The translations under genes and the position numbers were made by a program. Source: Patescibacteria group bacterium (GTDB lineage: Bacteria > Patescibacteriota > Dojkabacteria > J137). Taken from it: DNA of 64,000 nucleotides. The stretch lies in assembly GCA_963169855.1 (NCBI GenBank), contig CAUJCN010000002.1, positions 452,885 to 516,884 of the forward strand, in the 5' to 3' direction. Under the pieces are notes generated by a model. That model did no database searches, had not been told where the DNA came from, and was given only the letters and a program-made list of their open reading frames with translations. Positions 1 to 64,000 of this stretch are shown piece after piece. How positions within the stretch are numbered: position 1 is the first letter of the stretch; each line of letters begins with the position of its first letter.

Positions 1-1
1 T

Positions 2-460
2 TCAGCTGTAGAAGAAGCAACTTTCTTAACAAGATTTGCTACAAAAGTTTATCTAATTCACAGAAGAGACGAATTAAGAGCTAGCAAAATCATGCAAGAA
101 AGATTGTTTGGGAATGAAAAAGTTGAAGTAATTTTAAATACTGAAATTAAAGAAGTTTTGGGAACAACAAAAGTTACAGCGTTGAAATTGTTTAACAATG
201 TAACTAACGAAGAAAGTGAATTACCAACAGACGGATTATTCTTAGCTATCGGGCACATTCCAAACACTGCATTTTTAGATGAACAATTGGAGTTAAATCC
301 AGAGAAATACCTAATTGCAGACCATGGAGTGTACACCGGAATCGACGGAGTATTTGTAGCAGGAGATGTAGAAGATCATATTTATCGACAAGCTATAACT
401 GCGGCAGGAGCTGGATGTAAAGCAGCCATTACAGCAGAAAGATGGTTACAAAGTTTATAA
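2..460 (+). CDS. trxB: Thioredoxin-disulfide reductase, C-terminal part (gene starts upstream of the window)
   Basis: The open frame runs from the window edge. The C-terminus ...GIDGVFVAGDVEDHIYRQAITAAGAGCKAAITAERWL matches the conserved TrxB NADPH-domain and C-terminal signature. Confidence 0.8.
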   Translation, partial: SAVEEATFLTRFATKVYLIHRRDELRASKIMQERLFGNEKVEVILNTEIKEVLGTTKVTALKLFNNVTNEESELPTDGLFLAIGHIPNTAFLDEQLELNPEKYLIADHGVYTGIDGVFVAGDVEDHIYRQAITAAGAGCKAAITAERWLQSL

Positions 461-463
461 ATA

Positions 464-2611
464 ATGCAGAACGCACGATTAGGAAAAACAAATGAAAGTA
501 ACGTTAATTTAATTCCAAAAGTTAAAAAACGAAGCTGGCAAAAAACTCGAAAAATCTTTGGTGTTTTTGCATTTTTTTTTGGAATCGTAATTGTTGCAAT
601 CGGACTGTTATTTACTCATTTCGTTGTGATGCCTGGATTTAAAGTCCTAGGATATTTAGAAAATATTCAAGATAATGCTTCTCTACTCCTACAGGATTTA
701 AGTGTAAAGAATATTGCGAATATAGATACATACTTAACCAATGTCCAGAATGAATTAACGAAAATTGATGCTGAGATTTCAAAGTTTGAATTTTTAAAAA
801 CAATTGATCAGACAAAAGGTTATTACGAGAATTTTAAAACTGGAAGTCGAATATTAGACAGAATCAATACACTGATTGAGTATTCTATTCCAAAGCTAAA
901 GAATATTTTAGTTGCAACTGGATTCTCTACAGACAGAAATTCAGCTTCAGTATTGGGAACTTTAGAAGAAGCTGGCGAAGATGAGGAAAGTTCGATCTCA
1001 CTAATCTTAAAGGAATTCCCACAGTACTTAGAATTATATAGAGATATTGAACCTCAAATTATCGGAATTTTTGAAGAAATCGCCAAGATTGATACTAACC
1101 ATATTCCAGTGTTACCAGGTGTAGACATTGCTGGAAAACTTGGATCAGTAAATGATTTAGGCAAAGAATTCCCTGAGCTCTCAGATAAGACTGTTAGATT
1201 TATTGAAAAAGTTCCACAGCTTCTTGGTTCAAAAGACCCATCTACTTTCTTAGTTGTTATGCAGAATGAAGCAGAAATGAGATCTTCTGGGGGAATTTTA
1301 ACGGCTTATGGAGACATCACTTTAAATAATGGGGAGATCTCAGACGAAATTAAATTAGAAGACACTACTAATCTTCAGCTTTATCTATGGCAACTTGGTG
1401 TAATGATGCCTCATTACAATATTCATGGACAATTGTATTTAATGAACAGCGGTTGTGGAGCTTCGGAAGCAAGAGCCCAGGATGTAGCAATGTATCCTGA
1501 CTTATACGAAAGTATGATGCTTTTCAAAGATTACTATGAAATTGCAAATTTTTATAATCCTGGCGATTTCCCTTCATACGATAATATCGTTATATTAAAT
1601 TTCAACTTTGCTAAGAATTTATTGGGTCTGGTCCAACCTATTATTGTGGAAGGTTTCGGAGAAGTAACTGCTGACACTCTCTTTAGTTTTATTAAAGCAG
1701 AGACTGACAATGAAGATAAGTATCAGGCATACGATAAAGATAGAAAAGAAATTATTGGACAAATTTCTGACGCAGTAAAAGAAAAACTATTTAACTTGCC
1801 TTACTCGGATATTCCAAAGATTGTTGATTTAATTGTCAAATCATTCCAAGCTAGGGATTTAGGATTGGAATCTACAAATCCAGATATGCAAGCATACTTT
1901 GATGAATACGGAATGAGCGGAAGATATGCTAAAGATGTAAAAGGTGATTACTTTAGTTTAGGAGAAGCCCAGAATTGTTCATTAAAACTAAATCAGTGGG
2001 TTAGAAACGATGTTAATCATTATGTAGGAATAAAAGAAGATGGAACTGTTTACAGAGAAGTGAAAGTAAAATGGAGGCAACCTCAAATCTACAATGGAAT
2101 TTTCTACGGACAATATGACTCTACTTTACGATTCGCATATAGAGCTTGGGTTAGATTTATTATGCCAGTTGATTCTTATGAAATTAATTCAGATGGTTTT
2201 AGCAGATCAGGATACTTATACTACTATCCTAAGTCATACTATGATGAAACTTTAAACAAAGAAGTTAGCGATAATATTGTTTGGTTCGACCACAGAAGAT
2301 TTGATGAATCCGATCCAATCGAAAAAGAAGAAATGAATGTTAGTTATGAGTTACCTTCAACAATCAATTATATTAATGATGGAGAATATACATTACTGTT
2401 ACAGAAACACCCAGGAAAGTCTTCTTGGGAAACTCACTATGTAACAGTTCGGGATATAGATGGACAAACATACACGATTGAAACAACGCTTGATAGAGAT
2501 AAGATCGTCAGGTTCAAAGATGGTGTAATTTCTGTAGATAATTACGACCAAAGCCTGGATTGGTTAAAGACCGATATTATCGACAGACTCCCCTTCGATA
2601 AACTTCAATAG
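464..2611 (+). CDS. Large membrane-anchored hypothetical protein (715 aa), with an N-terminal TM helix and a long extracytoplasmic region
   Basis: A long uninterrupted ORF starts 3 nt after the trxB stop. Hydrophobic segment FGVFAFFFGIVIVAIGLLFTHFVV near the N-terminus. No recognisable catalytic motif. Confidence 0.5.
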   Translation: MQNARLGKTNESNVNLIPKVKKRSWQKTRKIFGVFAFFFGIVIVAIGLLFTHFVVMPGFKVLGYLENIQDNASLLLQDLSVKNIANIDTYLTNVQNELTKIDAEISKFEFLKTIDQTKGYYENFKTGSRILDRINTLIEYSIPKLKNILVATGFSTDRNSASVLGTLEEAGEDEESSISLILKEFPQYLELYRDIEPQIIGIFEEIAKIDTNHIPVLPGVDIAGKLGSVNDLGKEFPELSDKTVRFIEKVPQLLGSKDPSTFLVVMQNEAEMRSSGGILTAYGDITLNNGEISDEIKLEDTTNLQLYLWQLGVMMPHYNIHGQLYLMNSGCGASEARAQDVAMYPDLYESMMLFKDYYEIANFYNPGDFPSYDNIVILNFNFAKNLLGLVQPIIVEGFGEVTADTLFSFIKAETDNEDKYQAYDKDRKEIIGQISDAVKEKLFNLPYSDIPKIVDLIVKSFQARDLGLESTNPDMQAYFDEYGMSGRYAKDVKGDYFSLGEAQNCSLKLNQWVRNDVNHYVGIKEDGTVYREVKVKWRQPQIYNGIFYGQYDSTLRFAYRAWVRFIMPVDSYEINSDGFSRSGYLYYYPKSYYDETLNKEVSDNIVWFDHRRFDESDPIEKEEMNVSYELPSTINYINDGEYTLLLQKHPGKSSWETHYVTVRDIDGQTYTIETTLDRDKIVRFKDGVISVDNYDQSLDWLKTDIIDRLPFDKLQ

Positions 2612-2656
2612 TCAGTCTGTATTTACAAACCTATAAGAATCCACTATCATAGTTCT

Positions 2657-2902
2657 ATGGATCAAATTACCAGACAATATTTAATATTCGCAGCAACAAT
2701 TGGAGGAATTATTTCTTTTATTTTCAACTTCTTTATTATTGAATTAGTAAGAAACACGCCACTATACGGGTTTCCCATTGGATTGGGAGAAACAGTGGGT
2801 ATTATAAACCTGCTCTTCAAATTGACTAACACTATCGTAATCGGGGCTGCTTTAACTGTTCCTGTTTACTACGTTCTTATTTGGTTAGAAAGACGAAGAT
2901 AG
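2657..2902 (+). CDS. Small membrane protein (81 aa, about 2 TM helices), hypothetical
   Basis: The ORF has two long hydrophobic stretches and a basic C-terminal tail (ERRR). Confidence 0.35.
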   Translation: MDQITRQYLIFAATIGGIISFIFNFFIIELVRNTPLYGFPIGLGETVGIINLLFKLTNTIVIGAALTVPVYYVLIWLERRR

Positions 2903-3568
2903 TTACGATTCTTCAACAGTGAATTTTGGGGTTTTAAAGTGACCAACAACGCTACCCTGTGCATTCCAACATACAATATCATCTTTATCTATAGTTAGAT
3001 CCATCCCACCTCTCATAGTATTGAAGACTGGAAGAAAATTACTATTGAAACCTATCTGAGATAATTCATCTTTAAGTCCCCTTAATTGATTCATTCTGTA
3101 ATTTATATACTCCATCTCTGTTTTGAATCCCCCAAAGTTACTCCCCTGAAAAATTAAATAAGCTTCCTTTCCCAGTTCTTTAAACGTTTTAACATATCTT
3201 GCAAACTTCCTACCTTGCATGGATTTATGTTTTGGTTCCATACCCCAATCAGGAAAGAAATGATGAAAAACAGTAGAATTTACCCCAGGAATGCAAATCA
3301 AAAAACACATTCTATGGCCTACCGACATGAAGCTATAATTATCTCTGCCTAAGAAAGGCACGCTTGCTTCCGTAAGCTTCTTCATAAAGCAATCTTGATC
3401 TTCAATGTGACTTCGAATTGATATAGCCAAATCTTCTTTATGAATTGGTTCGTATGACAAGGGGACTAAAGAACTATGCCTTTCGTACACATCATCAGGT
3501 AGCCATATAGGTTGTTTTGCGTACCCTCCTAAATCTGGAAATCCGCCATTAAGCTCAATAGAGTTCAT
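2903..3568 (-). CDS. Hypothetical protein (221 aa)
   Basis: Intact ORF convergent with the upstream small gene. No confident family assignment from motifs. Confidence 0.4.
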   Translation of the reverse strand: MNSIELNGGFPDLGGYAKQPIWLPDDVYERHSSLVPLSYEPIHKEDLAISIRSHIEDQDCFMKKLTEASVPFLGRDNYSFMSVGHRMCFLICIPGVNSTVFHHFFPDWGMEPKHKSMQGRKFARYVKTFKELGKEAYLIFQGSNFGGFKTEMEYINYRMNQLRGLKDELSQIGFNSNFLPVFNTMRGGMDLTIDKDDIVCWNAQGSVVGHFKTPKFTVEES

Positions 3569-3594
3569 GGACGGATTATATCTTAGAAAGTCTT

Positions 3595-5259
3595 TTACAC
3601 AAAGCTGATCAAGGTTATGATCATTGGCTCTCTTTCAGTTTCCTCGAAAACTAAGTCAGAAACATCTGCTGTAATTACTTCTCTAACTTCAGCAACTTCT
3701 TTGTAATTCGCCTTCATTGAGTTATAGATTTCTTTAGTTTTATCAACAATGTTTTTAATTAATTCCTGAGAATTCTTAACATAAACAAATCCTCTTGAAA
3801 TTACAAACGGATCTCTAACTAATTCCTTTTCTTTGTTAACAATAATATCAATCACTACGACTCCGTAACTTGCTAGCTGTTCTCTTTCTTTTAGAACCAC
3901 AGACCCAACATCGCCTACTCCAGAACCAGAAACTAGTAATGGTTCGCAAGGGAATTGTTTTATAATCTTATATCCTTGATTTGAGTTTCCTTCAACGATT
4001 GATCCTTTTTTAGTAATCAAGATATTGTTTTCTGCAACTCCTGTAGATTTTGCTGTTTCTCCGTGAGCTCTAAGGAAATATTGATATCCGTGAACTGGCA
4101 TAAAGAATTTTGGTCTTACAAGGTTCAGCATGATTTTTTGGTCTTCTTGATATCCGTGTCCTGATGTGTAAAGGTCTAGATCTTCTGTTTGTCTAACATT
4201 TGCTCCTTTAGACATGATTTGATCAATCATATTTTGAACAGTCCTATCGTTTCCAGCAATAGTTTTTGCAGAAATAATAACTGTATCTCCTTTCTTAACA
4301 GTTACTCCTTTGTAGTCAGTGTAAGCCATTTTTGATAAAGCAGCTTCTTCTTCTCCTTGAGCTCCAGTTGTTAAGATCAAAAGTTTATTTGGGGGAATAT
4401 TATTTACTTGAGCAATATTCACAATCAAGTCTTTTGGCATCTTAAGATATTCAATTTTTTCTGCAATTTCTAAGGTTTTTCTCATGGAGAATCCTGCGAT
4501 AGCAACTTTTCTATTGTATTTCTCTGCGATTGTAATCAATTGATAAAGTCTACCTACAAGACCTGCAAATGAAGCTACAATTACTCTACCTTTTGCTCTT
4601 TCGATAACATCTTCCAGTCCTTTGGCAACTTCGCTCTCAGAAACTGGATGTCCTTTTTTCAAAGAGTTTGTTGAGTCAGAAAGAAGGATATCAATTCCCT
4701 CATCTCCGATTTTCGCAATTCTTCCATAGTCAGCTACTGGTTCGTTAATTGGAGAGTTATCAAATTTAAAGTCTCCTGTGTGAACTGCTTTAGCTGTTGG
4801 AGTTTTAATATAAACACCTACTGCCTGAGGAATACTATGATTAACTCTAAAGAACTCAACTTCAAAATGAGTGAATTTTAGTTTAGAATTCTCATCGATA
4901 ACCTTTAGCTTGTCCTTCATCTTATCCATCAAACCGGCTTCCTCTAACTTAAGTTTAATAAGTTCTAATGTGAATCTAGTTCCATAAATTACTGGGAAAC
5001 CCATGTCCTCTAAATGAAAATGAATTGCACCAATATGGTCCAAGTGTCCGTGAGTAATCACCAGAGCTTTAATCTGTTTTTGTTTTTTCTTTAAATATGA
5101 AATATCTGGAATGATGTAATCAATTCCGTAGTAGTCGTATTCAGAGAAACCTAATCCAACGTCAACAACTAAAATCTCGTCTTTATATTCATATACAGTG
5201 CAGTTTATTCCAACCTCTTCTACACCACCTAGAGGTATAATTTTCAAATTCTCGTTCAT
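3595..5259 (-). CDS. rnj: Ribonuclease J (metallo-beta-lactamase / beta-CASP family RNase)
   Basis: 554 aa. The N-terminal MBL motif VITHGHLDHIGA, the beta-CASP region, the overall length and the motif order are typical of RNase J. Confidence 0.85.
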   Translation of the reverse strand: MNENLKIIPLGGVEEVGINCTVYEYKDEILVVDVGLGFSEYDYYGIDYIIPDISYLKKKQKQIKALVITHGHLDHIGAIHFHLEDMGFPVIYGTRFTLELIKLKLEEAGLMDKMKDKLKVIDENSKLKFTHFEVEFFRVNHSIPQAVGVYIKTPTAKAVHTGDFKFDNSPINEPVADYGRIAKIGDEGIDILLSDSTNSLKKGHPVSESEVAKGLEDVIERAKGRVIVASFAGLVGRLYQLITIAEKYNRKVAIAGFSMRKTLEIAEKIEYLKMPKDLIVNIAQVNNIPPNKLLILTTGAQGEEEAALSKMAYTDYKGVTVKKGDTVIISAKTIAGNDRTVQNMIDQIMSKGANVRQTEDLDLYTSGHGYQEDQKIMLNLVRPKFFMPVHGYQYFLRAHGETAKSTGVAENNILITKKGSIVEGNSNQGYKIIKQFPCEPLLVSGSGVGDVGSVVLKEREQLASYGVVVIDIIVNKEKELVRDPFVISRGFVYVKNSQELIKNIVDKTKEIYNSMKANYKEVAEVREVITADVSDLVFEETEREPMIITLISFV

Positions 5260-5372
5260 GGAATTCGTATCATAAAAAATAATTTTAGCTGGTCATTCTC
5301 TTGATAAATGAAGAAATCTCAGCCTTTTTGTTAAATAACTTGTATAGGTCTAAATTACTTAGCTTAGGATAA

Positions 5373-5510
5373 TTATAACACGAAGTGTTTCATCAATCGA
5401 AAGAATTGGTCAAAATTGATATAACACGAAGTGTTTCATCAATCGAAAAATCGGTCAAAATTGATATAACACGAAGTGTTTCATCAATTCCAAAAAATGC
5501 TCAACATTTT
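5373..5510. repeat. Three tandem copies of a 45-46 bp unit, each carrying an imperfect 25-bp palindrome TGATATAACAC-GAA-GTGTTTCATCA. They lie in the rnj upstream region.
   Basis: The direct repeats ataacacgaagtgtttcatcaatcgaaa(g)aat(t/c)ggtcaaaattgat begin at 5375, 5421 and 5466, with 2-4 mismatches. Each has the core palindrome AACAC-GAA-GTGTT. Confidence 0.8.
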
Positions 5511-5546
5511 TGAGACTGCCAAGTGAGATTTTGCTGGTAGGTAAGG

Positions 5547-6191
5547 CTATTCGAGATTGAATTCGTAAGTCTTTCCTATCTCTAAAGAGCTGAATTTTAT
5601 GCCTTTTTCCTCCAAAATCCGCTTTGGCCAAGAAGCTGCCATTTCCGGATTTTTCAGTCTACCGTCGTGAACTGGAATACATTGCACAGGATTGATTTCT
5701 AAAGCATAGTCTATAGATTCTGAAGACCTCATCCAGGGTCCTTCGACTGGTAAAGCTAAGAGCTTAACTGGTTTCCCAGGATTAGTAAAAGCGTCTCCTG
5801 GATAGAAAAAATTGTTATCTAAAAAGTAGCCTGTGTTTAGCATCTGTGGCATGTTTCCATACACAGTTGCGTGATCTTTACCAAACCCTTCGAATAAAAC
5901 GTCATTTTGAATATGAGATTCGCCCTCCTCTACTTTTGTGAATTCAATTCCTTCTTGAGTTAGAATTTTGCCTACACTTGAGTTTGTAATAACTTTTGCA
6001 TTTGGATTATTCTGCAAAACAGTTTTTAAAGATTCTACATGTAAATGATCAGCATGTTCGTGGGTAATGAGAACTATATGAAGATTTTGTACTTCGTTCT
6101 GCAATGTTGAAAATTCACCTGGATCGGTAAGGATTCTTGTTCCTTTTATTTCTAGTAAAAGACAGCAATGTCCAAATTTGGTAATTTTCAT
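5547..6191 (-). CDS. MBL-fold metal-dependent hydrolase
   Basis: The motif LITHEHADH (HxHxDH) lies in a 214-aa protein, with later His/Asp ligand positions typical of the beta-lactamase fold. Confidence 0.7.
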   Translation of the reverse strand: MKITKFGHCCLLLEIKGTRILTDPGEFSTLQNEVQNLHIVLITHEHADHLHVESLKTVLQNNPNAKVITNSSVGKILTQEGIEFTKVEEGESHIQNDVLFEGFGKDHATVYGNMPQMLNTGYFLDNNFFYPGDAFTNPGKPVKLLALPVEGPWMRSSESIDYALEINPVQCIPVHDGRLKNPEMAASWPKRILEEKGIKFSSLEIGKTYEFNLE

Positions 6192-6209
6192 ACTTACATT
6201 TTACCATTC

Positions 6210-6575
6210 TTATAGATCTTGGAAAAAAGTAACCACTCCCTTCAGAAATCTTTTCTTTTGATCTGGACCAAGTAACTGTAGAGATTTAATTATAAGATGG
6301 TCGATTTGATCCTCAGTTACTGTGGAATTTGGAAAATCGTGACTATGTTTAGCCAACAGTCTTGCGAATGCTGCAGCTAAATTTAATTTGTAGGTTGTTG
6401 ATTCCATTGATATTCCTTCTCTCATTTCTTGATCTTCTGCTAATCGCCAAATTGTCACAATCATTGATAATGAAGAAAGAAATTTTGATCTGTCCGGAGT
6501 TTCGTCCAAATACCCTACAATTTGTTCGACGAGACTTGATGGATTGCTCCACCCCTGATTCCACACTGTCGCCAT
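6210..6575 (-). CDS. Hypothetical protein (121 aa)
   Basis: Intact ORF with a good coding appearance. The overlapping alternative-frame ORFs 6349-6564(-) and 6362-6577(+) are considered spurious. Confidence 0.4.
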   Translation of the reverse strand: MATVWNQGWSNPSSLVEQIVGYLDETPDRSKFLSSLSMIVTIWRLAEDQEMREGISMESTTYKLNLAAAFARLLAKHSHDFPNSTVTEDQIDHLIIKSLQLLGPDQKKRFLKGVVTFFQDL

Positions 6576-6640
6576 AATTCAGCTTCTTTTTATACCGTGA
6601 TTATATCAGAAAATTTCTAAATACAAATATCCCATCGAAA

Positions 6641-8362
6641 TTGTATTCAATTTCCTATAAAATAATAACAATGACACAAAAAGGTAAGATTATAAAAATC
6701 GTATTCATAGGAGTATTGTTTGCAATCAACCTGATTCTAGTTGCAATGTTTGCTCAAAAGACCACAACTTTCATATCTTTGAAAATTGTTTTTGCAGATA
6801 CTCCAAATTCTGGAGCTCAAGGAATTGAGGTGGTATCAAAGGGAGTTTTTGTTGGAAGAACGGATGCAAATGGAAACGTTCTTATTTCTTCTAGTGCTCT
6901 TGGCGAAGATATTACTTTAGGATCAACTGATTCCTACACTTCAACATTAAAAGTAAGCGATCTTAATCCAGGCGATCCTATAAAACTACTTAAGAAAGGA
7001 TTCAACTACATATATGGAGAATTCTTTATCTCTGGGTACAAAGAAACCGTTGACATACTTTTCGATAATCAAACTTTTAAACTCGGAGAAGGCAACAGTT
7101 TCGTATTAATTACTACAAAAACAGGAATCCTCCCAGTAGAATTTCAATCAGATAATCACATAGCAATGAAGGGCGAGATAAATGTTTCTGCTGGAATCAA
7201 CAACTTAGATGCACCATTGAGTTTTGATAATGCAGGTGGCTTATTCTTTAAGAATAGAAGTTACCTCGGTGATCTTCAAGTAGATGGAATAAAAGTTGAA
7301 GCAGAATCTCTAAACGACAAATTCATTAAGTATTCATCAGAAGAAACCAAAATTACAAATCTAACACTTAACGAATATTACATAAGAATTTCGGGTAAAG
7401 ATATAAACAGTCGAGATTACCTAGTAGTTGCTCCTAATAATCTAACTCCTTTTGGGGATGTTCGATTAGTGGAAAAAGGACATTATCCAATCACTAAGAA
7501 AGCTGGGAATGTTTCTACTCTATCTCTTGTGGACTTAGATGGAAAGAAATTAACTGACGTTTTAATCGAAGATGGAGTTAGGATTCAAGATCTGTACATG
7601 GATAACGAAAAAGGAAAATTGTTCTTTAGAGCGAATCAAAGTGGAACAAGATCACATTACCCAGTCTTTGAGTATGATATAAAAACTGGAAACAAAACTA
7701 CTCTTACGACAAGTAACTCTTCTCTATTCGTGAACACCGCAATTGTTAACTACAAAGCGAATCTGGTTGTTACAAGTAGTCGAAACTCTACTGGAACAAA
7801 GCTTAGCCTTTATAAGCTAAATGGTGAATTTATAAGAGAATTATTTGCTACAAATGGTTCTTCAGAAACTGTTGCTAGAATTCTGATTGCTGATGATGGT
7901 CAAACAGTTTTTGTGCAGGCGAATGGAAGATCTTCACAGAATAGAATTGTTGGGGTAAATACTGATAACTCAATCTCAGAAGTTGCTTCTGGAAACATTA
8001 ATTTACTTGCAATAGATCCGAATGGTAGAAATGTTGTTTACAAGGTTGAAGGTTCACCAGATCGAATTCACAATTACAAATTTTTAGATCGACAAGATGC
8101 AGAATTAAATATTCGAGATATAGGTGAGAATTTCCAATTTGATTCCCAAAATAACAACGTACTGTACTACTCCCTTAACGATTCTCAAATTATGAAATAT
8201 TCTTTCGATACAGATTTTGTTGAACAATATATTTCCTTCAATAGATTCGATAATTTTAACTCGATTGTTCAACAAGACGAATATTTGTTCACAATCAAAG
8301 ACGATCGAATTAATATTCTGAATAAAAATATTCCTACAAAATTTAAACTTTTAAGCTTCTAA
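6641..8362 (+). CDS. Membrane-anchored hypothetical protein (573 aa), beta-rich and possibly a beta-propeller
   Basis: N-terminal TM segment IIKIVFIGVLFAINLILVAMFA, followed by a long Ser/Thr/Asn-rich region with repetitive beta-strand-like segments. Confidence 0.5.
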   Translation: MYSISYKIITMTQKGKIIKIVFIGVLFAINLILVAMFAQKTTTFISLKIVFADTPNSGAQGIEVVSKGVFVGRTDANGNVLISSSALGEDITLGSTDSYTSTLKVSDLNPGDPIKLLKKGFNYIYGEFFISGYKETVDILFDNQTFKLGEGNSFVLITTKTGILPVEFQSDNHIAMKGEINVSAGINNLDAPLSFDNAGGLFFKNRSYLGDLQVDGIKVEAESLNDKFIKYSSEETKITNLTLNEYYIRISGKDINSRDYLVVAPNNLTPFGDVRLVEKGHYPITKKAGNVSTLSLVDLDGKKLTDVLIEDGVRIQDLYMDNEKGKLFFRANQSGTRSHYPVFEYDIKTGNKTTLTTSNSSLFVNTAIVNYKANLVVTSSRNSTGTKLSLYKLNGEFIRELFATNGSSETVARILIADDGQTVFVQANGRSSQNRIVGVNTDNSISEVASGNINLLAIDPNGRNVVYKVEGSPDRIHNYKFLDRQDAELNIRDIGENFQFDSQNNNVLYYSLNDSQIMKYSFDTDFVEQYISFNRFDNFNSIVQQDEYLFTIKDDRINILNKNIPTKFKLLSF

Positions 8363-8404
8363 TTAATTAGAAACTATGCTCTAATTGCTTACTCAGAGTT
8401 AAAG

Positions 8405-8437
8405 TTTTCCACAAAAAAATATTATAAGTTATCCACA
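8405..8437 (+). promoter_or_regulatory. Two same-orientation DnaA boxes in the AT-rich dnaA upstream region, TTTTCCACA at 8405-8413 and the consensus TTATCCACA at 8429-8437. This is a putative dnaA autoregulatory site or an oriC-proximal element.
   Basis: Exact 9-mer consensus seen in the sequence. A TATATAAT -10-like element at 8454-8461 lies between the boxes and the dnaA start. Confidence 0.55.
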
Positions 8438-8512
8438 TAAAAAAACTTTTAGTATATAATCAAATTTACTTACGCAAGACCCTGGAAATTTTGTCTAAGA
8501 TTCAAACTTATT

Positions 8513-9907
8513 ATGAGAATTACAGAACCAAAACAACTTTGGAAGGTCGCGCTAGCTCAAATTGAAATTAAACTTGATGCTCCAGCAACTTTCAAAATGT
8601 TTTTTCAAGATACAAGCCTGTTAAGAATTGATGGTAAAACCGCAGTGATTGGCGTTACTAATCCATATACTTCTGAATGGTTGAAATCTAGATATGAAAC
8701 TCTAATTAAAGACACAATTTCTTATGTTTATGGTGATCCACTAACCCCAACTTTCGAAATTATTCAGCACGAAGAACAACCTGTAGCAAAAGATGACGAG
8801 AAATCTCCTTTACTTAATCCAGAAGGAGGTATGTTGGGAGGAATTCTTGATGCTGTAGGGAAATCAGGATTGAATCCAAAATATTCATTGACTACCTATA
8901 TCGTTGGAAATTCAAACAGGATTGCGCATGCAGCTAGTTCAGCTGTTGTTACAAGTCCTGGACAAGTTTACAATCCTCTATTCATTTACGGGAAGACTGG
9001 CGTAGGTAAGACTCACTTAGCTCAAGGTATTGGAAGATCAATTTTAGAAAAAAGTTTAAAAAAAAGAGTTCTTTATGTTTCTTCGGAAACGTTCTTGAAC
9101 GATATGATCAAAAGTATTAAAACAAATACTAATGAGAAGAATAGGAGCAAGTACCGACAGATTGACTGCTTGATTATCGACGACATGCAAATGATTTCCA
9201 AATGGGTGGCGACTCAAACTGAATTCTTCAATACTTTCAATGAACTTTATAATGCTGGGAAGCAAATTATTTTAATTGCAGATAGAAGACCTGATGATAT
9301 TCAAAATATTGAAAGCCGTTTGAAAACAAGAATGCAAGGAGGAATGGTAGTCGAAATTTCACAACCAGATTACGAAACTAGACTTGCAATTTTACAAAAG
9401 AAAAATGATTCCGCTGGTTACAATCTCAGTCTTCATATTATCGAGTTTATTGCAAAGACAGTAACCGATAATGTTAGAGAACTTGAAGGTGCTTTACAAA
9501 AGGTCGCTCTCTTTAATTCAATGAAACCTGATGGAGAGCTATCACTTGAAGAAGTTGCTCATACAATTGGAAAAGATTCTAGATCAAAACGAGAGCAAGT
9601 AAAAGTTCCTCAGATTTTAAAATCTGTAGCTAAGTCGTTTAGCGTTAGCGTTAAAGATTTGAAAGGACCACGCAGAACAAAAGAAGTTGCTTTAGCTCGA
9701 CAAGTTGCTATGTATATACTAAGAGATGAATATAACTACAAATTGGAAGAGATTGCAAAATTCTTAAACCGAGAAGATCACACAACTGTGATGCATGGAA
9801 TTGATAAAGTTAAGAGCAAAGCTATGATCCAAGAAGGGTTTAATTCTCAAATTACAAACTTAATCACTTCCATCCAAGAAGCTGCTGCTGCGGGGCTCGA
9901 CGAATAG
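8513..9907 (+). CDS. dnaA: Chromosomal replication initiator protein DnaA
   Basis: Walker A GKTGVGKTHL, the AAA+ core, and a C-terminal DNA-binding helix region containing HTTVMHGIDKV, which is the DnaA signature. Confidence 0.9.
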   Translation: MRITEPKQLWKVALAQIEIKLDAPATFKMFFQDTSLLRIDGKTAVIGVTNPYTSEWLKSRYETLIKDTISYVYGDPLTPTFEIIQHEEQPVAKDDEKSPLLNPEGGMLGGILDAVGKSGLNPKYSLTTYIVGNSNRIAHAASSAVVTSPGQVYNPLFIYGKTGVGKTHLAQGIGRSILEKSLKKRVLYVSSETFLNDMIKSIKTNTNEKNRSKYRQIDCLIIDDMQMISKWVATQTEFFNTFNELYNAGKQIILIADRRPDDIQNIESRLKTRMQGGMVVEISQPDYETRLAILQKKNDSAGYNLSLHIIEFIAKTVTDNVRELEGALQKVALFNSMKPDGELSLEEVAHTIGKDSRSKREQVKVPQILKSVAKSFSVSVKDLKGPRRTKEVALARQVAMYILRDEYNYKLEEIAKFLNREDHTTVMHGIDKVKSKAMIQEGFNSQITNLITSIQEAAAAGLDE

Positions 9908-9949
9908 TTTTTAAACTTTCTGTAGTATAATAATGGTTATATTGTTTAT

Positions 9950-10648
9950 ATGGAGAACCCACCACCAATAATTGATACAACAAGATCTTTTGAAGCTGAG
10001 CAGCTTCCTAATGTACCGACATTAGAAGCATATACTGAGGATCAGAAGCAGAGTCTACTTATAATATATCTTGCAGATAGTGATCTTCCCGATGTGACTC
10101 CAAATCGAATATTAATGCTAATTCAATACCTCGATCAGTATACCGAGCTTCCACAGCAGACTCGATTTGCCAAGAAACTTGATATGATTAAACAGTACAT
10201 TTTAATGACCACCTCATTAATTTATCTTCACCCAATAGCCAACGAAGAGTATTCAATACCGTTACGTGATTTATCTGGAATCGGAGGAGTTCAAAGTAAT
10301 ACGGATAGACCTGTTGGCATTGATACTGTAATGGCTGAAGGGACTGTTGGTAGAATATATTGGACTAGTGCGGGTGAAAATTTACAAACGTTTGGTGAAT
10401 ATTTAAATGACATTACAAACAATACACTTGGGTTGATTTTTGAAGATACTACAACAGAAGGTGTTAGAGCATATATTCTAACAGCACCAAAACCAGGATC
10501 TGACGTAAAATTACCAGTATTTTCTGCAACAATGCAGAGAGTACTAGACTCAGATGGGAATGTTTATGAAGATATCGATGTATTTTCACTACCTAATAAA
10601 GTTATTATTGATTTTCCTTGGGAGGATCAAAGATCTAATAGTGCCTAA
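9950..10648 (+). CDS. Hypothetical protein (232 aa)
   Basis: Intact ORF. Its 3' end overlaps the convergent comM stop by 4 nt. No recognisable motifs. Confidence 0.4.
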   Translation: MENPPPIIDTTRSFEAEQLPNVPTLEAYTEDQKQSLLIIYLADSDLPDVTPNRILMLIQYLDQYTELPQQTRFAKKLDMIKQYILMTTSLIYLHPIANEEYSIPLRDLSGIGGVQSNTDRPVGIDTVMAEGTVGRIYWTSAGENLQTFGEYLNDITNNTLGLIFEDTTTEGVRAYILTAPKPGSDVKLPVFSATMQRVLDSDGNVYEDIDVFSLPNKVIIDFPWEDQRSNSA

Positions 10649-12174
10649 CCCAGTTCTACCCTGAATCCTAACGCCTCTGAAATATGCTTTGGAAGAACCT
10701 CTACACTCCTATCCATATCAGCGATTGTTCTTGCAACTTTCAAAACTCGATGATAACTCCTTGTACTTAAATTCATCTTTTCTATCGCAAGTGTTAGAAG
10801 CCTTCTACCTTCTTCATCTAAATTTATAAATTCTTCTACTTCCTTCGACCCCATATCAGAGTTTGTCAGCAGTTTACTATCCATAAGACGTTCAGATTGG
10901 ATTCCTCTGCATTCAATAACTCTACTTCTTATCTGTTTACTTGTCTCTGCTGTCGATTGTTTGAACAAAATTTCGTTCTCAACTTTATTAACTCTTACTA
11001 ACAAGTCGATTCTATCTAGAATCGGACCAGAAATTTTCTTCTGATATTTGATTACATCATTTTGTGAACAGGTACACTGTTTCGATGAATCCCCCTTATA
11101 TCCACATTTACAAGGATTCATTGCAGCGATAAGAATAAAATTAGCCGGAAAAGTAAAAGTACCATTTACTCGGGAGACAGTAATCACTTTGTCTTCGAGT
11201 GGTTGTCTTAAAGCTTCTAGTGATTGAGAAGAGAACTCTGTAAACTCATCTAGAAACAAAATTCCTCTGTGAGCGAGTGAGATTTCTCCAGGTTTTGGAA
11301 TGGATCCACCACCCACCAACGCAACTTGAGAGCTTGTATGATGAGGTGAACGAAAAGGTCTCTGTTTAATAAATGGGTTCTTATTGGAAGTAAGCCCTGC
11401 TATGCTGAAAATACTTGTAACTTCTATACTCTCTTCGTAAGTAAGCTCAGGAAGTATTCCGCTAAAAGCTCGGGAAAGCATTGTTTTTCCTGAGCCAGGT
11501 GGACCAAATAACAAGATATTATGCCCACCGCTTGCTGCAATCTCCATAGCCCTTTTCGCATAATCATGACCTTTTACAAATTGAAAGTCGTGATTATTTA
11601 CCACAGGAATGTTTTCAACAAGTTCAGAATTTTTGTACGGTTGAAGAATCGATGTTTTATTAAAGTGCTCAATTATTTGTTTCAGATTTTTGATTGCGTA
11701 AATATTTACATCGGGAACTACCGAGGCTTCCATTGCATTATCAGAGGGAAGATAAATTTCTTCGAAATTACTCTTTTTGGCCATGCTGACAATTGGCAAG
11801 ATTCCTTTAACAGGTTTTACTTCTCCATTTAGTGAAAGCTCACCTATAAACAATTTTTTGTCAGTATCAAACTCTATTTGATCCGAAGCAAGCAAGAAAG
11901 CAATCGCAATTGGGAAATCGTAGGATGGACCAGTTTTAGTAAGCTCAGCTGGAGCTAAATTCACGATGACTCTCATTGGAACAAACTCTGCTCCTGAATT
12001 TTTCAGTGCAGCTGGGATTCTATCTCTAGCTTCTTGAACAGATTTATCCCCCAGACCCACAATCGCCATGTAGGTGTTTCCCTTCCTGTAATCTACTTCG
12101 GCAGTCACTATTTTGCAATCAAATCCATGCAAAGCTGCTGTATATAATTTCGAAACCATATTCAAAATTATCAA
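10645..12174 (-). CDS. comM: Mg-chelatase-like AAA+ ATPase, YifB/ComM family
   Basis: Walker A GPPGSGKT, a length of about 500 aa and a C-terminal ChlI-like domain. The N-terminal region resembles the Lon-protease-like domain typical of ComM. The true start may be M6 (MVSKLY...). Confidence 0.8.
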   Translation of the reverse strand: MIILNMVSKLYTAALHGFDCKIVTAEVDYRKGNTYMAIVGLGDKSVQEARDRIPAALKNSGAEFVPMRVIVNLAPAELTKTGPSYDFPIAIAFLLASDQIEFDTDKKLFIGELSLNGEVKPVKGILPIVSMAKKSNFEEIYLPSDNAMEASVVPDVNIYAIKNLKQIIEHFNKTSILQPYKNSELVENIPVVNNHDFQFVKGHDYAKRAMEIAASGGHNILLFGPPGSGKTMLSRAFSGILPELTYEESIEVTSIFSIAGLTSNKNPFIKQRPFRSPHHTSSQVALVGGGSIPKPGEISLAHRGILFLDEFTEFSSQSLEALRQPLEDKVITVSRVNGTFTFPANFILIAAMNPCKCGYKGDSSKQCTCSQNDVIKYQKKISGPILDRIDLLVRVNKVENEILFKQSTAETSKQIRSRVIECRGIQSERLMDSKLLTNSDMGSKEVEEFINLDEEGRRLLTLAIEKMNLSTRSYHRVLKVARTIADMDRSVEVLPKHISEALGFRVELG

Positions 12175-12235
12175 CTATTAATGAAATTTGAGCATTGGGC
12201 TGCAATACAATTTTTGAGAGAAAGTACTCCTTGAG

Positions 12236-12946
12236 CTATTTACTTACACCTGAGCTAATAACTATCACCCATTCTCCTTTCAAGGTTTTGGTTTTGATTT
12301 GATGCGCTATTTCTTTAATATTCCCAGTTATTACATTCTCGAACTTTTTTGTTAAATCGTTGGAGAGTGAAACCATCGCGTCAGGATACTCATCGCTAAT
12401 TATTTCCACTGTTTTTGCAACTCGAAAAGGAGATTCGTAAATAACTGTAGTAATTCCTGCTTGCATGGAGTTTTCGATTTTTTTCAGAATCTTTCCTCGT
12501 TCTCTTGGGAGGAATCCAAGGAAAGTGAACTTATCGACTGGAAATCCAGAGTAAATGAGTGCTGGTTCAATCGCAGTTGGACCAGGAATAACTTCAATCT
12601 GAACTTCCTTCTCTCTTAGTTCTTTTAAAAGTAAATATCCTGGATCTGAAATAAGAGGCATTCCCGCATCTGTTACGAAAGCTATGTCATTTTGTTCAAG
12701 AACGGAGATAATTTGAGATATAATTCTATCGTGGTTTTGTTCTCTGTAAGAAACAACCTTCTGAGATTCACCAATGCTATCTGTAATGAAGTCTGGGAAT
12801 CTTTCTTTCAATAATGATCTAAGCTTAATATAGTTACGCGTATCCTCACAGACAACTACAGAAGCACGAACGAGCTCATTAAGAGCTCGTATCGAAATGT
12901 CTTCTAAATTCCCAATTGGTGTTCCTACAACCTTTAGTTTAAACAT
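12236..12946 (-). CDS. rsmI: 16S rRNA (cytidine1402-2'-O)-methyltransferase, tetrapyrrole-methylase fold
   Basis: The N-terminus LKVVGTPIGNLEDISIRALNEL...VVVCEDTRN is the RsmI signature. Length 236 aa. Confidence 0.8.
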   Translation of the reverse strand: MFKLKVVGTPIGNLEDISIRALNELVRASVVVCEDTRNYIKLRSLLKERFPDFITDSIGESQKVVSYREQNHDRIISQIISVLEQNDIAFVTDAGMPLISDPGYLLLKELREKEVQIEVIPGPTAIEPALIYSGFPVDKFTFLGFLPRERGKILKKIENSMQAGITTVIYESPFRVAKTVEIISDEYPDAMVSLSNDLTKKFENVITGNIKEIAHQIKTKTLKGEWVIVISSGVSK

Positions 12947-13113
12947 TAGTTCATTCTAAAATCTCTGAAATCAATTGGTTGAGTATTCTGGAGAGTTTCT
13001 GAGATTCTTAAACTAAACACAGATGTTAAAACGACTAAGCAAAGTATGGAAAGAATTTGACAAATAAAGATGCCTAAAATTGTAGCTAAAAGCATTTTTA
13101 AGAATTGTGGCAT
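12946..13113 (-). CDS. Small hydrophobic protein (55 aa, single predicted TM helix), paralog of the next gene, translationally coupled to rsmI through a TAATG overlap
   Basis: Hand translation: MPQFLKMLLATILGIFICQILSILCLVVLTSVFSLRISETLQNTQPIDFRDFRMN. It falls below the 60-aa cutoff of the ORF track. Its stop codon shares one nucleotide with the rsmI ATG. Confidence 0.45.
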   Translation of the reverse strand: MPQFLKMLLATILGIFICQILSILCLVVLTSVFSLRISETLQNTQPIDFRDFRMN

Positions 13114-13131
13114 AAGGTTACTAAATCTAAA

Positions 13132-13293
13132 TTATCTGTAAATAGAGTCTGTTGGATAGTTCACATTGCTTAACTGATTAAGAATCACTCCACCTGTCAC
13201 TGCAGAGAAAATAAATAGACAAGCTACTGATGCGATTACACAAATGAAATAACCTAACATCACAGCTAATACCATTTTGAAAAACTGTCCCAT
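13132..13293 (-). CDS. Small hydrophobic protein (53 aa, single predicted TM helix), tandem paralog of 12946-13113
   Basis: Hand translation: MGQFFKMVLAVMLGYFICVIASVACLFIFSAVTGGVILNQLSNVNYPTDSIYR. It shares the M-x-Q-F-[FL]-K-M-[VL]-L-A...G-x-F-I-C N-terminus with its neighbour. Confidence 0.45.
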   Translation of the reverse strand: MGQFFKMVLAVMLGYFICVIASVACLFIFSAVTGGVILNQLSNVNYPTDSIYR

Positions 13294-13341
13294 ATTTTAT
13301 ATTTTAACAAGTAATAAATAATTATATAAAGCTTGTTTATA

Positions 13342-13629
13342 TTAGTAAACTCCAATCTCATCTATACTTGGAAATATAGTTCTAAGCAAACCTATAAACT
13401 TATCTGCTAATTTGCCCGAATAGCTTCCATAACCTGATCCTTCTGAAGTTCTACATAATTCATCATTGTATTTGTTCACTACTTCCATAAACTTCTCCCC
13501 AACTTCGTTGAACTCTTTTCTATATTTATCGGGCTCTTCAGTAAATTTAGTATGAATGTCTGTAAATTGAGTCCAAAGTTCACCGTTTTCTTCTACAAGT
13601 TTTTTTAATGTTGTTTGATATTTGGTCAT
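13342..13629 (-). CDS. Hypothetical protein (95 aa), coupled to the upstream gene through a 1-nt overlap
   Basis: Intact ORF. Its start overlaps the stop of 13629-14480. Confidence 0.4.
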   Translation of the reverse strand: MTKYQTTLKKLVEENGELWTQFTDIHTKFTEEPDKYRKEFNEVGEKFMEVVNKYNDELCRTSEGSGYGSYSGKLADKFIGLLRTIFPSIDEIGVY

Positions 13630-14480
13630 TAGTAATTATGAGTAATAGTTCTATGATGCGGCTTTAAACCTTGCAAAGTTTTAGAAGCCTTCCATATTAT
13701 ACTATCTAAAACGATAGGATTAATACCATGAATATAGGCAAGCTCTTGAATCGCTACTATTGAGGCACCTCTTATTTCAATCTCCTGAGGGGAACCTTCT
13801 TCTAGGTATAGGCCTGCATCAATAATTTGCTGAAGTTCTTCGGAATATTCTAAGATCCCTATACTATTCAGAAATTGTGGAATTCGATAGTCTGCTAATC
13901 CTGTTAGCGACTTATATACATTGAATGCCGTAATTTTATCTCTAAAAGAATAAATTAAAGCTTGAATTCTTTTGTAAAAATATACTTTCCCGAAACCTGG
14001 AGAGACTCTCTCATCTCGATACTGCGGCATTTTTTTTGTCATATCTTCAATTAAACACTCAATATCGCTAAAAGAGTTTAAGTAATTTTCGATATTAAAT
14101 TGAATAGATTCTAGAAAAGTTATAGTTTCTTGGATAAAGTGAAAACGTTCTTCAGTTAAATACAATGGAGAAAAAACTTCTTTAAATTCTTGTAAGGATA
14201 GAGATTTAAAACCGTCAAATTTTATCTTATTGTACAAAGCTAAAAGTCTTTCTTTTACAACACCCGTGTTTAATGATTGTGAACTATCAAAATTCCAAAA
14301 GCAGAAGTTAATAGCAGAAAAAAGCAATCTAATATCATCGTCCAGCATTGCTTCCGGGGTAACCTCCTCCGAACCAAACTTCTCCCAGTACTCCGTAAAT
14401 GCGTGATAATTCCTCCTGTTGATGGCAACAGAATGAGATTTTTCAGTGATTTTGTATGCAGATTCTAATACCCGATCCAC
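13629..14480 (-). CDS. Hypothetical protein (283 aa), possibly a DUF2419 / Qng1-like queuosine-salvage hydrolase
   Basis: The length, the all-alpha character and an ADYRIPQ-type motif are reminiscent of DUF2419, but this assignment is from memory and is unverified. Confidence 0.3.
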   Translation of the reverse strand: MDRVLESAYKITEKSHSVAINRRNYHAFTEYWEKFGSEEVTPEAMLDDDIRLLFSAINFCFWNFDSSQSLNTGVVKERLLALYNKIKFDGFKSLSLQEFKEVFSPLYLTEERFHFIQETITFLESIQFNIENYLNSFSDIECLIEDMTKKMPQYRDERVSPGFGKVYFYKRIQALIYSFRDKITAFNVYKSLTGLADYRIPQFLNSIGILEYSEELQQIIDAGLYLEEGSPQEIEIRGASIVAIQELAYIHGINPIVLDSIIWKASKTLQGLKPHHRTITHNY

Positions 14481-14500
14481 TTTATTTGTAGTATAATTGG

Positions 14501-15145
14501 ATGAATTATAACATGTTACAAATGGAGTCAGAGCCTACTATTGCTCCAAAATTAGTTAAAGGAGACACAATTACTTTGCCAACTACGGGTGGTTTCCTAA
14601 AGGTTACGCATTACGACACAAGCTATCCAGATCAACCTCTGATGATGTTTGCATCTCTTATTGAGTCGCCAGAAGGTGTTGAAGAGATACCAATCTTGAG
14701 AATGCATTCAAAATGTTTATTTGGGGAATCTTTCGGATCTCAGAAATGCGAGTGTGGGCCACAATTAGAAGAAGGAATTGCTGAAGTTATTACAAATAAG
14801 GGAATCCTTGTCTATCTTGATCAAGAAGGCAGAGGACATAGTTTACACGACAAATTCAGAGAATATAAGCTACAGGAGCAGGGATTAGATACCTTCCAAG
14901 CTAGTGAAGCGCTTGGTTTAAAAGCAGATGCTAGAAGTTATGAAGTAGTTGCAGATATTCTAAAAGAAAGAGGAATAACAAAAGTACGATTGCTTTCAAA
15001 TAACCCAGATAAAGTCTCTCAGTTACGAAACTTTGGTATCGAAGTAGTTGAAAGCGTTGCTTCTGATGTAGAAGTTAATGAATACAACAAAAGATACTTG
15101 GATGCTAAAGCAGCAAGATACTCAAACGATACAAAGAACGTTTAA
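14501..15145 (+). CDS. ribA: GTP cyclohydrolase II
   Basis: RMHSKCLFGESFGSQKCECGPQLEEG matches the GCH II zinc-site signature HSEC..G..FGS..C.CG.QL. Length 214 aa. Confidence 0.75.
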   Translation: MNYNMLQMESEPTIAPKLVKGDTITLPTTGGFLKVTHYDTSYPDQPLMMFASLIESPEGVEEIPILRMHSKCLFGESFGSQKCECGPQLEEGIAEVITNKGILVYLDQEGRGHSLHDKFREYKLQEQGLDTFQASEALGLKADARSYEVVADILKERGITKVRLLSNNPDKVSQLRNFGIEVVESVASDVEVNEYNKRYLDAKAARYSNDTKNV

Positions 15146-15153
15146 TTATCTAT

Positions 15154-15933
15154 CTATTCTAAAATTCCCCAAATAAAGTTGAAGATTGCAATAGAGTTTG
15201 AGTAATAAGCAGGGTCTTCAATAACCACAGCTGATAATCCTCCGTCAAAATTTACTACTGCTACTTTGTTATCGTACATAAGAATATCAACCGCAGATAA
15301 TTCTAATGATTTAGTCGTAACCTTGTGTTGGTAGTTCTTAAATTTTGCAAATTCCGGCGTAAATTCCTGTGTTACCTCTGAACTATCAACAATTTCAAAA
15401 ATTTTCAAACTCTTGTTCTTTTTTAACGCATCCAAAAATAATGCTGTATTATCAGGTAATTCTTGAGTAACCTTTGCAAAATTTACATAGGATCTTAGCT
15501 CTTTCGTCTTTAAAGCTTCTGTATAAACCATTCTTACGCCAGCAGCTCCTCCATAGTACTTAACGTCAACTTTAGCGTTATCCTTCGCCTGAGGAACTAG
15601 TTCGTATATAGTACTAACTAATTCCGGCATTACTTTCTCAAGTTTCTGAACATCCCACTTTCTCTGCTCTAATAAGAATTTCAATTTCTCTGGATCTTCT
15701 GCAATAACCATTCTTCTCTCTCCGTAGTTAGTTTGACTCACCAATCCTTTCTTAATCAATTCTTCAACGTTATTATGAGTAGTAGATCGCTTAATAGCAG
15801 TTTTTCTAGATAAGTCCATAATTGTAGATGGACCTGCCTGTAACAAGTTTAAGTAAATGCTGATTTCTTTGTCGTTTAAACCGAAGTCAACCAAGTAACT
15901 TTTCAATGCTTTCTCTGATACTGTATTTGCCAT
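15154..15933 (-). CDS. TrmB-family transcriptional regulator
   Basis: The N-terminal winged HTH LNDKEISIYLNLLQAGPSTIMDLSRKTAIKRSTTHNNVEELIKKGLV is followed by a C-terminal effector domain. This architecture is typical of TrmB. Confidence 0.65.
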   Translation of the reverse strand: MANTVSEKALKSYLVDFGLNDKEISIYLNLLQAGPSTIMDLSRKTAIKRSTTHNNVEELIKKGLVSQTNYGERRMVIAEDPEKLKFLLEQRKWDVQKLEKVMPELVSTIYELVPQAKDNAKVDVKYYGGAAGVRMVYTEALKTKELRSYVNFAKVTQELPDNTALFLDALKKNKSLKIFEIVDSSEVTQEFTPEFAKFKNYQHKVTTKSLELSAVDILMYDNKVAVVNFDGGLSAVVIEDPAYYSNSIAIFNFIWGILE

Positions 15934-16038
15934 TTTTTAGAATTTAAAAACTTAAAATTATGCATTAGCTTAATAGTGTAGACTATTTCGTGTCTTATTT
16001 CACTAGTAAATCCTGACTATTATAACACACTTTTGTCC

Positions 16039-16068
16039 AAAAAAAATGACACTCCGAGGAGTGTCATT
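16039..16068 (-). terminator. Rho-independent terminator downstream of rpsG
   Basis: On the minus strand, the stem GACACTC/GAGTGTC with a 4-nt loop is followed by a run of 8 T residues. Confidence 0.5.
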
Positions 16069-16086
16069 TCGAAATCAATTAGTGAA

Positions 16087-16554
16087 TCAAGCGAACTGAG
16101 CAAATGCTTTGTTAGCTTCTGCCATCCTAAATACTTCTTCTTTCTTTTTGAATGCAGAACCTTCTTTATTAAATGCACTGAAAAGCTCTCTAGCTAATGA
16201 AACCGAGAATTCAGTATCTTTTCTTCCAGCTCTAGCTGCTTCCAAAATCCATCTGATTGCCAAAGAGTCTTGTCTATAAGCATTAACAGGAACAGGTACT
16301 TGTAAGTTTGCTCCTCCTACTCTTCTAGATCTAACTTCAACCTTAGGTTTAACGTTTTCGAAAGCTTTTTCTAATGCATCTACTGCATCTAATTTTGTCT
16401 TTTTAGCTAATTCTTCGAGGGCTACATATACTAGATTTCTAGCAGTTTCCTTCTTTCCGTGCATCATAACATTGTTGATTAGTCTTGAAACTAATACGCT
16501 GTTAAATTTTGCATCAGCTTTAATATCTCTTTTTGGCGCTTGTTTTCCTCTCAT
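16087..16554 (-). CDS. rpsG: 30S ribosomal protein S7
   Basis: 155 aa. The N-terminus MRGKQAPKRDI and the rest of the sequence are conserved throughout. Confidence 0.9.
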   Translation of the reverse strand: MRGKQAPKRDIKADAKFNSVLVSRLINNVMMHGKKETARNLVYVALEELAKKTKLDAVDALEKAFENVKPKVEVRSRRVGGANLQVPVPVNAYRQDSLAIRWILEAARAGRKDTEFSVSLARELFSAFNKEGSAFKKKEEVFRMAEANKAFAQFA

Positions 16555-16625
16555 TTTATTAATTCTTGGTATAAATTATTCTTCACAAACAGTTACCAAC
16601 TGCTTATTACTATATCTTAGAAATA

Positions 16626-17087
16626 CTACTTCTTTGCTGCCCCTGCCTTAGGTGCTTTTCTTCCGTACTTACTTCTAGCTTGTCTTCTAGCTTCTACTGG
16701 TGCCGCATCGAAAACTCCTCTTACGATCTGGTACTTTACACCTGGTAAGTCTGGTCTTCTTCTTGCTTTTACCAACACAACTGAGTGCTCCTGTAGATTA
16801 TGTGTTTCTCCAGGAATATATGCTGTTACGATCTGTTTGTTAGACAATCTAACTCTAGCAATTTTTCTTTGCGCTGAGTTTGGTTTCTTAGGTGTCATGA
16901 TCTTTACTGCAACGCAAACTCCTCTCTTAAAAGGGTTTTCCTTTTTAAAGTATTTGTTTTGAATAGCGTTGTAGTTAAAGTGCATTGACTTGTACTTTGA
17001 ATTGTCTTTGAAAAGTAGACCTTTGAATCTAACCATCTTTGTCTTTGGTTTTCTTCCTTTTCTAACTAATTGCGATACTCTAGCCAT
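16626..17087 (-). CDS. rpsL: 30S ribosomal protein S12, carrying a lineage-specific insertion of about 20 aa
   Basis: The conserved core KRGVC...[11 protein letters not shown]...NLQEHSVVL...[13 protein letters not shown] is present. An extra segment, [36 protein letters not shown], lies between the N-terminal basic region and the core. Confidence 0.9.
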
Positions 17088-17094
17088 ATTGTTA

Positions 17095-20000
17095 TTAATT
17101 TAAATTATTTTCTTCTAATTGAGCCTCTTCTTCTTTAAGTAGGCCTTGTCTTCTCAAAAGTTCCTTGCCTAATGGAACAGGTCGACCTATTATAACATTC
17201 TCTTTCAATCCTCTCAAGTGATCTACTTTACCTACAAGGGCTGCATCAGTTAGGACCTTAACTTGCTGTTCAAATGAAGCTGCTGATAAGAAACTCTCTG
17301 TTCTCAACGCTGCATTTGTAATTCCAGTAAATACTCTTCTAGCTTTGATTTCCCTCTTTCCTTCAGAAGCCAATACCTTGTTTTCTTTCTCAATGTCTAA
17401 ATGATCGATATAATCTCCAGGTAAGAATGTTTCTGAATCTCCCCCATCTTGAACCAATAGGTATCTACCCATTTGTCTTCCAATGATTTCTAAGTGTCTA
17501 TCATCAACTTCAAGACCCTGGATTCCATAAACATCTTGTACTCCCTGAATAATATATTTCTGTGAGAATTCAATTCCCTTTAATTCTGCTAATTCCTTAG
17601 GATCAATAGAACCGAATGTCAGCTGGTCTCCCTTTTCAACTTTTTGACCATCTTTAACCATAACGTTAATCATGGTTTCGGTTTCTTTCTCAGATTCAAG
17701 AGTTGTATTTCCTTCGATAACCACGAATCCTTCTACAATCTTAACTTTTCCTCCCATTTCAGCTTTTAGTTCTTTTCCATTCTTTACGAAGATAGTTTCA
17801 CCTTCAGCAATTGTAGATCCGTCTTTTACAGCAACTTCATATCCTGCTTTGATTTCAAATTTCTTTAAAGCTTTATCTTTTGATGTAACTCTAATAATTA
17901 TTGATTTCTTGTCATCGATAATTGAAACTGTTCCAGCGATTTCTGCTAACAATGCCTGCGCTCTTGGATTTCTAGCTTCTAATAACTCTTCAACTCTAGG
18001 TAAACCTTGAGTAACGTCTGCCTTAGCAGCTCTAGCGTCTGATTTAGACTTTAGAGTCAACTGAGTTGTAGGTTCTCCAAGCGACTGAGAAGCAATAGTT
18101 CCTACCGCTACTCCGATGTCTACCATCTTTCCTGTACCGTTGTCATATCCATAACACTTAATACAAATTCCATGAGTTGATTGACATTTCATTGGACTTC
18201 TTAAAACAATTCTTTCGATTGCTTCATTCTTGTCGATCAATCGAGAAGCTTCTAAAGTAATAACTTCATCAGCTTTTACTAATACTTCTCCTGTCTTTGT
18301 ATCAACAACATCTTCTAGTGCAACTCTACCTTTAACTCTGTTTCCGAATGACTGAAGTCTAGCTTCGCTTCTAGAAAGAACAACTCCTTCTGTAGCTCCG
18401 CAGTCTTCTTCAACTGTAATAACATCCTGAGCAACATCGTGAAGTCTTCGAGTTAAGTATCCTGAGTCCGCTGTTCTAAGAGCAACGTCCGCGAATCCTT
18501 TTCTAGATCCTCTTGCGTTTACAAAGTATTCAAAGTTAGACAATCCCCTTTCGAAGTTTCCTTTAATAGGAAGGTCTACGATGTTTCCTGATGGGTCTGT
18601 TACGTATCCAACAACTCCAGAAATCTTCTTTACCCAAGATTTTACTGAAACAGCTCCTGAGTTCTGTAGATCCATTAAGTTTTCAGATTCTTTACTTGCA
18701 ATTTCCCAAACAGCATCCTGAATTTCTTCAGATTTAGTTACCCATTTGTCTCTCTTGTTCCATTTGAATTCATTTAGAGTTGCATATCCTTCGTTATAAC
18801 TTTCTGCAAGATCAACTTCGATTTGATCGTATTCTCCTAATTTTTCAGCTAATACTTTGTCAGTTCCGAATTTGAACTCGTTCATTGAGATTGAGAATCC
18901 GTATTTTCCTCCGTATTTAAATCCTAAGTTCTTGATTTGATCTAATACAACGATAGCAACATCACTTCCGTACTTAACGAATAAGTCTGAAGATAAGTTT
19001 GAAATATCTTTGTTGTTCAAAGCTTTGTTAATGAAAGGATATCCTTCAGGTAAAATACTATTGAAAATAGCTCTTCCTGCTGATGTTTCGATAACTTCTC
19101 CATTTACTAATACTTTAGCTGGGTTGAAGAAATCAATCTTTCCTAAGTCATAAGCTGAAATCAAGTTCTTTAAGTCTGGATATAAAGGAGTTCTTCCTTC
19201 TCCACCTCTAGTTTGAGTTAAGAAGTAAACACCCATCGCCATGTCCTTAGACACGTTTACGATTGGAGATCCGTCTCTTAAGTTAAGCATGTTTGACTTA
19301 GCCAACATCTTTGTACTTGCTTCTTCTACAGCAGCTTCTGATAGCGGTAAGTGAACAGCCATCTGGTCTCCGTCGAAGTCTGCGTTAAACCCAGTACATG
19401 TCATTGGGTGAAGTCTAATTGCGTTTCCTTCGATTAAGATAGGGAAGAACGCAATAATACTTTGCTTATGTAAAGTTGGAGCTCTGTTCAAAAGAACAGG
19501 TCTATCCTTAGATACTTCTTCTAAAATGTCGAAAACAATGTCTTCTTTATCTTCAAAAATTACTTTTGCTCTCGAAGGGTTTGGTGCGAATCCTCTTGAG
19601 ATCAATTCTCTTACGATGAATGGTCTAAAGATTTCCAACGCGATACTCTTTGGTAAACCGCACTGGTGGAATTCTAGTTCAGGTCCAGGAACAATAACTG
19701 CGTTTCCAGAGTAGTCTACTCTCTTTCCAAGCAAGTTCTGTCTGAATCTTCCCTGCTTTCCTCTCAACATGTCTGATAAAGACTTGAAAGGTAAACCTCT
19801 TGAGTTTAATGAAGGAGCTCCAGGTTTGTGGTTGTTATCTAACAATGAGTCCACAGCTTCCTGCAACATTCTCTTTTCATTTCTTAGGATGATTTCAGGT
19901 GCACCTAATTGAATCAATCTCTTAAGTCTGTTGTTTCTGTTAATTACTCTTCTATATAAGTCGTTTAAGTCATAAGTTGCGAATCTTCCTCCAGGCAACT

Positions 20001-21003
20001 GAACAATAGGTCTTAGATCTGGGGGAATAACAGGCAATACTTCAATAACCAACCATGAAGGGTGAATTGCTGATTTGTGCATTCCTTTGATCAATCTTAG
20101 TCTTTGAGCAGCCTTGCTCTTTCTAAGTTCTGATCTAGAGTTTCTCATCTCATCTTCTAATTTTACAATTTCTTCAGAAATGTTTAGATTATCAAGAATT
20201 CTTTTAATAGCTTCTGCTCCCATTCCTGCTTCGTAGAAGAAGAATGCGTAGCTTTCCAGTAATTGGTATTCCTCTTCAGAAAGAGTTGTTCCAACACTCA
20301 TTGTTTCTACTAATGATTTTAGGTCTGCGAATTTTCTTTCAACATTATCCTGTTTCTGTTTGTAAGCTGATCTTACTTTTGCAGATTCAGTTTTTTCGTT
20401 GTTTCTAATTCTTTCGATTTGAAGTTCTAACTTAGATTTATCCTTGTTAGACTTCCTAGATTCTTCAATTTCCTGTTCGTAAGAGTCAGAGATTTCTTTT
20501 AATTTTGCATCAAGTTCTGTTGAAACTTCTTCGATTTCAGCTGTCTGAAGATCTTTGATACTTTCAATTGCTTTTGCCCTATCTTCATCAGACACAGAAA
20601 TTACAACGTATCTTGCGTAGTAAAGAACTGTCTCCAATTTTTTCTGTGGAATGTCTAAGATCATTGATAATCTATTTGGAATTCCATTCGAGAACCAAAC
20701 ATGTGCTACAGGAGCCGCAAGTTTGATGTGACCCATTCTTTCTCTTCTAACTCTTTTATGTGTAACTTCAGTTCCGCATCTGTCGCAAACGATTCCTTTA
20801 TATCTTACTTTCTTGTATTTTCCGCAGTAACACTCAAAATCTTTTGTTGGACCGAAGATTTCTTCTGCCATCAATCCCTGAGGTTCAGCTTTAAAAGTTC
20901 TATAGTTGATAGTCTCTGCTTTAGTGACTTCACCATAGGACCAATTCATAACATCTTGAGGAGATGCTATCGATATTTTTAGTGCTTTAAAATCTTTTAT
21001 CAT
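17095..21003 (-). CDS. rpoC: DNA-directed RNA polymerase subunit beta'
   Basis: 1302 aa. Zinc-finger [18 protein letters not shown], the NADFDGD active-site motif and the trigger-loop regions are present. Confidence 0.95.
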
Positions 21004-21021
21004 ATGTTTGTCTATTAAAGC

Positions 21022-24000
21022 TTAATTATTACTATCTTCTACTAAATTGAATCCACGATCATCAACTGTTTCAACAACAATTTTTGATTCGTTTCCTACT
21101 GAATCAACGATTTCTTCAAGAGCCATATCGTCTCTAGTATCATCGTATTCAGCACTTAACTTTTCCAGCTTAATTCCCAATCCTGCAAGTTCTTTATCAA
21201 GAACGTTGAATGATTCTGGAATATATGGAGCAGTTATCTTTTGACCTGTGATGATTGCCTTGTAAGCTGCTGCTCTTCCAACAACATCGTCAGACTTAAT
21301 TGTTAACATTTCGTGTAGTACATTTGGTACTCCATGTGCTTCAAGTCCCCAAACTTCCATTTCTCCGAATCTTCTTCCTCCCTTCTGAGCTTTTCCTCTT
21401 ACAGGTTGCTGAGTAACAAGAGTGTACGGTCCAGTAGATCTAGCATGAACCTTATGGTCTGCTAAGTGGTCCAGCTTGAAGTAATATTTTACTCCAACTG
21501 TTACTTTCTGAGAGTATCTTTCTCCTGTTCTTCCATCGAATAAGTCTACTTTTTCTTCATAATCTACTCCATTATCTTTAGCCATTTGCATTAATTTATC
21601 CAAAGAGTATTCTGCAAAAGGTTGAATTTCAACTTTTACTCCTAATTTCTTTGCCAATGCTCCGATATGAGTTTCGATAAGCTGTCCAAGGTTCATTCTT
21701 CGAACCATAGATGCAGGTCCTATCAACACATCAACAGGATGACCGTCTGCTGTATGAGGCATGTCTTCAACTGGAACAATCTTTGTAACAACTCCCTTAC
21801 CTCCGTGGAAGTCAGTTAGCTTATCTCCGATTGAAATTTTATGAGTTTTTGCAACCCAAACTTTGATTTGCTTCAAAGCTCCAGCGTTTAATTTAGCTCC
21901 CTTTTCTCTGTCCAAAACCTGAACTCCGATAACAACTCCGTGCTCTCCGTTAGGCATTCTCAATGAGTTGTCTCTAACATCTCTAGCGTATTCTCCGAAG
22001 ATTGCTCTCAACAACTTTTCTTCTGCAGTTAACTCAGTTTCTCCCTTTGGAGCGATAATTCCGCAAAGAATATCGTTTGACTGAACACTTGCTCCTAATC
22101 TTACAATTCCTTGTTCATCAAGATTTCTTAATGTGTATTCTCCAACACCTGGGATATCTCTAGTGATTTGTTCATTTCCTAATTTTGTTTCTCTAACTTC
22201 CTGAATATATTCCTGAATATGGATAGAAGTTAAGATATCTTGTTTTACCAATCTATCGCTAACAACAATTCCGTCTTCGAAGTTATATCCATCGTAAACA
22301 ACATAAGCTGCTCTTAAGTTTACACCTAATGCCAACTCTCCATTATCAGTACACGGTCCATCAACTAAGATGTCTCCTTTCTTGAATGTCTGACCAGGCA
22401 TTACAACTGGCTTCTGGCTGAAACAAGTGTTTTGGTTAGTTCTTACAAATTTTTCAATATTGTATCTTTGTTTTCTTGATTTTGATCCTGCGTATTCAAC
22501 AACAACTTTTGCTGAATCAGCTTCAATTACTTTTCCATCTTCTTCTGCAAAGATTGATCTTCCAGATGCTTTAGCAGCGTCTCTTTCAAATCCAGTTCCA
22601 ACAATAGGAGCTTCAGATCTAATTAGAGGAACAGCCTGAGTCTGAGTTTTAGCTCCGATCAAAGTTCTGTTAGGGTCATCGTTTCCAGCAAATGGAATTA
22701 ATGATAGACCTAATCCAGCAATCTGACTTGGAGAAACGTCGATCAAATCGATCTTTGATGTTTCTACTTTTGCATATCCCTGACCTTCTCTAACATAAGC
22801 CATGTAGTCTGTAATGTTTCCTTCTGAGTCTGTTTTTGTACTCGAACTAGCAATACTATGTAATGCCTCATTGTCTGCATCTAAATATTCAACTTCAGTT
22901 TTGTTTACAAAAGGAACAATTCCAACTGCATCAACTTTTGCCTTCTTTGCTTTTTCTACAACTTCTGCAGTCAACTCTACTCCATCCTTAACGAATGAGT
23001 TTCCTTTTGTCATTCTTCCTTTGAATTTCTTTACATCGTCTTTTGCAAGATCGAACTTTGTAACAACTCTAAAGTAAGGAGCTTCTAGGAATCCGTAGTC
23101 ATTAATTCTTGAGTAAATAGCCAATTGGTTAACCATACCGATTGATGGTCCTTCTGGTGTAGTTACTGGACAAAGTCTTGAATAGTGAGAATTGTGAACG
23201 TCTCTAACTGAGAATGTTGCTCTTTCTTTTGTAAGACCTCTTGGTCCTCCAGCAGAAATTTTTCTCTTAACTTCAAGTTCAGAAAGAATGTTTGTCTGAT
23301 CCATGAATCTCATCAATGCTGAGCTTCCAAAGAATTGGTTTACAGCAGACATAATTGGTCTTGTATTGATAAAAACAGCTGGTGTAACTTTCTCATCTGT
23401 TGAGTAAGTTGCCATCTTATCTCGAATATTCTTTTCCATTAAAAGCATTCCTGCTCTTAGCTTTTCTGAAACTAATTCATCCACTCCTCTAATTCTTCTA
23501 TTTGTTAATGAATCAATGTCGTCAGGAGCTTGTAATCCGCTATTTAATCTAACTAGAGATTTAATGACTTCAACAATATCTCTTTTCTTTAGAATATAGT
23601 CAGCAATTTGGATATCTTCGTCAATTCCTAACTTCTTGTTCAACTTATATCTTCCAACTTTTCCTAAGTAGAATCTTCTCTTGTTGAAGAAAATGTTATC
23701 AATCAATGCTTTTGCATTTTCGATTGAAACTGAATCTTCTGGTCTTAATTTTCTGTAGATGTCGATTAATGCCTCTTCTGTATTCTTAGTTGGGTCTTTT
23801 CTTAAAGTTGCTTCTAAGAAACTATTCTCTTCTGTTCCTAATCCACCTAACGCTTTCTGAATTTCTGCATCAGAGCTATATCCTAGTGCTCTCATTAATG
23901 TTGTTAACAAGATTCTTGGTCTCTTTTGTAGAAGTTTGATGCTCATTACTCCGTATTTGTTTACTTCGAATTCATACCAATTTCCTCTATGAGGCATTAA

Positions 24001-24525
24001 CTTTACGCTGTAAAGTTTCTTCTTTGTTGTTGATGATTTGCTTTCAGAGAATAAAAGACCTTCTGATCTTAAAATCTGGAAAACAACAACTCTTTCATTA
24101 CCATTGATCATGAATGATGCTCTATCGCTCATCAAAGGCATGTCGCATAGGTAAAGTTTCTGTTTCTTAATTTCACCACTCTTCTTATTAACTAACTTCA
24201 CATTTACATGAACAGGAGCGTCATAAGTTTGACCTAAGTTCTGTGCGTCTAAAAAGTTAATTTTTGGTTCTCCCCAAGAAATATCTTCGAAGAAGAGTTC
24301 CCATGAAGTACCTGTATAGTCTTTAATTGGATTAATTTCATCGAATAGTTCTTCGAATCCGTTTTCCATAAATTGTCTGAAGAATTTTTTCTGCGCATCT
24401 AAGAAGTCAACATCTAAATGCGGAAGGGGATTTTTTGTAAGAGTTACTCTCTCTGAGTTTGGATTAGTTGCTTTTTTAGCCATACTGCTTTTGTTATAAC
24501 AGGCAAAAAAATTGCGTATTAACAA
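21022..24525 (-). CDS. rpoB: DNA-directed RNA polymerase subunit beta
   Basis: 1167 aa. The conserved rif-region and C-terminal GGQRFGEMEVWALEAYGA-like motifs are present. The gene lies immediately upstream of rpoC. Confidence 0.95.
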   Translation of the reverse strand: MLIRNFFACYNKSSMAKKATNPNSERVTLTKNPLPHLDVDFLDAQKKFFRQFMENGFEELFDEINPIKDYTGTSWELFFEDISWGEPKINFLDAQNLGQTYDAPVHVNVKLVNKKSGEIKKQKLYLCDMPLMSDRASFMINGNERVVVFQILRSEGLLFSESKSSTTKKKLYSVKLMPHRGNWYEFEVNKYGVMSIKLLQKRPRILLTTLMRALGYSSDAEIQKALGGLGTEENSFLEATLRKDPTKNTEEALIDIYRKLRPEDSVSIENAKALIDNIFFNKRRFYLGKVGRYKLNKKLGIDEDIQIADYILKKRDIVEVIKSLVRLNSGLQAPDDIDSLTNRRIRGVDELVSEKLRAGMLLMEKNIRDKMATYSTDEKVTPAVFINTRPIMSAVNQFFGSSALMRFMDQTNILSELEVKRKISAGGPRGLTKERATFSVRDVHNSHYSRLCPVTTPEGPSIGMVNQLAIYSRINDYGFLEAPYFRVVTKFDLAKDDVKKFKGRMTKGNSFVKDGVELTAEVVEKAKKAKVDAVGIVPFVNKTEVEYLDADNEALHSIASSSTKTDSEGNITDYMAYVREGQGYAKVETSKIDLIDVSPSQIAGLGLSLIPFAGNDDPNRTLIGAKTQTQAVPLIRSEAPIVGTGFERDAAKASGRSIFAEEDGKVIEADSAKVVVEYAGSKSRKQRYNIEKFVRTNQNTCFSQKPVVMPGQTFKKGDILVDGPCTDNGELALGVNLRAAYVVYDGYNFEDGIVVSDRLVKQDILTSIHIQEYIQEVRETKLGNEQITRDIPGVGEYTLRNLDEQGIVRLGASVQSNDILCGIIAPKGETELTAEEKLLRAIFGEYARDVRDNSLRMPNGEHGVVIGVQVLDREKGAKLNAGALKQIKVWVAKTHKISIGDKLTDFHGGKGVVTKIVPVEDMPHTADGHPVDVLIGPASMVRRMNLGQLIETHIGALAKKLGVKVEIQPFAEYSLDKLMQMAKDNGVDYEEKVDLFDGRTGERYSQKVTVGVKYYFKLDHLADHKVHARSTGPYTLVTQQPVRGKAQKGGRRFGEMEVWGLEAHGVPNVLHEMLTIKSDDVVGRAAAYKAIITGQKITAPYIPESFNVLDKELAGLGIKLEKLSAEYDDTRDDMALEEIVDSVGNESKIVVETVDDRGFNLVEDSNN

Positions 24526-24683
24526 TTCGAATTAATTGTAAACACGCAAGTTAGCTTGTAAATATTACTGATCTATAAACCATCAGGGGTTTAAGTTTTT
24601 GAGAAATGATTCATGATTATAGCAAAGAAAATGTAGTGAGGTCAAGAAAATAGCCACGAAAAATGGCATCTTTTGAAGATTCT

Positions 24684-25352
24684 TTACTGCTTTTTAAGCC
24701 AATCCGTTGGATCTATGTTATTCACAGTTTGTCCTGATTCAACTTTAATTGTTAATACTTTACCAGAAAGTTGATCTTTATTGCAATTAGCCTCGCCTTT
24801 TTCTTTAACGCACTTAACGAATTCTGTGTACCGTGCAGTATATTCGAGGTTCAAAGAATTGTTTGAAGTAACAATATTTGACATCAAATTATAGTTTCCA
24901 CTTGGTAAAACCAAAGTAAAATCTGACTCGTAAGCTGAAACAGTTACGCAGTATTTTGTACTAGAATTGTTTGTACTTTGAGCACAAACTAATTGATATT
25001 GGCTAAACGATGAATCCCCAACCAATAATGGGAAAATTGAACCCTTGATAGTTCCGTATCCATTCTTAATCTGCCTTTGGAGTTCCGTATCTAATTCAGC
25101 ATTCTCAGCTTTAAGTCTCTCAACTTCGGAATTAAGCTCTCTAAAACTACCTTGAAGGTTATCGATAGTTACCTGACTTTCTTCCTGATTACTATTTAAA
25201 AGCACAGTCGTATCTCTGTATGCACTATTAATATCATTCAATTCTTTAGTTTTTGTATAAAGAAGAACTGCTAAAACAATACTCACTATCACAAAAAATA
25301 AATACAAACCAATTAATAGAATTTTTCTCAGAAGATGAAGAAATTTTTTCAT
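24684..25352 (-). CDS. Membrane-anchored coiled-coil hypothetical protein (222 aa)
   Basis: The N-terminal TM segment ILLIGLYLFFVIVSIVLAVLL is followed by a coiled-coil segment (EVERLKAENAELDTELQRQ). The gene overlaps the upstream gene by 4 nt (ATGA). Confidence 0.45.
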   Translation of the reverse strand: MKKFLHLLRKILLIGLYLFFVIVSIVLAVLLYTKTKELNDINSAYRDTTVLLNSNQEESQVTIDNLQGSFRELNSEVERLKAENAELDTELQRQIKNGYGTIKGSIFPLLVGDSSFSQYQLVCAQSTNNSSTKYCVTVSAYESDFTLVLPSGNYNLMSNIVTSNNSLNLEYTARYTEFVKCVKEKGEANCNKDQLSGKVLTIKVESGQTVNNIDPTDWLKKQ

Positions 25353-25882
25353 AATTCAATAGTAATTTTTACAGTTTCCCACAGACCTGATGCTGCAGAC
25401 GGAAGGAATTCTACTCCGAAAGTTTCTGGCTGGCCAGATTCGGTTATTAGAATTTGTCTATTATTAGAATTACTTACTTCGAAAACTGAATCATTTTTTT
25501 TGAATCTCATTCCTAAAGTATCAAGACTCGCTCCACTAAAAGTGTACGATCCATAAAATGGTTCATTTTGATTACTTACTAAATTGAGGATATTTTGTGA
25601 TCGTGTATTACCATCATTCAAGAAACTGATTGTATACACAAATCTTGAGTCAGAATATCTCTCCAAACTTGTCCTAAACTCGAACACATCCTCAGAAATG
25701 TTTGTGATTGTCGGAAATATAGTTGCCTTGTTTGCCTCAGAATCTGATGCCCCTAAAATTGAGCTATTACCATCGTTCTTTGGGTTAAGAGAGAAAACTG
25801 TCAAGAATGTAAATCCGTAAATGCCCAGGATAGCTGATAACAGCACTGCTGTTTCGGTAAATCTTATCGCTCCTTTAAACAT
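25349..25882 (-). CDS. Hypothetical secreted or membrane protein (177 aa) with a pilin-like hydrophobic N-terminus
   Basis: The N-terminus MFKGAIRFTETAVLLSAILGIYGF resembles a class-III (prepilin-type) signal but is not canonical. Confidence 0.4.
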   Translation of the reverse strand: MFKGAIRFTETAVLLSAILGIYGFTFLTVFSLNPKNDGNSSILGASDSEANKATIFPTITNISEDVFEFRTSLERYSDSRFVYTISFLNDGNTRSQNILNLVSNQNEPFYGSYTFSGASLDTLGMRFKKNDSVFEVSNSNNRQILITESGQPETFGVEFLPSAASGLWETVKITIEL

Positions 25883-25912
25883 TGAATTTTCTTAACTAAT
25901 TATATAGTATAT

Positions 25913-26509
25913 GTGCATATGAAAAATTTCAAGATAGTTCCGACAATATTGGTGGCATTTGCTTTCGGAAGCTTATTTTTAAACCCTGTTTCCACAGAAG
26001 CACTTGAAAGAATATCCACCGAGCTTAAAGAGTATACTCAAAATCCAGAATCTCAAATTGTTAAATACGAAATGATTCTCTCCTCCGAAGTCAGATCAGA
26101 CAATGTGCGAGTGACTTGGACTTTACGAGGAAATGCAAAATTTGTTGATAGCACAAAATCCACAAGAAGATTTGGAGTCGAGACAGGAGAAACATATACT
26201 GTTCCAATCGAGATTTCACCTACAGGACAAGGAACAGCTGAACTTGTGGGAGTTGCTGAAGTATTTCAAATTGACGGAACTCTAACTTCAACAGTAAGAA
26301 CAAACTTTGGATTTAACAGTGCCTGGGAAAAATTACCAATCACAGAAGATTACACAAACTCAAAAAATCTAAGCAATGTAAAAAGAGTTTTAACAACTGT
26401 TGGAGTTTTTGTTGCCGTTGGAGCTGTTGGCTATTTTGGATTTAGAAGATTCAAAAAATGGTATTCAAAGACACCAGAAGTTAAGTTCGAAGAAGTCTCC
26501 GCAATCTAG
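25913..26509 (+). CDS. Hypothetical surface protein (198 aa) with a signal peptide and a C-terminal TM anchor
   Basis: N-terminal signal-like IVPTILVAFAFGSLFL. The C-terminal hydrophobic segment LTTVGVFVAVGAVGYFGF is followed by RRFKKW. Confidence 0.45.
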   Translation: MHMKNFKIVPTILVAFAFGSLFLNPVSTEALERISTELKEYTQNPESQIVKYEMILSSEVRSDNVRVTWTLRGNAKFVDSTKSTRRFGVETGETYTVPIEISPTGQGTAELVGVAEVFQIDGTLTSTVRTNFGFNSAWEKLPITEDYTNSKNLSNVKRVLTTVGVFVAVGAVGYFGFRRFKKWYSKTPEVKFEEVSAI

Positions 26510-26577
26510 ATCCATTACTGATTTCAACTGCTTGTACTGCGATACATTTCATTTTTGAAAGCATCATATATAATGCT

Positions 26578-28245
26578 TTGATGGAATGGATATTACCTGA
26601 TCAAAATCTACCGTTTTTAGAACATCTCTTTTCTCAAAGCAGTGTTTACAATTCCGATTTTTTTACAGATCACAGCATCGACAAATTACACTCAACTACT
26701 CTACTCCACGACTGCACACTAGCCGCGGAAGTTGTTTTGAAAGCTATAAAAGATAATAAAAAAATCTACATTTACGGCGATTATGATGTCGACGGAATAT
26801 GTGCCACTACAATATTATGGCGATTCATTTATTTTGACTTAGGTTATAGGAATGTTTTTCCCTATGTTCCAAATAGATTTGTAGATGGATATGGGCTTAA
26901 TGCAGACAGCATTCAAGATATTATCGATGATGGAGGAAAAATGATAATTACTGTGGACTGCGGAGTTAAAGATATAGAGTTGGTAGCCGAATTTTCCGAG
27001 GAAATTGATTTCGTAATTACGGATCACCACTCTCTTCGACCCCTTTCTGAAGCGCAGTCCGATGATTACAAGATTTCTAGAGATTCAATTTATTCTTCTC
27101 GTGCAAGAGCCGTTGTTCATCCCCAGCTTGAAGATTACCCATTTCCAAATATCTGCGGTGCAGTTGTAGCTTGGAAGTTAGCACGTGGTATGAGCGAGCA
27201 AATCGGAAACCCTAAATTAAGTGAAAAGTATTTACAGTTCGCTGCAATCGGCACAGTTGGCGATATTATGCCCTTAATAAATGAGAATAGATCTATAGTT
27301 TCTTTAGGATTGAATTTAATAAACTCTACGGAATTTGCAGGCATTAACGCTCTTCTATTAGTTTCTGGAGTTCAGAAAGGGAAGGTTAATGCTGAAACTA
27401 TTGGATTCTCAATTGGACCAAGGTTGAACGCCTCAGGACGACTTGATAGCGCTATGACAGCAGTAAAACTTCTCTGCACAAACTCTTCCGATTATGCGAT
27501 GACTCTTGCAGAAGAGCTTGATAGCTTAAACGCAGATAGACAAAATCTTACCAGAAAGTACATGTCTTTAGCAGAGAAAGAATATCTTAGCAATGATTCA
27601 TTATTCTTACCTATTATTGTTGGAGAGGATTGGCCAGAAGGAATAGTTGGACTAATTGCCGGAAGACTAACAGAAAAGTACTACAAACCTTTCATAATAG
27701 GTTCGAGAAACGGAGACACCATCAAAGCATCTGCCAGAAGCATAGAGGAATTGAATATAACCGAAGCATTAAATAGTCACTCTACTCTACTGGAGAAATT
27801 TGGAGGTCATGCCCAAGCAGCAGGAATGACGTTTGACGCCTCTAATTTAAGTTCTTTCTTGGAGAAGCTAAATAATCATGTTTCTGATATTTTCGGAGGC
27901 AAATCACCCCTTAAAACGCTAAGAATCGATGCTTTGAGCGAGCTAAGAGCTCTGGATTTTTCAACTATTAGAACCATCGAAGTATTGGAGCCATTTGGAA
28001 ATTCGAACAAGAAGCCTACAATTGCTCTCATGGGAATCAAATTCGACTCAATCTCCACTATGGGTAAGGATAAGCAGCACTTTAGAGCAAAATTCAAAAA
28101 CATTGAGTTTGTTCAGTTCAATTTTGAAAAACTTCCAAACCTCTCTACTCTCTACGATGTAGCAGGTTTCCCAGAAATTGATACCTGGAATGGACGAGAG
28201 AAAATCTCATTTAAAATTAGAGATATCCGAGAATCCCTTAGCTAG
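26578..28245 (+). CDS. recJ: Single-stranded-DNA-specific exonuclease RecJ (DHH family)
   Basis: DHH motifs IYIYGDYDVDGICAT and ITDHHS, followed by a DHHA1 domain. Length 555 aa. Confidence 0.8.
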   Translation: MMEWILPDQNLPFLEHLFSQSSVYNSDFFTDHSIDKLHSTTLLHDCTLAAEVVLKAIKDNKKIYIYGDYDVDGICATTILWRFIYFDLGYRNVFPYVPNRFVDGYGLNADSIQDIIDDGGKMIITVDCGVKDIELVAEFSEEIDFVITDHHSLRPLSEAQSDDYKISRDSIYSSRARAVVHPQLEDYPFPNICGAVVAWKLARGMSEQIGNPKLSEKYLQFAAIGTVGDIMPLINENRSIVSLGLNLINSTEFAGINALLLVSGVQKGKVNAETIGFSIGPRLNASGRLDSAMTAVKLLCTNSSDYAMTLAEELDSLNADRQNLTRKYMSLAEKEYLSNDSLFLPIIVGEDWPEGIVGLIAGRLTEKYYKPFIIGSRNGDTIKASARSIEELNITEALNSHSTLLEKFGGHAQAAGMTFDASNLSSFLEKLNNHVSDIFGGKSPLKTLRIDALSELRALDFSTIRTIEVLEPFGNSNKKPTIALMGIKFDSISTMGKDKQHFRAKFKNIEFVQFNFEKLPNLSTLYDVAGFPEIDTWNGREKISFKIRDIRESLS

Positions 28246-28326
28246 CAGTTGTTTTCTCTTCTTTCTTACTTCATACCACGTGCTGAATATCCTTTTCTAC
28301 TCTACTCTTTGTTATCTCGCACAGAT

Positions 28327-28372
28327 ATAAAAAAACCCAGGTCCACTTTGGGGAAAGTGGATCGGGCTTTTA
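28327..28372. terminator. Hairpin between the convergent genes recJ and hup, a probable bidirectional terminator
   Basis: A stem GTCCACTTT/AAAGTGGAT with a GGGG loop is flanked by an A7 run on the + strand (a T7 run on the - strand). Confidence 0.4.
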
Positions 28373-28389
28373 AGCTAGAGTCAGTTAAA

Positions 28390-28662
28390 TTATTTAACCA
28401 TGTCTCTGAACTGCTTTCCAGGTCTGAATCTTGGAACGCTTTTTGCAGGAACCTTAACAGGAGCTCCTGTCTTTGGGTTTCTCTTTGTACTAGCCTTTCT
28501 TTTTACAGCAAGGAAAGTTCCAAAGTTAGTTAATGTAATAGCGTCTCCGCTAGATACTGTTTTTGTAACACCTTCAATAAGTGCATCTAAAACTGTAGTA
28601 ACATCTTTTTTTGTCATTCCAGTCTTATTTGCAACCCAGTTTACTAAATCTGCTTTATTCAT
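28390..28662 (-). CDS. hup: DNA-binding protein HU (HU/IHF family)
   Basis: 90 aa. MNKADLV...GDAITLTNFGTF...RNPKTGAPVKVPAKSVPRFRPGK is the canonical HU arm-and-body signature. Confidence 0.85.
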   Translation of the reverse strand: MNKADLVNWVANKTGMTKKDVTTVLDALIEGVTKTVSSGDAITLTNFGTFLAVKRKASTKRNPKTGAPVKVPAKSVPRFRPGKQFRDMVK

Positions 28663-28857
28663 ATAGCAAATAATAATTTTTAAATAGTATAGTTGTACTT
28701 GGCCAAGTTTCCTAATATTAAGCTTTTTGAATAACTAAGTCAACAAAGGCATCCAAAAGATAGTGATGCCTTAAATCGGCGAGAAGCTTTTGTACACAAC
28801 GGTGTTCAAAATAACTATAGGAACAATTACGATTTTGGCCGGGAATAGTGTTACCAG

Positions 28858-28965
28858 ATGGCCATTTTCGGTCAATATATAACCAAGAACATCTGATATA
28901 TAACCGTTAATATTCCAGCCAGACTATAGTTTTAGGCTACTTTAAATATCCTGAAAATGGCCATA
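28858..28965. repeat. The 12-bp inverted repeat ATGGCCATTTTC / GAAAATGGCCAT brackets 84 bp that contain a direct repeat ATATATAACC x2. The element lies in the 350-bp hup upstream region.
   Basis: The arms are at 28858-28869 and 28954-28965. The direct repeats are at 28876-28885 and 28896-28905. The tandem motif TTCACGTAAAAAGAATTTTTCACGTG follows. Confidence 0.5.
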
Positions 28966-29012
28966 TTCTTTCACGTAAAAAGAATTTTTCACGTGGACTT
29001 TTTTCAATTTGG

Positions 29013-29378
29013 CTATTTTTGGGTTATTTTCTTGAAAGCATCCAAAGAGAGAAGAGCACAATTCTTTCTTGAAGTAGTTGGAGTAAACCCAAGCATTTCG
29101 TAGATACTTTGCTCACTGATAGTGATATCTGAGATAGATTTACCCTTTAATTCCTCATAAAGAATAGAAGCTGATGCTATTGAAATTGAGCAACCTTGTG
29201 CATCAAAAGCGATTTGATCTACAAGATTGCCTTCAAACTTGATGTAAAGTGTTAAAGAATCACCGCAAGTTGGGTTTTCTACTGAAACAACTTTATCAGC
29301 ATCCCAAGATGGTTTACCAAAGTTGAGTGGAGAAAGGTAGTGATCTCTTATATTTTCTTGTACTTCTTTGGAATTCAT
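29013..29378 (-). CDS. sufU: Fe-S cluster assembly scaffold protein (SufU/IscU/NifU-like)
   Basis: The conserved cysteines sit in NPTCGDSLTLYIKF...AQGCSISIAS...KNCALL. Length 121 aa. Confidence 0.75.
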   Translation of the reverse strand: MNSKEVQENIRDHYLSPLNFGKPSWDADKVVSVENPTCGDSLTLYIKFEGNLVDQIAFDAQGCSISIASASILYEELKGKSISDITISEQSIYEMLGFTPTTSRKNCALLSLDAFKKITQK

Positions 29379-29405
29379 AGCAATATTTTAACATTCACTG
29401 AATAT

Positions 29406-30041
29406 TTATTCTGGAAGTTCGCCTGTTTTAATAGGATCTAGAACTAAATCCAAGTAACTCTGGGCAATAGAGTAGAGTAGATCTACTTTTCTGATATCAA
29501 TATTTGTAGATTTAGAGAACTCAATAGTTATCTCTTTTGAGTTTTTCTTGGGGTTCTGATCAATAAATTTTATGAATTCTTCCAATGTCTCGTATTTGAT
29601 GGAGCCTAGTAGCGGCGATGTTGATGCTTCAGAAGCGAGATAATTAGTTAGATTCTCTTTAAACAATCTTTCCGAAGACAATCTATAAATTCTACTGAAA
29701 CAATATCCAGCAGCTAGCCATGCAACAAAAATGTATACTCCTGCACGTGGTGTGTCTACATATTTTATCAAAAGATATAAAATGATGAAAAGGGCTACAT
29801 TCATTGCTCCTAAATAGTTATAGAGATTCAATCTATTACTTTTGTACTGAAAAATCTGAGGCTTTGATAAACTTTTTTCCTCAATATTGGTCTGTTTTCT
29901 TTCGAAGTTGAATACCATCAAAATCGAAGATGTAAAAAATGCGAATTCTACCAATGTAAACGTATAGTTTCCAAAAGCATTGAGTACAAAAGCTATAAAG
30001 CAAATAGCCAGTGTTACAAAGTAAAGCTGAAGTCTGTTCAT
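29406..30041 (-). CDS. Integral membrane hypothetical protein (211 aa, about 4 TM helices)
   Basis: Multiple hydrophobic helices in the N-terminal two thirds of the protein. Confidence 0.45.
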   Translation of the reverse strand: MNRLQLYFVTLAICFIAFVLNAFGNYTFTLVEFAFFTSSILMVFNFERKQTNIEEKSLSKPQIFQYKSNRLNLYNYLGAMNVALFIILYLLIKYVDTPRAGVYIFVAWLAAGYCFSRIYRLSSERLFKENLTNYLASEASTSPLLGSIKYETLEEFIKFIDQNPKKNSKEITIEFSKSTNIDIRKVDLLYSIAQSYLDLVLDPIKTGELPE

Positions 30042-30043
30042 AA

Positions 30044-30730
30044 TTGAATAAAAATCCTTTATCTAATAATATATCTAATATGAGAATTTGTCCTGCAATC
30101 CTAACTAATAATGAAGCTCACTTCAGCGAGCTACTGAGAAGTTTCCAGATTTTTGAGGAAATAGATATAGATCTGATTATCCCTGGAAATCTTACCCCAG
30201 AGAAAAAAACTGTTGGGATCGAATTTGTTATTAATGAAATTTCTCGATTCCAAAGTAAGCGATACAAGATTCATCTAATGTGTGATTTTCCATTCGAGGA
30301 AATCAGAAAAGTTATAGACAAAGTTGGATTCTTGGACTTAACCTTTATTATTCATCAAGAGAGTAGCTTTGACATGATGGATGTTGAAAAATGTAAAACG
30401 CCAATAGGCATTGCATTAGAATTCACCACGAAATTAAAGGACATTTACTATTATGAAAACTTTGCTTTAGTGCAAATTATGACAGTTGAGATAGGTGGAC
30501 AAGGAAATGCATTCGAACCGAAGGCAATGAATAAGGTAACAGAATTGAGGGATTTAGGGTATGATAGAGATATTGAAATCGATGGTGGAATTAATCTCGA
30601 CACAATAAGTTACATTGCGAAATTCCCAATAGATATACTTTCTGTTGGATCTTATTTCACAAAATCCTTGAATGTACTAGAAGACAAAAGACTTTTAGAA
30701 GACGAAATAGAATTAATTCTTAAGAAATAG
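30044..30730 (+). CDS. Divergent TIM-barrel protein resembling ribulose-phosphate 3-epimerase
   Basis: The N-terminus ICPAILTNNEAHFSELLRS (compare RPE IAPSILSADFA.LG.EV) and the C-terminus DGGINLDTI...ILSVGSYF (compare the RPE DGG...GA...V.GSAIF) resemble the epimerase. The similarity is weak. Confidence 0.35.
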   Translation: MNKNPLSNNISNMRICPAILTNNEAHFSELLRSFQIFEEIDIDLIIPGNLTPEKKTVGIEFVINEISRFQSKRYKIHLMCDFPFEEIRKVIDKVGFLDLTFIIHQESSFDMMDVEKCKTPIGIALEFTTKLKDIYYYENFALVQIMTVEIGGQGNAFEPKAMNKVTELRDLGYDRDIEIDGGINLDTISYIAKFPIDILSVGSYFTKSLNVLEDKRLLEDEIELILKK

Positions 30731-30732
30731 TT

Positions 30733-32007
30733 ATGCCAACAATTACAGAATTACCAAAGAAAAGTATTACAACAGAGATTCCGCAGAAAAAATCAAAGAT
30801 AGTTCAGAATGTGACTTTCTTTGGAGATTCAGCAATTCCAGAAGGTGATGCGATTTATAATTCAGTTTTTGATGCAGCGAAATTGCTTGCAACAAATGGA
30901 TATACAATTGTAGATGGAGGCGGCCCTGGAATTATGAAAGCAGCAACAGATGGAGCGGAATCAGTAAATGGCAATACTGTTGCGGTTTACTGGGAACCAA
31001 AATTAGCAGCTTTTTTTGAAGGGAAGAATCTAGCAAACCTTGCCGATAAATCGTTAGCAGAATCTAACTATGTGATGAGAACTTTTGGTTTAATAGAACA
31101 GGGAGATGTTTTCGTTGTGTGCAAAGGGGGAACAGGAACAATTTCCGAATTTGGATTAGTTTGGTGTTTAGGAAAACTATATTACGGATGCCACAAGCCT
31201 GTAATTTTATATGGAGATTTTTGGGACGAATTGATTGCCGCATTTCAGAAAACTATGTATATAGATGATGTCGAAATGGCTGTATTGCATAGAGCAAAAA
31301 CGCCAGAAGAATTAGCTGAGTTAATAGAGTCTTTCGAAACAGTATTCGCACACTGCGTTACTGTCGATAACAGAGCTTCAGACGAATTGGCATTCATTAT
31401 AAATGCAAGGAGAGACAAAACTGCAGAAAGTTACGACAAATTTGCATCAGAATATCATGCTTCAAGAATTGGAACACTGCCTTCTCAAACACAGTTGGAT
31501 GAATTCATTGAGCTAGTTCATTCCCCAGCTAGAGTCTTGGATATTGGTAGCGGAACCGGTCAAGACATTGCTTATCTTTCTCAAAAATATTCTACTGATG
31601 GATTAGAAATATCTAAGCGAATGGTTGAGATTTCTAAACTTGAAAGTCCTCACAGCAATATTGTTCAAGGTGATTTAGTAACTAAAGATATCGGTACAAA
31701 TAAATACAAAGGAATTTGGAGTAGAGATGCTATTCATCATATTCACGAAGAAGAATTAGACAATGTTTTCAAAAAGATTTCTAACGCACTTGTGGAAGGT
31801 GGAATCTTCTACTGCTTGGTTAGAGAAGGTGAAGGTGAAATCGTGGAGAATGAGGATAAAGGATATGGAAAAATGGAACGTTTCTATCATTTATTTTCAT
31901 CTGCAGAATTAATCGAGAGAGCAGAGAAGGCAGGGTTAGAATTAGTAAAGTTAGATAGAAACAAAAGAAGTCACATGTGGTTGATTGGAGTCTTCAGAAA
32001 AAAGTAA
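30733..32007 (+). CDS. Fusion protein. The N-terminal LOG-family (TIGR00730-like) Rossmann domain is joined to a C-terminal class I SAM-dependent methyltransferase.
   Basis: LOG motifs VDGGGPGIMKAATDGA and VCKGGTGTISEFGLVW. The methyltransferase motif I VLDIGSGTGQDIAYL and a post-I acidic region follow later. The gene lies 3 nt downstream of the epimerase-like gene. Confidence 0.55.
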   Translation: MPTITELPKKSITTEIPQKKSKIVQNVTFFGDSAIPEGDAIYNSVFDAAKLLATNGYTIVDGGGPGIMKAATDGAESVNGNTVAVYWEPKLAAFFEGKNLANLADKSLAESNYVMRTFGLIEQGDVFVVCKGGTGTISEFGLVWCLGKLYYGCHKPVILYGDFWDELIAAFQKTMYIDDVEMAVLHRAKTPEELAELIESFETVFAHCVTVDNRASDELAFIINARRDKTAESYDKFASEYHASRIGTLPSQTQLDEFIELVHSPARVLDIGSGTGQDIAYLSQKYSTDGLEISKRMVEISKLESPHSNIVQGDLVTKDIGTNKYKGIWSRDAIHHIHEEELDNVFKKISNALVEGGIFYCLVREGEGEIVENEDKGYGKMERFYHLFSSAELIERAEKAGLELVKLDRNKRSHMWLIGVFRKK

Positions 32008-32049
32008 TTTTCCTCAATTAATTTTAAGCATTAAAAAACCCGCCATTGG

Positions 32050-32076
32050 CGGGTTAAAGAATTAAAAAAAGTGAAA
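32050..32076 (-). terminator. Rho-independent terminator of the histone-like gene, a GC-rich hairpin (AACCCGCC-ATT-GGCGGGTT) followed by a T6 run on the minus strand
   Basis: A perfect 8-bp stem lies immediately 3' of the stop codon at 32077-32079. An A-run on the + strand corresponds to the T-run on the - strand. Confidence 0.6.
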
Positions 32077-32250
32077 TTACTTTCTCTTTTTTGCTGCTGA
32101 TTTTTTAGCAGGTTTCTTAGCAACTTTTTTAGCTGCTTTCTTTACAACTCTTTTAGCAACTGACTTCTTTGCAACTTTCTTTTTTGCAACAGTCTTTCTT
32201 GCTACTTTCTTTGTTGCTTTTTTAGCAACTTTTTTCTTGGCAACTGCCAT
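32077..32250 (-). CDS. Small lysine/alanine-rich histone-H1-like (Hc1/AlgP-like) basic protein, 57 aa
   Basis: Hand translation: MAVAKKKVAKKATKKVARKTVAKKKVAKKSVAKRVVKKAAKKVAKKPAKKSAAKKRK. It was missed by the ORF track (<60 aa). Its own terminator lies adjacent. Confidence 0.5.
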   Translation of the reverse strand: MAVAKKKVAKKATKKVARKTVAKKKVAKKSVAKRVVKKAAKKVAKKPAKKSAAKKRK

Positions 32251-32309
32251 AGGTAGGTAACTTAAAAAATAAAAATAGTTATCTTGGTTATATTCTGAGA
32301 TAATTTGAG

Positions 32310-33284
32310 ATGAATGTCAAGTATTTGATAAAATCGAAAACCTCATCTATGAAGAATACTGATAAAAAACAAGATATAATCAAAAAACTCCAAGACATTT
32401 TTGGAGACGGAAAGGCCGAGCAGATAATCAAAAGCATTACTTTCAACAAGCCAAAAACTTTTAGAATTAATCGTTTAAAATTCACTGCTAATGATGATTT
32501 AAACGAGATAAAATCTCACATTAAAAATGCAGATTTTTCTGATAGTTTTATTTCGAGCGAAGAAATTCAAATTTCAAAAACAAAATTAAATGGTGATAAG
32601 AAAATTTACATTCAAGAATTAGCAAGTATGATTCCTGTTGTTGTTTTAAATCCAAAAACTGAAGAGAATATTCTTGATATGTGTGCATCGCCTGGAAGTA
32701 AGACTTCAATGATTCAATCTCTTACAAACAATAAAGCCAATGTAACTGCTGTGGAAAAAAGTTTAGGAAGATTTTACAAACTGAAAGAAATTGTAACTGA
32801 TCAAGGTTGTGAAAATGTAAAGTTCATTCATTCAGATGCAAATTATTTAATTAAAAAATTTCCTGACTTTGCAAATTCATTTGATAAAGTAATGTTAGAT
32901 GCACCTTGTTCTAACGAAGGTGGAATAGTGTTGAGCGAGCCTTCAACATATAAATATTGGAGCTTAAAAGAAGGCAAGCAAATCAGCAAATTGCAGAAAG
33001 GACTCTTAAACAGTGCTGGAAAATTAGTGAAACCCAGAGGCGAAATTATCTATTCTACCTGTACTTTTAGTGTAGAAGAAAACGAGGAAGTTGTGGATTG
33101 GTTTTTACGTAGAAATCCGAATTTCCAACTCGAAGCAATAGATTTAAAGATAGAAAATGCACAGGAGGGAATTACTAAATATAAAGACAAATGCTTCGAT
33201 TCGACTGTCAGCAAGACTCTTCGAATAATTCCCAATGAAAGATTTAAAGGTTTTTTTGTAGCACGCCTAAAACGCTTACAGTAA
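32310..33284 (+). CDS. rRNA (cytosine-C5)-methyltransferase, NOL1/NOP2/Sun (RsmB/RsmF) family
   Basis: Motifs DMCASPGSKT (SAM binding), DAPCSNEGG (the motif IV catalytic Cys) and YSTCT (the motif VI Cys). Confidence 0.75.
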   Translation: MNVKYLIKSKTSSMKNTDKKQDIIKKLQDIFGDGKAEQIIKSITFNKPKTFRINRLKFTANDDLNEIKSHIKNADFSDSFISSEEIQISKTKLNGDKKIYIQELASMIPVVVLNPKTEENILDMCASPGSKTSMIQSLTNNKANVTAVEKSLGRFYKLKEIVTDQGCENVKFIHSDANYLIKKFPDFANSFDKVMLDAPCSNEGGIVLSEPSTYKYWSLKEGKQISKLQKGLLNSAGKLVKPRGEIIYSTCTFSVEENEEVVDWFLRRNPNFQLEAIDLKIENAQEGITKYKDKCFDSTVSKTLRIIPNERFKGFFVARLKRLQ

Positions 33285-33362
33285 TTAGTTTCTGAAAATC
33301 GGAAACAAAGCACCTCTAAGAACTGCTAAAATTATGTTAATATCTACAGTTTAAATTATTGT

Positions 33363-34280
33363 ATGTTAAAAAATTTAGTAATAGCTGTTGTAGTTATTGC
33401 GTTGGTAGCAGGAGCTTTTTCGATTATTAACGGGCAAAAAAAAGATTCTTTTTTCTTAATCCGAGAAGAAGGCGATATCTTTTTTAAAAATACTGAGACG
33501 GAGTCTTACCTAACACTTTCTCAAGACGAGATTTCTCTTCAAAATGGTAGTTATATTAAAACAGGAGAATTCTCTTCGGCACATGTTATTCTTCCAGATA
33601 ATACTGTAATTTCTTTAGACGAGAAGACTGAATTGCAAATCAATCTTGCAGATGAAGGAATCGAGATCTTCCAGTTTCTTGGAAAAACATGGAATAGGGT
33701 AGAAACACTTACAAACGGAAAAAAATTCGAAATTAAATCTGGCGACGCCGTTGCTGCAGTTAGAGGAACAATTTTTCACTTTGAAGTAAATGCCGATGGG
33801 ACAAAAGGAATAAAAGTTGTCGAGCACTCAGTTGCGTTAAGCAATACTGCACAGGAGATTCTTACTAATGAAGAGGAGAGTGGAGTTGTTAGTGTTGAGG
33901 GCAAAATTACCAAAGGGACTATTCCAGAATCATTCTTGAAATCAAGATGGTATATCAGAAATAAAGTTTTGGATCAAATTAAACGAACAGGATTAGATAA
34001 TATTTTTTTGAAAGACAAGATTAAAAAAGAATTTATTAGGGATGAGCTAGTTCAGACTAGATTCAATATCAAAGATACTAGTGTTCAATCTTCTTTATTA
34101 TCTATTGTTATTGATACAAGTGACTCGACTGTTTGTTCGAAAACTGCAGAAATCCCTCCTTATGTGAAATACTCTAAATTTGGTGAATTATATGAAGCTT
34201 TCCTAGGAAGTTGTGCTGATAACAGACTCGAAGAAGTTGAAATCAAGGAATTGGCAAGAATCTACGCCACAATAAAATGA
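33363..34280 (+). CDS. Membrane-anchored protein with a possible FecR-like domain
   Basis: N-terminal TM VIAVVVIALVAGAFSII. The beta-rich segment ...GDAVAAVRGTIFHFEVN resembles FecR-domain strands. The gene overlaps the downstream cyclase gene by 4 nt. Confidence 0.35.
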   Translation: MLKNLVIAVVVIALVAGAFSIINGQKKDSFFLIREEGDIFFKNTETESYLTLSQDEISLQNGSYIKTGEFSSAHVILPDNTVISLDEKTELQINLADEGIEIFQFLGKTWNRVETLTNGKKFEIKSGDAVAAVRGTIFHFEVNADGTKGIKVVEHSVALSNTAQEILTNEEESGVVSVEGKITKGTIPESFLKSRWYIRNKVLDQIKRTGLDNIFLKDKIKKEFIRDELVQTRFNIKDTSVQSSLLSIVIDTSDSTVCSKTAEIPPYVKYSKFGELYEAFLGSCADNRLEEVEIKELARIYATIK

Positions 34281-36175
34281 GAAGAATAGGGATCTACCTA
34301 CTCATCTGCATCTTTGTAATTCCAATCGTTCTATCAGAACCGATAAAAAATTTAAATTTTCTTTTTACTGATAGACTTCATAATTCTGAACCACGCTCAG
34401 AAATTGTTGTCGTTGGGATTGATGATAAGTCACTCCAAAATATAGGTGCTTGGCCATGGAGTAGAGGTGTATTTGCAGATTTTTTGGGTAATCTGATGGA
34501 AGTGAATCCATCTGTAGTTGGGTTCGATGTGATTTTTGGAGAGAGCAGAGAAGGTGATTTAGAACTTCAAAATATTATAGATGTGAATCCAAATAAAATT
34601 GTTTTTGGAAGCAAAGTCATTGATAACAACGAAGTCATAAAACCGGTTTTTAATGTCGCTTCCGGATACGTCAATTTTGTCCAAGACGAGGACGGCAAGA
34701 TTCGAAGAAATACTCCTTTTACTGTGATCGACTCGGTTTGTGAAACCAGTTTCTCATTCAAAATTTTTCTGAGGTATCTTTTTGTACAAAATTTTGTGTG
34801 CGACGAATTAAAATTGAGGAACAAATTTTATCCTTCCGTAAACAATCGTGTTTCTCCAGAATTTACAAAAGAGCAGTTTAAAACAATAAGTTTTGTTGAT
34901 GTTCTAAACAAAAATTTTAAATCTGAGGATTTTAAAAACAAGATAGTTTTGGTGGGTTCCACAGCCATCGATCTTCGTTCAAGTTTAAACGATAATTTTA
35001 CCGATATTTTTGGAAATGCAGTTCCAGGAGTTGCGATTCATGCCAATATTATTAATGGATTTTTAAACGATGATTTACTTAAAGAAGTGGACTACAGTTA
35101 TTCAATTTTGATTCCTCTTTTAATTTCGGTATTTCTATTTGCTATATTTACTAAGTCGGCAAACAAGACTTTGAATCTTTGGTTATTTATAGTTTTGTTC
35201 GTGATCTTGAATCTGATTCTATTGGTTGCAATTGAATTCAATTTCTTACCTGATTTCGTAACTCCTAATGTTTACTTAATCCTTGCATTCGCTTCTTCAG
35301 TTATTCTTAAGTTTTTTGTTCAAAAGAAAGAAAAAGAGTTTGTTGAATTGGCATTCGAACAGTATATGAACAAGAAATTATTGAATGAATTAAAGAAGTC
35401 CCCTCATAAACTGAATCTTGGAGGAGAGACTAAAGAGATCAGCGTTCTATTTAGTGATATTCGAGGATTTACATCTATTTCTGAAAAATTGGATGCTCAT
35501 GGGTTGATTACCTTCATAAACAGTTACTTGGAACACATGAGCAAAATAATTTTGGAGAACGAAGGAACTATCGATAAATATATTGGAGATGCAATTATGG
35601 CTATTTGGAATGCACCTATTGATGTTGTAAATCATGCAGAATTTTCTGTTTTAGCAGCTTTAGCAATGCAAGAAAGCACAGAACAATTTTCAAGTAAGTT
35701 TCCAAATCTACCTAGAATTAAAATTGGAATCGGAATAAATACTGGGAATGTAGTTGTTGGAAACCTGGGTGGGTCGATGCGGTTTGACTACACTGTTATT
35801 GGTGACGATGTTAATTTAGCTTCGAGAGTAGAAAGTCTTACTAAAAAGTATAATTGTACGATTCTGGTGACTGAGAATACTAAAAAGTTGGTTTTGAATG
35901 AAAATATTAAATTTAGGCAAGTAGACGAAGTAATCGTAAAGGGCAGAAGTACCCCGGTCAAAGTTTACGAACCTTACATTGAAGAACGCCCATATTTCAC
36001 TATTTATGAAAAAGCATTTGTATTCTACCAAAATGGAGATTTTCAAGAATCGATTAATGCTTTAAAATCCATCTTAGAAGATCCTGTATCTCAAACTCTT
36101 TTGGAGAGATGCGAAAACCTTATTTTAAATCCACCAAAAGATTGGAATGGATGTTGGGAATGGGACGAAAAATAA
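34277..36175 (+). CDS. CHASE2-sensor membrane-bound class III adenylate/guanylate cyclase
   Basis: An N-terminal TM and periplasmic CHASE2-like region is followed by 3 TM helices. The cyclase catalytic domain then has VLFSDIRGFTSISE...YIGDAIMAIW...GINTGNVVVGNLG...YTVIGDDVNLASRVES. Confidence 0.75.
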   Translation: MRRIGIYLLICIFVIPIVLSEPIKNLNFLFTDRLHNSEPRSEIVVVGIDDKSLQNIGAWPWSRGVFADFLGNLMEVNPSVVGFDVIFGESREGDLELQNIIDVNPNKIVFGSKVIDNNEVIKPVFNVASGYVNFVQDEDGKIRRNTPFTVIDSVCETSFSFKIFLRYLFVQNFVCDELKLRNKFYPSVNNRVSPEFTKEQFKTISFVDVLNKNFKSEDFKNKIVLVGSTAIDLRSSLNDNFTDIFGNAVPGVAIHANIINGFLNDDLLKEVDYSYSILIPLLISVFLFAIFTKSANKTLNLWLFIVLFVILNLILLVAIEFNFLPDFVTPNVYLILAFASSVILKFFVQKKEKEFVELAFEQYMNKKLLNELKKSPHKLNLGGETKEISVLFSDIRGFTSISEKLDAHGLITFINSYLEHMSKIILENEGTIDKYIGDAIMAIWNAPIDVVNHAEFSVLAALAMQESTEQFSSKFPNLPRIKIGIGINTGNVVVGNLGGSMRFDYTVIGDDVNLASRVESLTKKYNCTILVTENTKKLVLNENIKFRQVDEVIVKGRSTPVKVYEPYIEERPYFTIYEKAFVFYQNGDFQESINALKSILEDPVSQTLLERCENLILNPPKDWNGCWEWDEK

Positions 36176-36176
36176 T

Positions 36177-37607
36177 ATGGGAGAAAATAGAGGAGAGGAC
36201 AACTTTGAGGAAGAAATAGATTTAGATGCTACACAATTATCACCAATAATCGTAGAAGAATTTGTGAATGAATCGGAGGTTTTGAAAGAGTATGAATTTC
36301 GTAATTACTTATTCTCTGGGTTAAATATTCCGTTGGGAATGCAATGCATTCTAGAAAGTCTTTTTGTTCTTTACATAAACAGCAAACCCTATGGTAACTT
36401 ACTTATTTCAGAATTTAGCTCGTTTGTATTAGATAAGATTGCTGGATATTTTAACGATGCTAACGATCCCGAATTTCCTAAGCCACTTTCAGAATCCATG
36501 ATAAGCTTGACTCTGGAATCTGGAGTACACGATAGGCTGGACGAAATAATGACAAGACATCTTGCTAACATGTCTATCGCAGAAGTTTCTCAGATAATAA
36601 ACAATTTAAAAAGCAATTACATATTAATTAATGGAGGATATGATCCTTACGAAACAGCTAGGTTATCCGCAGAAGATACTCAAGAATTTCAAGCTGTTAA
36701 ACCTTTTACTTTTACAGTTTTAGATTTCGATAAAATTGCTACGGGAGGTGCTTTAAATTTTGGTTTCACCAAATTCTTATCGAGCTACATTAGTCGTTAC
36801 GATTTGGAAAGAGAGGATGATGCTGGATTTAAACGTGTAGACTTCGCAGAATTCGAAGCATTAATAATCCAAGATTTCGTAGATGCCAGAACTACAATCG
36901 AAGAAAGGTTCGAAAAGCTCAAAGATGGAGCCGACCAAAGCGAAACAGCTCAAAACTTACTTCGGTACAGGATCGTTACCGACCTGATTCCAAAGATTTA
37001 CTTTCCAGCAAATCAAGAGTCACCGGATGCAGCTTATGCATTCATATTTGAATTGTTAACAATGTATCCACAGATGCTAGAAGAGGAATTCCGAAAACTT
37101 GAACAACTTCTTCAGCAACAGGTTATAGTTCACACACCAAAAGAAATGTTAGATTCTACATTGCGACAAATGGATGGTTTCGCTAACTTTAGATATACAA
37201 TGGAAAGTACCTATGATAGGAATTATTCTATGAGTCAAACATTTCTCACAATTTTAAATTGGATAGATACATCCTCTCAGCCAAATCTTGGATACTACTT
37301 CATGTATGTTTATGTTTGCTATAAAGCTTTACTAAATGTTGACATAGAGGAGGGGATTGTGACCGAAAGTATTTGGGATTTCGAAGCTACAGCTTTAGTT
37401 GATTTGTATGAGAAAGCCATAGAAGAAGATCCTAAGAACTGGGTTAAAATTGCTTACGAAAGTTTCAGAGACGAAGCATTTGTATATTTGAATGGAGCAA
37501 GAGAATTTGGGCATATTGATAACGACATGTTTGTAAGAATCTCTGATGGACTTAAACATTTTCAAACAATGTTTATGGAAAGAATGAAAGTTCTGATGGA
37601 GACTTAA
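36177..37607 (+). CDS. Hypothetical cytoplasmic protein (about 476 aa) immediately downstream of the cyclase
   Basis: The ORF-track start at 36147 overlaps the cyclase gene by 29 nt. The ATG at 36177, 1 nt after the cyclase stop, is the more likely start. No recognisable motif. Confidence 0.45.
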   Translation: MGENRGEDNFEEEIDLDATQLSPIIVEEFVNESEVLKEYEFRNYLFSGLNIPLGMQCILESLFVLYINSKPYGNLLISEFSSFVLDKIAGYFNDANDPEFPKPLSESMISLTLESGVHDRLDEIMTRHLANMSIAEVSQIINNLKSNYILINGGYDPYETARLSAEDTQEFQAVKPFTFTVLDFDKIATGGALNFGFTKFLSSYISRYDLEREDDAGFKRVDFAEFEALIIQDFVDARTTIEERFEKLKDGADQSETAQNLLRYRIVTDLIPKIYFPANQESPDAAYAFIFELLTMYPQMLEEEFRKLEQLLQQQVIVHTPKEMLDSTLRQMDGFANFRYTMESTYDRNYSMSQTFLTILNWIDTSSQPNLGYYFMYVYVCYKALLNVDIEEGIVTESIWDFEATALVDLYEKAIEEDPKNWVKIAYESFRDEAFVYLNGAREFGHIDNDMFVRISDGLKHFQTMFMERMKVLMET

Positions 37608-37651
37608 ATTCTCAGCGAAATGTAACTTCATCTATTGTATAATTTCTAAAT

Positions 37652-38920
37652 ATGAGTTTACCCAATTCACCTATAAAAGGAACTGCTGACTGGTTTCCAG
37701 AAGAGTTCAAAATTAGAAAGTATATATTCGATAACTGGAGAAAAGTCTGTGCGTCTTTTGGATACGAAGAATACATGACTCCACTTGTGGAAGATGTAGC
37801 TATCTACAAAGCTAAGTCTGGAGACGAAGTTGGGGGAGTGGAACTGTGGACAATTGAACGAGAAAATGAAGCTTATGCGATTAGACCAGAAATGACACCA
37901 AGTGTAACTAGAATGGTTACAAGATTTTATGAATCGAAGCCAAAGCCTATCAGATTATTCTCGGTTGCAAACTTCATGCGATTTCAGAAACCTCAACGAG
38001 GTAGAAACAGAGAATTCTGGCAATTGAATTTTGATATTTTTGGATCAGAAAAAATCGAAGCTGATATCGAAATTCTTCAAATGGCGTTAGAAATTATGAA
38101 GAGTTTTAATCCTCCAGCAGGATCGTTCACAATGTTTGTAAATGATAGAGTCTTAATTGACTACATTCTATCTGTGGAGTGCGGAGTTGCTGATGAGAAA
38201 AGAAAAGAAGTGGTGAGATTGATGGATAAATCAGAAAAGATGAAAAGAGAGGATTTTGGAACAGCTTTAGAAGAAGTTGGAGTTTCATCTGCTGGGGTTC
38301 AAGCACTGGTTGATTTTTTAAATATTAAAGAAGCCGATAAACTAGTCGAGAGATTTCCTGCGGTTGCAGATAATCTTGGGTTTACAAGAATCATGAAGAT
38401 TCTTGAAAGTCTTAACATTAGAGGATATGGTAATTGGGTTAAATTTCAGCCAAACATTATCCGTGGATTTGATTATTACGATGGAATGGTTTTCGAAGTC
38501 TTTGATAATCATCCTGAAAACAATCGATCGCTTTTTGGAGGAGGACGTTACAATGGACTAGCAGGGATTTTTGGAAAAAATTCCTTCCCTGCTGTTGGAT
38601 GTGCTCCTGGCGACGAAACTTTGAGACTATTCTTAGAGAGTTGGGATTTGTTAGGACAAATGAAAAAAGAAGAATCATATTTCTTACCAAGATTAGCGGG
38701 AGTTTCGGATGAATCTTTTGAAAAACTAGCTTCTAAGTTGAGAGGTGAAGGAAAAATTCTAGTTACAGGATTAGAAGAATCAGGGTTAATGAAAGCTTTC
38801 GATTTTGGAGAGAAGAGAGGAATGAGTTACGTAATAATCTTTGGTGAAGAAGAAAATTCAAAAAGAATTTATAAAGTTAGAGACCTTAAGACAAGAGAAG
38901 AAAAGGAGTTTAGTTTGTGA
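37652..38920 (+). CDS. hisS: Histidine--tRNA ligase (class II aaRS)
   Basis: The N-terminal KGTADWFPEE, motif 2 FRPEMTPS...RFQKPQRGRNREFWQLNFDIFG and motif 3 GGGRYNGL are HisRS-specific signatures. Confidence 0.8.
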   Translation: MSLPNSPIKGTADWFPEEFKIRKYIFDNWRKVCASFGYEEYMTPLVEDVAIYKAKSGDEVGGVELWTIERENEAYAIRPEMTPSVTRMVTRFYESKPKPIRLFSVANFMRFQKPQRGRNREFWQLNFDIFGSEKIEADIEILQMALEIMKSFNPPAGSFTMFVNDRVLIDYILSVECGVADEKRKEVVRLMDKSEKMKREDFGTALEEVGVSSAGVQALVDFLNIKEADKLVERFPAVADNLGFTRIMKILESLNIRGYGNWVKFQPNIIRGFDYYDGMVFEVFDNHPENNRSLFGGGRYNGLAGIFGKNSFPAVGCAPGDETLRLFLESWDLLGQMKKEESYFLPRLAGVSDESFEKLASKLRGEGKILVTGLEESGLMKAFDFGEKRGMSYVIIFGEEENSKRIYKVRDLKTREEKEFSL

Positions 38921-39651
38921 TAGATAGAAAATACTGGACTGAGCAGACGACTGGGTTTCTTCGTACCACTGCATTTATTAACTCCATTCGCGGTGTTATT
39001 GATCAGAATGCTCCCTTGCCAGTTTTCCTGGTTGATGCTGGATGTTCCGAAGGCGTGAGTACAATTGAACTTCGAAGTTTATTCCCGACCTCTCATGTAG
39101 TTTATGGAGTCGATATAAATTTAGAAGCAGATGCTGATTACAGACAGAAGGAAAGAACAGTTCGAGCTTTAGTTAATCAAGGAGAACTGAACTCCGAAGA
39201 TACTAGAATGATTAAATTTTTAGAAAACGATTATTACAAACCAGTATTTAGAAGAAACTCTGTAGATATTTTTTTGATTTTAAATTCAATAAATTACCTT
39301 TATAGATTTCCTCACGATTTTAAAGACAAAATTCCATTTTTAGTACAGTGCCTTGGTAACGCAGCACTTTCTTTAAACCCAAATAAAGGAAGATTAATCT
39401 TAGGGAAGAACGGTAGGGACTCTAAGCCAGGAAATCAATCTCATCTTGATTACACTATTTTAGAAAGAGTAGGTGATGAAATTTCTCTTAAAGGAGATGA
39501 ACAATTTTACGCTGTTGGGGAAGTTCCCTATACAATGAAATTAGATTTTGCAGATGAGATGAATAAAGAGCTTAAATTTCGTATATATGGAGAATCCTAT
39601 TTAAGACGAAAAAGATCGATAGGTGAAATATCGCTGAATGAAGAAGCTTAG
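38917..39651 (+). CDS. Hypothetical protein (244 aa), possibly a SAM-dependent methyltransferase
   Basis: VFLVDAGCSEGVSTIEL resembles methyltransferase motif I. The gene overlaps the hisS stop (ATGA). Confidence 0.3.
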   Translation: MIDRKYWTEQTTGFLRTTAFINSIRGVIDQNAPLPVFLVDAGCSEGVSTIELRSLFPTSHVVYGVDINLEADADYRQKERTVRALVNQGELNSEDTRMIKFLENDYYKPVFRRNSVDIFLILNSINYLYRFPHDFKDKIPFLVQCLGNAALSLNPNKGRLILGKNGRDSKPGNQSHLDYTILERVGDEISLKGDEQFYAVGEVPYTMKLDFADEMNKELKFRIYGESYLRRKRSIGEISLNEEA

Positions 39652-40832
39652 TTTTTACTATAAAATTCGATACACTCTCGAAGTGTTTCAGCGAATTTAA
39701 TAATATCTTCTCTAGAATTATAAACCCCTAAACTAACTCTTACCGTTGCTGGAACTTGTAAAACGTCTCGATGTAAAACTTGAGTACAGTGGTGACCAGC
39801 TCTAACGCAGACTCCGTTATCTCCTAAATACTGAGCAACATCGTGTGGATGAACTTTTTCGTGATAGAAACTTACAACTCCGACTCCATTGTTTGAGTGG
39901 AATATTCTTATATTTTCCAAACTTCTTAATTCCAACATTAAATCAAAAACTAGCTCATCTTCTATTTCCCGGATCATTTCGAATCCTATTTCTTCTACGA
40001 ATTTTATTGCTCTTGCAAGCCCAGAAGCTCCTTCTACATTTGGTGTCCCAGCTTCGAATTTCGATGGAATTTCGTCCCAAATTATTTCGTCTTTTCTGAC
40101 CTCACGAATCATTCCACCTCCAACTTTGAATGGTTCTAATTTTTCTAATAGTGGTTTTTTAACAAACAAAGCTCCAATTCCCATTGGTGAATAAATTTTG
40201 TGACCACTGAAAGCTGCGGCATCAACATCTAAATCTTTCAAATCAACTTTCATATGAGCAACAGATTGAGCAATATCTAAAACAATAATTGCATCTGGAC
40301 AAATCAGTCTTATTTTTTTAATTGGGTGAACAGCTCCCGTAACATTACTAGCGTGACTTAGAGCAATTAGTTTTGGGTTAAAAGCTTTAAGCTTTTCTTC
40401 CCATCCCTCTAAAAGATCACCATTTTCGTCTACTTCTAAATAGTTTACTTTTGAGAAAACTCTTCTCCAGGGAAGTAAATTTGAGTGGTGCTCTAATTCT
40501 GTAATTACACAAACATCTTCAGGGGAAATTACATTGGATCTTAATAATGATTCTGAAAGTAAATTTAATCCTTCAGTTGTTCCGGAAGTAAAAATGATTT
40601 CTTCTTTTTCAACATTAAGAAACCTTGCTACAACTTGCCTTGCACTTTCGTAAGTTTCTGTAGATTCTTCAGCAAGTGGGTAGAGGCCTCGATGCACATT
40701 TGAATTTCGATTTGTATAGTAATTTTGAATTTGATTTAAAACTACATCCGGTTTTTGAGTTGTAGAAGCACTGTCTAAGTAAGCCAAACCTGGCTTAGTC
40801 GCAAACATTGGAAATCGTTCTTTCATATTCAC
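39648..40832 (-). CDS. sufS: Cysteine desulfurase (SufS/NifS, class V aminotransferase)
   Basis: The PLP-lysine region SGHKIYSPMGIGALF and the active-site RAGHHCTQ are present. Length 394 aa. Confidence 0.85.
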   Translation of the reverse strand: MNMKERFPMFATKPGLAYLDSASTTQKPDVVLNQIQNYYTNRNSNVHRGLYPLAEESTETYESARQVVARFLNVEKEEIIFTSGTTEGLNLLSESLLRSNVISPEDVCVITELEHHSNLLPWRRVFSKVNYLEVDENGDLLEGWEEKLKAFNPKLIALSHASNVTGAVHPIKKIRLICPDAIIVLDIAQSVAHMKVDLKDLDVDAAAFSGHKIYSPMGIGALFVKKPLLEKLEPFKVGGGMIREVRKDEIIWDEIPSKFEAGTPNVEGASGLARAIKFVEEIGFEMIREIEDELVFDLMLELRSLENIRIFHSNNGVGVVSFYHEKVHPHDVAQYLGDNGVCVRAGHHCTQVLHRDVLQVPATVRVSLGVYNSREDIIKFAETLRECIEFYSKN

Positions 40833-40854
40833 ATTATAACGTAAATAAATTTAT

Positions 40855-41967
40855 TCATTTAACTTCTGTTACTGCGTTTACTTGTTTGGATTGTGGAGCA
40901 TTACTTTGAATTGCCTGTACAAACCTATTTTCATCTCTTTGTCCAATTAGTTTCACAATATTGTTCATCCCCATGAATTGTTGATAGAAACCCTGCAAAG
41001 TCTTAATCACTTTCAGTTCAGTTTCATTGTTAATAACTTTGCCAATTCCATAAATCTTTAGTTCGTCAGGTGTAATTGGATGTGAATGAGAGTGGTGTTT
41101 TGTTGTAAATTCTTCAACGGCAACGTTAATAAGTTGTTGATCTTTACCCTTCATAGAGAAGTTTTCTAAAGCGTGTTTAATTTGATCTTTAGAGTACCTT
41201 AGTGCCCCTACATAACTACCTAGTAGGTACGGGTCCAAGTTTTCCTCAAACTTCTTTTTTAGTGTTGTTAGCGCCAGTGTGTTAGCTGTAGTTGTCTCAT
41301 CTACTGTTCCGTATGATTGAATGAAGTCTTCAATTGAAGTAGCTGGGATTCTCAACCCTGGATTTGTAGGACTCTGTATAATAGGATCAACCGGTCCTAA
41401 TTCTGATAAACTTGTAAAGTAAATTTCATCTCCGTTTAGAGCTAGTAGCGTCGCAGCACTTTTCGCCATCATCGGTACAATTACTTCATACGTTTCAGCA
41501 TAATGACGAAGAATCGTAGAAAACTTTACTGAAGCCTCTAATATACCTCCTCCACTGTGTAAGAACAAGGTCAATTTTTTGAATTTTTTACCATTGTCCC
41601 CTTTATTAATAGGAATCAGTTTAAACAGCAAATCATCTAAAAAAATACAATCATTTTGATCCAACATGCTAAATGGAGAACCTGGAATAGAAATGTATGA
41701 TATTACATCCCCATAGTAATCTTCCAGTTGAACCACAGCTTCCCTATTACTTATTTCGAAACCTTTAGACAACAACTCAAGATCTTGCTGATAACTATCA
41801 TTTCCTCTATATTCTTCAAAACTTTTTGTCTCGATCTGGTATGTTGAATTACGAGGACTTTGTTCTGCAGATAGTTTACCTTCACGAATCAGTTTTCTAA
41901 TGAAGTGGGGCGTCACTTTAAGACGTTCTGCAGCTTGGGTAACGGAAATAAATTTAGTCTCTTTCAT
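40855..41967 (-). CDS. Fusion of an N-terminal excisionase/MerR-type HTH with a ClpP-fold serine peptidase domain (S49/SDH-like)
   Basis: HTH ISVTQAAERLKVTPHFIRKLIREGKL. The peptidase region LFLHSGGGILEASVKFSTILRHY...MAKSAATLLALNGDEIYFTSLSELGPVDP matches the LHSPGG...SA.T..AL..DEI pattern of the SDH/SppA family. Confidence 0.5.
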   Translation of the reverse strand: MKETKFISVTQAAERLKVTPHFIRKLIREGKLSAEQSPRNSTYQIETKSFEEYRGNDSYQQDLELLSKGFEISNREAVVQLEDYYGDVISYISIPGSPFSMLDQNDCIFLDDLLFKLIPINKGDNGKKFKKLTLFLHSGGGILEASVKFSTILRHYAETYEVIVPMMAKSAATLLALNGDEIYFTSLSELGPVDPIIQSPTNPGLRIPATSIEDFIQSYGTVDETTTANTLALTTLKKKFEENLDPYLLGSYVGALRYSKDQIKHALENFSMKGKDQQLINVAVEEFTTKHHSHSHPITPDELKIYGIGKVINNETELKVIKTLQGFYQQFMGMNNIVKLIGQRDENRFVQAIQSNAPQSKQVNAVTEVK

Positions 41968-41996
41968 GAGTTAATAATTAATAAATATTGTACGCT

Positions 41997-42069
41997 CAGT
42001 TACGAGCAGTTACCATATTCTATCAGAGGCAAAAATTTATGTCAAATTTTAACGTAACTACGCGTAACC
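41997..42069. promoter_or_regulatory. Operator-like array of two GTTAC copies (41999, 42009) and two GTAAC copies (42053, 42064), with 10-11 bp phasing, upstream of the HTH-peptidase gene
   Basis: cagTTACgagcagTTACc ... acGTAACtacgcGTAACc, seen directly in the 104-bp intergenic region. Confidence 0.35.
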
Positions 42070-42071
42070 AA

Positions 42072-43958
42072 CTACACTTCTTGAGGCCGGAGCTCCAGTT
42101 GGCTAAGAATACCATCGATGTATGATAGGCATTCATCTTTCTCTTCTATTGGACTTTTCTCGAAGAATGTCTTTAGTGCTTCCAGCTGAGTAATTAGTGA
42201 TTCGATTATAATATCTCTTTCTGCTGGGAATTGTTCAATTTCTAAATCGAATATTTCTACCCACATATCAATAAATGCTAAGTAGTGAGGTTTTTCAGAA
42301 TCCACCAAATTATACTTTTTTGCTGCATCATACATTGCGTCAATCATCCCGGGATAAAGAACCGTTGGCACAGCGTGTAGTTTTGATTGTTGTTTTCCAA
42401 AATCAGATCTTCCTACAATCCCGAAGTTATATCCTGCATCGATTTCACCTTCTTCTCCAGTTAATCTTGAATGTCCACCTCCATCTGGGCCTATTAATTC
42501 GTAGTTTGTGAACAAAGTCCACATTAATGCAAAAACTACATCAATCCCTTGTTCAGTTAGTCTTTTTATACTATCGAACGCTCCTTCTAAATATTTAACT
42601 TTGTCGTTTAACCTATGTGCTCCAATATCAGCTCCAAATTCTGTAAGTGCGAATGCGTTAATTTGAGGGAAACGTTTTTTTACACTCATTATCACATCAT
42701 AAATTCTCGATGAATTTAAAAGTTGACCGTGTGTTCCTTTCATTGGAGCAACAACTTTTGGATTTTTCTTTTTAGGAGAAGTGAAGGGGAGTTTTAAAAT
42801 CTTTTGAGCGAATTCTTCTATAAGTGTAACCTCATGAATCCAATAAGGTTGAACTCCCAGAACATCGAAGTACATAAGGTCTTCGTGTTGATACATTCGA
42901 ATCTGCATGGTTTTGTCGAAATATTCCGCGAACCATTTCAGAATCTGGTGACCTGAAATTGTCGCGTTCTGAGTATCAAAGTAAGCCATGTTGATTGCTG
43001 TCATGACTGTGACTTTCGTTTCGTTTTCATCCGCAATTAGCTTTGCTAACATGTAAGTATCCTTGGCTACTGACGACATATTTGATTGTCCTTCGAAAAA
43101 TCTAACTAGATTTTTATCATACGGTTGCCATCTTCTTCCTAAGTAACGTGAATCAAGTTCAACATTTGGTTCATTGATTACTATAAAGTTCTGAACACCT
43201 GCAGGAATCAATTCTTGTAAAACGATGTTTGCATATTTTAAAAACTTTGCTCGAATCGACCCAGTTGCCCATTCTGTTTGAGATCCTGTAACAATCTGTT
43301 GAATTGTTTTTACAAGTTTCCCAGGAGTTACGGTTTCGTCTACCCACTGGATACCTTCGGGTAAATCGAAATGATGAAGAACAACAACAGGTTCTAATCC
43401 GTAACGAAGACACATTTCCGCGTGACGTTTGTATCTTACTAATTCTTGCAAGTCCACACCCTCTGGTGTCATCACTTTTTCCCACACTATGCTGAATCTA
43501 AAAGCCTTCAATCCCATTTGCACAGCTACAATCAAATTTTTAGCGAACTCAAGATCTTCTTCCATCTTCATGGATTGGTCTAAGGAAAGCTCTGATTTTA
43601 ATTGTTCTATTTCTTGCTCGGAAAGATGTCTTCTTTCTGCAATTCCTTTAATAATTCTATCGAAATTTGATTCTTCATCTCCCACCTTAAATCCTCCTTG
43701 TGGATGTGTTCCCACATGAAGTTCTGCAATTCCAGCACCCAGAACAGTTGAGTCTGGAATGTATGAATTTAGAAAGTAGTCCTGAAATAATCTATCTGCT
43801 TCTCCTACAGATTGTGCTGACGAAGTATATCCAAGAAATTTATTCTGAAGTTTTGCAGCGAGTCGAGGATTGGCAATACGATTTCCGTATTTAAGATTAA
43901 AGTGAAGTTTAAGTTCACGTTCGGATAAATTGGTCGCAACTACTTCAGAATTATTCAT
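42072..43958 (-). CDS. Glycoside hydrolase family 1-like protein with an N-terminal extension of about 130 aa
   Basis: GH1 hallmarks are present: AFRFSIVWEKV (compare YRFSISWSRI), HHFDLP (compare HWDLP), the NEP acid/base motif in FIVINEPNV, and a TENG-like nucleophile motif LTEFG. Confidence 0.45.
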   Translation of the reverse strand: MNNSEVVATNLSERELKLHFNLKYGNRIANPRLAAKLQNKFLGYTSSAQSVGEADRLFQDYFLNSYIPDSTVLGAGIAELHVGTHPQGGFKVGDEESNFDRIIKGIAERRHLSEQEIEQLKSELSLDQSMKMEEDLEFAKNLIVAVQMGLKAFRFSIVWEKVMTPEGVDLQELVRYKRHAEMCLRYGLEPVVVLHHFDLPEGIQWVDETVTPGKLVKTIQQIVTGSQTEWATGSIRAKFLKYANIVLQELIPAGVQNFIVINEPNVELDSRYLGRRWQPYDKNLVRFFEGQSNMSSVAKDTYMLAKLIADENETKVTVMTAINMAYFDTQNATISGHQILKWFAEYFDKTMQIRMYQHEDLMYFDVLGVQPYWIHEVTLIEEFAQKILKLPFTSPKKKNPKVVAPMKGTHGQLLNSSRIYDVIMSVKKRFPQINAFALTEFGADIGAHRLNDKVKYLEGAFDSIKRLTEQGIDVVFALMWTLFTNYELIGPDGGGHSRLTGEEGEIDAGYNFGIVGRSDFGKQQSKLHAVPTVLYPGMIDAMYDAAKKYNLVDSEKPHYLAFIDMWVEIFDLEIEQFPAERDIIIESLITQLEALKTFFEKSPIEEKDECLSYIDGILSQLELRPQEV

Positions 43959-43960
43959 TA

Positions 43961-44395
43961 TTATTGTTCTACTTGAACTTGTGGAGTTTCTTTTCTTAGT
44001 AGTGGCTCAACTCCAATTACTCGACTTCTAACAGCTTTAACTAAAGCTCCTACAGACAGGAAGTTCTGTTGTTGAAATCTAATTCTGACTGAAGTGTCTG
44101 GATCTATGTTCTTCACTCTTTGTAGTACTTCTTCTGTAAGTTTTGCTAAATTTGAGAAATCACACCCTGCGAATAAACCTCTTAATTCTCTTCTTAATCC
44201 TGCTATATCATCAGAAGCTACGAATTTTGGATCTTCAATTAAATCATCGATTGATCTACCTAAATTATCAGATAAACTGTATTCTTCTTGTTTTGGTAGA
44301 CTATTTCTTCTTTGAGCTTCTTGATTAGCAGCTTCAGCAGCTCTGTGAGCATTTACAGCAGCTTGTGTTTCTGGAGAGGCAATATAAGGATACAT
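43961..44395 (-). CDS. Hypothetical protein (144 aa)
   Basis: Intact ORF 2 nt upstream of the GH1-like gene, probably co-transcribed with it. Confidence 0.4.
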   Translation of the reverse strand: MYPYIASPETQAAVNAHRAAEAANQEAQRRNSLPKQEEYSLSDNLGRSIDDLIEDPKFVASDDIAGLRRELRGLFAGCDFSNLAKLTEEVLQRVKNIDPDTSVRIRFQQQNFLSVGALVKAVRSRVIGVEPLLRKETPQVQVEQ

Positions 44396-44472
44396 GTTAT
44401 TAGTTAATCATTTATTACTGGCAACAAAAAATTGCTCTAAGTTATACCATTTTGAAAGAAAATTTGTAAACC

Positions 44473-45018
44473 TTATTTGAGTTTATTGTAGATTTCGAAG
44501 GATAGAGGAGGAACGTTCTCTGGTAGATTTTCCGAAGTGACTAATTCCCAAATCTGTTCACCATCTGAATCCTTCATATCTACAATGTCGAAACTTACAT
44601 CCCCTTCGAAATCTTGGTAAATTCTAGTAACGTAGAATTGATCAATCAAGTTATGCCTCAGTGCTAAATTGTAAATTTCTGCACCTCCTATAAACCATGA
44701 TTCTTCTCCCCATTTATGTTTCATTTCTTCTAAAAGGTGTTTAAGCTGATCTATAGATGAAACTACGAATGTGTTTCTAAAACCTTTCTCTTGAACATAA
44801 TTTTCTAACTTTTCGGGATTTCTTGTCATTACTATATTTGGTCTTCCCGGTAACTCTCTGCCCATTCCGAATAGAGTACTGCTTCCCATAATTACTGGAT
44901 GCCCCATTGTTAAATCCCTAAACTTCTTCATGTCTGCATCAATTCTTGGCCAAGGGAGCTTTCCTTGATTTCCAATTACACCGTTTTGGGCAACAGCCAT
45001 TATTGCATTGAACTTCAT
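44473..45018 (-). CDS. folA: Dihydrofolate reductase
   Basis: AIMAVAQNGVIGNQGKLPW...DLTMGHPVIMGSSTLFGMGRELPGRPNIVMTRN matches the DHFR N-terminal fold. Length 181 aa. Confidence 0.8.
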   Translation of the reverse strand: MKFNAIMAVAQNGVIGNQGKLPWPRIDADMKKFRDLTMGHPVIMGSSTLFGMGRELPGRPNIVMTRNPEKLENYVQEKGFRNTFVVSSIDQLKHLLEEMKHKWGEESWFIGGAEIYNLALRHNLIDQFYVTRIYQDFEGDVSFDIVDMKDSDGEQIWELVTSENLPENVPPLSFEIYNKLK

Positions 45019-46847
45019 ACCTGTGCGATTTGATAAATTTGATTTAGCTCGAATCCTCTTTTTGCATAGTATTCTCGAGTCCCGATACTAGAGATTACCG
45101 CAAGCTTTGAGAAACCTTTTTCTTTCGACATTTCTTTTGCTTTCTCAATCAACTTTGTTCCTAAGCCTAAGTGTTGAGCTTTACCTTCTGACTCTTTCCC
45201 AAGTTCGAGGCTTGGTCCATAAACATGGACTTCTCTGATAATTGCAGAGCCATTTAGTTCCTCTACAACTTCGTTTTGATGATTTTTTGGAATTGATAAT
45301 CTAAGGAATCCAGCGATTTCTTTTTTAAGAGTTACGTATTGAAGAAAGTACTCTGTAGCTACAGTTGTATCGTATTCAACAATATCTAGGCTTAAATCTT
45401 CCAAACCTACCTTTTTCCCTTTGATTTCTCTCGCTCGAATATTTTCGTTTTTTCTTCCTTCTTTTTTAAGTTTGAATTCTACAGCTTCTCTTAGATTTGT
45501 CGTCTTGTTTCCACCTTCAATTTCTGTAGATGGAATATCTCTAATAATTCTTGTAAGTCTACAATACTCAGGAGTGTACTCAATTAAGTTTGAAAGTAAG
45601 TCGATCAATTCTTCAGTCGTATAAGGAGTATAGAAGCCATCTAGAAAATGTTTATACAATTCAGTGTTCTTGATAACTGATGTTGGGTAAATTTTTAGTT
45701 CATCTGGTTTGAAGTCTGTAGAATCAAAAAGTTCTTTGTAAACTTCCAAATCAATTTCTGGAGTTGATTTGTATAAATTTGGCATCATATGACCGTGAAT
45801 TTTAAATCCAGCAGAGCGGAGTAACTTGAAAGCTTCGACTACATCGGACTTTAATTCACCTCTTTTGTTTGCAATGCTTACTTCATCATTTAAAGTTTGA
45901 ATTCCAATTTGAACTTTTGTTGCTCCAAGTTTTCGCATTCTTACCACCTCTTCTTTGTTGATGACTTCAGGACGAGTTTCCAAAACTAAACCTACGCATC
46001 TAGTTTTGCCTGCTGAGTTAATATCATGTTGCTGATATAAAGATTCCCAAGTAACATCTTCTTCTCTTACAATATTTTTCCCAAACAATTCTTTATATTC
46101 TGGAGTTACTATTAACTGGTTGTAAGGCAAATCTCCTTTGAGTGCACGAATCTGTGAATTAATATCTTTTTGAAGTTCAATTTTGATTGGATTATCGATT
46201 GGTTTATCATCTTCGTTTGGGGTGTAGTTGTTTATTCCAAAATCGTTCATGGCTCTGAAACATTCGTGGATGAACCATATTTTGTATTTTTCTGTGTAGA
46301 AAGACCAAGTTCCTCCTAAAATCAAAAGCTCAATTTTTTCTGTTGGGTGTCCTGTATTTCGATAAGCCATCAATCTGTTATAAACTTGCAGATATGGACT
46401 AAATCGGTTGTACATTGCTCTTTGTGCTCCTGGTTCCGAAGCAATGTAGCTTTTTGGCATAGTAACATCGTTTGGGCAGAAAATACATCTTCCTGGGCAA
46501 GCAAAAGGTTTGGTTAATACTGTAACTGTAGTTACGCCAGAAATAGTTCTGGTTGGCTTCATTCTAATCTGGTGAATGATTTCCGCTGCCGAATCTTTAT
46601 CGATTTCGTCGTTTAAAGCTAAGTATTCAAAACCTCTAACAACGTTGTCTTTACTAAAAACTCCTTTCCCATCGCGCGGGAATTTTCTTAAGATCTTTTC
46701 GAACTTTTCGTCATCGATATCTTCTGTTTGTAGAAGAGCGTTAAAAATATTCAAAAGCTCTGGCTTATAATTTTCAGGACTGAATTGGTACATCTGCATG
46801 GGGGTAATTATATAGCAGGAAGGACAAATATTGAATTGTAAAATCAA
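45015..46847 (-). CDS. elp3: Elp3-like radical SAM / GNAT tRNA wobble-uridine modification enzyme (elongator protein 3 homolog)
   Basis: The radical-SAM cluster motif CPGRCIFCPND and a C-terminal GNAT acetyl-CoA motif (Q/R-x-x-G-x-G/A, here HLGLGTKLIEKAKE) are present. An N-terminal extension of about 90 aa is present. The gene overlaps folA by 4 nt. Confidence 0.75.
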   Translation of the reverse strand: MILQFNICPSCYIITPMQMYQFSPENYKPELLNIFNALLQTEDIDDEKFEKILRKFPRDGKGVFSKDNVVRGFEYLALNDEIDKDSAAEIIHQIRMKPTRTISGVTTVTVLTKPFACPGRCIFCPNDVTMPKSYIASEPGAQRAMYNRFSPYLQVYNRLMAYRNTGHPTEKIELLILGGTWSFYTEKYKIWFIHECFRAMNDFGINNYTPNEDDKPIDNPIKIELQKDINSQIRALKGDLPYNQLIVTPEYKELFGKNIVREEDVTWESLYQQHDINSAGKTRCVGLVLETRPEVINKEEVVRMRKLGATKVQIGIQTLNDEVSIANKRGELKSDVVEAFKLLRSAGFKIHGHMMPNLYKSTPEIDLEVYKELFDSTDFKPDELKIYPTSVIKNTELYKHFLDGFYTPYTTEELIDLLSNLIEYTPEYCRLTRIIRDIPSTEIEGGNKTTNLREAVEFKLKKEGRKNENIRAREIKGKKVGLEDLSLDIVEYDTTVATEYFLQYVTLKKEIAGFLRLSIPKNHQNEVVEELNGSAIIREVHVYGPSLELGKESEGKAQHLGLGTKLIEKAKEMSKEKGFSKLAVISSIGTREYYAKRGFELNQIYQIAQV

Positions 46848-46865
46848 ATTTCCAATCTCAAATAT

Positions 46866-47273
46866 CTAAAGATGCTTCCATGTAGTTAGGTTGTACTTCT
46901 TCAACATGGCTCCGAATATCCTTGTTAGCTGTTTAGACTCATCCAATAGTTGGTCAATAATCTCTGATTCTTCCGCGGAGTTTTTAATAATAGTTAACCA
47001 CAAAGTGGATTCTTTGGACTCCTTCCTACAAATTTGAATCCTATATACAAAATCATTTTTACTTATACTTTCGTTTGCTTCGATGAAGTTAGCAGCTACT
47101 GAACCCGAACTTCTAATTAGTTGTTTAATATCATCGGCATTTGAAATATAGATTTTTAGAGATTTAATAAAAATTCTTATATTTATTGCAAAGGTTGTAG
47201 TTCTTTCTATGAGATCATAGTTCATTCCAGTATAATAACCTCTAGTAGAACACTGCGCTTTGTAATACAGCAC
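46866..47273 (-). CDS. Four-helix-bundle protein of the 23S rRNA intervening-sequence protein family
   Basis: ERTTTFAINI...QLIRSSGSVAANFIEANESISKNDFVYRIQICRKESKESTLWL matches the family signature (QL.RS..S...NIAEG..R.S.KDF..FL.IA.GS..E...). The true start is probably MNYDLIE. Confidence 0.5.
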   Translation of the reverse strand: MLYYKAQCSTRGYYTGMNYDLIERTTTFAINIRIFIKSLKIYISNADDIKQLIRSSGSVAANFIEANESISKNDFVYRIQICRKESKESTLWLTIIKNSAEESEIIDQLLDESKQLTRIFGAMLKKYNLTTWKHL

Positions 47274-47328
47274 AAGAGTTGGAAATTATTTTTGATATTG
47301 GACATTCGATATTTGATATTATCTTTAT

Positions 47329-47994
47329 ATGAAACTTTACGATGAACTAGCAACCGACTTCTCAAATTCTAGAGCTTACCCATGGAAAGGTTGGGGAAAA
47401 GTAAAAGAATATGTAGAGTCAAACTTTACAGAATCTGTGTCCGTTTTGGATTTGGGTTGTGGTAATGGCAGATTTCTTCAGTTTTTAATCGATCAGAAAA
47501 TCAATTTCGCTGATTTTGTTGGCATAGATAGTTCAGACGAATTATTAAAAATTGCAAAAGAAAGATATTCAGACAATGCCGAATTCATTTTCGCGGATTT
47601 AGAAACTGACTGGGAAACAAAGATAATAGAAGAGATACAGGATCCAGTCCGATATGATGTGATAGTTCTTTTTGGAGTAATGCATCACATATCTTCTTTC
47701 GAAAAGAGAGTAGAGATTTTAAGAAAAGCTAGGTCGAAATTAAAGGAAAACGGGGTGATAATGGTAACTTACTGGCAATTTGGAAGTTATCCAAGATTTA
47801 CAGATAAAGCAGAAAATCTTGGCAATAACGACTACATGCTTTCATTTAATGGGGAGAGTGGAGCAAGATTTTGTCATTTTACAGATGAACGCGAGGCAGA
47901 AAAGATTGAAGAGGATTCTAACTGTGAATTAATTTCTTCGTACTATTCTGATGGAGGAGATGAGAAATTGAACTTATACAGATTCTACAAATGA
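47329..47994 (+). CDS. Class I SAM-dependent methyltransferase
   Basis: Motif I VLDLGCGNGRFLQF, the post-I acidic residue and motif II (DVIVLFGVMHHI) are present. Confidence 0.6.
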   Translation: MKLYDELATDFSNSRAYPWKGWGKVKEYVESNFTESVSVLDLGCGNGRFLQFLIDQKINFADFVGIDSSDELLKIAKERYSDNAEFIFADLETDWETKIIEEIQDPVRYDVIVLFGVMHHISSFEKRVEILRKARSKLKENGVIMVTYWQFGSYPRFTDKAENLGNNDYMLSFNGESGARFCHFTDEREAEKIEEDSNCELISSYYSDGGDEKLNLYRFYK

Positions 47995-48581
47995 ACCGAC
48001 AACCGATTTTCATAAAAAGAAAAATCAATGTAATTCGCTGGGACGAATTGTTATTCTCATTGTTTATTAACGTACTTATTTCGCTAGTGATTTTGGTTGG
48101 GTTAGCAGTGTACTCAGTATTCACAGGCAGAACAAACAAAGAGTTCACTCAAGTTCCAGGAGAAATTGATACTGCATTATTAATTTTTAAAACTTCTGAT
48201 TTACAGAATAGCCAAGGTGGTTGGAGGGAGATTGTAAACACTTTTACCGATCTTTATGCAGCAAGCAGCTTAACCAAAGCCAACACTATAATTATCCAAG
48301 ACAATAGTTTTCTAACTGTAGGGGACGAATTTAAACCTTTACTGAAGGACTATACTACAGAAGATTTTGGAGTAGTAGATTCGGTGGAAGAAGTTTGCGA
48401 AAGAACAATCGAAATTAGAAAAACAATTCTTATCAGTTCTAATGATATTGGACCTCGAGTAGCTTTTATGTGTAACTCTGAATCTAATTATTTTGCAGTT
48501 TTAAAATCGAACATCGATATTAGACCAAGAATCGTAAATGTAATCACAGACATTTTTAAAAAGATTTTCAAATTGAATTAA
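47991..48581 (+). CDS. Membrane-anchored hypothetical protein (196 aa)
   Basis: TM segment LLFSLFINVLISLVILVGLAVYSVF. The gene overlaps the upstream methyltransferase gene by 4 nt. Confidence 0.4.
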   Translation: MNRQPIFIKRKINVIRWDELLFSLFINVLISLVILVGLAVYSVFTGRTNKEFTQVPGEIDTALLIFKTSDLQNSQGGWREIVNTFTDLYAASSLTKANTIIIQDNSFLTVGDEFKPLLKDYTTEDFGVVDSVEEVCERTIEIRKTILISSNDIGPRVAFMCNSESNYFAVLKSNIDIRPRIVNVITDIFKKIFKLN

Positions 48582-48618
48582 CGAATTCTGATAGAATCTA
48601 CTTAGATTAAGTTTAATC

Positions 48619-49548
48619 ATGTTTAACAAAGCAACAAATATAATAAGTCTATTGTTAGTATTCGTATTTATTGCGTTGTTGATTATTACCCTTTCCAACA
48701 CAACAAAAACTAACGACGAATCCAACCCAATTTCGTTTTCTGTAGAAGATTCAGTTTCAACTTCTTTTGTTTTGAAAAATGAAAAACCACTTTACGTTTT
48801 TATCAAAAATAAAAATATCTATATAAATTACGATGATGAAAGTTTGATGCCAGTAAAACTAGAAGATAAAGAGTGGAGTAGAGTTTCGCTTTCTCCAGAC
48901 AAAAGCAATTTAGTCTTTTTAGGAAAAGAAACTGGAACAGTAAACGATATGTATCTTTACAATATTGAATCTAAACAATTCAACAAAATTACATTCTTTG
49001 AAAACGAACCTTCTGGAATCACATCATTCTTTTGGTTGAATGACAATTTAATAGCTTTTCACCAAGATCAGTGGCTTCATACTGTTAACGTAGACTCGAG
49101 AGAAATAATCAAAGTACAGTCAGGAGTTAGAGATTTAGTTGGAATTACTGAAGAAAGAATTTTCATGAACAACACTTCAAACAAAGCCGCAGTTTATGAT
49201 TTTGCGGGGAACGATTTTACAGATAATTTCTTCAGTTCCGAAATAAAATCTGTTACTCAAACAGAAGAAGGCTTATTTGTAATTCTTTCTGATGGAACTT
49301 TCAAAATTGAAAATAATTCAGCAAATAAACTTTTCAACAGATCAACAGGACAGATGTGTGGGGAAAAAATTATTGATACAAATGGAGTTTTCGAAATATT
49401 AACTAACGAGAAAGTTAATACTCCTAACTACTCTTCCGCTCTCTGTGTGGCTAACGAAGTTTATTATAACCAAGATTCCAAGTGGTATACTTTGGAAAAT
49501 GAGGAAATTGATAGTCTAGAAAATTCAGTGTTCTTCGATAAATTTTAA
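48619..49548 (+). CDS. Membrane-anchored beta-rich hypothetical protein (309 aa), possibly beta-propeller or TolB-like
   Basis: The N-terminal TM IISLLLVFVFIALLIITL is followed by repetitive beta-strand-like segments. Confidence 0.4.
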   Translation: MFNKATNIISLLLVFVFIALLIITLSNTTKTNDESNPISFSVEDSVSTSFVLKNEKPLYVFIKNKNIYINYDDESLMPVKLEDKEWSRVSLSPDKSNLVFLGKETGTVNDMYLYNIESKQFNKITFFENEPSGITSFFWLNDNLIAFHQDQWLHTVNVDSREIIKVQSGVRDLVGITEERIFMNNTSNKAAVYDFAGNDFTDNFFSSEIKSVTQTEEGLFVILSDGTFKIENNSANKLFNRSTGQMCGEKIIDTNGVFEILTNEKVNTPNYSSALCVANEVYYNQDSKWYTLENEEIDSLENSVFFDKF

Positions 49549-49565
49549 TTTTTTGAAATAATAAT

Positions 49566-49913
49566 ATGCTTCCATCAGAAGACGAATTAATTGCAAATGC
49601 TGAGAAACTACTTTCAGAAGAAGGAAAGCTGAAATCAGGAGAGCAGAGTACCGAAGAAGCATTTAGAGAATTCATTCTTCCAGCCTTAAAAAGTTCTAAA
49701 GACACATTGCACACTATTTATTACAAAGGGTTTGTAAAAGATAGACCGAGTTTTTTTGGAAAATTGAAAAGAATGATTCAAATGAAAATAGTAAATTCTG
49801 TGATTGCGACAATCGAAAAGCAGAGTCAGAAACAACAAAAATTCAACGAACTAACCTATAGAAGTATCGAAATTCTTGTAGAAGAGATCGAGAATTTAAA
49901 AAAGAGTAAATGA
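49566..49913 (+). CDS. Hypothetical protein (115 aa)
   Basis: Intact ORF overlapping the downstream HIT-like gene by 4 nt. Confidence 0.35.
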   Translation: MLPSEDELIANAEKLLSEEGKLKSGEQSTEEAFREFILPALKSSKDTLHTIYYKGFVKDRPSFFGKLKRMIQMKIVNSVIATIEKQSQKQQKFNELTYRSIEILVEEIENLKKSK

Positions 49914-50377
49914 TTTTCGAAGAATCAGAGTGGCCAAAACTTGATATTGCAATGTTGAATGACTGGCGATTAAGTGTGGCAAGTAATCAACATGTTTTAG
50001 GTTGGCTAATTATTTTTCCTCCACTGGATGAAGAAACTTCTATTGTTCACTTGAGCGATGAGCAAATCCTCGAGTTCAAACAAATTGGACTTATTGCAGA
50101 AGAACTTTTGAAAAAAACTTTCAACTCAGAATGGTTTAACTACTTACAGGAAGGAAATGGTGTAAGAAGATTACATATTCATTTAGAACCAAGATATTCT
50201 TCTACAAGAGAATTTGCAGGAAGAACTTTTACCGACGAGGGATGGGGAAGAAAAGTAAAATTTTTGAAAGAAGATTTACCTTCAAAAGAAGTTGTTCTGG
50301 AAATTGTAAAAGTTTTGAGAAAGAATCTCTTAGAAATGAATATCGAGAAATTTAAAGTTGAAATTGCTACCACATAA
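49910..50377 (+). CDS. HIT-family (histidine triad) hydrolase-like protein
   Basis: The histidine-triad-like motif RLHIHLEPR (compare H-phi-H-phi-H-phi-phi) sits near the C-terminal third, as in HIT proteins. Confidence 0.45.
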   Translation: MIFEESEWPKLDIAMLNDWRLSVASNQHVLGWLIIFPPLDEETSIVHLSDEQILEFKQIGLIAEELLKKTFNSEWFNYLQEGNGVRRLHIHLEPRYSSTREFAGRTFTDEGWGRKVKFLKEDLPSKEVVLEIVKVLRKNLLEMNIEKFKVEIATT

Positions 50378-50427
50378 TCTCCGCATGTCATATTGAGCTT
50401 GTCGAAATATAATGCGGATCCTGTTAA

Positions 50428-51573
50428 TTAATTCTTCTTGTACAATTTGAACTTCCTGGAATCCCCAACAATAATTATTTCGGAAAGAAAGTACGGTAAT
50501 TTATCAAAGAAGTGTGGATCCAAAGCAGAAATTACTGCACTCCATTCAATCACTACTATATTATTTGGAACGAAATACTCTTTAAGTCTCAATCTCTCCA
50601 AATCTTCTTTTTCTTTAATTCGCCACGCATCTATATGAATCAACTTTCCTCCGTTGTTTAGTGGATATTCATTTATGTAATTATATGTAGGTGATTTAAC
50701 AACTCGTTCAATACCAAACTGCTGAGCAATTCCTTTTGTGACATGTGTTTTTCCGGCACCCATCTGACCGTCTAAAAGAACAACCTTTGGATTATTTTGT
50801 TGAGCTAAGAGCTCTCCAACTGCCTTTCCAATCTCAATTGTTTCATCTACATTCTGAGACCCAAGATCTTGAATATGCGTTAATTCTGTTGGATTGATTC
50901 TTCCAGAACGATGAACGACCAAATCTTCCGACGAAAAGTCTAAAACAGTTGATGGAGGATTATGAGGTAATTCGTAACCTGGGTCTATTATTGCGTCTAT
51001 TAAGTTAAGTTTAGACTCAGGTAATTTCGCTAAGATGCTTTCTACTGAATAGGGCATAAAACTTCCATCCGAAGCTATAGTTGTCGTAAGTGGATTACCT
51101 AAGAATTGGATAAGTTCTAGAACTTCGGAAAAATTTGGGATTCTGATAGCCAAAGTTCCATTTTCAGCAGGCAATCTTGCATCAGTTTTGCCAAGTGATT
51201 TACCTACAATCGTTACTGCGCCAGGTGTAAAGTTCTTAATTGCAGTTGAAATTTGAGAAGTTACATCTATAAATTCACCTGCCATTTCTAATCCAGAAAC
51301 TGCTACTGGAATAGATCTTCCTAAGATTCTATCTTTAAAATTCAAAAGTTTTGTTACAGCTTCTTGATTATCTGAATAGCAACCCAGGGCAAAACAAGTA
51401 TCGGTAGGGTAGGCGATTAACCCACCATTATCCAAAACCTGCTTAATTTGAATTTTCCAATCGCTTGTTCCATTAAGTTTAATCACTTCCATTCTTGAAT
51501 ATATATGTTTTTCTGTATAAAATATGATCAGTATTATATTTTCATGTTGAGAAATTACAAAATACTTGCACAA
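50428..51573 (-). CDS. Fusion of t6A-biosynthesis proteins. The N-terminal YrdC/Sua5 (TsaC) domain is joined to the C-terminal P-loop ATPase TsaE (YjeE).
   Basis: YrdC region WKIQIKQVLDNGGLIAYPTDTCFALGCY. TsaE region VVLLDGQMGAGKTHVTKGIAQQFGI...SPTYNYINEY...IHIDAWR (compare LxGDLGAGKTT...SPTFTL). The probable true start is MEVIKL at 51492. Confidence 0.6.
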   Translation of the reverse strand: MCKYFVISQHENIILIIFYTEKHIYSRMEVIKLNGTSDWKIQIKQVLDNGGLIAYPTDTCFALGCYSDNQEAVTKLLNFKDRILGRSIPVAVSGLEMAGEFIDVTSQISTAIKNFTPGAVTIVGKSLGKTDARLPAENGTLAIRIPNFSEVLELIQFLGNPLTTTIASDGSFMPYSVESILAKLPESKLNLIDAIIDPGYELPHNPPSTVLDFSSEDLVVHRSGRINPTELTHIQDLGSQNVDETIEIGKAVGELLAQQNNPKVVLLDGQMGAGKTHVTKGIAQQFGIERVVKSPTYNYINEYPLNNGGKLIHIDAWRIKEKEDLERLRLKEYFVPNNIVVIEWSAVISALDPHFFDKLPYFLSEIIIVGDSRKFKLYKKN

Positions 51574-52803
51574 ATTTTACTATTTTTAGCTCTTTTTAGC
51601 ACGGCCGTTGGACCAATTCCTGTATTGGCCGAAGGAGAACAAGAAAGATACGACGAACTTCAGGAGCAAATCGCTGAATTACAAAGACAGCGAGGAGATA
51701 TTCAAAACTTACTAAATTCTAATCAATACACAATTTCTGGTTACAATTCTCAAATTGCTCAATTATTTGGAGAAGCTCAAGTGTATCAAAATCAAATAGA
51801 TGAGTTAAATCTTCAAATTGAACAACTTCAAATTAGAATTCAGAAGCTTGAAAAAGAAATTGCTGAACTTAAAATAGATATAGAAAAGCGAGAAACAGAA
51901 ATTACAGGATTAGAAAAAGAGAGTAATAAGAGAATCAAAACAAGTTACATGAATTACCGAACTTACGGAATTAATTTCGAAGTTGGAAACAATATTTTAT
52001 TCAATGATAGTGTAAATTCCTATTTCAAGAACTCACAATACAAAGAACTTATCCAGAATGATACAAACGATCTTTTAGTAAATCTATTCAATTTGAAGGT
52101 TGAACTTGAAGCTAAGAAAGAAGATTTAGCTACTAAACTTTTAGAAACTCAAAATGATAAAGAAGAAGTTGATATTAAAGTAGCTGATGCTAACGAAAAG
52201 AAAGGAGAACTTGATGTTAAGCTAAACAAGTATTACTACGAGGTTAATCAACTAAATAGTCAGAACGCAAATTATCAAAACTCAATCAATGCTTTAAGTG
52301 ATCAAGAAATGAAAATTCATGCAGAAGCTGTTCTTGTTATGCAAGAAATCATGAGAACTTCTGTTACAACTGGACAATACGTTCTTGCCGGAACTATTAT
52401 CGGAATTCAAGGTTGTACAGGATACTGTTTTGGAGAACACTTACACTTTTCGGTTTATGTTAACGGAAACTCTGTAAATCCATGTTCAATGTTGGAGGGT
52501 GGAGTAGGGTGTGGAAGTGGAGGACCTTTGAAAGCACCTTTAAGAGGAAATGTTTCTTTCAATAGTGGCTACGGAACAAGATGTTTTAACGGAGAATGTG
52601 TTCTACACGACGGAATTGACATTACAGGTTTCCCACTTGGAGGTACATTTGTTTATGCCGCTAATGATGGATACATCCAGAGAGGTCAAGACTGTTGGCA
52701 CTATAATATGGGTTATCAAACAAATGGTTGCGCCAACTATGTAAAAGTATCTAACCCAGACACTGGCGTTACTACTGGATATTGGCACTTGAATTCCTTC
52801 TAA
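51505..52803 (+). CDS. Secreted coiled-coil M23 (LytM-domain) peptidase, EnvC-like
   Basis: A signal peptide is followed by about 250 aa of heptad-rich coiled coil. The C-terminal M23 motifs GIQGCTGYCFGEHLHFSVYVNGNSVNP and HDGIDI are present. The probable true start is M14 (51544). Confidence 0.75.
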   Translation: MFFCIKYDQYYIFMLRNYKILAQILLFLALFSTAVGPIPVLAEGEQERYDELQEQIAELQRQRGDIQNLLNSNQYTISGYNSQIAQLFGEAQVYQNQIDELNLQIEQLQIRIQKLEKEIAELKIDIEKRETEITGLEKESNKRIKTSYMNYRTYGINFEVGNNILFNDSVNSYFKNSQYKELIQNDTNDLLVNLFNLKVELEAKKEDLATKLLETQNDKEEVDIKVADANEKKGELDVKLNKYYYEVNQLNSQNANYQNSINALSDQEMKIHAEAVLVMQEIMRTSVTTGQYVLAGTIIGIQGCTGYCFGEHLHFSVYVNGNSVNPCSMLEGGVGCGSGGPLKAPLRGNVSFNSGYGTRCFNGECVLHDGIDITGFPLGGTFVYAANDGYIQRGQDCWHYNMGYQTNGCANYVKVSNPDTGVTTGYWHLNSF

Positions 52804-52910
52804 AATCACGCAAAGAATTTATCTATTGATGTTTATTCAACTTTGTATAATAATGTAGAAAGGTAAAAGATTTTTTCACTTGTAAATAATAAAAATCTTT
52901 AATATCAATA

Positions 52911-53912
52911 ATGTTTAAAAGAGTAGTCTGCACAACAATTTTAGCTGTTTTCACTGGAGGCTTCATGATGCCTTTTAATCTTGTTTCCGCAGCAGATGTT
53001 TCCGTTACAGTAACCCCAACAAGCATGACATTAGGTGCCACTGGTGTTGGAATGACATTAACTTTTACTCCACCAGTTCCTTTAACTACGAATACAACGA
53101 TCGATGTTGTGTATGATGACGAAGCTTTCGAAGCAGTTTTAACAGATAGTGATATTACAGTAACTGGTACTAATATTATTGGAAGCGCCGAAAGTAACTT
53201 TATGGATGGACGATTCAGATCAACATTAACTGTAGCAGGAGCAACTGCAGGTGTTGTAACAATCACTATTGATAATAATCCGGGGTTCACTAACCCTTCT
53301 GTAGCTGGAAATTTTGCAGTTGGAGTAATCATTGATAATGGTGGATTGGGAATAACTCAAGATTTTGGTGCATCGCTGCTATATTACGGGAATGCTAACC
53401 AAGTTGGCGTTACTGGATCGGTAGTTAGCGCAGTAATTCCAACATGCACTCTCAGAGTAAATATTAAGCCCGAGAAGAGAATCCCTAGAATTGGAAATTG
53501 GGATACTATCCTGACTGTCGAAGTTGCGACTACCTCAAATATCACATTAAGAACTTTCAGCTTCCCTACAAATACTCAAGGGGAGGGTAATTATGATTTG
53601 TGCGGGAATGGAATATACTTCCCCCCAGGAAATTACAATTTCAAAATTAGAGGTTACTCACATTTAAGAAAGGTATTTGAAAACATTCTTGCATTCAACA
53701 CAACTTCAGAATTCTCCATTACTTTCTTGGAAGAAATGCTTGCAGGAGAGACCAGTATTGTCTATGATAATTACATAAACATGATGGACTTTGTAACTCA
53801 GATTCAGGAACTTTATACTGCTGATTACAAAAATGATCTTAATCAAGATGGTTTAGTAAATTCTTTGGATTTTGCTAATACAATAACTAACTTCTACCTC
53901 AATGGAGAATAG
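52911..53912 (+). CDS. Secreted Thr/Val-rich beta protein with a C-terminal dockerin-like Ca-binding repeat
   Basis: Signal peptide ILAVFTGGFMMPFNLVSA. The C-terminus DYKNDLNQDGLVNSLDFANTITNFYL matches the dockerin loop pattern D.N.DG.VN..D...L..Y. Confidence 0.5.
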   Translation: MFKRVVCTTILAVFTGGFMMPFNLVSAADVSVTVTPTSMTLGATGVGMTLTFTPPVPLTTNTTIDVVYDDEAFEAVLTDSDITVTGTNIIGSAESNFMDGRFRSTLTVAGATAGVVTITIDNNPGFTNPSVAGNFAVGVIIDNGGLGITQDFGASLLYYGNANQVGVTGSVVSAVIPTCTLRVNIKPEKRIPRIGNWDTILTVEVATTSNITLRTFSFPTNTQGEGNYDLCGNGIYFPPGNYNFKIRGYSHLRKVFENILAFNTTSEFSITFLEEMLAGETSIVYDNYINMMDFVTQIQELYTADYKNDLNQDGLVNSLDFANTITNFYLNGE

Positions 53913-53940
53913 AAGTAACTATAACTGTTAATTTGGAACA

Positions 53941-55896
53941 ATGCTAAACAAATTTTTGAGATTTTCTGTAATATCAATATTCTTTTTTGTAGGGATTGTT
54001 TCTGCACAAACAGTAAAAGCTGCATCTTTTGAATTTGTACCTCCTACAAACACATACCCTCTTGGATGTCGACAGATTGTGAACATCTTTGCTGATGCAA
54101 CAGGACAAAGTTCGAATGGAGCAGACTTAGAAGTTATGTTTGATCCTAGTCAAGTTGAAATCTTGGACTTGGATCCTAATATCCCTGGAATACAGATTAG
54201 AAGCGGAACAGCTTACGAAACGTATGTTTTTAACGAAGTAGACCCTAACATCGGAAGAATTAGAATGGCGGCGGGATCTTTTGAGAATCCTTTAACGTCA
54301 CGAGAATTGTTTGCGACAGTAGACTTTGCAGGAAGACCTGGGGCTACAGTAGGAAATTTTACAATTAGGGTTAATGGATTCGGTCCAGAGGTTTCCTTAG
54401 ATTCAAATATTGCTGATTCAAATACAAATCTAGACTTACTTACATCAACTGTTGATGGTAGTTACACTTTCGAGACTAGTGAGTGCGAAGATGATCTGAT
54501 TCCTCCAACAAACACATTCATAAATCCAATTGCATATACTGTTAACAACAACTATTTAGATGGAGTTGAAGTTACCGTTAGCGACTTTGGAGTTGGAGTA
54601 GATTTAAGTACAGTTGTGATTATTATTAACGGAGTAGAGTATAGATTCGATTCTCCTGGAGTAACTTATACTGGAGATCCTGCGAGCTATACATTCTTTA
54701 TTACTTTAAGTGAACCTTACCCTATTGATGAGCCTGTAACTGGAGTTATTAGATCCACAGACTTGGCTGGAAATACTTCAACTACACAAATCGTGTTTAA
54801 TATTCCCCCAGGAGCACCTGTTTGTCCTGTTTCCCAACCAATCGTAAACATTAACAATTCCACTAACCTTTGTGAATTTGGGGAGCAGAACTTTGTAAAC
54901 AATTTTTTTGGAGAAGGATCTTTTATCGATCAAATTTTTACTAACGCTGGAACAACAGGAATTGCCGCTGCACTACTTGGAATACTCTCGTTATTGTGGT
55001 TATTACCTTTAATTAACGCTCCTTTACTGTTACTGAATCTATTGAGTGCTTTCTTAGGGAGAAGAACTCGAAGACCATGGGGACTTGTGCTTGACGGAAT
55101 GTCTAGAAAACCAATTTCTTTGGCAACTTGTAGACTATACAAATCTGGAACATTATTCATGGTTTCCCAAACCGTGAGCGACATGGAAGGTAGATATGGA
55201 TTCTCTGTCTCGGATGGAGATTATAGGCTTGAAATTACTAAGGATGGATATCAGAAACATTCTCAAGAGATCCAAATTACGAAAGAAGAGAAAGGGTATA
55301 TCACAGACGTTTTAATGGTTCCTGCTACATTGACAGAAAATAGCAAGAATTCTGAAGGAGGCATCGGATTATTCTTTAAGAGACTTGGTGTTTTCTACAA
55401 GAGAGTTTCACCATTCCTAATGTTTGCTGGATTCATTCTTTCGATTGTAACAATGTTCTTGTTTAGAAATGCATTTAATACGATTATTTTCCTATTATAC
55501 GTATTCAATTACATACTACTTTTGATTGCTAGACTAAGAAGACCCTACAAATCTTCTGCAGTTATTGATTCAAAGACCAAGTTAAGAATTCCATACGCAA
55601 TTATTAAGATCTTTGAAATTTCTACAATGAAGTTAGTAGATACAATGGTTTCTAATGAAAACGGAGAATTCGAATACTTTGGAGAGCCTGGACAATACGG
55701 TATCTTGATAGCAGTTAGAGGATACAACTTCCCATCTGAAGCTCAGACAGATCTTTCTAAAATGGATGGAATTTACAGTGGAATCCTGAAAGTAAATTTG
55801 AACAGAGGAAATAACAAGCTACAGATTTTTGTTGATCCAGTTAGTGATTCTTCTAGTTACCTAGAACAAGGTAATCTAAAGACCCCATTCGGTTGA
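53941..55896 (+). CDS. Membrane-anchored protein (651 aa) with an N-terminal cohesin-like domain, 3-4 central TM helices and two carboxypeptidase-regulatory-like (transthyretin-fold) domains
   Basis: The signal peptide is followed by FEFVPPTNTYPLGCRQIVNIFADATGQSSNGADLEVMFDPSQVEIL...ELFATVDFAGRPGATVGNFTIRVNGF, which resembles the cohesin strand pattern. The TM block is IAAALLGILSLLWLLPLINAPLLLLNLL. The repeated domains resemble CarboxypepD_reg (...RLYKSGTLFMVSQTVSDMEGRYGFSVSDGDYRLEITKDGYQ...). Confidence 0.4.
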   Translation: MLNKFLRFSVISIFFFVGIVSAQTVKAASFEFVPPTNTYPLGCRQIVNIFADATGQSSNGADLEVMFDPSQVEILDLDPNIPGIQIRSGTAYETYVFNEVDPNIGRIRMAAGSFENPLTSRELFATVDFAGRPGATVGNFTIRVNGFGPEVSLDSNIADSNTNLDLLTSTVDGSYTFETSECEDDLIPPTNTFINPIAYTVNNNYLDGVEVTVSDFGVGVDLSTVVIIINGVEYRFDSPGVTYTGDPASYTFFITLSEPYPIDEPVTGVIRSTDLAGNTSTTQIVFNIPPGAPVCPVSQPIVNINNSTNLCEFGEQNFVNNFFGEGSFIDQIFTNAGTTGIAAALLGILSLLWLLPLINAPLLLLNLLSAFLGRRTRRPWGLVLDGMSRKPISLATCRLYKSGTLFMVSQTVSDMEGRYGFSVSDGDYRLEITKDGYQKHSQEIQITKEEKGYITDVLMVPATLTENSKNSEGGIGLFFKRLGVFYKRVSPFLMFAGFILSIVTMFLFRNAFNTIIFLLYVFNYILLLIARLRRPYKSSAVIDSKTKLRIPYAIIKIFEISTMKLVDTMVSNENGEFEYFGEPGQYGILIAVRGYNFPSEAQTDLSKMDGIYSGILKVNLNRGNNKLQIFVDPVSDSSSYLEQGNLKTPFG

Positions 55897-55930
55897 AATT
55901 GATTGATAACTAACCACACATTTTAAAGTC

Positions 55931-55958
55931 ACTCCCGCCTAATGCGGGAGTCTCTTGA
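55931..55958 (+). terminator. GC-rich hairpin (ACTCCCGC-CTAAT-GCGGGAGT) downstream of the cohesin-like gene, a possible terminator lacking a clear U-tract
   Basis: A perfect 8-bp stem is seen. It is followed by CTCTTGAG rather than a T-run. Confidence 0.3.
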
Positions 55959-56044
55959 GAAAGAACAAAGCTGAATGATTTCTCACTTTGTCTCTTTAAA
56001 CTTTTATGATTTTCATGTATATTGTCCTTGGTTAGGACACAAAA

Positions 56045-56836
56045 ATGAAAGATGCGGAACCAGTAATTAAATTTTTATCTCAATTAGGACTAGATTTCTT
56101 TGAATCTAAGGTTTTTATGAACCTTTTAGAGAAAGGGCCTTTAACAGTATTAGCTTTGTCAAGAGAATCTGATGTTAGTAGAACTAACGTTTACAGAATT
56201 ATAGAGAGACTGAAGCAATGGGGACTAGCAGATGAAAGATCCGAAGGGACTAAAAAACTTATTTATGCTACATCCGTTCAGAAATTAGAATTGCTTGTTC
56301 AGGAGCAGGAAAACAAATCAATTATCTTAAGAAAGACTTTGCCAGAAATTAAAAGCCTTTACGAAGGAGTTGAGGAAGCACCTGAAGTCGTTGGAATACC
56401 AGGAACTTCTATACGATTATTGAAAAGCACAGAAGAATCTTTAGCCGAACTTAATCATATTTTGGAGAATAGCAAAGAAATCAAGGCAATTCTTCCGTTT
56501 GACTATGCAACATTATTCAACGAAGAAATTTCTAATACGTTACGTCGAACAATTCAGAAAGAAAAAATTGCCTACTATGAAATTTTATTGGAATCTTACA
56601 CTAAATACGCAAGCGTGGAGGATTTAGTCCTATTTAACTTGAGCAAGACTTTTAAATCTAGAATTTTCGAATACGACTTTGGTATCGATCACATCATTTT
56701 AATCATAGAAGATCGAGTTATAACGCTTTACAAGGCCGATGATACTACTTATGGATATGTAATCGAGAGTGAGGGCGCGGTCGTCTTTAACGAGAATATG
56801 TTCAAACTAGTCTGGGAAAGCTCAAAAGATATATAA
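56045..56836 (+). CDS. TrmB-family transcriptional regulator (second copy in this window)
   Basis: The N-terminal winged HTH ESKVFMNLLEKGPLTVLALSRESDVSRTNVYRIIERLKQWGL is followed by a C-terminal effector domain. The architecture parallels 15154-15933. Confidence 0.6.
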   Translation: MKDAEPVIKFLSQLGLDFFESKVFMNLLEKGPLTVLALSRESDVSRTNVYRIIERLKQWGLADERSEGTKKLIYATSVQKLELLVQEQENKSIILRKTLPEIKSLYEGVEEAPEVVGIPGTSIRLLKSTEESLAELNHILENSKEIKAILPFDYATLFNEEISNTLRRTIQKEKIAYYEILLESYTKYASVEDLVLFNLSKTFKSRIFEYDFGIDHIILIIEDRVITLYKADDTTYGYVIESEGAVVFNENMFKLVWESSKDI

Positions 56837-56988
56837 AAAGAAGTTAGAAGTCTGAAGATCAAAGTATAAAAAGTAGAATCTTTGACAACATAAGCTGTAT
56901 AATTTTTCGATTTTTGCACCTCAAGTTTCATCCCTGAATCTTCTTATCTTATTAGTCTTGTAGGTCATATTGTGGTAAAATCATCAAC

Positions 56989-58542
56989 GTGAATAAAGAA
57001 AAAAGCATCAGACAACCGATAATAGCAGTAATGGGTCATGTAGACCATGGTAAAACCACGTTTTTAGATTCTATTCGAGGAACTCGAGTTGCAGATAAAG
57101 AAGCAGGAGGAATTACTCAGAATACTAGAGCACACGAAGTTGTACGAAAGAGTGGATTCAGAATGACTTTCATTGACACTCCTGGACACGAAGCTTTCAG
57201 TAAAATGAGAGAACGTGGAGCAAATGTAACAGATTTTGTTCTGTTGATTGTTGCCGCTGATGATGGTGTTCAACCTCAAACTAAGCAATCTATTGAATTC
57301 GCTAAAAAAAGCAAAGTTCCTGTGATCGTTGCTATAAACAAAGTTGATATTTCTGGAATCAATACTCAGAAAATCAAAACAGAATTATCAAGTTTTGGGG
57401 TTGCGGTTGAAGAGTACGGAGGAGATACTATGTGCTTTGAAATTTCAGCAAAGAACAAAATGGGACTCGAAGAGTTGCTCGATGGAATTGAGTTATTATC
57501 AGAAATTAATGAACTAAAAAGTGCGGAAGTTAAATACGGAAGCAATGGAGAAGGATTTATTCTTGAATCGAACTTAGACAAAAGATTAGGAAATGTAGCT
57601 CTTTGTATTTTGAAAGCAGGAAATCTTCCTAAAAGTACTTTTGGTGTAACTAAACAAGGCGTATTTAAATCCCGTGCTTACTTAGACGAAGCTCAAAAAC
57701 CAATGGCAGAGGTTCACGAATCAGCACCTTTCTGGATTACAGGATTAAAGGAAACTGTTAATACTGGAGATACTATTTTCTTCTTCGAAGATGAAGCAAA
57801 AGCTAAGGATTTTCATCAACAAATCACTAAAGATGAAATTTCTGAGTACTCAGACGCTACAGAGATGGATGCCGAAAGTCTTTTCGCACAAATGCTTTTG
57901 AAGCAGCAAGAAGATATGGCAGGAATTTCCCAAAAAGAATTGAACGTTGTGGTCAAATCTTCTACTCATGGAACATTAGAAGCAATTATTGCTAAGCTTG
58001 AAACTTTAAGCACAGAAGAAGCTAAGGTAAATATTCTTTTCAGTGGTACTGGAAATGTTACAGAAGACGAAATTAGTAGAGCTAAACTAGCAAAAGCAAT
58101 TGTTGTGACATTCCAATTACCAACACCTAATAATATAGTGAGCATTGCTAGGCAGGAGAAAGTTCTTGTTCGAAATTACGAGGTTATATACGAAATGTTT
58201 GATGAAGTGCAAGAAGTATTGAATTCAATTGGAGAACCACAAGTGGAGGAAATTGAAGTAGCTAGGGCTAAGATTAAACAGCTATTCACGCTGACTAACG
58301 GTGATTTAGTTTTAGGTTCTGAAGTTATCAAAGGAACAATGCTTAGAGGTTACAGAATTTTTGTTGAAAGAGTAATTAAAGGTGAAAAATACGAGGTTGG
58401 TAGAGCTAAGATTTCTTCTCTAAGAGTTAGAAAAGATGAAGTGAAAGAAGTAAAGAAAGGATTAGAGTGCGGAATTATTCTTGATACAAAAATCGAAGGA
58501 ATCACAGAAAACGACGAAGTTGTTGCTTACAGAGTAGAGTAA
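56989..58542 (+). CDS. infB: Translation initiation factor IF-2, a short form lacking the N-terminal domains, with a GTG start
   Basis: The G-domain begins at residue 10: [20 protein letters not shown]...[36 protein letters not shown]...VAINKVD. The C-terminal beta-barrel domains are present. Length 517 aa. Confidence 0.85.
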
Positions 58543-60015
58543 TTAAAACTCCTTTCTAGCCACCCTATTTAAATTCCTAATACTTTGCATACTAGGTCCT
58601 AAATTCTTATCCGGCATTTTCACAGGTACTTTCTTGTGTTTCTTAATTTCTGGTAAATCTGCATCCTCCTCTGAATATACTTTCAGATAACTTTTATCTC
58701 TTGTTGCAAGTACAAAGTGCCAAAACACGTACATGAATGCATTGCGAACAACCAAATCTTTCATAGGATTTCTACCCGAATATTGAAATTGATGTTCCAA
58801 TCCAGATGGCATTAAATAGTCTGGATCAGGTAATCTTCCGTTTTGTAAGTTGCTCATTAAGTTCTGAGAAATGTGCAACTCATATCCTCGATTGAAAATG
58901 TCTGCAACATTTTGAATAAAGGCACCAACCCATGTCTCATTCTCTTGTAGAGCTTTATCCAACATTTCACTTTTTCTTATTATCTCCAGATCTTCATCTT
59001 CGATTAACCTGCGAAGCTTTGGTTTAGATTGATTCACTAGTTCAGGTTCAGTGTTAGATTCTTGTACACCTCGATTGTCAAGAATATTTCTGGAAGATAT
59101 CACTTTAACTTTATCCTTCAATCCTAAGATCATGTAATAATCGTGTTCACCAAGAACGATTTTCATAAAAGTTTTTGCAAACTTTACAACGATGCTTAAA
59201 TTACGATTATTTCTTAGAATAGTGGCAATTGCTTTGTAATACTGATTTTCACTCGTATCTAAAAAATTCAGAAATTTTTCTGGCAGGCTGTCTGGAAAAT
59301 CAAATAATGACCCTTGCCTTAACAGATGAAAGTCGTTAGGATTCAGTACGATTTCAAGATTCTGGGTTTGAATGAAATCATTAATCATTTGTGCAATTGC
59401 TGCTTGAAAAGGGAATATATCGAATTTTATTTTCCCCTCAAGTATCATCAAAGTAGGTAAAACATCTTCAGATCTATCAAATACAAATTTGTTAGCTTTA
59501 GAGTTTTTTGAAAAATCTGGCTTAACTTCCGCTCCAATTACTTGAGAAAGAGTAAATGCAGTTTCGATTTCCACAGAGTCTAGTGATGGATCAATTTCAA
59601 ATTTTACTTTACCAGGTGAGGCAATTGTATTTCTAAAAACAGCGACCATATCCTGCCATAGACCGTACGCAAACAGTTTTGTAAACAGTAAATCTTCTTG
59701 CCTAAGTAATTCTAACAGTGTTCCTGAGTCTTCTATCGTTTCCAGGAAAGCCATAAACTCAGTTGGAATCCTCAAGAAAGTCGGAGGACGTATTCCAAGA
59801 TTAGAAAGTAATTCAAATTCTTGGTTTGAAACTTTTACGTTAATTGATCCTGCTACAAAAAGATTGTAAAAGAATCCACCCATTTCTCTAATTTTCACTC
59901 TGGAAGCAGCAGTATTAATATCTTTCCCCTCTAAAACATCTGCTATGTAGTTCCTATTCAAGCTCAGGGATCGCCGAACTCTTATATTCCTTTCCATTCG
60001 TGGATCGCCTTCCAT
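58543..60015 (-). CDS. Hypothetical protein (490 aa)
   Basis: Long intact ORF. Its stop abuts the infB stop with no gap (convergent). No recognisable motif. Confidence 0.45.
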   Translation of the reverse strand: MEGDPRMERNIRVRRSLSLNRNYIADVLEGKDINTAASRVKIREMGGFFYNLFVAGSINVKVSNQEFELLSNLGIRPPTFLRIPTEFMAFLETIEDSGTLLELLRQEDLLFTKLFAYGLWQDMVAVFRNTIASPGKVKFEIDPSLDSVEIETAFTLSQVIGAEVKPDFSKNSKANKFVFDRSEDVLPTLMILEGKIKFDIFPFQAAIAQMINDFIQTQNLEIVLNPNDFHLLRQGSLFDFPDSLPEKFLNFLDTSENQYYKAIATILRNNRNLSIVVKFAKTFMKIVLGEHDYYMILGLKDKVKVISSRNILDNRGVQESNTEPELVNQSKPKLRRLIEDEDLEIIRKSEMLDKALQENETWVGAFIQNVADIFNRGYELHISQNLMSNLQNGRLPDPDYLMPSGLEHQFQYSGRNPMKDLVVRNAFMYVFWHFVLATRDKSYLKVYSEEDADLPEIKKHKKVPVKMPDKNLGPSMQSIRNLNRVARKEF

Positions 60016-60087
60016 GCGTTTTGTTCTTGAAAATTATTAACAAAGATAATAACATATACCTGCTTTTATAAATTAAATTGAACCTCT

Positions 60088-61329
60088 ATGAAAATCACAA
60101 AAGTACATGCAAGGCAAATCATTGACTCTAGAGCTACTCCAACTTTGGAAGTAGATTTATATTTAGAAGATGGGTCAATGGGTAGAGCAGCAGTCCCAAG
60201 TGGAGCATCCACAGGTGCTCACGAAGCTTTAGAATTAAGAGATGGGGATAAATCAAATTATTTGGGAAAATCCGTTTTAAAGGCTGTAGCAAATGTAGCT
60301 AAAATTAATGAACTTATCTCTGGAAAAGGATTCGAAACGCAGGAAGCTTTAGACTCATTCTTGCTGATGGAAGATGGAACTGAGAACAAATCAAATTTTG
60401 GTGCAAATGCAATCTTAGGAATCTCTTTAGCATTTGCTCACGCAATGGCCAACTCAAGAAAAGTTCCTTTGTTCAGATATATAAATGAAATTTACGGTGG
60501 CTCTGAAATGAAACTTCCTACTCCAATGTTCAATATTATGAACGGAGGAAAGCACGCAAACTGGGCGACTGACATTCAGGAGTTTATGATCATGATTCCT
60601 AATAAAGATTATGCTGAACAGTTGAGAGCTAGTTGCGAAATTTTCATGTGTCTGGGAAAGATCTTGGAAGCTAGAGGATTGAATACAAATATCGGAAATG
60701 AGGGAGGATATGCTCCTGGATTCGCAAACAACGAAGAAGCATTCGAAGTGATCTCCGAAGCGATTGCTAAAGCTGGATATAAGTTGGGTGAAGACGTATT
60801 CTTTGCTCTTGATGTTGCATCGACTGAATTCTTTAATGCTGAAAATGGAACATATACTTTAAAAACTGAAGATAGAACTCTTTCTGCGGATGAATGGATG
60901 GATGTTTTAGAAGGATGGACAAAGAAGTATCCGTTCTTAAGTATAGAAGATCCGTTCGCAGAAGATGACTGGGCAAACTGGACAAAATTTACTTCTAAAG
61001 TTGGAAAAGATCTTCAAGTTGTTGGAGACGATCTTTTAGTTACAAATTCTCAGAGAGTTGAAAAAGCTATAGAAGAAAAAGCTTGTAACGCACTTTTGGT
61101 AAAAGTGAATCAAATTGGAACACTGACTGAAACTATCAATGCGATGAAGATGGGTCAAAAGAATGGATGGAATAATGTACTTTCACACAGGAGTGGTGAA
61201 ACAGAAGATGTAACAATTTCTCACATTGCCGTTGGAACTGGATGCGGACAAATCAAAACTGGAGCACCGAGCAGAGGAGAACGAACAGCTAAATACAATG
61301 AATTGTTGAGAATCTCGGAAGTTCTTTAA
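60088..61329 (+). CDS. eno: Enolase (phosphopyruvate hydratase)
   Basis: MKITKVHARQIIDSRATPTLEVDLYLEDGSMGRAAVPSGASTGAHEALELRDGDKS is the canonical enolase N-terminus. The metal-binding and catalytic residues are conserved. Confidence 0.95.
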   Translation: MKITKVHARQIIDSRATPTLEVDLYLEDGSMGRAAVPSGASTGAHEALELRDGDKSNYLGKSVLKAVANVAKINELISGKGFETQEALDSFLLMEDGTENKSNFGANAILGISLAFAHAMANSRKVPLFRYINEIYGGSEMKLPTPMFNIMNGGKHANWATDIQEFMIMIPNKDYAEQLRASCEIFMCLGKILEARGLNTNIGNEGGYAPGFANNEEAFEVISEAIAKAGYKLGEDVFFALDVASTEFFNAENGTYTLKTEDRTLSADEWMDVLEGWTKKYPFLSIEDPFAEDDWANWTKFTSKVGKDLQVVGDDLLVTNSQRVEKAIEEKACNALLVKVNQIGTLTETINAMKMGQKNGWNNVLSHRSGETEDVTISHIAVGTGCGQIKTGAPSRGERTAKYNELLRISEVL

Positions 61330-61350
61330 TCAAAGTCTGATATCCCAATG

Positions 61351-61378
61351 AAGGTGCCTCGCAAGAGGCATTTTCTAT
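61351..61378 (+). terminator. Rho-independent terminator after eno. The stem TGCCTC/GAGGCA with a GNRA loop (GCAA) is followed by a TTTTCT tract.
   Basis: Seen at 61355-61370, with T residues at 61371-61374. Confidence 0.5.
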
Positions 61379-61420
61379 ATACAGATGGGAGTTCCTTGCT
61401 ATAATTGCCGTCAGTAAAAT

Positions 61421-62320
61421 ATGGAGACATTATCAAAACCCTTTTTTGAGAAAGGCAGTTCAATAATAAGAGAGTTACAAAGCTACTTAACCAACGGTGG
61501 AAGAAGGGCCGACCTAATCTCTCTTTACCTGATAGGCACATCCCTAGAGAATCTTCCTCCAGTAGTTAAGAATCAAGTCCATTCTATTTTTCCAGAAAAC
61601 AGTTTCACTTACGTCGATAGCAATGTTGGACTACAGAGAAACAAAGAGACTGGTAGATTCGCCCCTTGTGATTTAGCAGATACTCATTTTACAAATCTAA
61701 GGACTGGTCTGGAAAAATCCTTTCGTTCTCACATAGAATCTAATTACCCAGCACTAGATCCCGACACAGGCTTTACAGTTACCATTCCTGGCTACGAAAA
61801 TCTTTTGCAACACGGGATACTTAAAGCAACTGGCTATATTTGTTTTCTTCCAAGTAGAAATCTAGTTTTATCAGATGGTGGTCGGTTGTTCCAAGGTGTG
61901 ATATACCGATTGGTTTTATCAGAAGACCAAGTACGTTTCGTTACGACAAGAAATCTTTTTGCTTTTATACACACCTATATTGAAGATATTTGCGAACTTC
62001 TTGATAACCTAAATAGTGGATATCCTTTGTTTGATCACAAGAAGAAAGGTTTTCTAAAAAAGCTTTGTGACAATTTAACAGCTTTTTTCCCGCAAGATTA
62101 TAATTTTCTAGAGAAAGTCCTGGATGCAACTAGAGATCAGGATATTGATGAAGATCAACGAAATGAAATACTCAGAGTTTTTCAGAATTACTTACGAAAG
62201 CTAATTTCTGAACTTCCTAATGACGTATCAATTGATCTTTTTAACAAAGAGATAACTTTAAATCTACCCAATCTCAAGCTCGAAACTGGAAGAATGTGGA
62301 AACCAACTCAAGAATCTTAA
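61421..62320 (+). CDS. Hypothetical protein (299 aa), paralog A of a tandem pair
   Basis: It shares a collinear core with 62296-63252 (KATGYICFLPSRNLVLSDGGRLFQGVIYRL versus KPYGYFTLLPTKHIVLSNGVVLFENVLYRL). The two C-termini also match (LNLPNLKLETGRMWK versus LDTPTLVLETGRKVK). Confidence 0.45.
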   Translation: METLSKPFFEKGSSIIRELQSYLTNGGRRADLISLYLIGTSLENLPPVVKNQVHSIFPENSFTYVDSNVGLQRNKETGRFAPCDLADTHFTNLRTGLEKSFRSHIESNYPALDPDTGFTVTIPGYENLLQHGILKATGYICFLPSRNLVLSDGGRLFQGVIYRLVLSEDQVRFVTTRNLFAFIHTYIEDICELLDNLNSGYPLFDHKKKGFLKKLCDNLTAFFPQDYNFLEKVLDATRDQDIDEDQRNEILRVFQNYLRKLISELPNDVSIDLFNKEITLNLPNLKLETGRMWKPTQES

Positions 62321-63252
62321 TCAGTTGTATAATCCAGCAAATGGACGCAATAAAAATCGAACCAAAAGTAAATTCAAGGAATTTGTTAGAAGCATTACAT
62401 AGAAGCCCGCCGCACTACGAAAGTCTTTCTTTCCAACTAGTACCTAATTCGCTTCAAACTTTTGATTCGGATACTCATGATGAGGTTATGAAGTTACTTG
62501 AGAAAGATGGTTTAGTAAAACTAGACCTAGCAAACATTTCCTTAAAGAGGGCTCCAAAAGATACTAAATTTGATCCATGTTACTTATCCAACGAGCATTT
62601 TGCCCACTTTTTTAATCCTAGCTTCGACCCAAAATTACCTTATTATTTATTCCATCATTACGGAGCTTTCGTCCCTGAATGTTTGTTTAAAATAAGAATT
62701 ATTGGAATGAGCGAACTTTCTGATTACGCCATCATTAAGCCTTACGGATACTTTACTTTGTTACCAACTAAACACATTGTTCTTTCAAACGGAGTTGTAT
62801 TATTTGAGAATGTTCTATACAGATTAAGTGTTTCAGATAAATTAAAAGCCGAAATTCAGAAACTATCTCTTTTTGCCTTTGTAAGAAAGTTCGATCAACA
62901 GATTAAACATTGGTTAGCTAATTTACCTCGAGGTAGTAGAGGTGCTTTAAATTCTGTAGACTTTTTCTTTAGACAGCTCTTTGATCTTATTAAGAACCTA
63001 GGAACTCTGAATAGTATTGTTGAAGACTCAGCTAACATAGATAAGGCTTTACAAGTTATTTTTAAGAGTGCGGCTACTGGAGGTCTTACAGAAACTTCGG
63101 AAATAATATTCCTACAAGAAGTCATCGATACTGTTGTTAAAGCTGCAGAACAGAATCCTTCTATAGATTTTATGAACAAAGAGTTTCTTATTGAATTAGA
63201 TACTCCTACTTTAGTGCTAGAAACAGGGAGGAAGGTGAAATTAGAACCATAG
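62296..63252 (+). CDS. Hypothetical protein (318 aa), paralog B of a tandem pair
   Basis: See paralog A. This gene overlaps the 3' end of A by about 25 nt in a different frame. An alternative start at MDAIKIEP (62341) would remove the overlap. Confidence 0.45.
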   Translation: METNSRILISCIIQQMDAIKIEPKVNSRNLLEALHRSPPHYESLSFQLVPNSLQTFDSDTHDEVMKLLEKDGLVKLDLANISLKRAPKDTKFDPCYLSNEHFAHFFNPSFDPKLPYYLFHHYGAFVPECLFKIRIIGMSELSDYAIIKPYGYFTLLPTKHIVLSNGVVLFENVLYRLSVSDKLKAEIQKLSLFAFVRKFDQQIKHWLANLPRGSRGALNSVDFFFRQLFDLIKNLGTLNSIVEDSANIDKALQVIFKSAATGGLTETSEIIFLQEVIDTVVKAAEQNPSIDFMNKEFLIELDTPTLVLETGRKVKLEP

Positions 63253-63302
63253 GACTGTTACAGTAGTGTTAGCAATTTTTTGTAACAAAAGTCTTGATTG
63301 TA

Positions 63303-63430
63303 CATTTATCACCCTCTTCGATGGTGGTATATGCTTGGACTGCTAACATTCTTCGATGCTGCGTTGTAAACATCAGAATTATTCCAAGTTTTTTGGAAAT
63401 GCATTTATCACCCTCTTCGATGGTGGTATA
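63303..63430. repeat. A perfect 29-bp direct repeat CATTTATCACCCTCTTCGATGGTGGTATA occurs twice (63303-63331 and 63402-63430) in the pyk upstream region. Each copy contains the palindromic core CACC-N9-GGTG.
   Basis: Seen directly, with a period of 99 bp. A partial third match, TTCTTCGATG, lies at 63350-63359. Confidence 0.8.
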
Positions 63431-63460
63431 ATCAATCCGATAAATAATATACATTTCCAT

Positions 63461-64000
63461 ATGAATTTAAAGAAAACAAAGATTGTTTGTACAATCGGTC
63501 CTGCTTCATGGGATCCAGAAGTAATGAAGAACATGATTGATGCTGGTATGAACTGCGCCAGAGTAAACGGTGCTTTTGCAGACGAAGCTGAGTTAGATAA
63601 GGTGACGAAACTAGTTAGAGATGTTTCAGATAGCGTTTCTCTAATGATGGATGTTAAAGGTCCCGAAGTTAGAATGAACAAATTTGCAGCTGCAAAACCT
63701 ATCAAGCCGGGAGACGAAATTATTATAGGAAACGATGATTCTTCAGAGATCTACCCTGGAAACTATCCTGATTTATACAAACATTTAGAAGTTGGACAGA
63801 GAGTAGTGATCGGAGACGGCGATACTGAGTTAGTAATTACTAAAATCGAAGGAGACAAAATGATTACTGAAGTAGTTTTCGGAGAAGCTTTGAAACCTGG
63901 AAAAGCAATGAACTTACCAGGGGCTGCAATTACTTCTCAAATTTTGACTGAGAAAGACAAAACAAATTTAGCTTATGCAATGAAATTAGGCTGGGATTTT
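63461..64000 (+). CDS. pyk: Pyruvate kinase, N-terminal part (gene continues beyond the window)
   Basis: Hand translation from the ATG at 63461: MNLKKTKIVCTIGPASWDPEVMKNMIDAGMNCARVNGAFADEAELDK...MMDVKGPEVR. The KIVCTIGPAS...AGMNVAR...DTKGPEIR signature of pyruvate kinase is present. It is in frame to the window end. Confidence 0.85.
   Translation, partial: MNLKKTKIVCTIGPASWDPEVMKNMIDAGMNCARVNGAFADEAELDKVTKLVRDVSDSVSLMMDVKGPEVRMNKFAAAKPIKPGDEIIIGNDDSSEIYPGNYPDLYKHLEVGQRVVIGDGDTELVITKIEGDKMITEVVFGEALKPGKAMNLPGAAITSQILTEKDKTNLAYAMKLGWDF

What the first reader, a model, noticed from the sequence alone, without database searches (positions are those of the whole stretch)
40855..42071. An HTH-peptidase fusion protein has a GTTAC/GTAAC operator-like array in its own promoter
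The product of 40855-41967 joins an excisionase/MerR-like HTH (QAAERLKVTPHFIRKLIREGKL) to a ClpP-fold S49/SDH-type serine peptidase core (LHSGGG…AKSAATLLALNGDEIYF). A DNA-binding peptidase of this kind could act as a self-cleaving regulator analogous to LexA/CI logic. The 104-bp region just upstream contains two GTTAC and two GTAAC pentamers phased at one helical turn (41997-42069). This is exactly what one expects for its autoregulatory operator. The downstream operon (GH1-like hydrolase and a 144-aa unknown) may be the regulated cargo.
Basis: partly seen in the sequence, partly recalled or inferred. Interest (0 to 1): 0.5.

Follow-up and report, generated by a model that had tools for sequence, protein, structure and literature searches.

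The report
Self-regulated DNA-binding ClpP-like protease gene
A gene in a candidate-phyla-radiation bacterium fuses an excisionase-type DNA-binding domain to an intact ClpP-fold serine protease, and TAGTTACG repeats bracket its own promoter; the same repeats recur in distant relatives, about half of which lie inside restriction-modification or phage-defence loci, so this looks like an undescribed self-regulating defence-island module, here present as an orphan copy.

Summary
ORF 40855-41967(-) is HTH_17 plus SDH_protease, both above the Pfam gathering scores. The 104-bp spacer holds an 11/12 sigma-70 promoter. That promoter is bracketed by GTTACGnnnAGTTAC, 8 bp upstream of the -35, and by its inverted copy over the predicted start site.

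The operator reading is strongly supported. This is the only place in the 64 kb with at least 4 such pentamers in 104 bp. The 100 bp upstream of 18 orthologs carry 43 pentamers against 3 expected, always at the gene's own promoter. Variants of the recognition helix go with variant repeats.

Two points need correction. The GH1-like and 144-aa genes lie upstream, not downstream; the downstream gene is a SufS-like desulfurase. The catalytic unit is a Ser-Asp-His triad, not a Ser-Lys dyad.

New context: about half of the orthologs sit in Type I, IIG or III RM loci or next to Shedu, TIR-caspase or NYN genes, usually at the head of variable cargo.

Self-cleavage and the substrate remain untested. 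I found no literature on this family and no PADLOC match.

The parts
40855..41967 (-). HTH_17-SDH protease gene (370 aa)
   Evidence: ORF. Pfam HTH_17 and SDH_protease both score above the gathering cutoffs. There are 33 full-length orthologs at 36-67% identity. The AlphaFold model has pLDDT 85 and pTM 0.82.
41809..41949 (-). Excisionase/Xis-type winged HTH, aa 7-53, with recognition helix VTPHFIRKLIRE
   Evidence: PF12728 scores 30.1 bits against a cutoff of 27; TIGR01764 'excise' scores 27.8 bits. T19, P20, H21, R24 and L26 are invariant or nearly invariant in alignment A1.
40942..41580 (-). ClpP-fold SDH-type serine protease core, aa 130-342
41458..41460 (-). Codon of the predicted nucleophile Ser170 (AKSAAT)
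   Evidence: Invariant in A1 (33 sequences) and in A2 (22 sequences, down to 19% identity).
41386..41388 (-). Codon of Asp194 (GPVDP)
   Evidence: Invariant in A1 and A2.
41086..41088 (-). Codon of His294 (SHSHPI)
   Evidence: Invariant in A1 and A2. The order S, D, H along the chain is the order that defines the SDH family.
42017..42045 (-). Sigma-70-type promoter: TTGACA (42045-42040), 17-nt spacer, TG-n-TAGAAT (42022-42017)
   Evidence: 11 of 12 match with an extended -10. A TTGAC(A) box is found at the equivalent place in 16 of the 18 orthologs' upstream regions examined.
42054..42068 (-). Distal operator: two direct repeats GTTACGcgtAGTTAC spaced 10 bp, ending 8 bp upstream of the -35
   Evidence: The closest relatives L048 (67% identity) and L128 (63%) carry three phased repeats at the same position.
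41989..42013 (-). Proximal operator: GTAACtgctcGTAACtgagcGTACA, the inverted orientation of the distal repeats, starting 3 bp after the -10 and covering the predicted start site
   Evidence: Orthologs carry GTAAC/GTTAC in the spacer, over the -10 or just downstream.
39648..40832 (-). SufS-family cysteine desulfurase, 22-28 bp downstream. No terminator is predicted between the genes, so co-transcription is possible
   Evidence: Aminotran_5 E 1.7e-117. TIGR01979 scores 427 bits, below its cutoff of 475. No minus-strand terminator is predicted.

Best explanation
The gene is a self-contained, autoregulated cassette.

Shown or strongly supported. A near-consensus sigma-70 promoter is bracketed by TAGTTACG-type repeats spaced one helical turn apart. 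The gene product carries an excisionase/Xis-type winged HTH. Proteins of that type bind such phased direct repeats as cooperating monomers. The protease domain has the ClpP fold and an intact Ser170-Asp194-His294 triad. The repeats co-occur with the gene at its own promoter across phyla-level divergence and in unrelated neighbourhoods.

Inferred. Several HTH domains of one oligomeric protease particle occupy the distal pair (about -58 to -44) and the proximal array (about -3 to +22). This traps or occludes the promoter, so the protein represses its own transcription and that of whatever is co-transcribed downstream.

Inferred from context only. The family behaves like a regulator placed at the head of variable defence cargo: hsdR, a Type IIG enzyme, Shedu, TIR-caspase, NYN and unknown proteins. 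On this reading the protease domain is the signal-responsive part. Cutting the HTH away from the oligomerising body, or degrading the particle, would abolish cooperative binding and derepress the operon. That would be a single-polypeptide analogue of LexA/CI or CapH+CapP logic, built on a different protease fold.

In this window the cassette is an orphan copy between a GH1-like gene and a SufS-like gene, with no RM or defence neighbour.

Sub-confidences: the repeats are the HTH's operator and mediate autoregulation, about 0.8; the protease is catalytically competent, about 0.75; the regulator-of-cargo and self-inactivation model, about 0.4.
For: Architecture.

Promoter and repeats. Uniqueness in the window.

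Phylogenetic footprint. The 100 bp upstream of 18 orthologs hold 43 GTTAC/GTAAC against 3.0 expected (Poisson P about 5e-34; the loci are partly related, so this overstates independence). The extended consensus from 49 sites is T-A-GTTAC-G/T. In 9 of 14 loci scanned whole, the only cluster of at least 3 pentamers in 60 bp is at the gene's own promoter; the other 5 have no cluster anywhere. The window's own clade (L048 at 67%, L128 at 63%) keeps the same layout despite different neighbours.

Covariation. Orthologs with an RQL helix instead of RKL (L002, L004) carry GTAAG/CGTAC motifs instead. The Gracilibacteria clade with a CTPHY helix adds CGGAAC/GTTCCG. The clade with an unrelated helix (ISYNHLVNN) lacks the pentamers.

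Binding mode. Xis/Apl/BldC-type wHTH proteins bind direct repeats about one turn apart, weakly as single monomers and cooperatively in arrays (PMC7498355; PMC5859096).

Triad.

Context. In L046 the order is hsdS, then X, then hsdR with a 4-bp overlap, then GmrSD. In L055 it is hsdS, X, a 204-aa gene, then hsdR. L061 and L085 are Type I loci. In L043, X precedes an MmeI-like enzyme. In L038, X follows Type III mod-res and precedes SduA. In L005, X precedes ThsB-TIR and a caspase, and in L002 it precedes an NYN gene. No partner gene is conserved. Conserved regulator with variable cargo is the pattern described for CapH/CapP and CapW.
Against: No binding, cleavage or expression data exist.

The window copy has no defence neighbour, and its downstream gene looks like housekeeping SufS.

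In the window's clade, part or all of the array lies upstream of the -35 (L048 has only upstream sites). That is also a position from which activators work, so the sign of regulation is not established.

The HTH-less sister clade keeps the protease with a membrane partner in RM islands. The ancestral job of the protease is therefore probably cleavage in trans, not self-cleavage.

No conserved cleavage motif in the linker could be demonstrated. The oligomeric state is assumed from the ClpP/SppA fold and was not modelled.

In some loci (L007, L003, L049) nothing co-directional follows the gene.
Confidence: 0.45

Rival explanations
1. Autorepressed stand-alone effector. The protease itself is the payload, a potentially toxic or abortive-infection protease that attacks phage or host proteins. 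The HTH only keeps its expression low and constant. The variable neighbours reflect co-residence in defence islands, not regulation.
For: The gene moves as a single-gene unit with its own promoter and operator, and no partner is conserved. The HTH-less sister clade pairs the same protease with a small membrane protein in RM islands, a layout typical of protease-plus-effector modules. The triad is intact. Orphan copies such as the window's are easily explained.
Against: In many loci the gene is tightly coupled (overlap or under 25 bp) to a co-directional downstream gene of variable identity, including hsdR, which is the pattern of a regulator. There is no PADLOC or defence-model match.
Confidence: 0.3
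2. RM-dedicated controller. The protein combines the two known ways of taming a restriction subunit. Like a C-protein, it sets transcription of the R gene from an autoregulated promoter. Like ClpXP in restriction alleviation, its ClpP-like domain degrades R subunits. The window copy would then be a remnant that outlived its RM system.
For: In L046 and L055 the gene sits between hsdS and hsdR, and hsdR is translationally coupled to it or to the next gene. In L061 and L085 it lies inside Type I loci. In L043 and L007 it is adjacent to Type IIG enzymes, and in L038 to a Type III system. The sister clade is next to DNA methylases, a TdeIII endonuclease and GmrSD. C-proteins act through operators at their own promoter and delay R expression (PMC3874152). 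EcoKI restriction alleviation works through ClpXP proteolysis (PMC11109961).
Against: Other orthologs precede non-RM cargo (Shedu, TIR-caspase, NYN, unknowns) or nothing at all. There is no evidence of any interaction with HsdR. The window has no RM genes nearby.
Confidence: 0.1
3. Recombination directionality factor. The HTH_17 domain is an excisionase that assembles on phased repeats to bend DNA at the end of a mobile island, and the repeats mark an attachment site rather than an operator.
For: HTH_17/TIGR01764 is the excisionase family. Phased direct repeats are the RDF signature. Large serine recombinases lie 3-4 kb away in L038 and about 1.6 kb away in L061.
Against: The repeats always coincide with the gene's own TTGACA promoter, not with island borders. 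Most loci, including the window, have no recombinase nearby, and the window's composition is uniform at about 35% GC. Apl shows that the two roles can coexist, so this would be an addition to the operator role rather than a replacement.
Confidence: 0.05
4. RNA structure or chance. The inverted repeat forms a hairpin in read-through transcripts from the GH1-like gene, acting as a terminator, processing site or insulator; or the pentamers are coincidental.
For: The 96-nt region folds at -24.3 kcal/mol with z = -2.5. GTTAC is generally over-represented in the window, 144 observed against 80 expected.
Against: There is no T-run and the loop is 40 nt, containing a full promoter. Orthologs keep the pentamers but not the inverted arrangement: L048 has only direct repeats, and L054, L055 and L046 have the opposite orientation. 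So the conserved feature is the DNA word, not the pairing. Chance is excluded.
Confidence: 0.03

Closest known systems
LexA / phage CI / UmuD-type self-cleaving repressors (peptidase S24)
   Same: A DNA-binding domain and a serine peptidase domain share one polypeptide. The protein binds operators at its own promoter. Separating the DNA-binding domain from the oligomerising domain would derepress.
   Different: The fold differs (ClpP/crotonase-like versus the S24 beta-barrel). The catalytic unit differs (Ser-Asp-His triad versus Ser-Lys dyad). The HTH is excisionase-type and reads phased 10-bp repeats instead of dimeric palindromes. Self-cleavage has not been demonstrated.
CapH+CapP, ImmR+ImmA and DdrO+IrrE repressor/protease pairs, and CapW/BrxR, at the head of defence operons
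   Same: A conserved regulator module sits upstream of highly variable immune cargo, with an HTH repressor plus a protease as the signal-responsive element.
   Different: Those are two proteins with a Zn-metallopeptidase, or a WYL sensor. Here it is one chain with a ClpP-fold serine protease. No ssDNA-sensing domain was recognised. The window copy has no immune cargo.
Xis / Apl / BldC / RdfS excisionase-type winged-helix proteins
   Same: The same HTH family (PF12728/TIGR01764), and operators built from direct repeats one helical turn apart. Apl and BldC act as transcriptional regulators.
   Different: Those are small stand-alone proteins of about 60-90 aa that multimerise on DNA. Here the domain is tethered to a 300-aa protease body that could supply the multimerisation.
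C (controller) proteins of Type II RM systems
   Same: An autoregulated HTH gene is placed directly before, and co-transcribed with, the restriction gene in L046- and L055-type loci.
   Different: C-proteins are small XRE-type dimers with C-boxes, have no enzymatic domain, and are known for Type II systems, not Type I.
ClpP, SppA (S49) and NfeD/1510-N ClpP-fold serine proteases
   Different: The triad order is S-D-H rather than ClpP's S-H-D, and there is no Ser-Lys dyad as in SppA and NfeD. A long helical insertion carries the His. No AAA+ partner or membrane anchor is present, and an HTH is fused at the N-terminus.

Membership tests
HTH_17 / excisionase family DNA-binding domain (PF12728, TIGR01764) | Profile score above the curated cutoff | tested here: met
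   PF12728 scores 30.1 bits against a cutoff of 27. TIGR01764 scores 27.8 against 28.8, just below its cutoff.
HTH_17 / excisionase family DNA-binding domain (PF12728, TIGR01764) | [quoted passage not shown] | tested here: met
   Repeat spacing is 10 bp in the window and 9-10 bp in L048 and L128, with arrays of 2-3 repeats. Physical binding was not tested.
SDH-type ClpP-like serine proteinase (PF01972) | Profile score above the gathering cutoff | tested here: met
   50.7 bits against 31.3, covering profile positions 92-273 of 286.
SDH-type ClpP-like serine proteinase (PF01972) | Ser, Asp and His catalytic residues present in that order along the chain | tested here: met
   S170, D194 and H294 are invariant in 33 orthologs and in 22 superfamily members down to 19% identity.
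NCBIfam NF047768 Clp_like_SDH (equivalog) | Score above the equivalog cutoff of 250 bits | tested here: not met
   60.3 bits. The protein is a distant subfamily, not the named equivalog.
ClpP (PF00574, S14) | Profile match and a Ser-His-Asp triad in that order | tested here: not met
   The window protein has no PF00574 hit, and the order of conserved residues is S-D-H. Only the fold is shared.
SppA / peptidase S49 and NfeD | Ser-Lys catalytic dyad and a profile match | tested here: not met
   TIGR00706 scores 17 bits against 155, and NfeD1b_N scores 20 against 40. The only conserved Lys, K169, is replaced by L, H, Y or F in the superfamily.
LexA/CI-type self-cleaving repressors (S24) | S24 fold with a Ser-Lys dyad, and an autocleavage site between the DNA-binding and catalytic domains | tested here: not met
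   There is no S24 match and the fold is ClpP-like. Autocleavage cannot be tested with these tools. Only the logic may be shared.
CapH/CapP-like defence-operon regulators | HTH repressor plus an IrrE-like metallopeptidase encoded upstream of immune operons | tested here: not met
   No metallopeptidase domain is present, and the architecture is a single chain. The positional feature (upstream of variable immune cargo) holds in L046, L055, L043, L038, L005 and L002 but not in the window.
Known anti-phage defence systems (PADLOC-DB v2) | Match to any defence-protein model | tested here: not met
   The window protein, its neighbours, the HTH-less relatives and their partners give no hits. Two orthologs show only a weak similarity of the HTH to mad1.

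The most novel reading that the evidence does not exclude
The HTH-SDH protein is a new class of immune-operon controller. It is a ring-forming ClpP-fold protease that sits on its own promoter through several excisionase-type HTH domains. On a phage or DNA-damage cue it destroys itself, or in Type I loci it additionally degrades HsdR. It would thus couple transcriptional control with built-in 'restriction alleviation' in organisms with minimal genomes. The HTH-less sister module (protease plus small membrane protein), found in the same RM islands, would be a related, unrecognised protease-activated effector system.
Probability: 0.15. Interest if true: 0.8.

Novelty: new variant of a known kind. 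Interest (0 to 1): 0.55.

Why it matters
If the model holds, this adds a fourth architecture to the known regulators of bacterial immune operons, after CapW/BrxR, CapH+CapP and CapK+CapS. It would also be the first functional assignment for the SDH branch of ClpP-fold proteases. That branch comprises 4232 clusters at 50% identity, and I found no characterised member and no solved structure by sequence.

It would provide the first candidate for transcription-level control of a Type I restriction subunit. It also gives an unusually clean, computationally defined operator (TAGTTACG, 10-bp phasing) with natural helix/operator covariants, ready for EMSA and reporter tests.

Even on the most conservative reading, it is a well-supported case of autoregulation in Patescibacteria, whose gene regulation is almost unexplored.

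Tried and rejected
- Chance occurrence of the pentamers: rejected.
- RNA hairpin or terminator: the fold is only z = -2.5, there is no T-tract, and pairing is not conserved in orthologs.
- GH1-like and 144-aa genes as regulated cargo: rejected on gene order.
- Ser-Lys dyad: rejected, because K169 is not conserved.
- A conserved partner gene for the fused family: all-against-all BLAST of downstream neighbours found none.
- Additional operator clusters elsewhere in the window or in the orthologous loci (a regulon): none found.
- Phage origin: no relatives in IMG/VR by pattern plus tblastn. GenBank phages and PLSDB plasmids hold only distant, HTH-less 'hypothetical' hits at 25-45% identity over the aligned stretch.
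- Horizontal-transfer signature in the window: GC is flat at 0.33-0.39.
- Literature on PF01972, SDH proteases or ClpP-like proteases in RM islands: nothing relevant.
- Organism name from cluster members: none given.
Full report
**1. What is there**

On the minus strand the gene order is:
- Elp3-like radical-SAM/GNAT (45015-46847)
- DHFR (44473-45018)
- 144-aa unknown (43961-44395)
- GH1-like 628-aa protein (42072-43958)
- a 104-bp spacer (41968-42071)
- the 370-aa ORF 40855-41967
- after 22-28 bp, a SufS-family cysteine desulfurase (39648-40832)

The 370-aa product matches HTH_17 at aa 7-53 (30.1 bits, cutoff 27). It matches SDH_protease at aa 130-342 (50.7 bits, cutoff 31.3). NCBIfam agrees on the kind, Clp_like_SDH and 'excise', but the protein scores far below the equivalog cutoff of the former.

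**2. The spacer**

The spacer holds the best promoter-like site of the region: TTGACA, 17 nt, then TG-n-TAGAAT, at 42045-42017, an 11/12 match.

Eight base pairs upstream of the -35 lies GTTACGcgtAGTTAC (42068-42054). Three base pairs after the -10 lies its inverted copy, GTAACtgctcGTAAC (42013-41999). A degenerate third repeat, GTACA, follows one turn further on. Within each arm the pentamers are exactly 10 bp apart.

The window-wide density of GTTAC/GTAAC predicts 0.23 pentamers in 104 bp (P(>=4) about 1e-4). A sliding scan shows this to be the only 104-bp stretch of the 64 kb with four.

**3. Is it an operator?**

I collected orthologs from protein databases, GTDB genomes and JGI metagenomes and read their upstream regions.

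Nearly all orthologs that share the recognition helix (V/C)TPHY(I/V)RKL carry a TTGACA box with 2-4 GTAAC/GTTAC words. The words lie in the spacer, over the -10 or start site, or abutting the -35. The 100 bp upstream of 18 orthologs hold 43 pentamers against 3.0 expected. The loci are partly related, so the nominal P of 5e-34 overstates independence.

Forty-nine sites give the extended consensus T-A-GTTAC-G/T. In 9 of 14 loci scanned whole, the only cluster of these words is at the gene's own promoter, and the other 5 have no cluster.

The window's closest relatives are L048 (67% identity) and L128 (63%). They have unrelated neighbours yet keep the same layout: 2-3 phased AGTTACG repeats ending 7-9 bp before the -35, and in L128 an inverted copy after the -10.

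Helix variants go with word variants. The RQL-helix proteins (L002, L004) have GTAAG/CGTAC. The Gracilibacteria clade adds CGGAAC/GTTCCG. A clade with an unrelated helix lacks the words. A code-25 organism at 23% GC still keeps both the gene and the sites.

Phased direct repeats one turn apart are the documented binding mode of excisionase-type winged-helix proteins such as Apl, Xis and BldC (PMC7498355; PMC5859096).

I therefore regard 'operator of its own product' as well supported, at about 0.8. The sign of regulation is inferred. Sites over the spacer, -10 and +1 in most orthologs, and the proximal array here, argue for repression. The distal array could anchor a loop (55 bp centre to centre) or could activate.

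**4. Is the protease alive?**

Across 33 orthologs, and across 22 SDH-superfamily members down to 19% identity, the invariant residues are G140, G141, P165, A168, S170, A171, T173, G191, P192, D194 and H294.

Ser170 lies in AKSAAT at the ClpP nucleophile position. Asp194 and His294 follow in the S-D-H order that names the family. The neighbouring Lys169 is not conserved, so a Ser-Lys dyad is excluded.

**5. Context elsewhere**

The fused gene has no conserved partner. About half of roughly 20 non-redundant loci are RM or defence loci:
- L046: hsdS, then X, then hsdR with a 4-bp overlap, followed by GmrSD.
- L055: hsdM...hsdS, then X, a 204-aa gene, then hsdR.
- L061 and L085: two further Type I loci.
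- L043 and L007: MmeI-like Type IIG enzymes next to the gene.
- L038: Type III mod-res, then X, then Shedu SduA and a PD-(D/E)XK protein.
- L005: X, then ThsB-TIR, then a caspase.
- L002: X, then an NYN gene.
- L087: a Schlafen-like helicase plus HNH, then X.

Elsewhere small unknown proteins follow the gene.

Usually the gene is first, with a short or overlapping junction to variable cargo. That is the pattern of immune-operon regulators such as CapH/CapP and CapW. In the Type I cases the gene occupies the position of the hsdR promoter.

A sister clade lacks the HTH (about 300 aa). It is always followed by a 134-177-aa protein with an N-terminal transmembrane helix. It lies next to DNA methylases, HNH, GmrSD and TdeIII genes. 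So the RM association belongs to the protease, not just to the HTH.

None of these proteins matches a PADLOC defence model. No paper on the family was found. The fused form is rare: about 8 full-length clusters at 50% identity, among 4232 superfamily clusters.

**6. Mechanism**

My best account has three layers.

- Shown: a gene encoding an excisionase-type HTH fused to an intact ClpP-fold Ser-Asp-His protease. Its sigma-70 promoter is bracketed by conserved, phased TAGTTACG repeats.
- Inferred: several HTH domains of an oligomer bind the arrays cooperatively and repress the promoter, including anything co-transcribed downstream.
- Inferred from context: the protease is the signal-responsive element of a defence-island controller, by self-inactivation or by acting on cargo. 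This is a one-chain analogue of LexA/CI or CapH+CapP logic on a different fold (about 0.4).

Rivals:
- An autorepressed stand-alone protease effector (0.3). The HTH-less clade favours it.
- An RM-dedicated controller that combines C-protein-like transcription control with ClpXP-like degradation of R (0.1; PMC3874152; PMC11109961).
- An excisionase role (0.05).
- An RNA hairpin or chance (0.03).

In this window the cassette is an orphan. Composition is flat, the neighbours look like housekeeping genes, and the only possible cargo is the SufS-like gene.

**7. Verdict**

- Right: the operator, the active protease and the defence context.
- Wrong: the cargo and the dyad.
- Untested: self-cleavage.

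Novelty: a new variant of known kinds (autoregulated repressor-protease logic; ClpP-fold proteases) in an architecture and context not described in the literature I could search. Interest is moderate to good at 0.55. The cis-element evidence is unusually clean and directly testable, but the biological role is still inferred and the window copy is an orphan.

Noticed in passing
L009:4977-6383, L014:5001-6294, L011:4974-6423, L017:1404-2761 and about 18 more loci (L010-L016, L057-L076): HTH-less relatives of the protease (about 295-305 aa) are followed within 2-20 bp by a 134-177-aa protein with an N-terminal transmembrane helix; the exceptions are L080 and L081. These partners resemble each other only weakly, and one has a faint MscL-like hit. 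The pair sits next to DNA methylases, HNH, GmrSD, a TdeIII endonuclease, an integrase and IS200. It looks like an unrecognised two-gene protease-plus-membrane-protein module of RM islands, with no PADLOC match.
   Followed up: partly
window 40855-40900 (C-terminal about 12 aa of the protein); alignment A1 columns 440-466: The family has a conserved, disordered C-terminal tail: Q-[VI]-P-T-[RK]-T-[SA]-[LI] in most orthologs and KQVNAVTEVK here, with pLDDT below 50. It could be a degron or an active-site-docking peptide, as SppA binds its own C-terminus.
   Followed up: no
whole window: GTTAC/GTAAC is over-represented throughout the 64 kb: 144 occurrences against 80 +/- 9 in dinucleotide shuffles. 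The cause is unknown (codon usage, or a compositional or methylation-related bias). It does not explain the cluster at 41999-42068.
   Followed up: no
L078:4992-6065: This ortholog comes from a 23% GC contig and has 16 in-frame TGA codons. It is intact under genetic code 25 (TGA = Gly), and GTTAC/GTAAC sites are still present upstream.
   Followed up: yes
window 42072-43958 (-): A 628-aa protein matches GH1 only in two stretches (the better one aa 113-204, 72 bits overall) and carries long extra N- and C-terminal regions. It is an atypical GH1-like protein, and its catalytic residues were not checked. The 144-aa gene upstream of it has only a sub-threshold DinI-like hit.
   Followed up: no
window 45015-46847 (-) and 46866-47273 (-): A bacterial Elp3-like protein (radical SAM + Radical_SAM_C + GNAT) sits next to DHFR. 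Beside it is a 23S_rRNA_IVP-type four-helix-bundle protein (Pfam annotation of the identical contig L035).
   Followed up: no
L046:2440-3570 and L055:4940-6716: In two Type I RM loci, the promoter with four GTAAC/GTTAC words lies in the 47-58-bp hsdS-to-X spacer. hsdR is translationally coupled to X in L046, and to the gene after X in L055. hsdR would therefore be transcribed from the autoregulated promoter, which would be a possible case of transcription-level control of a Type I restriction subunit.
   Followed up: partly
window 40833-40854: The 22-nt gap between the protease gene and the SufS-like gene contains TTATAAT 9 nt before the ATG, and no Shine-Dalgarno sequence is evident before either gene. 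The SufS-like gene may therefore have its own promoter or a very short leader, as well as possible read-through.
   Followed up: no

Follow-up and report, generated by a model that had tools for sequence, protein, structure and literature searches.

A bacterial long-form Elp3, its probable Trm9-like methyltransferase partner and an apparently incidental overlap with folA

The window analysed here (the whole stretch of DNA, 64 kb in length) contains a gene for a long-form Elp3 that is recurrently paired, across at least four phyla, with a gene for a Trm9-like methyltransferase. Taken as a whole, the evidence moderately favours an account in which an active Elp3 and a Trm9-like partner would make mcm5U, and the presence of folA on the other side of elp3 would be incidental. 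In the proposed pathway, Elp3 would add a carboxymethyl group to C5 of wobble uridine 34 in tRNA, forming cm5U, which the Trm9-like methyltransferase would most likely methyl-esterify to mcm5U; the two genes would then constitute a two-gene module for the eukaryote/archaea-type wobble pathway. The enzyme activities and the mcm5U product are predicted from sequence and modelled structure. The Elp3 gene comprises the following features (window positions):

45015..46799, minus strand: Elp3 CDS of 594 aa, running from the likely ATG to the TGA stop codon (TIGR01211 and PDB matches)
46800..46847, minus strand: 16 codons from a mechanical TTG start, probably not translated (ORF list checked against gene calls on public contigs and against the N-terminal ends of 21 relatives)
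46560..46799, minus strand: N-terminal region, residues 1–80, predicted four-helix domain (AF2 model)
46476..46499, minus strand: radical-SAM [4Fe-4S] motif CPGRCIFC, Cx3Cx2C, with the Cys101/Cys105/Cys108 codons checked
46044..46241, minus strand: insertion of about 65 aa particular to the clade, within the radical-SAM domain (residues 187–252), acidic and predicted helical at low confidence
45432..45449, minus strand: position of the Zn site (CxCxxC in Dmc and Min), reading N-E-N-I-R-A with three of three Cys lost
45159..45176, minus strand: acetyl-CoA motif QHLGLG of the GNAT/KAT domain, residues 542–547, aligning with Dmc 'QHRGLG'

The assignment of this gene to Elp3, proposed in an earlier note made from the sequence alone, was borne out by profiles, motifs and fold. 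NCBIfam TIGR01211 (ELP3) matched with 477.2 bits (cutoff 350); the runner-up radical-SAM profile, MnmL/YtqA, reached 53.6 bits (cutoff 180), and HemN/HemW-type models gave 19–35 bits (477 bits versus 20–54 for the HemN, HemW and MnmL models). Elp3 sequences in the PDB matched at E values of 1e-75 to 2.6e-92, the best being DmcElp3. The full radical-SAM string CPGRCIFCPND was confirmed in the ORF, and its three cysteines were invariant in 21 relatives and aligned with Dmc C23/C27/C30. The C-terminal GNAT domain carried the Q/RxxGxG/A motif in the form QHLGLG, with Q542, H543, G545 and G547 invariant among the relatives aligned, as were K155, K333, E523 and Y577 of the acetyl-CoA pocket, which correspond to Dmc K77, K193, E386 and Y441. 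Pfam Acetyltransf_10 and Acetyltransf_1 matched residues 556–600 of the ORF (610-aa numbering), slightly under their gathering scores. An AF2 model (pLDDT 84.3, pTM 0.82) was compared with solved structures, and Foldseek ranks 1–11 were all Elp3 (E 3e-40 to 5e-33, that is, on the order of 1e-33 to 1e-40), followed by biotin synthase as the first non-Elp3 match at 9e-6, and HemN at 1e-4. The refutation named in the earlier note, a better alignment to another radical-SAM family together with a missing GNAT motif, did not come about. We regard it as nearly certain that the gene encodes a genuine Elp3. It resembles DmcElp3 (PDB 5L7J, 5L7L and 6IA6) in being a stand-alone bacterial protein with radical-SAM and KAT domains, a Cx3Cx2C motif and all four pocket residues named above, whereas the archaeal motif is Cx4Cx2C and eukaryotic Elp3 is accompanied by Elp1, 2, 4, 5 and 6, partners that the window Elp3 does not have. 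Judging from these sequence features, it is probably an active, stand-alone enzyme.

The ORF as listed spans 610 aa and begins at the mechanical TTG. Sequence comparison places the true start almost certainly at the ATG at 46799, giving a 594-aa product, because an identical 594-aa protein (P0001, present in NCBI and Logan) is public and the relatives begin at a homologous 'MxxYxFxPxxYK', the Met of which was the start in all 21 relatives aligned.

The earlier note had described about 90 N-terminal residues as extra. The protein is indeed about 80 aa longer at this end than DmcElp3, which has no such region, but its length equals that of archaeal and eukaryotic Elp3. Archaeal (M. infernus, 6IA8/6IAZ/6IAD) and eukaryotic (yeast, 6QK7/8ASW; human, 8PTX) Elp3 share roughly 70–90 aa before 'KPxRTxSG', and the Elp3 N-terminal region has been reported absent only from DmcElp3 (PMC6367351). 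In the AF2 model the region formed helices at residues 8–23, 30–39, 50–62 and 68–79, with pLDDT of about 75–92. The top fold matches were tRNA-bound human and yeast Elp3 (TMq 0.77 and 0.75, compared with 0.62 for Dmc); the resolved human and yeast chains are longer than that of Dmc, and the eukaryotic N-terminus is ordered in those structures. A phmmer search of residues 1–111 against the PDB gave no sequence match for residues 1–72, the alignment starting at residue 73. Position, length and structural superposition thus form the basis on which the region may be homologous to the archaeal and eukaryotic N-terminus; by position and length it would be the family's normal Elp3 N-terminus, equivalent to the tRNA-binding region. 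The N-termini described as tRNA-binding are basic and flexible, whereas that of the window Elp3 is acidic (net charge −5, most relatives having +1 to +9), predicted to be folded and without detectable sequence similarity to them.

Two further features set the protein apart from DmcElp3, in which nothing is inserted after the 'CYDALNG' helix and the Zn-binding cysteines are retained. The 65-aa insertion, found in no solved Elp3, remained unaligned between two HMMER blocks in comparisons with Dmc, Min and yeast Elp3, and had AF2 pLDDT values of 55–77. Relatives keep it at variable length (about 75–134 aa between anchors) with conserved YN and W, and it is missing from two shorter Elp3s that are likewise paired with the methyltransferase. 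At the Zn site, which lies in the inter-domain linker, Dmc C310/C312/C315 correspond to N451/N453/A456 (numbering from the alignment and Lin 2019); the cysteines are missing in 21 of 21 relatives too, and the motif survives in one shorter bacterial Elp3 whose gene accompanies that of the methyltransferase. Loss of the cysteines is a subgroup feature and not family-defining, because eukaryotic Elp3 also lacks them. The insertion and the missing Zn site could change Elp3 activity.

This Elp3 type was encoded in at least 589 species-representative genomes, in a clade that includes Patescibacteria, Anaerolineae/Chloroflexi, Myxococcota and Acidobacteria and whose members are 45–88% identical across phyla. 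The description of Elp3 as rare in bacteria therefore does not hold. A 2020 review placed bacterial Elp3 only in Dehalococcoides and considered xcm5U derivatives in bacteria to be without direct evidence (PMC7663514); the wide occurrence of the long form corrects the picture of a Dehalococcoides oddity.

On the far side of elp3 from folA lie two further genes:

47329..47994, plus strand: gene for a 221-aa Trm9-like class I SAM methyltransferase, transcribed divergently from elp3, conserved partner
46866..47225, minus strand: gene for a '23S rRNA intervening sequence' four-helix-bundle protein (Pfam 23S_rRNA_IVP, TIGR02436)

The methyltransferase gene begins just beyond the stretch covered by the earlier note and was missed there. 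The four-helix-bundle gene sits between it and elp3, and gene calls on public contigs give it 119 aa; in a sister species (locus L004) the gap between methyltransferase and elp3 is 230 bp and holds no 23S_rRNA_IVP gene.

To gauge the conservation of the neighbourhood, all ORFs of 80 related loci were clustered against each other, and the methyltransferase emerged as the sole widely common neighbour, the remaining real neighbour clusters reaching at most 19 loci each. Among the 72 loci with enough flanking sequence, homologues of the methyltransferase were divergent and adjacent to Elp3 in 35 and nearby in 4 (39/72); by group, the pairing occurred in 11 of 15 CPR loci, 14 of 15 loci from Myxococcota, Acidobacteria and others, and 14 of 42 from Chloroflexi. 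Reverse look-up from distant methyltransferase homologues found an Elp3-type gene within 3 kb in four of four cases. The pairing extends over at least four phyla and over Elp3 subtypes with or without the insertion or the Zn motif. Clustering of Elp3 and Trm9 genes is known in Sulfolobus (PMC2584109, PMC6144793); no description of a bacterial pairing of Elp3 with a Trm9-like gene was found in the literature searched.

The methyltransferase (AF2 pLDDT 92.9) matched Pfam Methyltransf_11, 12, 25 and 31. Its sole full-length PDB match was Y. lipolytica Trm9 (5cm2_Z, E 6e-15), to which the family profile aligned over positions 22–217. Trm9 topped the structural matches by sequence identity, at a level of only about 23–27%, and an uncharacterised archaeal methyltransferase (3dtn) tied with it over the Rossmann core. 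The SAM site reads LDLGCGNG, with an invariant D41 equivalent to ScTrm9 D72. Mutagenesis of yeast Trm9 has identified D72 and, on the substrate side, R29, H116, W145, W168, R241, Y243 and N271 as essential (PMC4678810). Invariant counterparts are present for R29 (R15), H115/H116 (H119/H120), W145 (W149) and R241 (R180), and also for Y18 (Y4). W168 is replaced by F172 here and is W in many relatives, Y243 is replaced by C182 and is not conserved, and N271 falls outside the aligned region, its candidate equivalent being N215, which is nearly invariant. Compared with the Trm9/ALKBH8 domain (YlTrm9-Trm112, 5CM2; HvoTrm9-Trm112), the neighbour has in common the class I fold as well as the Y...FSxxR, HH, W and R elements, and differs in being bacterial, in its low identity and in the Cys and Phe at Y243 and W168. 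Eukaryotic and Haloferax Trm9 depend on Trm112, whereas none was detected for the window methyltransferase: regex and tblastn searches of the 64-kb window gave no Trm112-like ORF (a weak test, with an E. coli YcaR query), and no small conserved neighbour cluster appeared across the 80 loci.

We lean towards identifying the product of 47329–47994 as a Trm9-type cm5U methyl-esterase. A class I enzyme with another job, acting elsewhere on tRNA or rRNA or on a small molecule and lying near Elp3 through a shared promoter region or some other tie, is a less likely alternative. It would fit the generic nature of the Pfam and NCBIfam matches and of the NCBI name ('class I SAM-dependent methyltransferase'), the loss of Y243, the lack of a detected Trm112 in the window, and the 33 of 72 loci that lack this methyltransferase gene in the Elp3 flank. 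Chance or a shared promoter would by themselves hardly keep the pairing across these phyla and Elp3 subtypes, however, and the Trm9-specific N-terminal 'YxxxAxxFSxxR', together with the W and R beyond the Rossmann core, is invariant in the family; the rank of Trm9 among structural matches and the name TRM9 given to several homologues at JGI point the same way. Functional divergence of the long-form Elp3 itself, towards another RNA position, another product or inactivity, might be suspected from the insertion in the radical-SAM domain, the lost Zn site and the negatively charged N-terminus, but appears very improbable: every cluster, SAM-domain and acetyl-CoA-pocket residue tested is invariant, eukaryotic Elp3 is active despite missing the Zn cysteines, the overall fold is that of tRNA-bound Elp3, and the identity maintained across phyla indicates selection. 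With an active Elp3 and a Trm9-like esterase as the preferred reading, the cross-phylum pairing predicts mcm5U-type wobble uridines in these bacteria. There is perhaps an even chance of a broader interpretation, in which many bacteria, Patescibacteria, Anaerolineae, Myxococcota and Acidobacteria among them, would use a self-contained module of Elp3 and a Trm112-independent Trm9-like enzyme to make mcm5U or a derivative, instead of or alongside MnmE/MnmG, and the insertion or the folded N-terminus might replace accessory subunits. MnmE/MnmG modify the same target, C5 of U34, for the same decoding purpose (PMC7663514), but the enzymes and their chemistry (GTPase, FAD and folate, as opposed to radical SAM and acetyl-CoA) are unrelated.

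Downstream of elp3 on the coding strand, the following features were found:

44473..45018, minus strand: dihydrofolate reductase (DHFR) of the FolA type, 181 aa (Pfam DHFR_1, PF00186, 115.8 bits, cutoff 25)
45015..45018, minus strand: ATGA overlap, the folA ATG overlapping the elp3 TGA, read from the sequence

The earlier note left unsaid that the Elp3-like ORF (45015–46847) and the DHFR ORF both run on the minus strand. The DHFR is bona fide: the ORF matched 95 distinct DHFR sequences in the PDB at E ≤ 1e-10 (best 5e-22), and its LPW, its GG motif and the acidic residue of its active site align with those of solved DHFRs. The 4-nt overlap claimed in the note was confirmed, and judging from it the translation of folA is probably coupled to that of elp3. 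No terminator between the two genes was found in a promoter and terminator scan of 43800–47500, where the counts of such elements were not above shuffled expectation, and no tRNA or RNA family was found within the window.

The adjacency had been taken to hint either at a metabolic link between folate and tRNA modification or simply at genome compaction, and the evidence favours the latter. A functional operon tying folate metabolism to wobble-uridine modification would accord with the ATGA junction, which puts folA straight behind elp3 without a separate strong ribosome-binding site, with the constancy of the arrangement, identical on every contig of the source species, and with the fact that the canonical bacterial route to xm5U34, through MnmE/MnmG, is folate-dependent. 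The synteny survey largely refutes this operon reading, which we now judge highly improbable: DHFR was missing near Elp3 in 79 of the 80 related loci, and the one DHFR within 6 kb, in the sister species L004, is not adjacent but two small ORFs away. The chemistry of Elp3 also speaks against a folate link, since the enzyme relies on SAM and acetyl-CoA and has no folate step (PMC6367351). Besides folA, a scan of 36 ORFs of the window, which did not extend to those at 1–17 kb, a few shorter ones and 49566–49913, turned up no folate or thymidylate gene. An overlap of 4 nt recurs in five of the window's 40 pairs of same-strand neighbours, so the elp3-folA overlap is no more than a habit of this genome. 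We therefore consider it very likely that the adjacency is incidental, the ATGA junction being best explained as a local, species-specific product of a gene-dense genome, without any folate-tRNA logic; a folate-tRNA link is not worth pursuing, because the overlap appears to be a gene-packing accident. Neither of the two small ORFs of L004 has a homologue in the window or the remaining loci, and a deletion here or an insertion there would explain the difference between the two junctions equally well. Elp3 is 88% identical between the two species and the DHFRs only 29%, and the closest other homologue of the window DHFR among 5.8 billion proteins was just 38–46% identical.

The coding potential around the CPGRCIFCPND motif comprises the following features.

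45015-46847, minus strand: mechanically delimited ORF holding CPGRCIFCPND, 610 aa from a TTG start
46476-46499, minus strand: [4Fe-4S] cluster cysteines C101, C105 and C108, spaced Cx3Cx2C
46044-46241, minus strand: insertion of ~65 residues (187-252), splitting two HMMER alignment blocks against the Dehalococcoides mccartyi (Dmc), Methanocaldococcus infernus and yeast Elp3 proteins
45159-45176, minus strand: acetyl-CoA motif QHLGLG, residues 542-547, read from the sequence

Translation of elp3 almost certainly begins at the ATG at 46799 and yields a product of 594 aa, since an identical 594-aa protein (P0001) is present in NCBI and Logan, gene calls on public contigs use this ATG, and the homologous 'MxxYxFxPxxYK' forms the N-terminal start in all 21 aligned relatives. 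No Shine-Dalgarno-like sequence was found before the ATG (46800-46830, minus strand); the same stretch contains a TATAAT hexamer ending 7 nt upstream of the ATG ('...CTATATAATTACCCCCATG'), a position that would fit a leaderless transcript or one with a very short leader.

The gene encodes Elp3, as the earlier note had proposed. The product scored 477 bits against TIGR01211 (ELP3, NCBIfam; curated cutoff 350), and other radical-SAM families (MnmL/YtqA, HemW, and HemN) scored 20-54 bits, far under their own cutoffs. A phmmer search of the PDB returned Elp3 chains only, led by Dehalococcoides (2.6e-92) and M. infernus (1e-91), with yeast, human, and mouse Elp3 at 1e-75 to 1e-77. Alignment to the Dehalococcoides protein, part of a check suggested in the same note, confirmed the three cluster cysteines, in the Cx3Cx2C spacing shared with Dmc Elp3, and the acetyl-CoA motif. 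The four pocket residues highlighted by Lin et al. 2019 (PMC6367351), K77, K193, E386, and Y441 in Dmc, correspond to K155, K333, E523, and Y577, and all four are invariant across the clade. An AlphaFold2 model (pLDDT 84, pTM 0.82) retrieved Elp3 structures as its top 11 Foldseek matches (E 3e-40 to 5e-33), with HemN listed at E 1e-4 and TM 0.28. A better fit to another radical-SAM family, together with a missing GNAT motif, had been named beforehand as grounds against Elp3; judging by the TIGR01211 score, the PDB matches, the motifs, the pocket residues, and the model fold, neither was found.

The family was surveyed by scanning a single genome for each GTDB species with a sequence pattern, which yielded at least 600 candidate stretches, at least 589 of which encode a relative; the idea that Elp3 is rare in bacteria is thus not tenable. 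The best 80 of these relatives, which form our comparison set, are 45-88% identical over full length and come from Patescibacteria (Dojkabacteria/WS6, WWE3, and Paceibacterota), many Anaerolineae/Chloroflexi, Myxococcota/'Deltaproteobacteria', and Acidobacteria. The window itself is bacterial (low GC, ~35%, with rpoB and rpoC present), and among named homologues the nearest belong to Candidatus Dojkabacteria and other Patescibacteria. Such bacterial proteins are already labelled Elp3 by NCBI and JGI, and the present one adds to this known, annotated family.

Compared with Dmc Elp3, the protein has ~80 additional N-terminal residues, which had been taken for an extension. In the alignment, residue 74 pairs with position 81 of yeast Elp3 and position 72 of mouse Elp3, so this length is the norm for the family and nothing extra. 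Sequence similarity to solved Elp3s was not detectable in residues 1-72, which AlphaFold2 modelled with fair confidence as four helices and not as a flexible tail; their net charge is -5, compared with mildly basic in most relatives. The top query-normalised TM-scores were those of tRNA-bound human and yeast Elp3 (0.77 and 0.75, with longer resolved chains of 538 and 527 residues), and Elp3 chains without the N-terminus gave 0.59-0.68. These whole-chain scores are consistent with a predicted structural equivalence between the N-terminal region and its eukaryotic counterpart.

Two other features are real departures from the solved Elp3s. The ~65-residue insertion, modelled as helices with low confidence, is present in relatives, where it varies in length and is mostly acidic, with YN and a Trp conserved. 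In Dmc Elp3, C310, C312, and C315 bind Zn in the inter-domain linker, whereas the window protein has N451, N453, and A456, and the Zn-binding cysteines are missing in 21 of 21 relatives. Two shorter bacterial Elp3s of 530-534 aa (L089:145-1737 and L087:2396-4000) are without the insertion and are both paired with a member of the methyltransferase family described below; the CxCxxC Zn motif is retained in only one of the two. The insertion, the loss of the Zn site, and the methyltransferase pairing therefore evolved independently.

In the window, the methyltransferase gene lies on the other side of elp3 from folA. When all ORFs of the 80 loci were clustered, its homologues were the sole widely shared real neighbour of Elp3.

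47329-47994, plus strand: class I SAM methyltransferase, 221 aa, divergent from elp3

Methyltransferase homologues beside or near Elp3, among testable loci (upstream flank of 700 bp or more; 72 of the best 80)
Patescibacteria (CPR): 11 of 15
Myxococcota, Acidobacteria and other: 14 of 15
Chloroflexi: 14 of 42
All groups: 39 of 72 (35 divergent and adjacent; 4 in the same orientation, within 2.5 kb)

In the reverse direction, all four distant methyltransferase homologues looked up (28-33% identical) had an Elp3-type gene within 3 kb, directly divergent in three. A gene for a four-helix-bundle '23S rRNA intervening sequence protein' (TIGR02436; 46866-47225, minus strand) lies between the two genes in the window and is absent from the sister-species locus L004, where there is a plain 230-bp gap; it looks like a recent insertion into a shared promoter region. 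In one other lineage (L084/L085:1-4744), the three genes of an ABC-type efflux cassette, for a membrane-fusion protein, an ABC ATPase, and an FtsX/MacB permease, are inserted between Elp3 and the methyltransferase.

Pfam and NCBIfam gave only generic class I methyltransferase matches for the 221-aa protein. Yarrowia lipolytica Trm9 (5cm2_Z) was the second-best single-sequence PDB match and the only full-length match of the family profile (6e-15, profile positions 22-217), and several homologues are annotated TRM9 by JGI. Residues essential for the activity of yeast Trm9 (Létoquart et al. 2015, PMC4678810) were placed on the protein through alignment. Y18, R29, D72, H115/H116, W145, and R241 of S. 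cerevisiae Trm9 correspond to Y4, R15, D41, H119/H120, W149, and R180, all family-invariant; W168 corresponds to F172 (Trp in many relatives), Y243 to the non-conserved C182, and N271 falls outside the alignment, with N215 as candidate counterpart. The N-terminal 'YxxxAxxFSxxR' presumably has the same Y-to-R spacing as the yeast enzyme; the solved Y. lipolytica chain is without the matching part. A Trm112-like activator was detected neither in the 64-kb window, with an approximate query, nor among conserved neighbours of the 80 loci. Several lines of sequence comparison point, without being decisive, to a Trm9-like enzyme. Elp3 and Trm9 genes are clustered in Sulfolobus (PMC2584109, PMC6144793), and Haloferax makes mcm5U with HvoTrm9-Trm112 (PMC6144793); our literature search found no paper on a bacterial pairing of Elp3 with a Trm9-like enzyme.

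By analogy with the chemistry established for the family, the window Elp3 would bind tRNA, cleave SAM at the [4Fe-4S] cluster, and use KAT-bound acetyl-CoA as the donor of a carboxymethyl group to C5 of U34. On balance, the Trm9-like protein would probably then methylate the carboxylate with SAM, yielding mcm5U. An Elp3 and Trm9-like module that spans bacterial phyla, in a clade with a radical-SAM insertion and a lost Zn site, is modestly interesting and testable.

Downstream, elp3 abuts folA.

44473-45018, minus strand: folA ORF, dihydrofolate reductase (DHFR), 181 aa (Pfam 115.8 bits, many PDB DHFR matches)
45015-45018, minus strand: 4-nt elp3/folA overlap, ATGA on the coding strand, folA ATG over elp3 TGA

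The earlier note had described this overlap correctly, and had offered either a link between folate and tRNA modification or genome compaction as its meaning. Both genes are on the minus strand and the folA ATG overlaps the elp3 TGA, which places elp3 upstream. Translational coupling is mechanically plausible, folA probably being translated off the elp3 mRNA by reinitiation at ATGA, presumably with no functional relation to Elp3; a functional meaning is not evident. Window proteins were compared by tblastn with the 80 loci (flanks of up to 6 kb per side where the contig allowed), and DHFR was near Elp3 only in L004, whose Elp3 is 88% identical; even there it starts ~900 bp downstream of Elp3, beyond two small lineage-specific ORFs. 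The identical 4-nt overlap occurs in 5 of 40 same-strand neighbour pairs of the window, none of the 36 window ORFs scanned is a further folate or thymidylate gene, and Elp3 chemistry uses SAM and acetyl-CoA (PMC6367351). Incidental gene packing is thus the best reading of the junction, a result that favours compaction and leaves the folate link unsupported.

The window gene encodes an ordinary FolA-type DHFR that shares only 29% identity with its syntenic counterpart in L004 (8700-9269), compared with 67-88% for flanking genes; the nearest other homologues are 38-46% identical. As no homologue exceeds 46% among 5.8 billion proteins, it appears to be a fast-evolving, orphan-like, or replaced copy in a variable spot. 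This spot, between elp3 and a GH1-like gene (43961-44395, minus strand; L004:7926-8697), encodes a 144-aa protein 35% identical between the two species, and the extra small ORFs of L004 (82 and 159 aa) had no homologue in the other sequences examined. The adjoining 628-aa GH1-like protein (42072-43958, minus strand) is 75% identical in the sister species, with only a partial match to glycosyl hydrolase family 1 (best stretch residues 113-204).

Fused genes were also observed elsewhere in the window. A single ORF at 50428-51573 (minus strand) joins a Sua5/YciO/YrdC (TsaC) domain to a TsaE domain, two components of t6A tRNA modification, and the gene at 30733-32007 (plus strand) joins a LOG/SLOG ('possible lysine decarboxylase') domain to a class I methyltransferase domain. 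At 34277-36175 (plus strand), an adenylate/guanylate cyclase domain is fused to a CHASE2 sensor domain; a FecR-domain gene precedes it with a 4-nt overlap, and the two form a signalling module in a genome that is reduced in other respects.

Follow-up and report, generated by a model that had tools for sequence, protein, structure and literature searches.

We describe a cohesin-dockerin cassette that is conserved across Candidatus Dojkabacteria. Its first gene encodes a secreted protein that ends in an X-dockerin (an Ig-like X module followed by a dockerin), and its second a membrane-anchored protein with a single cohesin. Our reading, to which we give a probability of about 0.65, is that the two proteins would assemble 1:1 and in a Ca-dependent manner into a non-enzymatic surface complex for display or adhesion, and not into a cellulosome or a cell-wall remodelling unit. 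The pair would be a variant of known cohesin-dockerin interactions, and the M23 peptidase encoded beside it is merely a local neighbour. Cohesin-dockerin pairs are best known for holding cellulosomes together. Genomes have also revealed many non-cellulosomal examples, whose partners and roles are mostly not known.

Results

The DNA analysed here (the window) is a stretch of 64,000 nt, positions 452,885-516,884 of contig CAUJCN010000002.1 (assembly GCA_963169855.1), from a member of the Dojkabacteria (Patescibacteria/CPR). An earlier note on this DNA had described its context as an apparently reduced, non-cellulolytic genome, which our analysis upholds, and the three open reading frames that it had listed are all found on the forward strand, at 51505-52803 (432 aa), 52911-53912 (333 aa) and 53941-55896 (651 aa). 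The second is the X-dockerin gene, in its long form (58 homologues; AF2 model with a pLDDT of 85.8). The third, for which orthologues were also found, encodes the membrane-anchored single-cohesin protein and starts 28 nt past the stop codon of the X-dockerin gene. The whole window holds a single dockerin-like loop and a single cohesin. At present, the proteins of the pair are labelled 'hypothetical' or 'carboxypeptidase regulatory-like'.

The 333-aa protein, whose translation ends in ...DLNQDGLVNSLDFANTITNFYLNGE, had been proposed to carry a C-terminal dockerin. Taken alone, the window's protein reached 14.5 bits (E 0.041) against Pfam Dockerin_1 (PF00404), below the gathering score of 22.9 bits. 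Its homologues make the case: 28 out of 30 matched the same model at E <= 1 (best 1.3e-12), and 8 of the 58 homologues already bear a precomputed PF00404 annotation. A search with the dockerin profile yielded short fragments only; compared with the PDB, the dockerin family profile matched 22 sequences at E <= 1, each a dockerin module or an enzyme that bears one, and the top match, 5k39_B (CipB XDoc, E 2.2e-5), spanned both repeats. The dockerin (aa 276-333; 53736..53909, + strand) has two duplicated loop-helix (F-hand) repeats, with one predicted helix at aa 291-299 and another at aa 318-326. Of its loops, the second is canonical (DLNQDGLVNSLDF) and the first (GETSIVYDNYINMMDF) departs from the usual pattern. 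Repeat 2, DLNQDGLVNSLD, fits the canonical Ca-binding loop D-x-N/D-x-D-G-x-V/I-N-x-x-D; repeat 1, SIVYDNYINMMD, keeps loop positions 5, 8, 9 and 12, but its positions 1 and 3 are not the usual D/N, which counts against the proposed complex. The repeats are putative Ca binders. An invariant G-E/D precedes repeat 1, likewise in the CipB XDoc.

The Ig-like X module (aa 176-272; 53436..53726, + strand) adjoins the dockerin on its N-terminal side and packs against it in the predicted dyad; it was delimited by alignment and by Foldseek comparison with X-Doc dyads. Two of its motifs, PEKRIP...NW and SHLRK, are invariant across the family, and weak FlgD_ig matches were seen in four members. The model of the 333-aa protein matched CipA Coh9-X-Doc (3kcp_A) with an E of 1.4e-12, and its XDoc part resembles 2b59_B, 5g5d_B, 4wi0_B and 4u3s_B (TMt 0.60-0.66, 20-22% identity), the matches to XDoc chains spanning 164-168 columns. 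The C-terminus is a dockerin, as proposed, but not a plain type-I module; it belongs to an X-module-dockerin dyad similar to type-II XDocs.

The N-terminal part of the protein starts with a putative signal peptide (aa 1-27; 52911..52991, + strand), modelled as a helix at aa 2-18 and followed by an AxA-type site, read from the sequence, at which cleavage would occur between NLVSA and AD; signal peptides are found on both proteins of the pair by sequence and alignment. The next domain (aa 28-165; 52992..53405, + strand) is a predicted BslA/Ig-like beta-sandwich, the cargo of this protein. Its model matched BslA (4bhu_I, E 2e-5, TMt 0.64) and also YweA (5mkd), and 3 of 30 homologues matched Pfam BslA. 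Only long-form relatives carry this domain, which is missing in the short forms of about 200 aa. Most partner proteins are in fact cargo-less, consisting of a signal peptide, the X module and the dockerin, to which the window's protein adds the BslA-like domain. What an XDoc without cargo would be for is not obvious, and this counts against the proposed complex.

The N-terminal domain of the 651-aa protein, whose translation includes GADLEVMFDPSQVEIL and LFATVDFAGRPGATVGNFTIRVNGF, had been likened to a cohesin. The window's own domain gave no match to Pfam Cohesin (PF00963, gathering score 24.1 bits), even at E <= 10. Among its orthologues, however, 10 of 16 matched at E <= 10, and three exceeded the gathering score (35.0, 32.8 and 24.2 bits), with matches that cover profile positions ~10-133 of 139. 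The best PDB matches of the family profile were CipA cohesins (3kcp_A, E 0.0057). The membership of the window's domain would follow by transitive homology, through the orthologues and the profile. Run against 1.84 billion representatives, the profile retrieved 2290 proteins at E <= 1e-3, among them 206 at E <= 1e-30. The fold points the same way: the AF2 model is all-beta (pLDDT 85.2, pTM 0.83), and its best 42 PDB matches were all cohesins (6kgf_C, E 3e-8, TM 0.69/0.75). The nine-stranded flattened beta-sandwich and jelly-roll topology of cohesins fit this model of the domain (aa 28-182; 54022..54486, + strand), in which Cys43, Cys182 and a motif LDSNIADSxTNLDLL are conserved across the family, both cysteines being invariant. 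Both domain calls of the earlier note therefore stand, although the window's own sequences, taken alone, fail the Cohesin and Dockerin_1 models that the note had itself named as a test, and it is the orthologues, profiles and predicted folds that rescue them.

The cohesin type was a separate matter. Cohesins of types I, II and III and non-cellulosomal ones were matched with similar scores (TM up to 0.77). Type-II cohesins have a helix and flaps (PMC5141474) that are absent from our model, in which DSSP assigned no helix and hence no crowning helix. For these reasons we did not file the domain under type II. XDocs usually partner type-II cohesins, and the lack of the type-II helix and flaps in the model has been counted against the proposed complex.

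Hydropathy divides the 651-aa protein into an N-terminal signal peptide, a long hydrophobic segment (aa 336-373) and a two-helix hairpin (aa 488-533). The cohesin is followed by an Ig-like spacer (aa 186-290; 54496..54810, + strand) defined by alignment and by Pfam Big_5, which matched 8 of 16 family members (best 4.4e-8); this spacer is doubled in longer orthologues. The long hydrophobic segment, TM1 (54946..55059, + strand), is followed by GRRTRRP, and in 13 orthologues acidic residues lie ahead of TM1 and 2-4 K/R behind it. Then comes a first CarboxypepD_reg domain with flanking K/R (aa 381-451; 55081..55293, + strand), which scored 43.8 bits against a gathering score of 32.3 bits for PF13620, a family matched in 12 of 16 orthologues. 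The hairpin (55402..55539, + strand), with a short conserved N.FN turn, is K/R-rich on both flanks. A second CarboxypepD_reg-like domain (aa 538-632; 55552..55836, + strand) had no Pfam match of its own but is a repeat of domain 1, to which BLAST aligned it over 60 aa with 25% identity (E 7e-6), and the protein ends in a conserved tail, ...GNLKTPFG (family consensus GNLxxPF; 55858..55893, + strand). By the positive-inside rule only, this charge distribution would place both CarboxypepD_reg-like domains in the cytoplasm. A cytoplasmic location is unusual for such domains. The membrane anchor and the two transthyretin-like domains that had been noticed earlier are borne out by hydropathy, Pfam and the internal repeat. 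The term 'scaffold', also used for this protein, is an overstatement, since there is a single partner for its single cohesin, and among relatives that partner mostly lacks cargo.

The two genes are probably co-transcribed, given the 28-nt gap, a promoter-like site upstream and a hairpin downstream. The site, TTGATG ... TGTATAAT/AATAAT (52826..52854, + strand), precedes the X-dockerin gene by about 60 nt and may be the pair's own promoter; the scan found 17 such sites in the region against 18.2 expected from shuffles, so there is no excess. The GC-rich hairpin (55931..55951, + strand), 35 nt past the stop codon of the cohesin gene and followed by a weak U tract, is terminator-like (fold -17.3 kcal/mol, z-score -4.2 versus shuffles); a consensus terminator scan made no call there.

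In 22 of the 24 testable loci from species-representative genomes, the X-dockerin gene directly precedes the cohesin gene in the same orientation. The same order occurs in four other loci (L001-L004) and in the window. Across loci, the bounds of the paired reading frames are -70 to +151 nt apart, and each locus has one cohesin and one dockerin. Only the two families of the pair are widely shared, occurring in 27 and 25 of 28 loci, any other family being present in at most 6. This synteny is a result not contained in the earlier note, whose idea of a self-contained gene pair it supports.

It is this conserved adjacency that supports a putative docking of the dockerin on the 8-3-6-5 sheet, where cohesins bind their dockerins. 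The two proteins could instead be co-expressed surface proteins that have other partners, encoded elsewhere in the genome or present as molecules on a host surface, or the dockerin-like module could serve as a Ca-stabilised structural cap. This would agree with a cohesin that lacks type-II features although the dockerin is XDoc-like, and with two loci (L013 and L029) that have a cohesin gene with no adjoining dockerin gene. Moreover, Peer et al. reportedly found in 2009 that non-cellulosomal cohesins and dockerins, with partners mostly not known, are widespread. We nevertheless consider it rather unlikely, because the adjacency is tight, on the same strand, near-universal and 1:1 across orthologues that are merely 30-40% identical, while no further neighbour is conserved. 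In addition, both modules are the best-conserved parts of their proteins: mean pairwise identity reaches 61.9% in the dockerin, compared with 35% in the X module and 32% in the N-domain, and 48.8% in the cohesin, compared with 20-44% elsewhere in the 651-aa protein. Finally, the short forms consist only of X module and dockerin, so the partner of the dockerin must be the point of the protein.

The product of the gene that precedes the pair (51505..52803, + strand) is a coiled-coil protein whose M23 metallopeptidase domain is circularly permuted, as seen from Pfam and an alignment with the PDB. It matched Peptidase_M23 at 49.3 bits (5.7e-13; cut-off 28.7 bits) with the two halves of the domain in swapped order relative to 6jmx_A, and the de-permuted sequence gave a single full-length match (3-96/96, 58.8 bits). 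Active M23 peptidases have HxxxD and HxH zinc ligands, which are absent in EnvC; here the ligands are all present, in HDGID and HLH motifs whose order is reversed. This protein had been called EnvC-like and counted as part of the system; one could indeed imagine that it makes up, together with both proteins of the pair, a single cell-wall remodelling or division unit analogous to EnvC and its partners. All three genes share one strand in the window as well as in L001 and L005, and, like EnvC, the M23 protein combines a long coiled coil with an N-terminal hydrophobic segment. We find such a unit most improbable. These three closely related loci are the only ones among 28 in which the peptidase gene adjoins the pair, so the cell-wall-remodelling idea is left without support. 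A 108-nt gap with the promoter-like site separates the gene from the pair, and neither a dockerin nor a cohesin was found in its product. Membership of EnvC was rejected as well, the NCBIfam EnvC equivalog model giving 19.5 bits against a cut-off of 270 bits, and in the functional sense 'EnvC-like' does not hold for a domain that has all its zinc ligands and is circularly permuted.

Discussion

We propose the following arrangement for the surface complex. After cleavage of its signal peptide, the cohesin protein would expose a single cohesin and the Ig-like spacer outside the cell, and would be kept in the membrane by one TM segment and the later two-helix hairpin. Two transthyretin-like domains and the conserved C-terminal tail would lie on the cytoplasmic side. 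The secreted X-dockerin protein would then dock 1:1 onto the cohesin through its C-terminal XDoc dyad, in a Ca2+-dependent way, much as type-II and type-III XDocs do on the anchoring scaffoldins of cellulosome-producing Firmicutes. The docked protein would be the X module and dockerin alone in most relatives, and in the window's lineage it would also display the BslA-like beta-sandwich. With such partners, the complex would be a non-enzymatic surface structure, and its role is most plausibly surface display or adhesion.

One may ask whether the cohesin protein could rather anchor dockerin-bearing CAZymes encoded elsewhere, as a minimal cellulosome-like system in which the XDoc protein is one of several clients. 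Carbohydrate degradation has been predicted for Dojkabacteria (PMC7038595), and a cellulosome-like reading was given to dockerin-like and 'cellulosome anchoring' proteins of SR1, a CPR phylum (PMC3812714). Two distant homologues, P0073 (fn3 and purple-acid-phosphatase N-domain) and P0075, also bear the X-Doc on larger proteins. However, a cellulosome comprises a multi-cohesin scaffoldin, many dockerin-bearing carbohydrate-active enzymes and a CBM. We rejected it for this locus, and the cellulosome-like variant appears very unlikely to us: the window's protein, like most of its orthologues, has just one cohesin, the conserved neighbours include no CAZyme or CBM, the 64-kb window has no second dockerin, most clients have no catalytic domain, and the homologue search of the X-dockerin protein traced no other protein to the source genome by its longest contig. 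Cohesin or dockerin matches in CPR genomes should not be taken as evidence of cellulose degradation, although they have been so read (PMC3812714, PMC7038595).

A close parallel is the type-II cohesin-XDoc interaction of Clostridium thermocellum, in which the ScaA/CipA or CipB XDoc is bound by ScaF/SdbA or ScaC cohesins (PDB 2b59, 5k39, 5g5d; Bras et al. 2016, PMC5141474). In both systems an Ig-like X module is fused to a two-repeat dockerin, and the cohesin partner is on an envelope-fixed protein; the predicted Dojkabacteria dyad superposes on 2b59_B, 5g5d_B and 4wi0_B with TMt values of 0.62-0.66 at 20-22% identity. The anchor differs, TM helices taking the place of SLH modules, and the client is not a multi-cohesin scaffoldin but a single protein, cargo-less or with a BslA-like domain, for a single cohesin. 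[quoted passage not shown] In the type-III system of Ruminococcus flavefaciens (ScaE with the CttA/ScaB XDoc; PDB 4iu2/4iu3, 2zf9), a cell-attached single-cohesin anchor likewise binds an XDoc protein, and the role of CttA is adhesion, not catalysis. Cohesins of this species stand at ranks 26-30 and 35 of the fold matches to our cohesin model. In contrast to the Dojkabacteria pair, ScaE is sortase-anchored to peptidoglycan, CttA has carbohydrate-binding modules, the insertion of the X module differs, and the system belongs to a large cellulosome with hundreds of dockerins.

The non-cellulosomal modules of Archaeoglobus fulgidus (cohesin 2xdh) and Clostridium perfringens (toxin/glycosidase pairs 2jh2, 2w1n, 2vo8, 2ozn) are likewise outside cellulose degradation, and 2xdh and 2jh2_C gave the highest target-normalised TM-scores (0.77) to the Dojkabacteria cohesin model. 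They are found on enzymes or soluble proteins, unlike the membrane anchor described here. To our knowledge, and in the literature searched, no report describes for them a conserved operon of two genes that includes a polytopic membrane anchor. As for the bacterial hydrophobins BslA and YweA (4bhu, 5mkd), the N-domain of the window's dockerin protein is predicted to be a similar Ig-type sandwich (TMt 0.64-0.66) but without evidence of a hydrophobic cap; it would be dockerin-tethered instead of self-assembling, and is confined to the long-form sub-clade.

A more speculative extension, which we regard as unlikely, would make the pair a lineage-specific transmembrane connector. The extracellular cohesin-XDoc would be coupled, mechanically or allosterically, through three membrane helices to the cytoplasmic transthyretin-like domains and the GNLxxPF tail, forming the outward-facing half of a device for attachment or signalling in a bacterium that is ultra-small and probably depends on a host. 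In such a device, the XDoc without cargo would be a ligand or a cap and not an enzyme carrier.

Returning to the display or adhesion complex that we favour, the putative partner of a cohesin was identified here by genetics alone, in a cassette that is 1:1, conserved within its lineage and enzyme-free, with a membrane anchor of new architecture. For cohesin-dockerin research, this is a natural XDoc system in minimal form, which may lie close to an ancestral state. Surface structures of CPR bacteria are the presumed basis of their attachment to hosts, and with this pair CPR biology gains a concrete, testable surface complex.

Organization of the locus

The three open reading frames on which the earlier note built its proposal exist exactly as it gave them, all on the forward strand. 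They encode an M23 peptidase (51505–52803, 432 aa), a secreted X-dockerin (XDoc) protein (52911–53912, 333 aa) and a membrane-anchored cohesin protein, called here the scaffold (53941–55896, 651 aa). The G+C content is about 35% all along the window. The genome is a reduced one, and the three frames have housekeeping genes as neighbours, namely a Sua5/TsaC-TsaE fusion, a TrmB-like regulator and a short IF-2. The source contig measures 817,811 bp and complete related genomes 0.89–1.27 Mb; the MAGs that supplied the orthologues bear the label Candidatus Dojkabacteria (WS6, Candidate Phyla Radiation). The genes of the pair, whose products are unnamed in the source databases, lie in different frames with a gap of 28 nt, and a natural fusion of the two is absent. 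The promoter-like TTGATG...TGTATAAT found about 60 nt 5' of the X-dockerin gene carries little weight as evidence, since a consensus scan for promoters and terminators gave counts no higher than the shuffled expectation. A stable hairpin 3' of the cohesin gene (55931–55951; −17.3 kcal/mol, z −4.2) was seen only on folding. Further upstream, two t6A biosynthesis domains, Sua5/YrdC (TsaC) and TsaE, are fused in one gene on the reverse strand (50428–51573; Pfam 2.6e-30 and 4.2e-30), a fusion also kept in the homologous locus L001. The listed TTG start of this gene overlaps the 5' end of the M23 gene and is probably too far upstream.

Domains of the two proteins

The earlier note read the two adjacent proteins as a dockerin and a cohesin. 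Taken singly, the window's own sequences give little to confirm this: Dockerin_1 of Pfam matched the 333-aa protein below threshold (E 0.041, 14.5 bits against a cut-off of 22.9), the Pfam Cohesin model did not match the 651-aa protein, NCBIfam matched neither, and phmmer searches of the PDB with both proteins gave no match. Read to the letter, this is the outcome that the earlier note had named as refuting its proposal. The analysis was therefore moved to the family level, using alignments of orthologues.

At this level the dockerin assignment held. The 333-aa protein has 58 homologues, mostly "short forms" of about 200 aa made of a cleavable signal peptide, an Ig-like module (invariant PEKRIP...NW and SHLRK) and a C-terminal module with the consensus LLAGETSxxYDNYINSLDxSTQI...DLNQDGxVNSLDxSNTIxNFYxxGD. 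Dockerin_1 was matched by 28 of 30 members (best 1.3e-12), and the profile of the module retrieved 22 PDB sequences at E <= 1, each of them a dockerin module or a dockerin-bearing enzyme. The top match was 5k39_B, the X-module and type-II dockerin of C. thermocellum CipB, with an alignment spanning both repeats, the first of which is unusual (LWAGD..vqDNaINmvD against LAGETS..yDNYINmmD). Modelled in full length by AlphaFold2 (pLDDT 85.8), the 333-aa protein comprises a signal helix followed by a beta domain (aa 32–159), an Ig domain (aa 180–271) and two helices (aa 291–299 and 318–326). The best PDB matches of the model were the CipA Coh9-X-DocII fragment 3kcp_A (E 1.4e-12) and the XDoc dyads 2b59_B, 5g5d_B, 4wi0_B and 4u3s_B (TMt 0.60–0.66, 20–22% identity); its N-domain resembles the hydrophobin BslA and the paralogue YweA (TMt ~0.65). 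Both profile and predicted fold thus identify the C-terminal module as an XDoc dyad and not as a bare type-I dockerin. Conservation peaks clearly in the dockerin, where mean pairwise identity reaches 61.9%, versus 35% in the X module and 32% in the N-domain. Within the X module, the charged motifs PEKRIP...NW (53466–53488, aa 186–193) and SHLRK (53658–53672, aa 250–254) are near-invariant in 30/30 aligned homologues. This is far above what a passive spacer needs, and the two motifs could form an X-dockerin interface, an X-cohesin interface or a ligand site.

The cohesin assignment followed a similar course. Close homologues of the 651-aa protein are few, and each of them is either unnamed or called "carboxypeptidase regulatory-like". 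We built a profile of the N-domain (aa 26–186) from an alignment of 16 orthologous sequences, and its best PDB matches were CipA cohesins (3kcp_A, E 0.0057; 1aoh_A, E 0.16). When the 16 domains were scanned singly, ten matched Pfam Cohesin at E <= 10, three of them above the gathering score of 24.1 (35.0, 32.8 and 24.2 bits) with nearly the whole profile covered. The AlphaFold2 model of the window's own domain is confident and all-beta (pLDDT 85.2, pTM 0.83), and each of its 42 best PDB matches by Foldseek was a cohesin (best E 3e-8, TM up to 0.77); they include cohesins of types I, II and III as well as the non-cellulosomal cohesins of archaea and C. perfringens. Thus, although its own sequence escapes the Pfam model, orthologues, profile and predicted fold all point to a cohesin. 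A crowning helix is a mark of type-II cohesins (PMC5141474); the N-domain model contains no helix of any kind, so this one is absent from it and we set the type-II assignment aside. Among 1.84 billion representatives, 2290 proteins matched the N-domain profile at E <= 1e-3, 206 of them at E <= 1e-30; the best 150 matches listed are mostly 550–800 aa long, and the architecture therefore represents a sizeable family. Within the scaffold, mean pairwise identity is highest in the cohesin, at 48.8% versus 20–44% elsewhere. The domain is bracketed by the invariant Cys43 (54067–54069) and Cys182 (54484–54486), which may form a disulphide staple. In two distant loci (L003, 3519–4280; L004, 2790–4115), genes of DsbD type and for thioredoxin are found no more than 3 kb upstream of the pair.

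The scaffold begins with a signal peptide and the cohesin and continues with a Big_5-type Ig-like spacer (matched in 8/16 members), a Cys-containing linker, a long hydrophobic segment (TM1), a CarboxypepD_reg domain, a two-helix hairpin, a second CarboxypepD_reg-like domain and a conserved GNLxxPF tail. Both transthyretin-like domains of the earlier note were recovered, the first by Pfam (aa 381–451; 43.8 bits against a cut-off of 32.3) and the second by its homology to the first (E 7e-6). Across 13 orthologues, the segment leading into TM1 is acidic, whereas the one following TM1 and those on either side of the hairpin are rich in K/R; according to the positive-inside rule, both domains would therefore be cytoplasmic, which is unusual for this fold. 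The extreme C-terminal GNLxxPF(G/S/N), at 55858–55893 in the window, is also predicted to be cytoplasmic and may be a recognition peptide.

Conservation of the gene pair

We assembled 25 loci by scanning a single genome for each GTDB species and four from individual orthologue look-ups, and ran HMMs of cohesin, X module and dockerin on all their six-frame ORFs. Of the 24 testable genome loci, 22 have the X-dockerin gene as the immediate upstream neighbour of the cohesin gene, in the same orientation, and this arrangement is also found in L001–L004 and in the window, which bears out the self-contained pair of the earlier note. The distance between the ORF bounds ranges from −70 to +151 nt, and the adjacency is kept even where orthologues are 30–40% identical to those of the window, the partner there being a short form. 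The exceptions are L013, where a DUF2207-like membrane protein takes the place of the X-dockerin, and L029, with a divergent cohesin of different architecture; L009 is cut by a contig end. A rival reading, of two surface proteins that are co-expressed without interacting, we consider unlikely, given this adjacency and the fact that dockerin and cohesin are the best conserved parts of their proteins.

All-against-all clustering of the neighbours in 28 non-redundant loci yielded only two widely common families (27 and 25 loci), the next best reaching 6, and hence no conserved third partner gene among these loci. The DUF2207-like protein (~680 aa, Gly-rich C-terminus) is encoded directly upstream of the pair in about six loci (for example L012, 2178–4229; in L013, at 2735–4771, it replaces the X-dockerin gene). 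Several MAG records carrying a Dojkabacteria-type cassette (L008, L025 and others) are labelled "Bdellovibrionales", "Gammaproteobacteria" or "Candidatus Saccharibacteria", which are probably generic labels or mis-binned contigs.

The M23 peptidase does carry its Pfam domain (49.3 bits against a cut-off of 28.7), but its gene adjoins the pair in no more than three closely related loci, those of the window, L001 and L005. On this synteny we rejected it as a part of the system, and a wall-remodelling unit linked to M23, as the earlier note had envisaged, is the least probable of the readings we weighed. The peptidase has a peculiarity of its own. Its domain (about 52315–52800) is circularly permuted relative to solved M23 structures, the HxH half (aa ~282–329) preceding the HxxxD half (aa ~341–398), and the protein ends in ...GYWHLNSF. 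Once the halves were rejoined in canonical order, Pfam gave one full-length match (profile positions 3–96 of 96, 58.8 bits) in place of a split one. All zinc ligands are present, which makes an active enzyme more probable than an activator of the EnvC type. We know of no described permuted M23.

In four loci only, the cohesin gene is directly followed by a gene for an unannotated, Ala/Thr/Gly-rich secreted protein of ~335 aa ending in ...TYTAxANF, which gave no match in Pfam (L002, 6718–7743; L012, 7410–8417; L015, 7398–8423; L018, 7452–8475, frameshifted). Over its first ~150 aa it shares homology with the N-domain of long-form X-dockerin proteins, that of the window among them, which suggests that the cargo domain of the long forms was acquired from this neighbour.

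Discussion

Non-cellulosomal cohesins and dockerins have long been known, and the biochemistry of their binding is familiar. In genomes of the Candidate Phyla Radiation, dockerin-like or "cellulosome anchoring" proteins have been noted and interpreted in terms of carbohydrate degradation (PMC3812714; PMC7038595). The literature we searched on Dojkabacteria, WS6, CPR and Patescibacteria yielded, for this pair, generic CAZyme counts only, and no description of a conserved XDoc-cohesin cassette or of a cohesin-TM-CarboxypepD_reg architecture.

We regard the domain calls as solid and the synteny as striking; the function of the pair is an inference. We propose that the secreted XDoc protein would dock, in a calcium-dependent manner, on the single cohesin of the polytopic membrane protein, and that a dedicated 1:1 surface complex is the best explanation, with a probability of roughly 0.65. 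A general mini-cellulosome scaffold is another reading, which we regard as improbable. The 64-kb window contains just one dockerin loop and one cohesin. A search for further dockerin proteins of the source genome with a dockerin-only profile returned short fragments only, none of them from the source contig, and carries little information. The dedicated complex has a functional analogue in the attachment of XDoc modules to anchoring scaffoldins, such as ScaF and ScaC of C. thermocellum and ScaE of R. flavefaciens. Unlike those systems, the Dojkabacteria pair involves no enzymes, has a transmembrane anchor and, in most species, a partner devoid of cargo. Only in the sub-clade of the window does the partner bear a BslA-like domain, related to the N-domain of the ~335-aa family, and this suggests a role in display or adhesion, a specific function that is much less certain than the binding of the two proteins itself.
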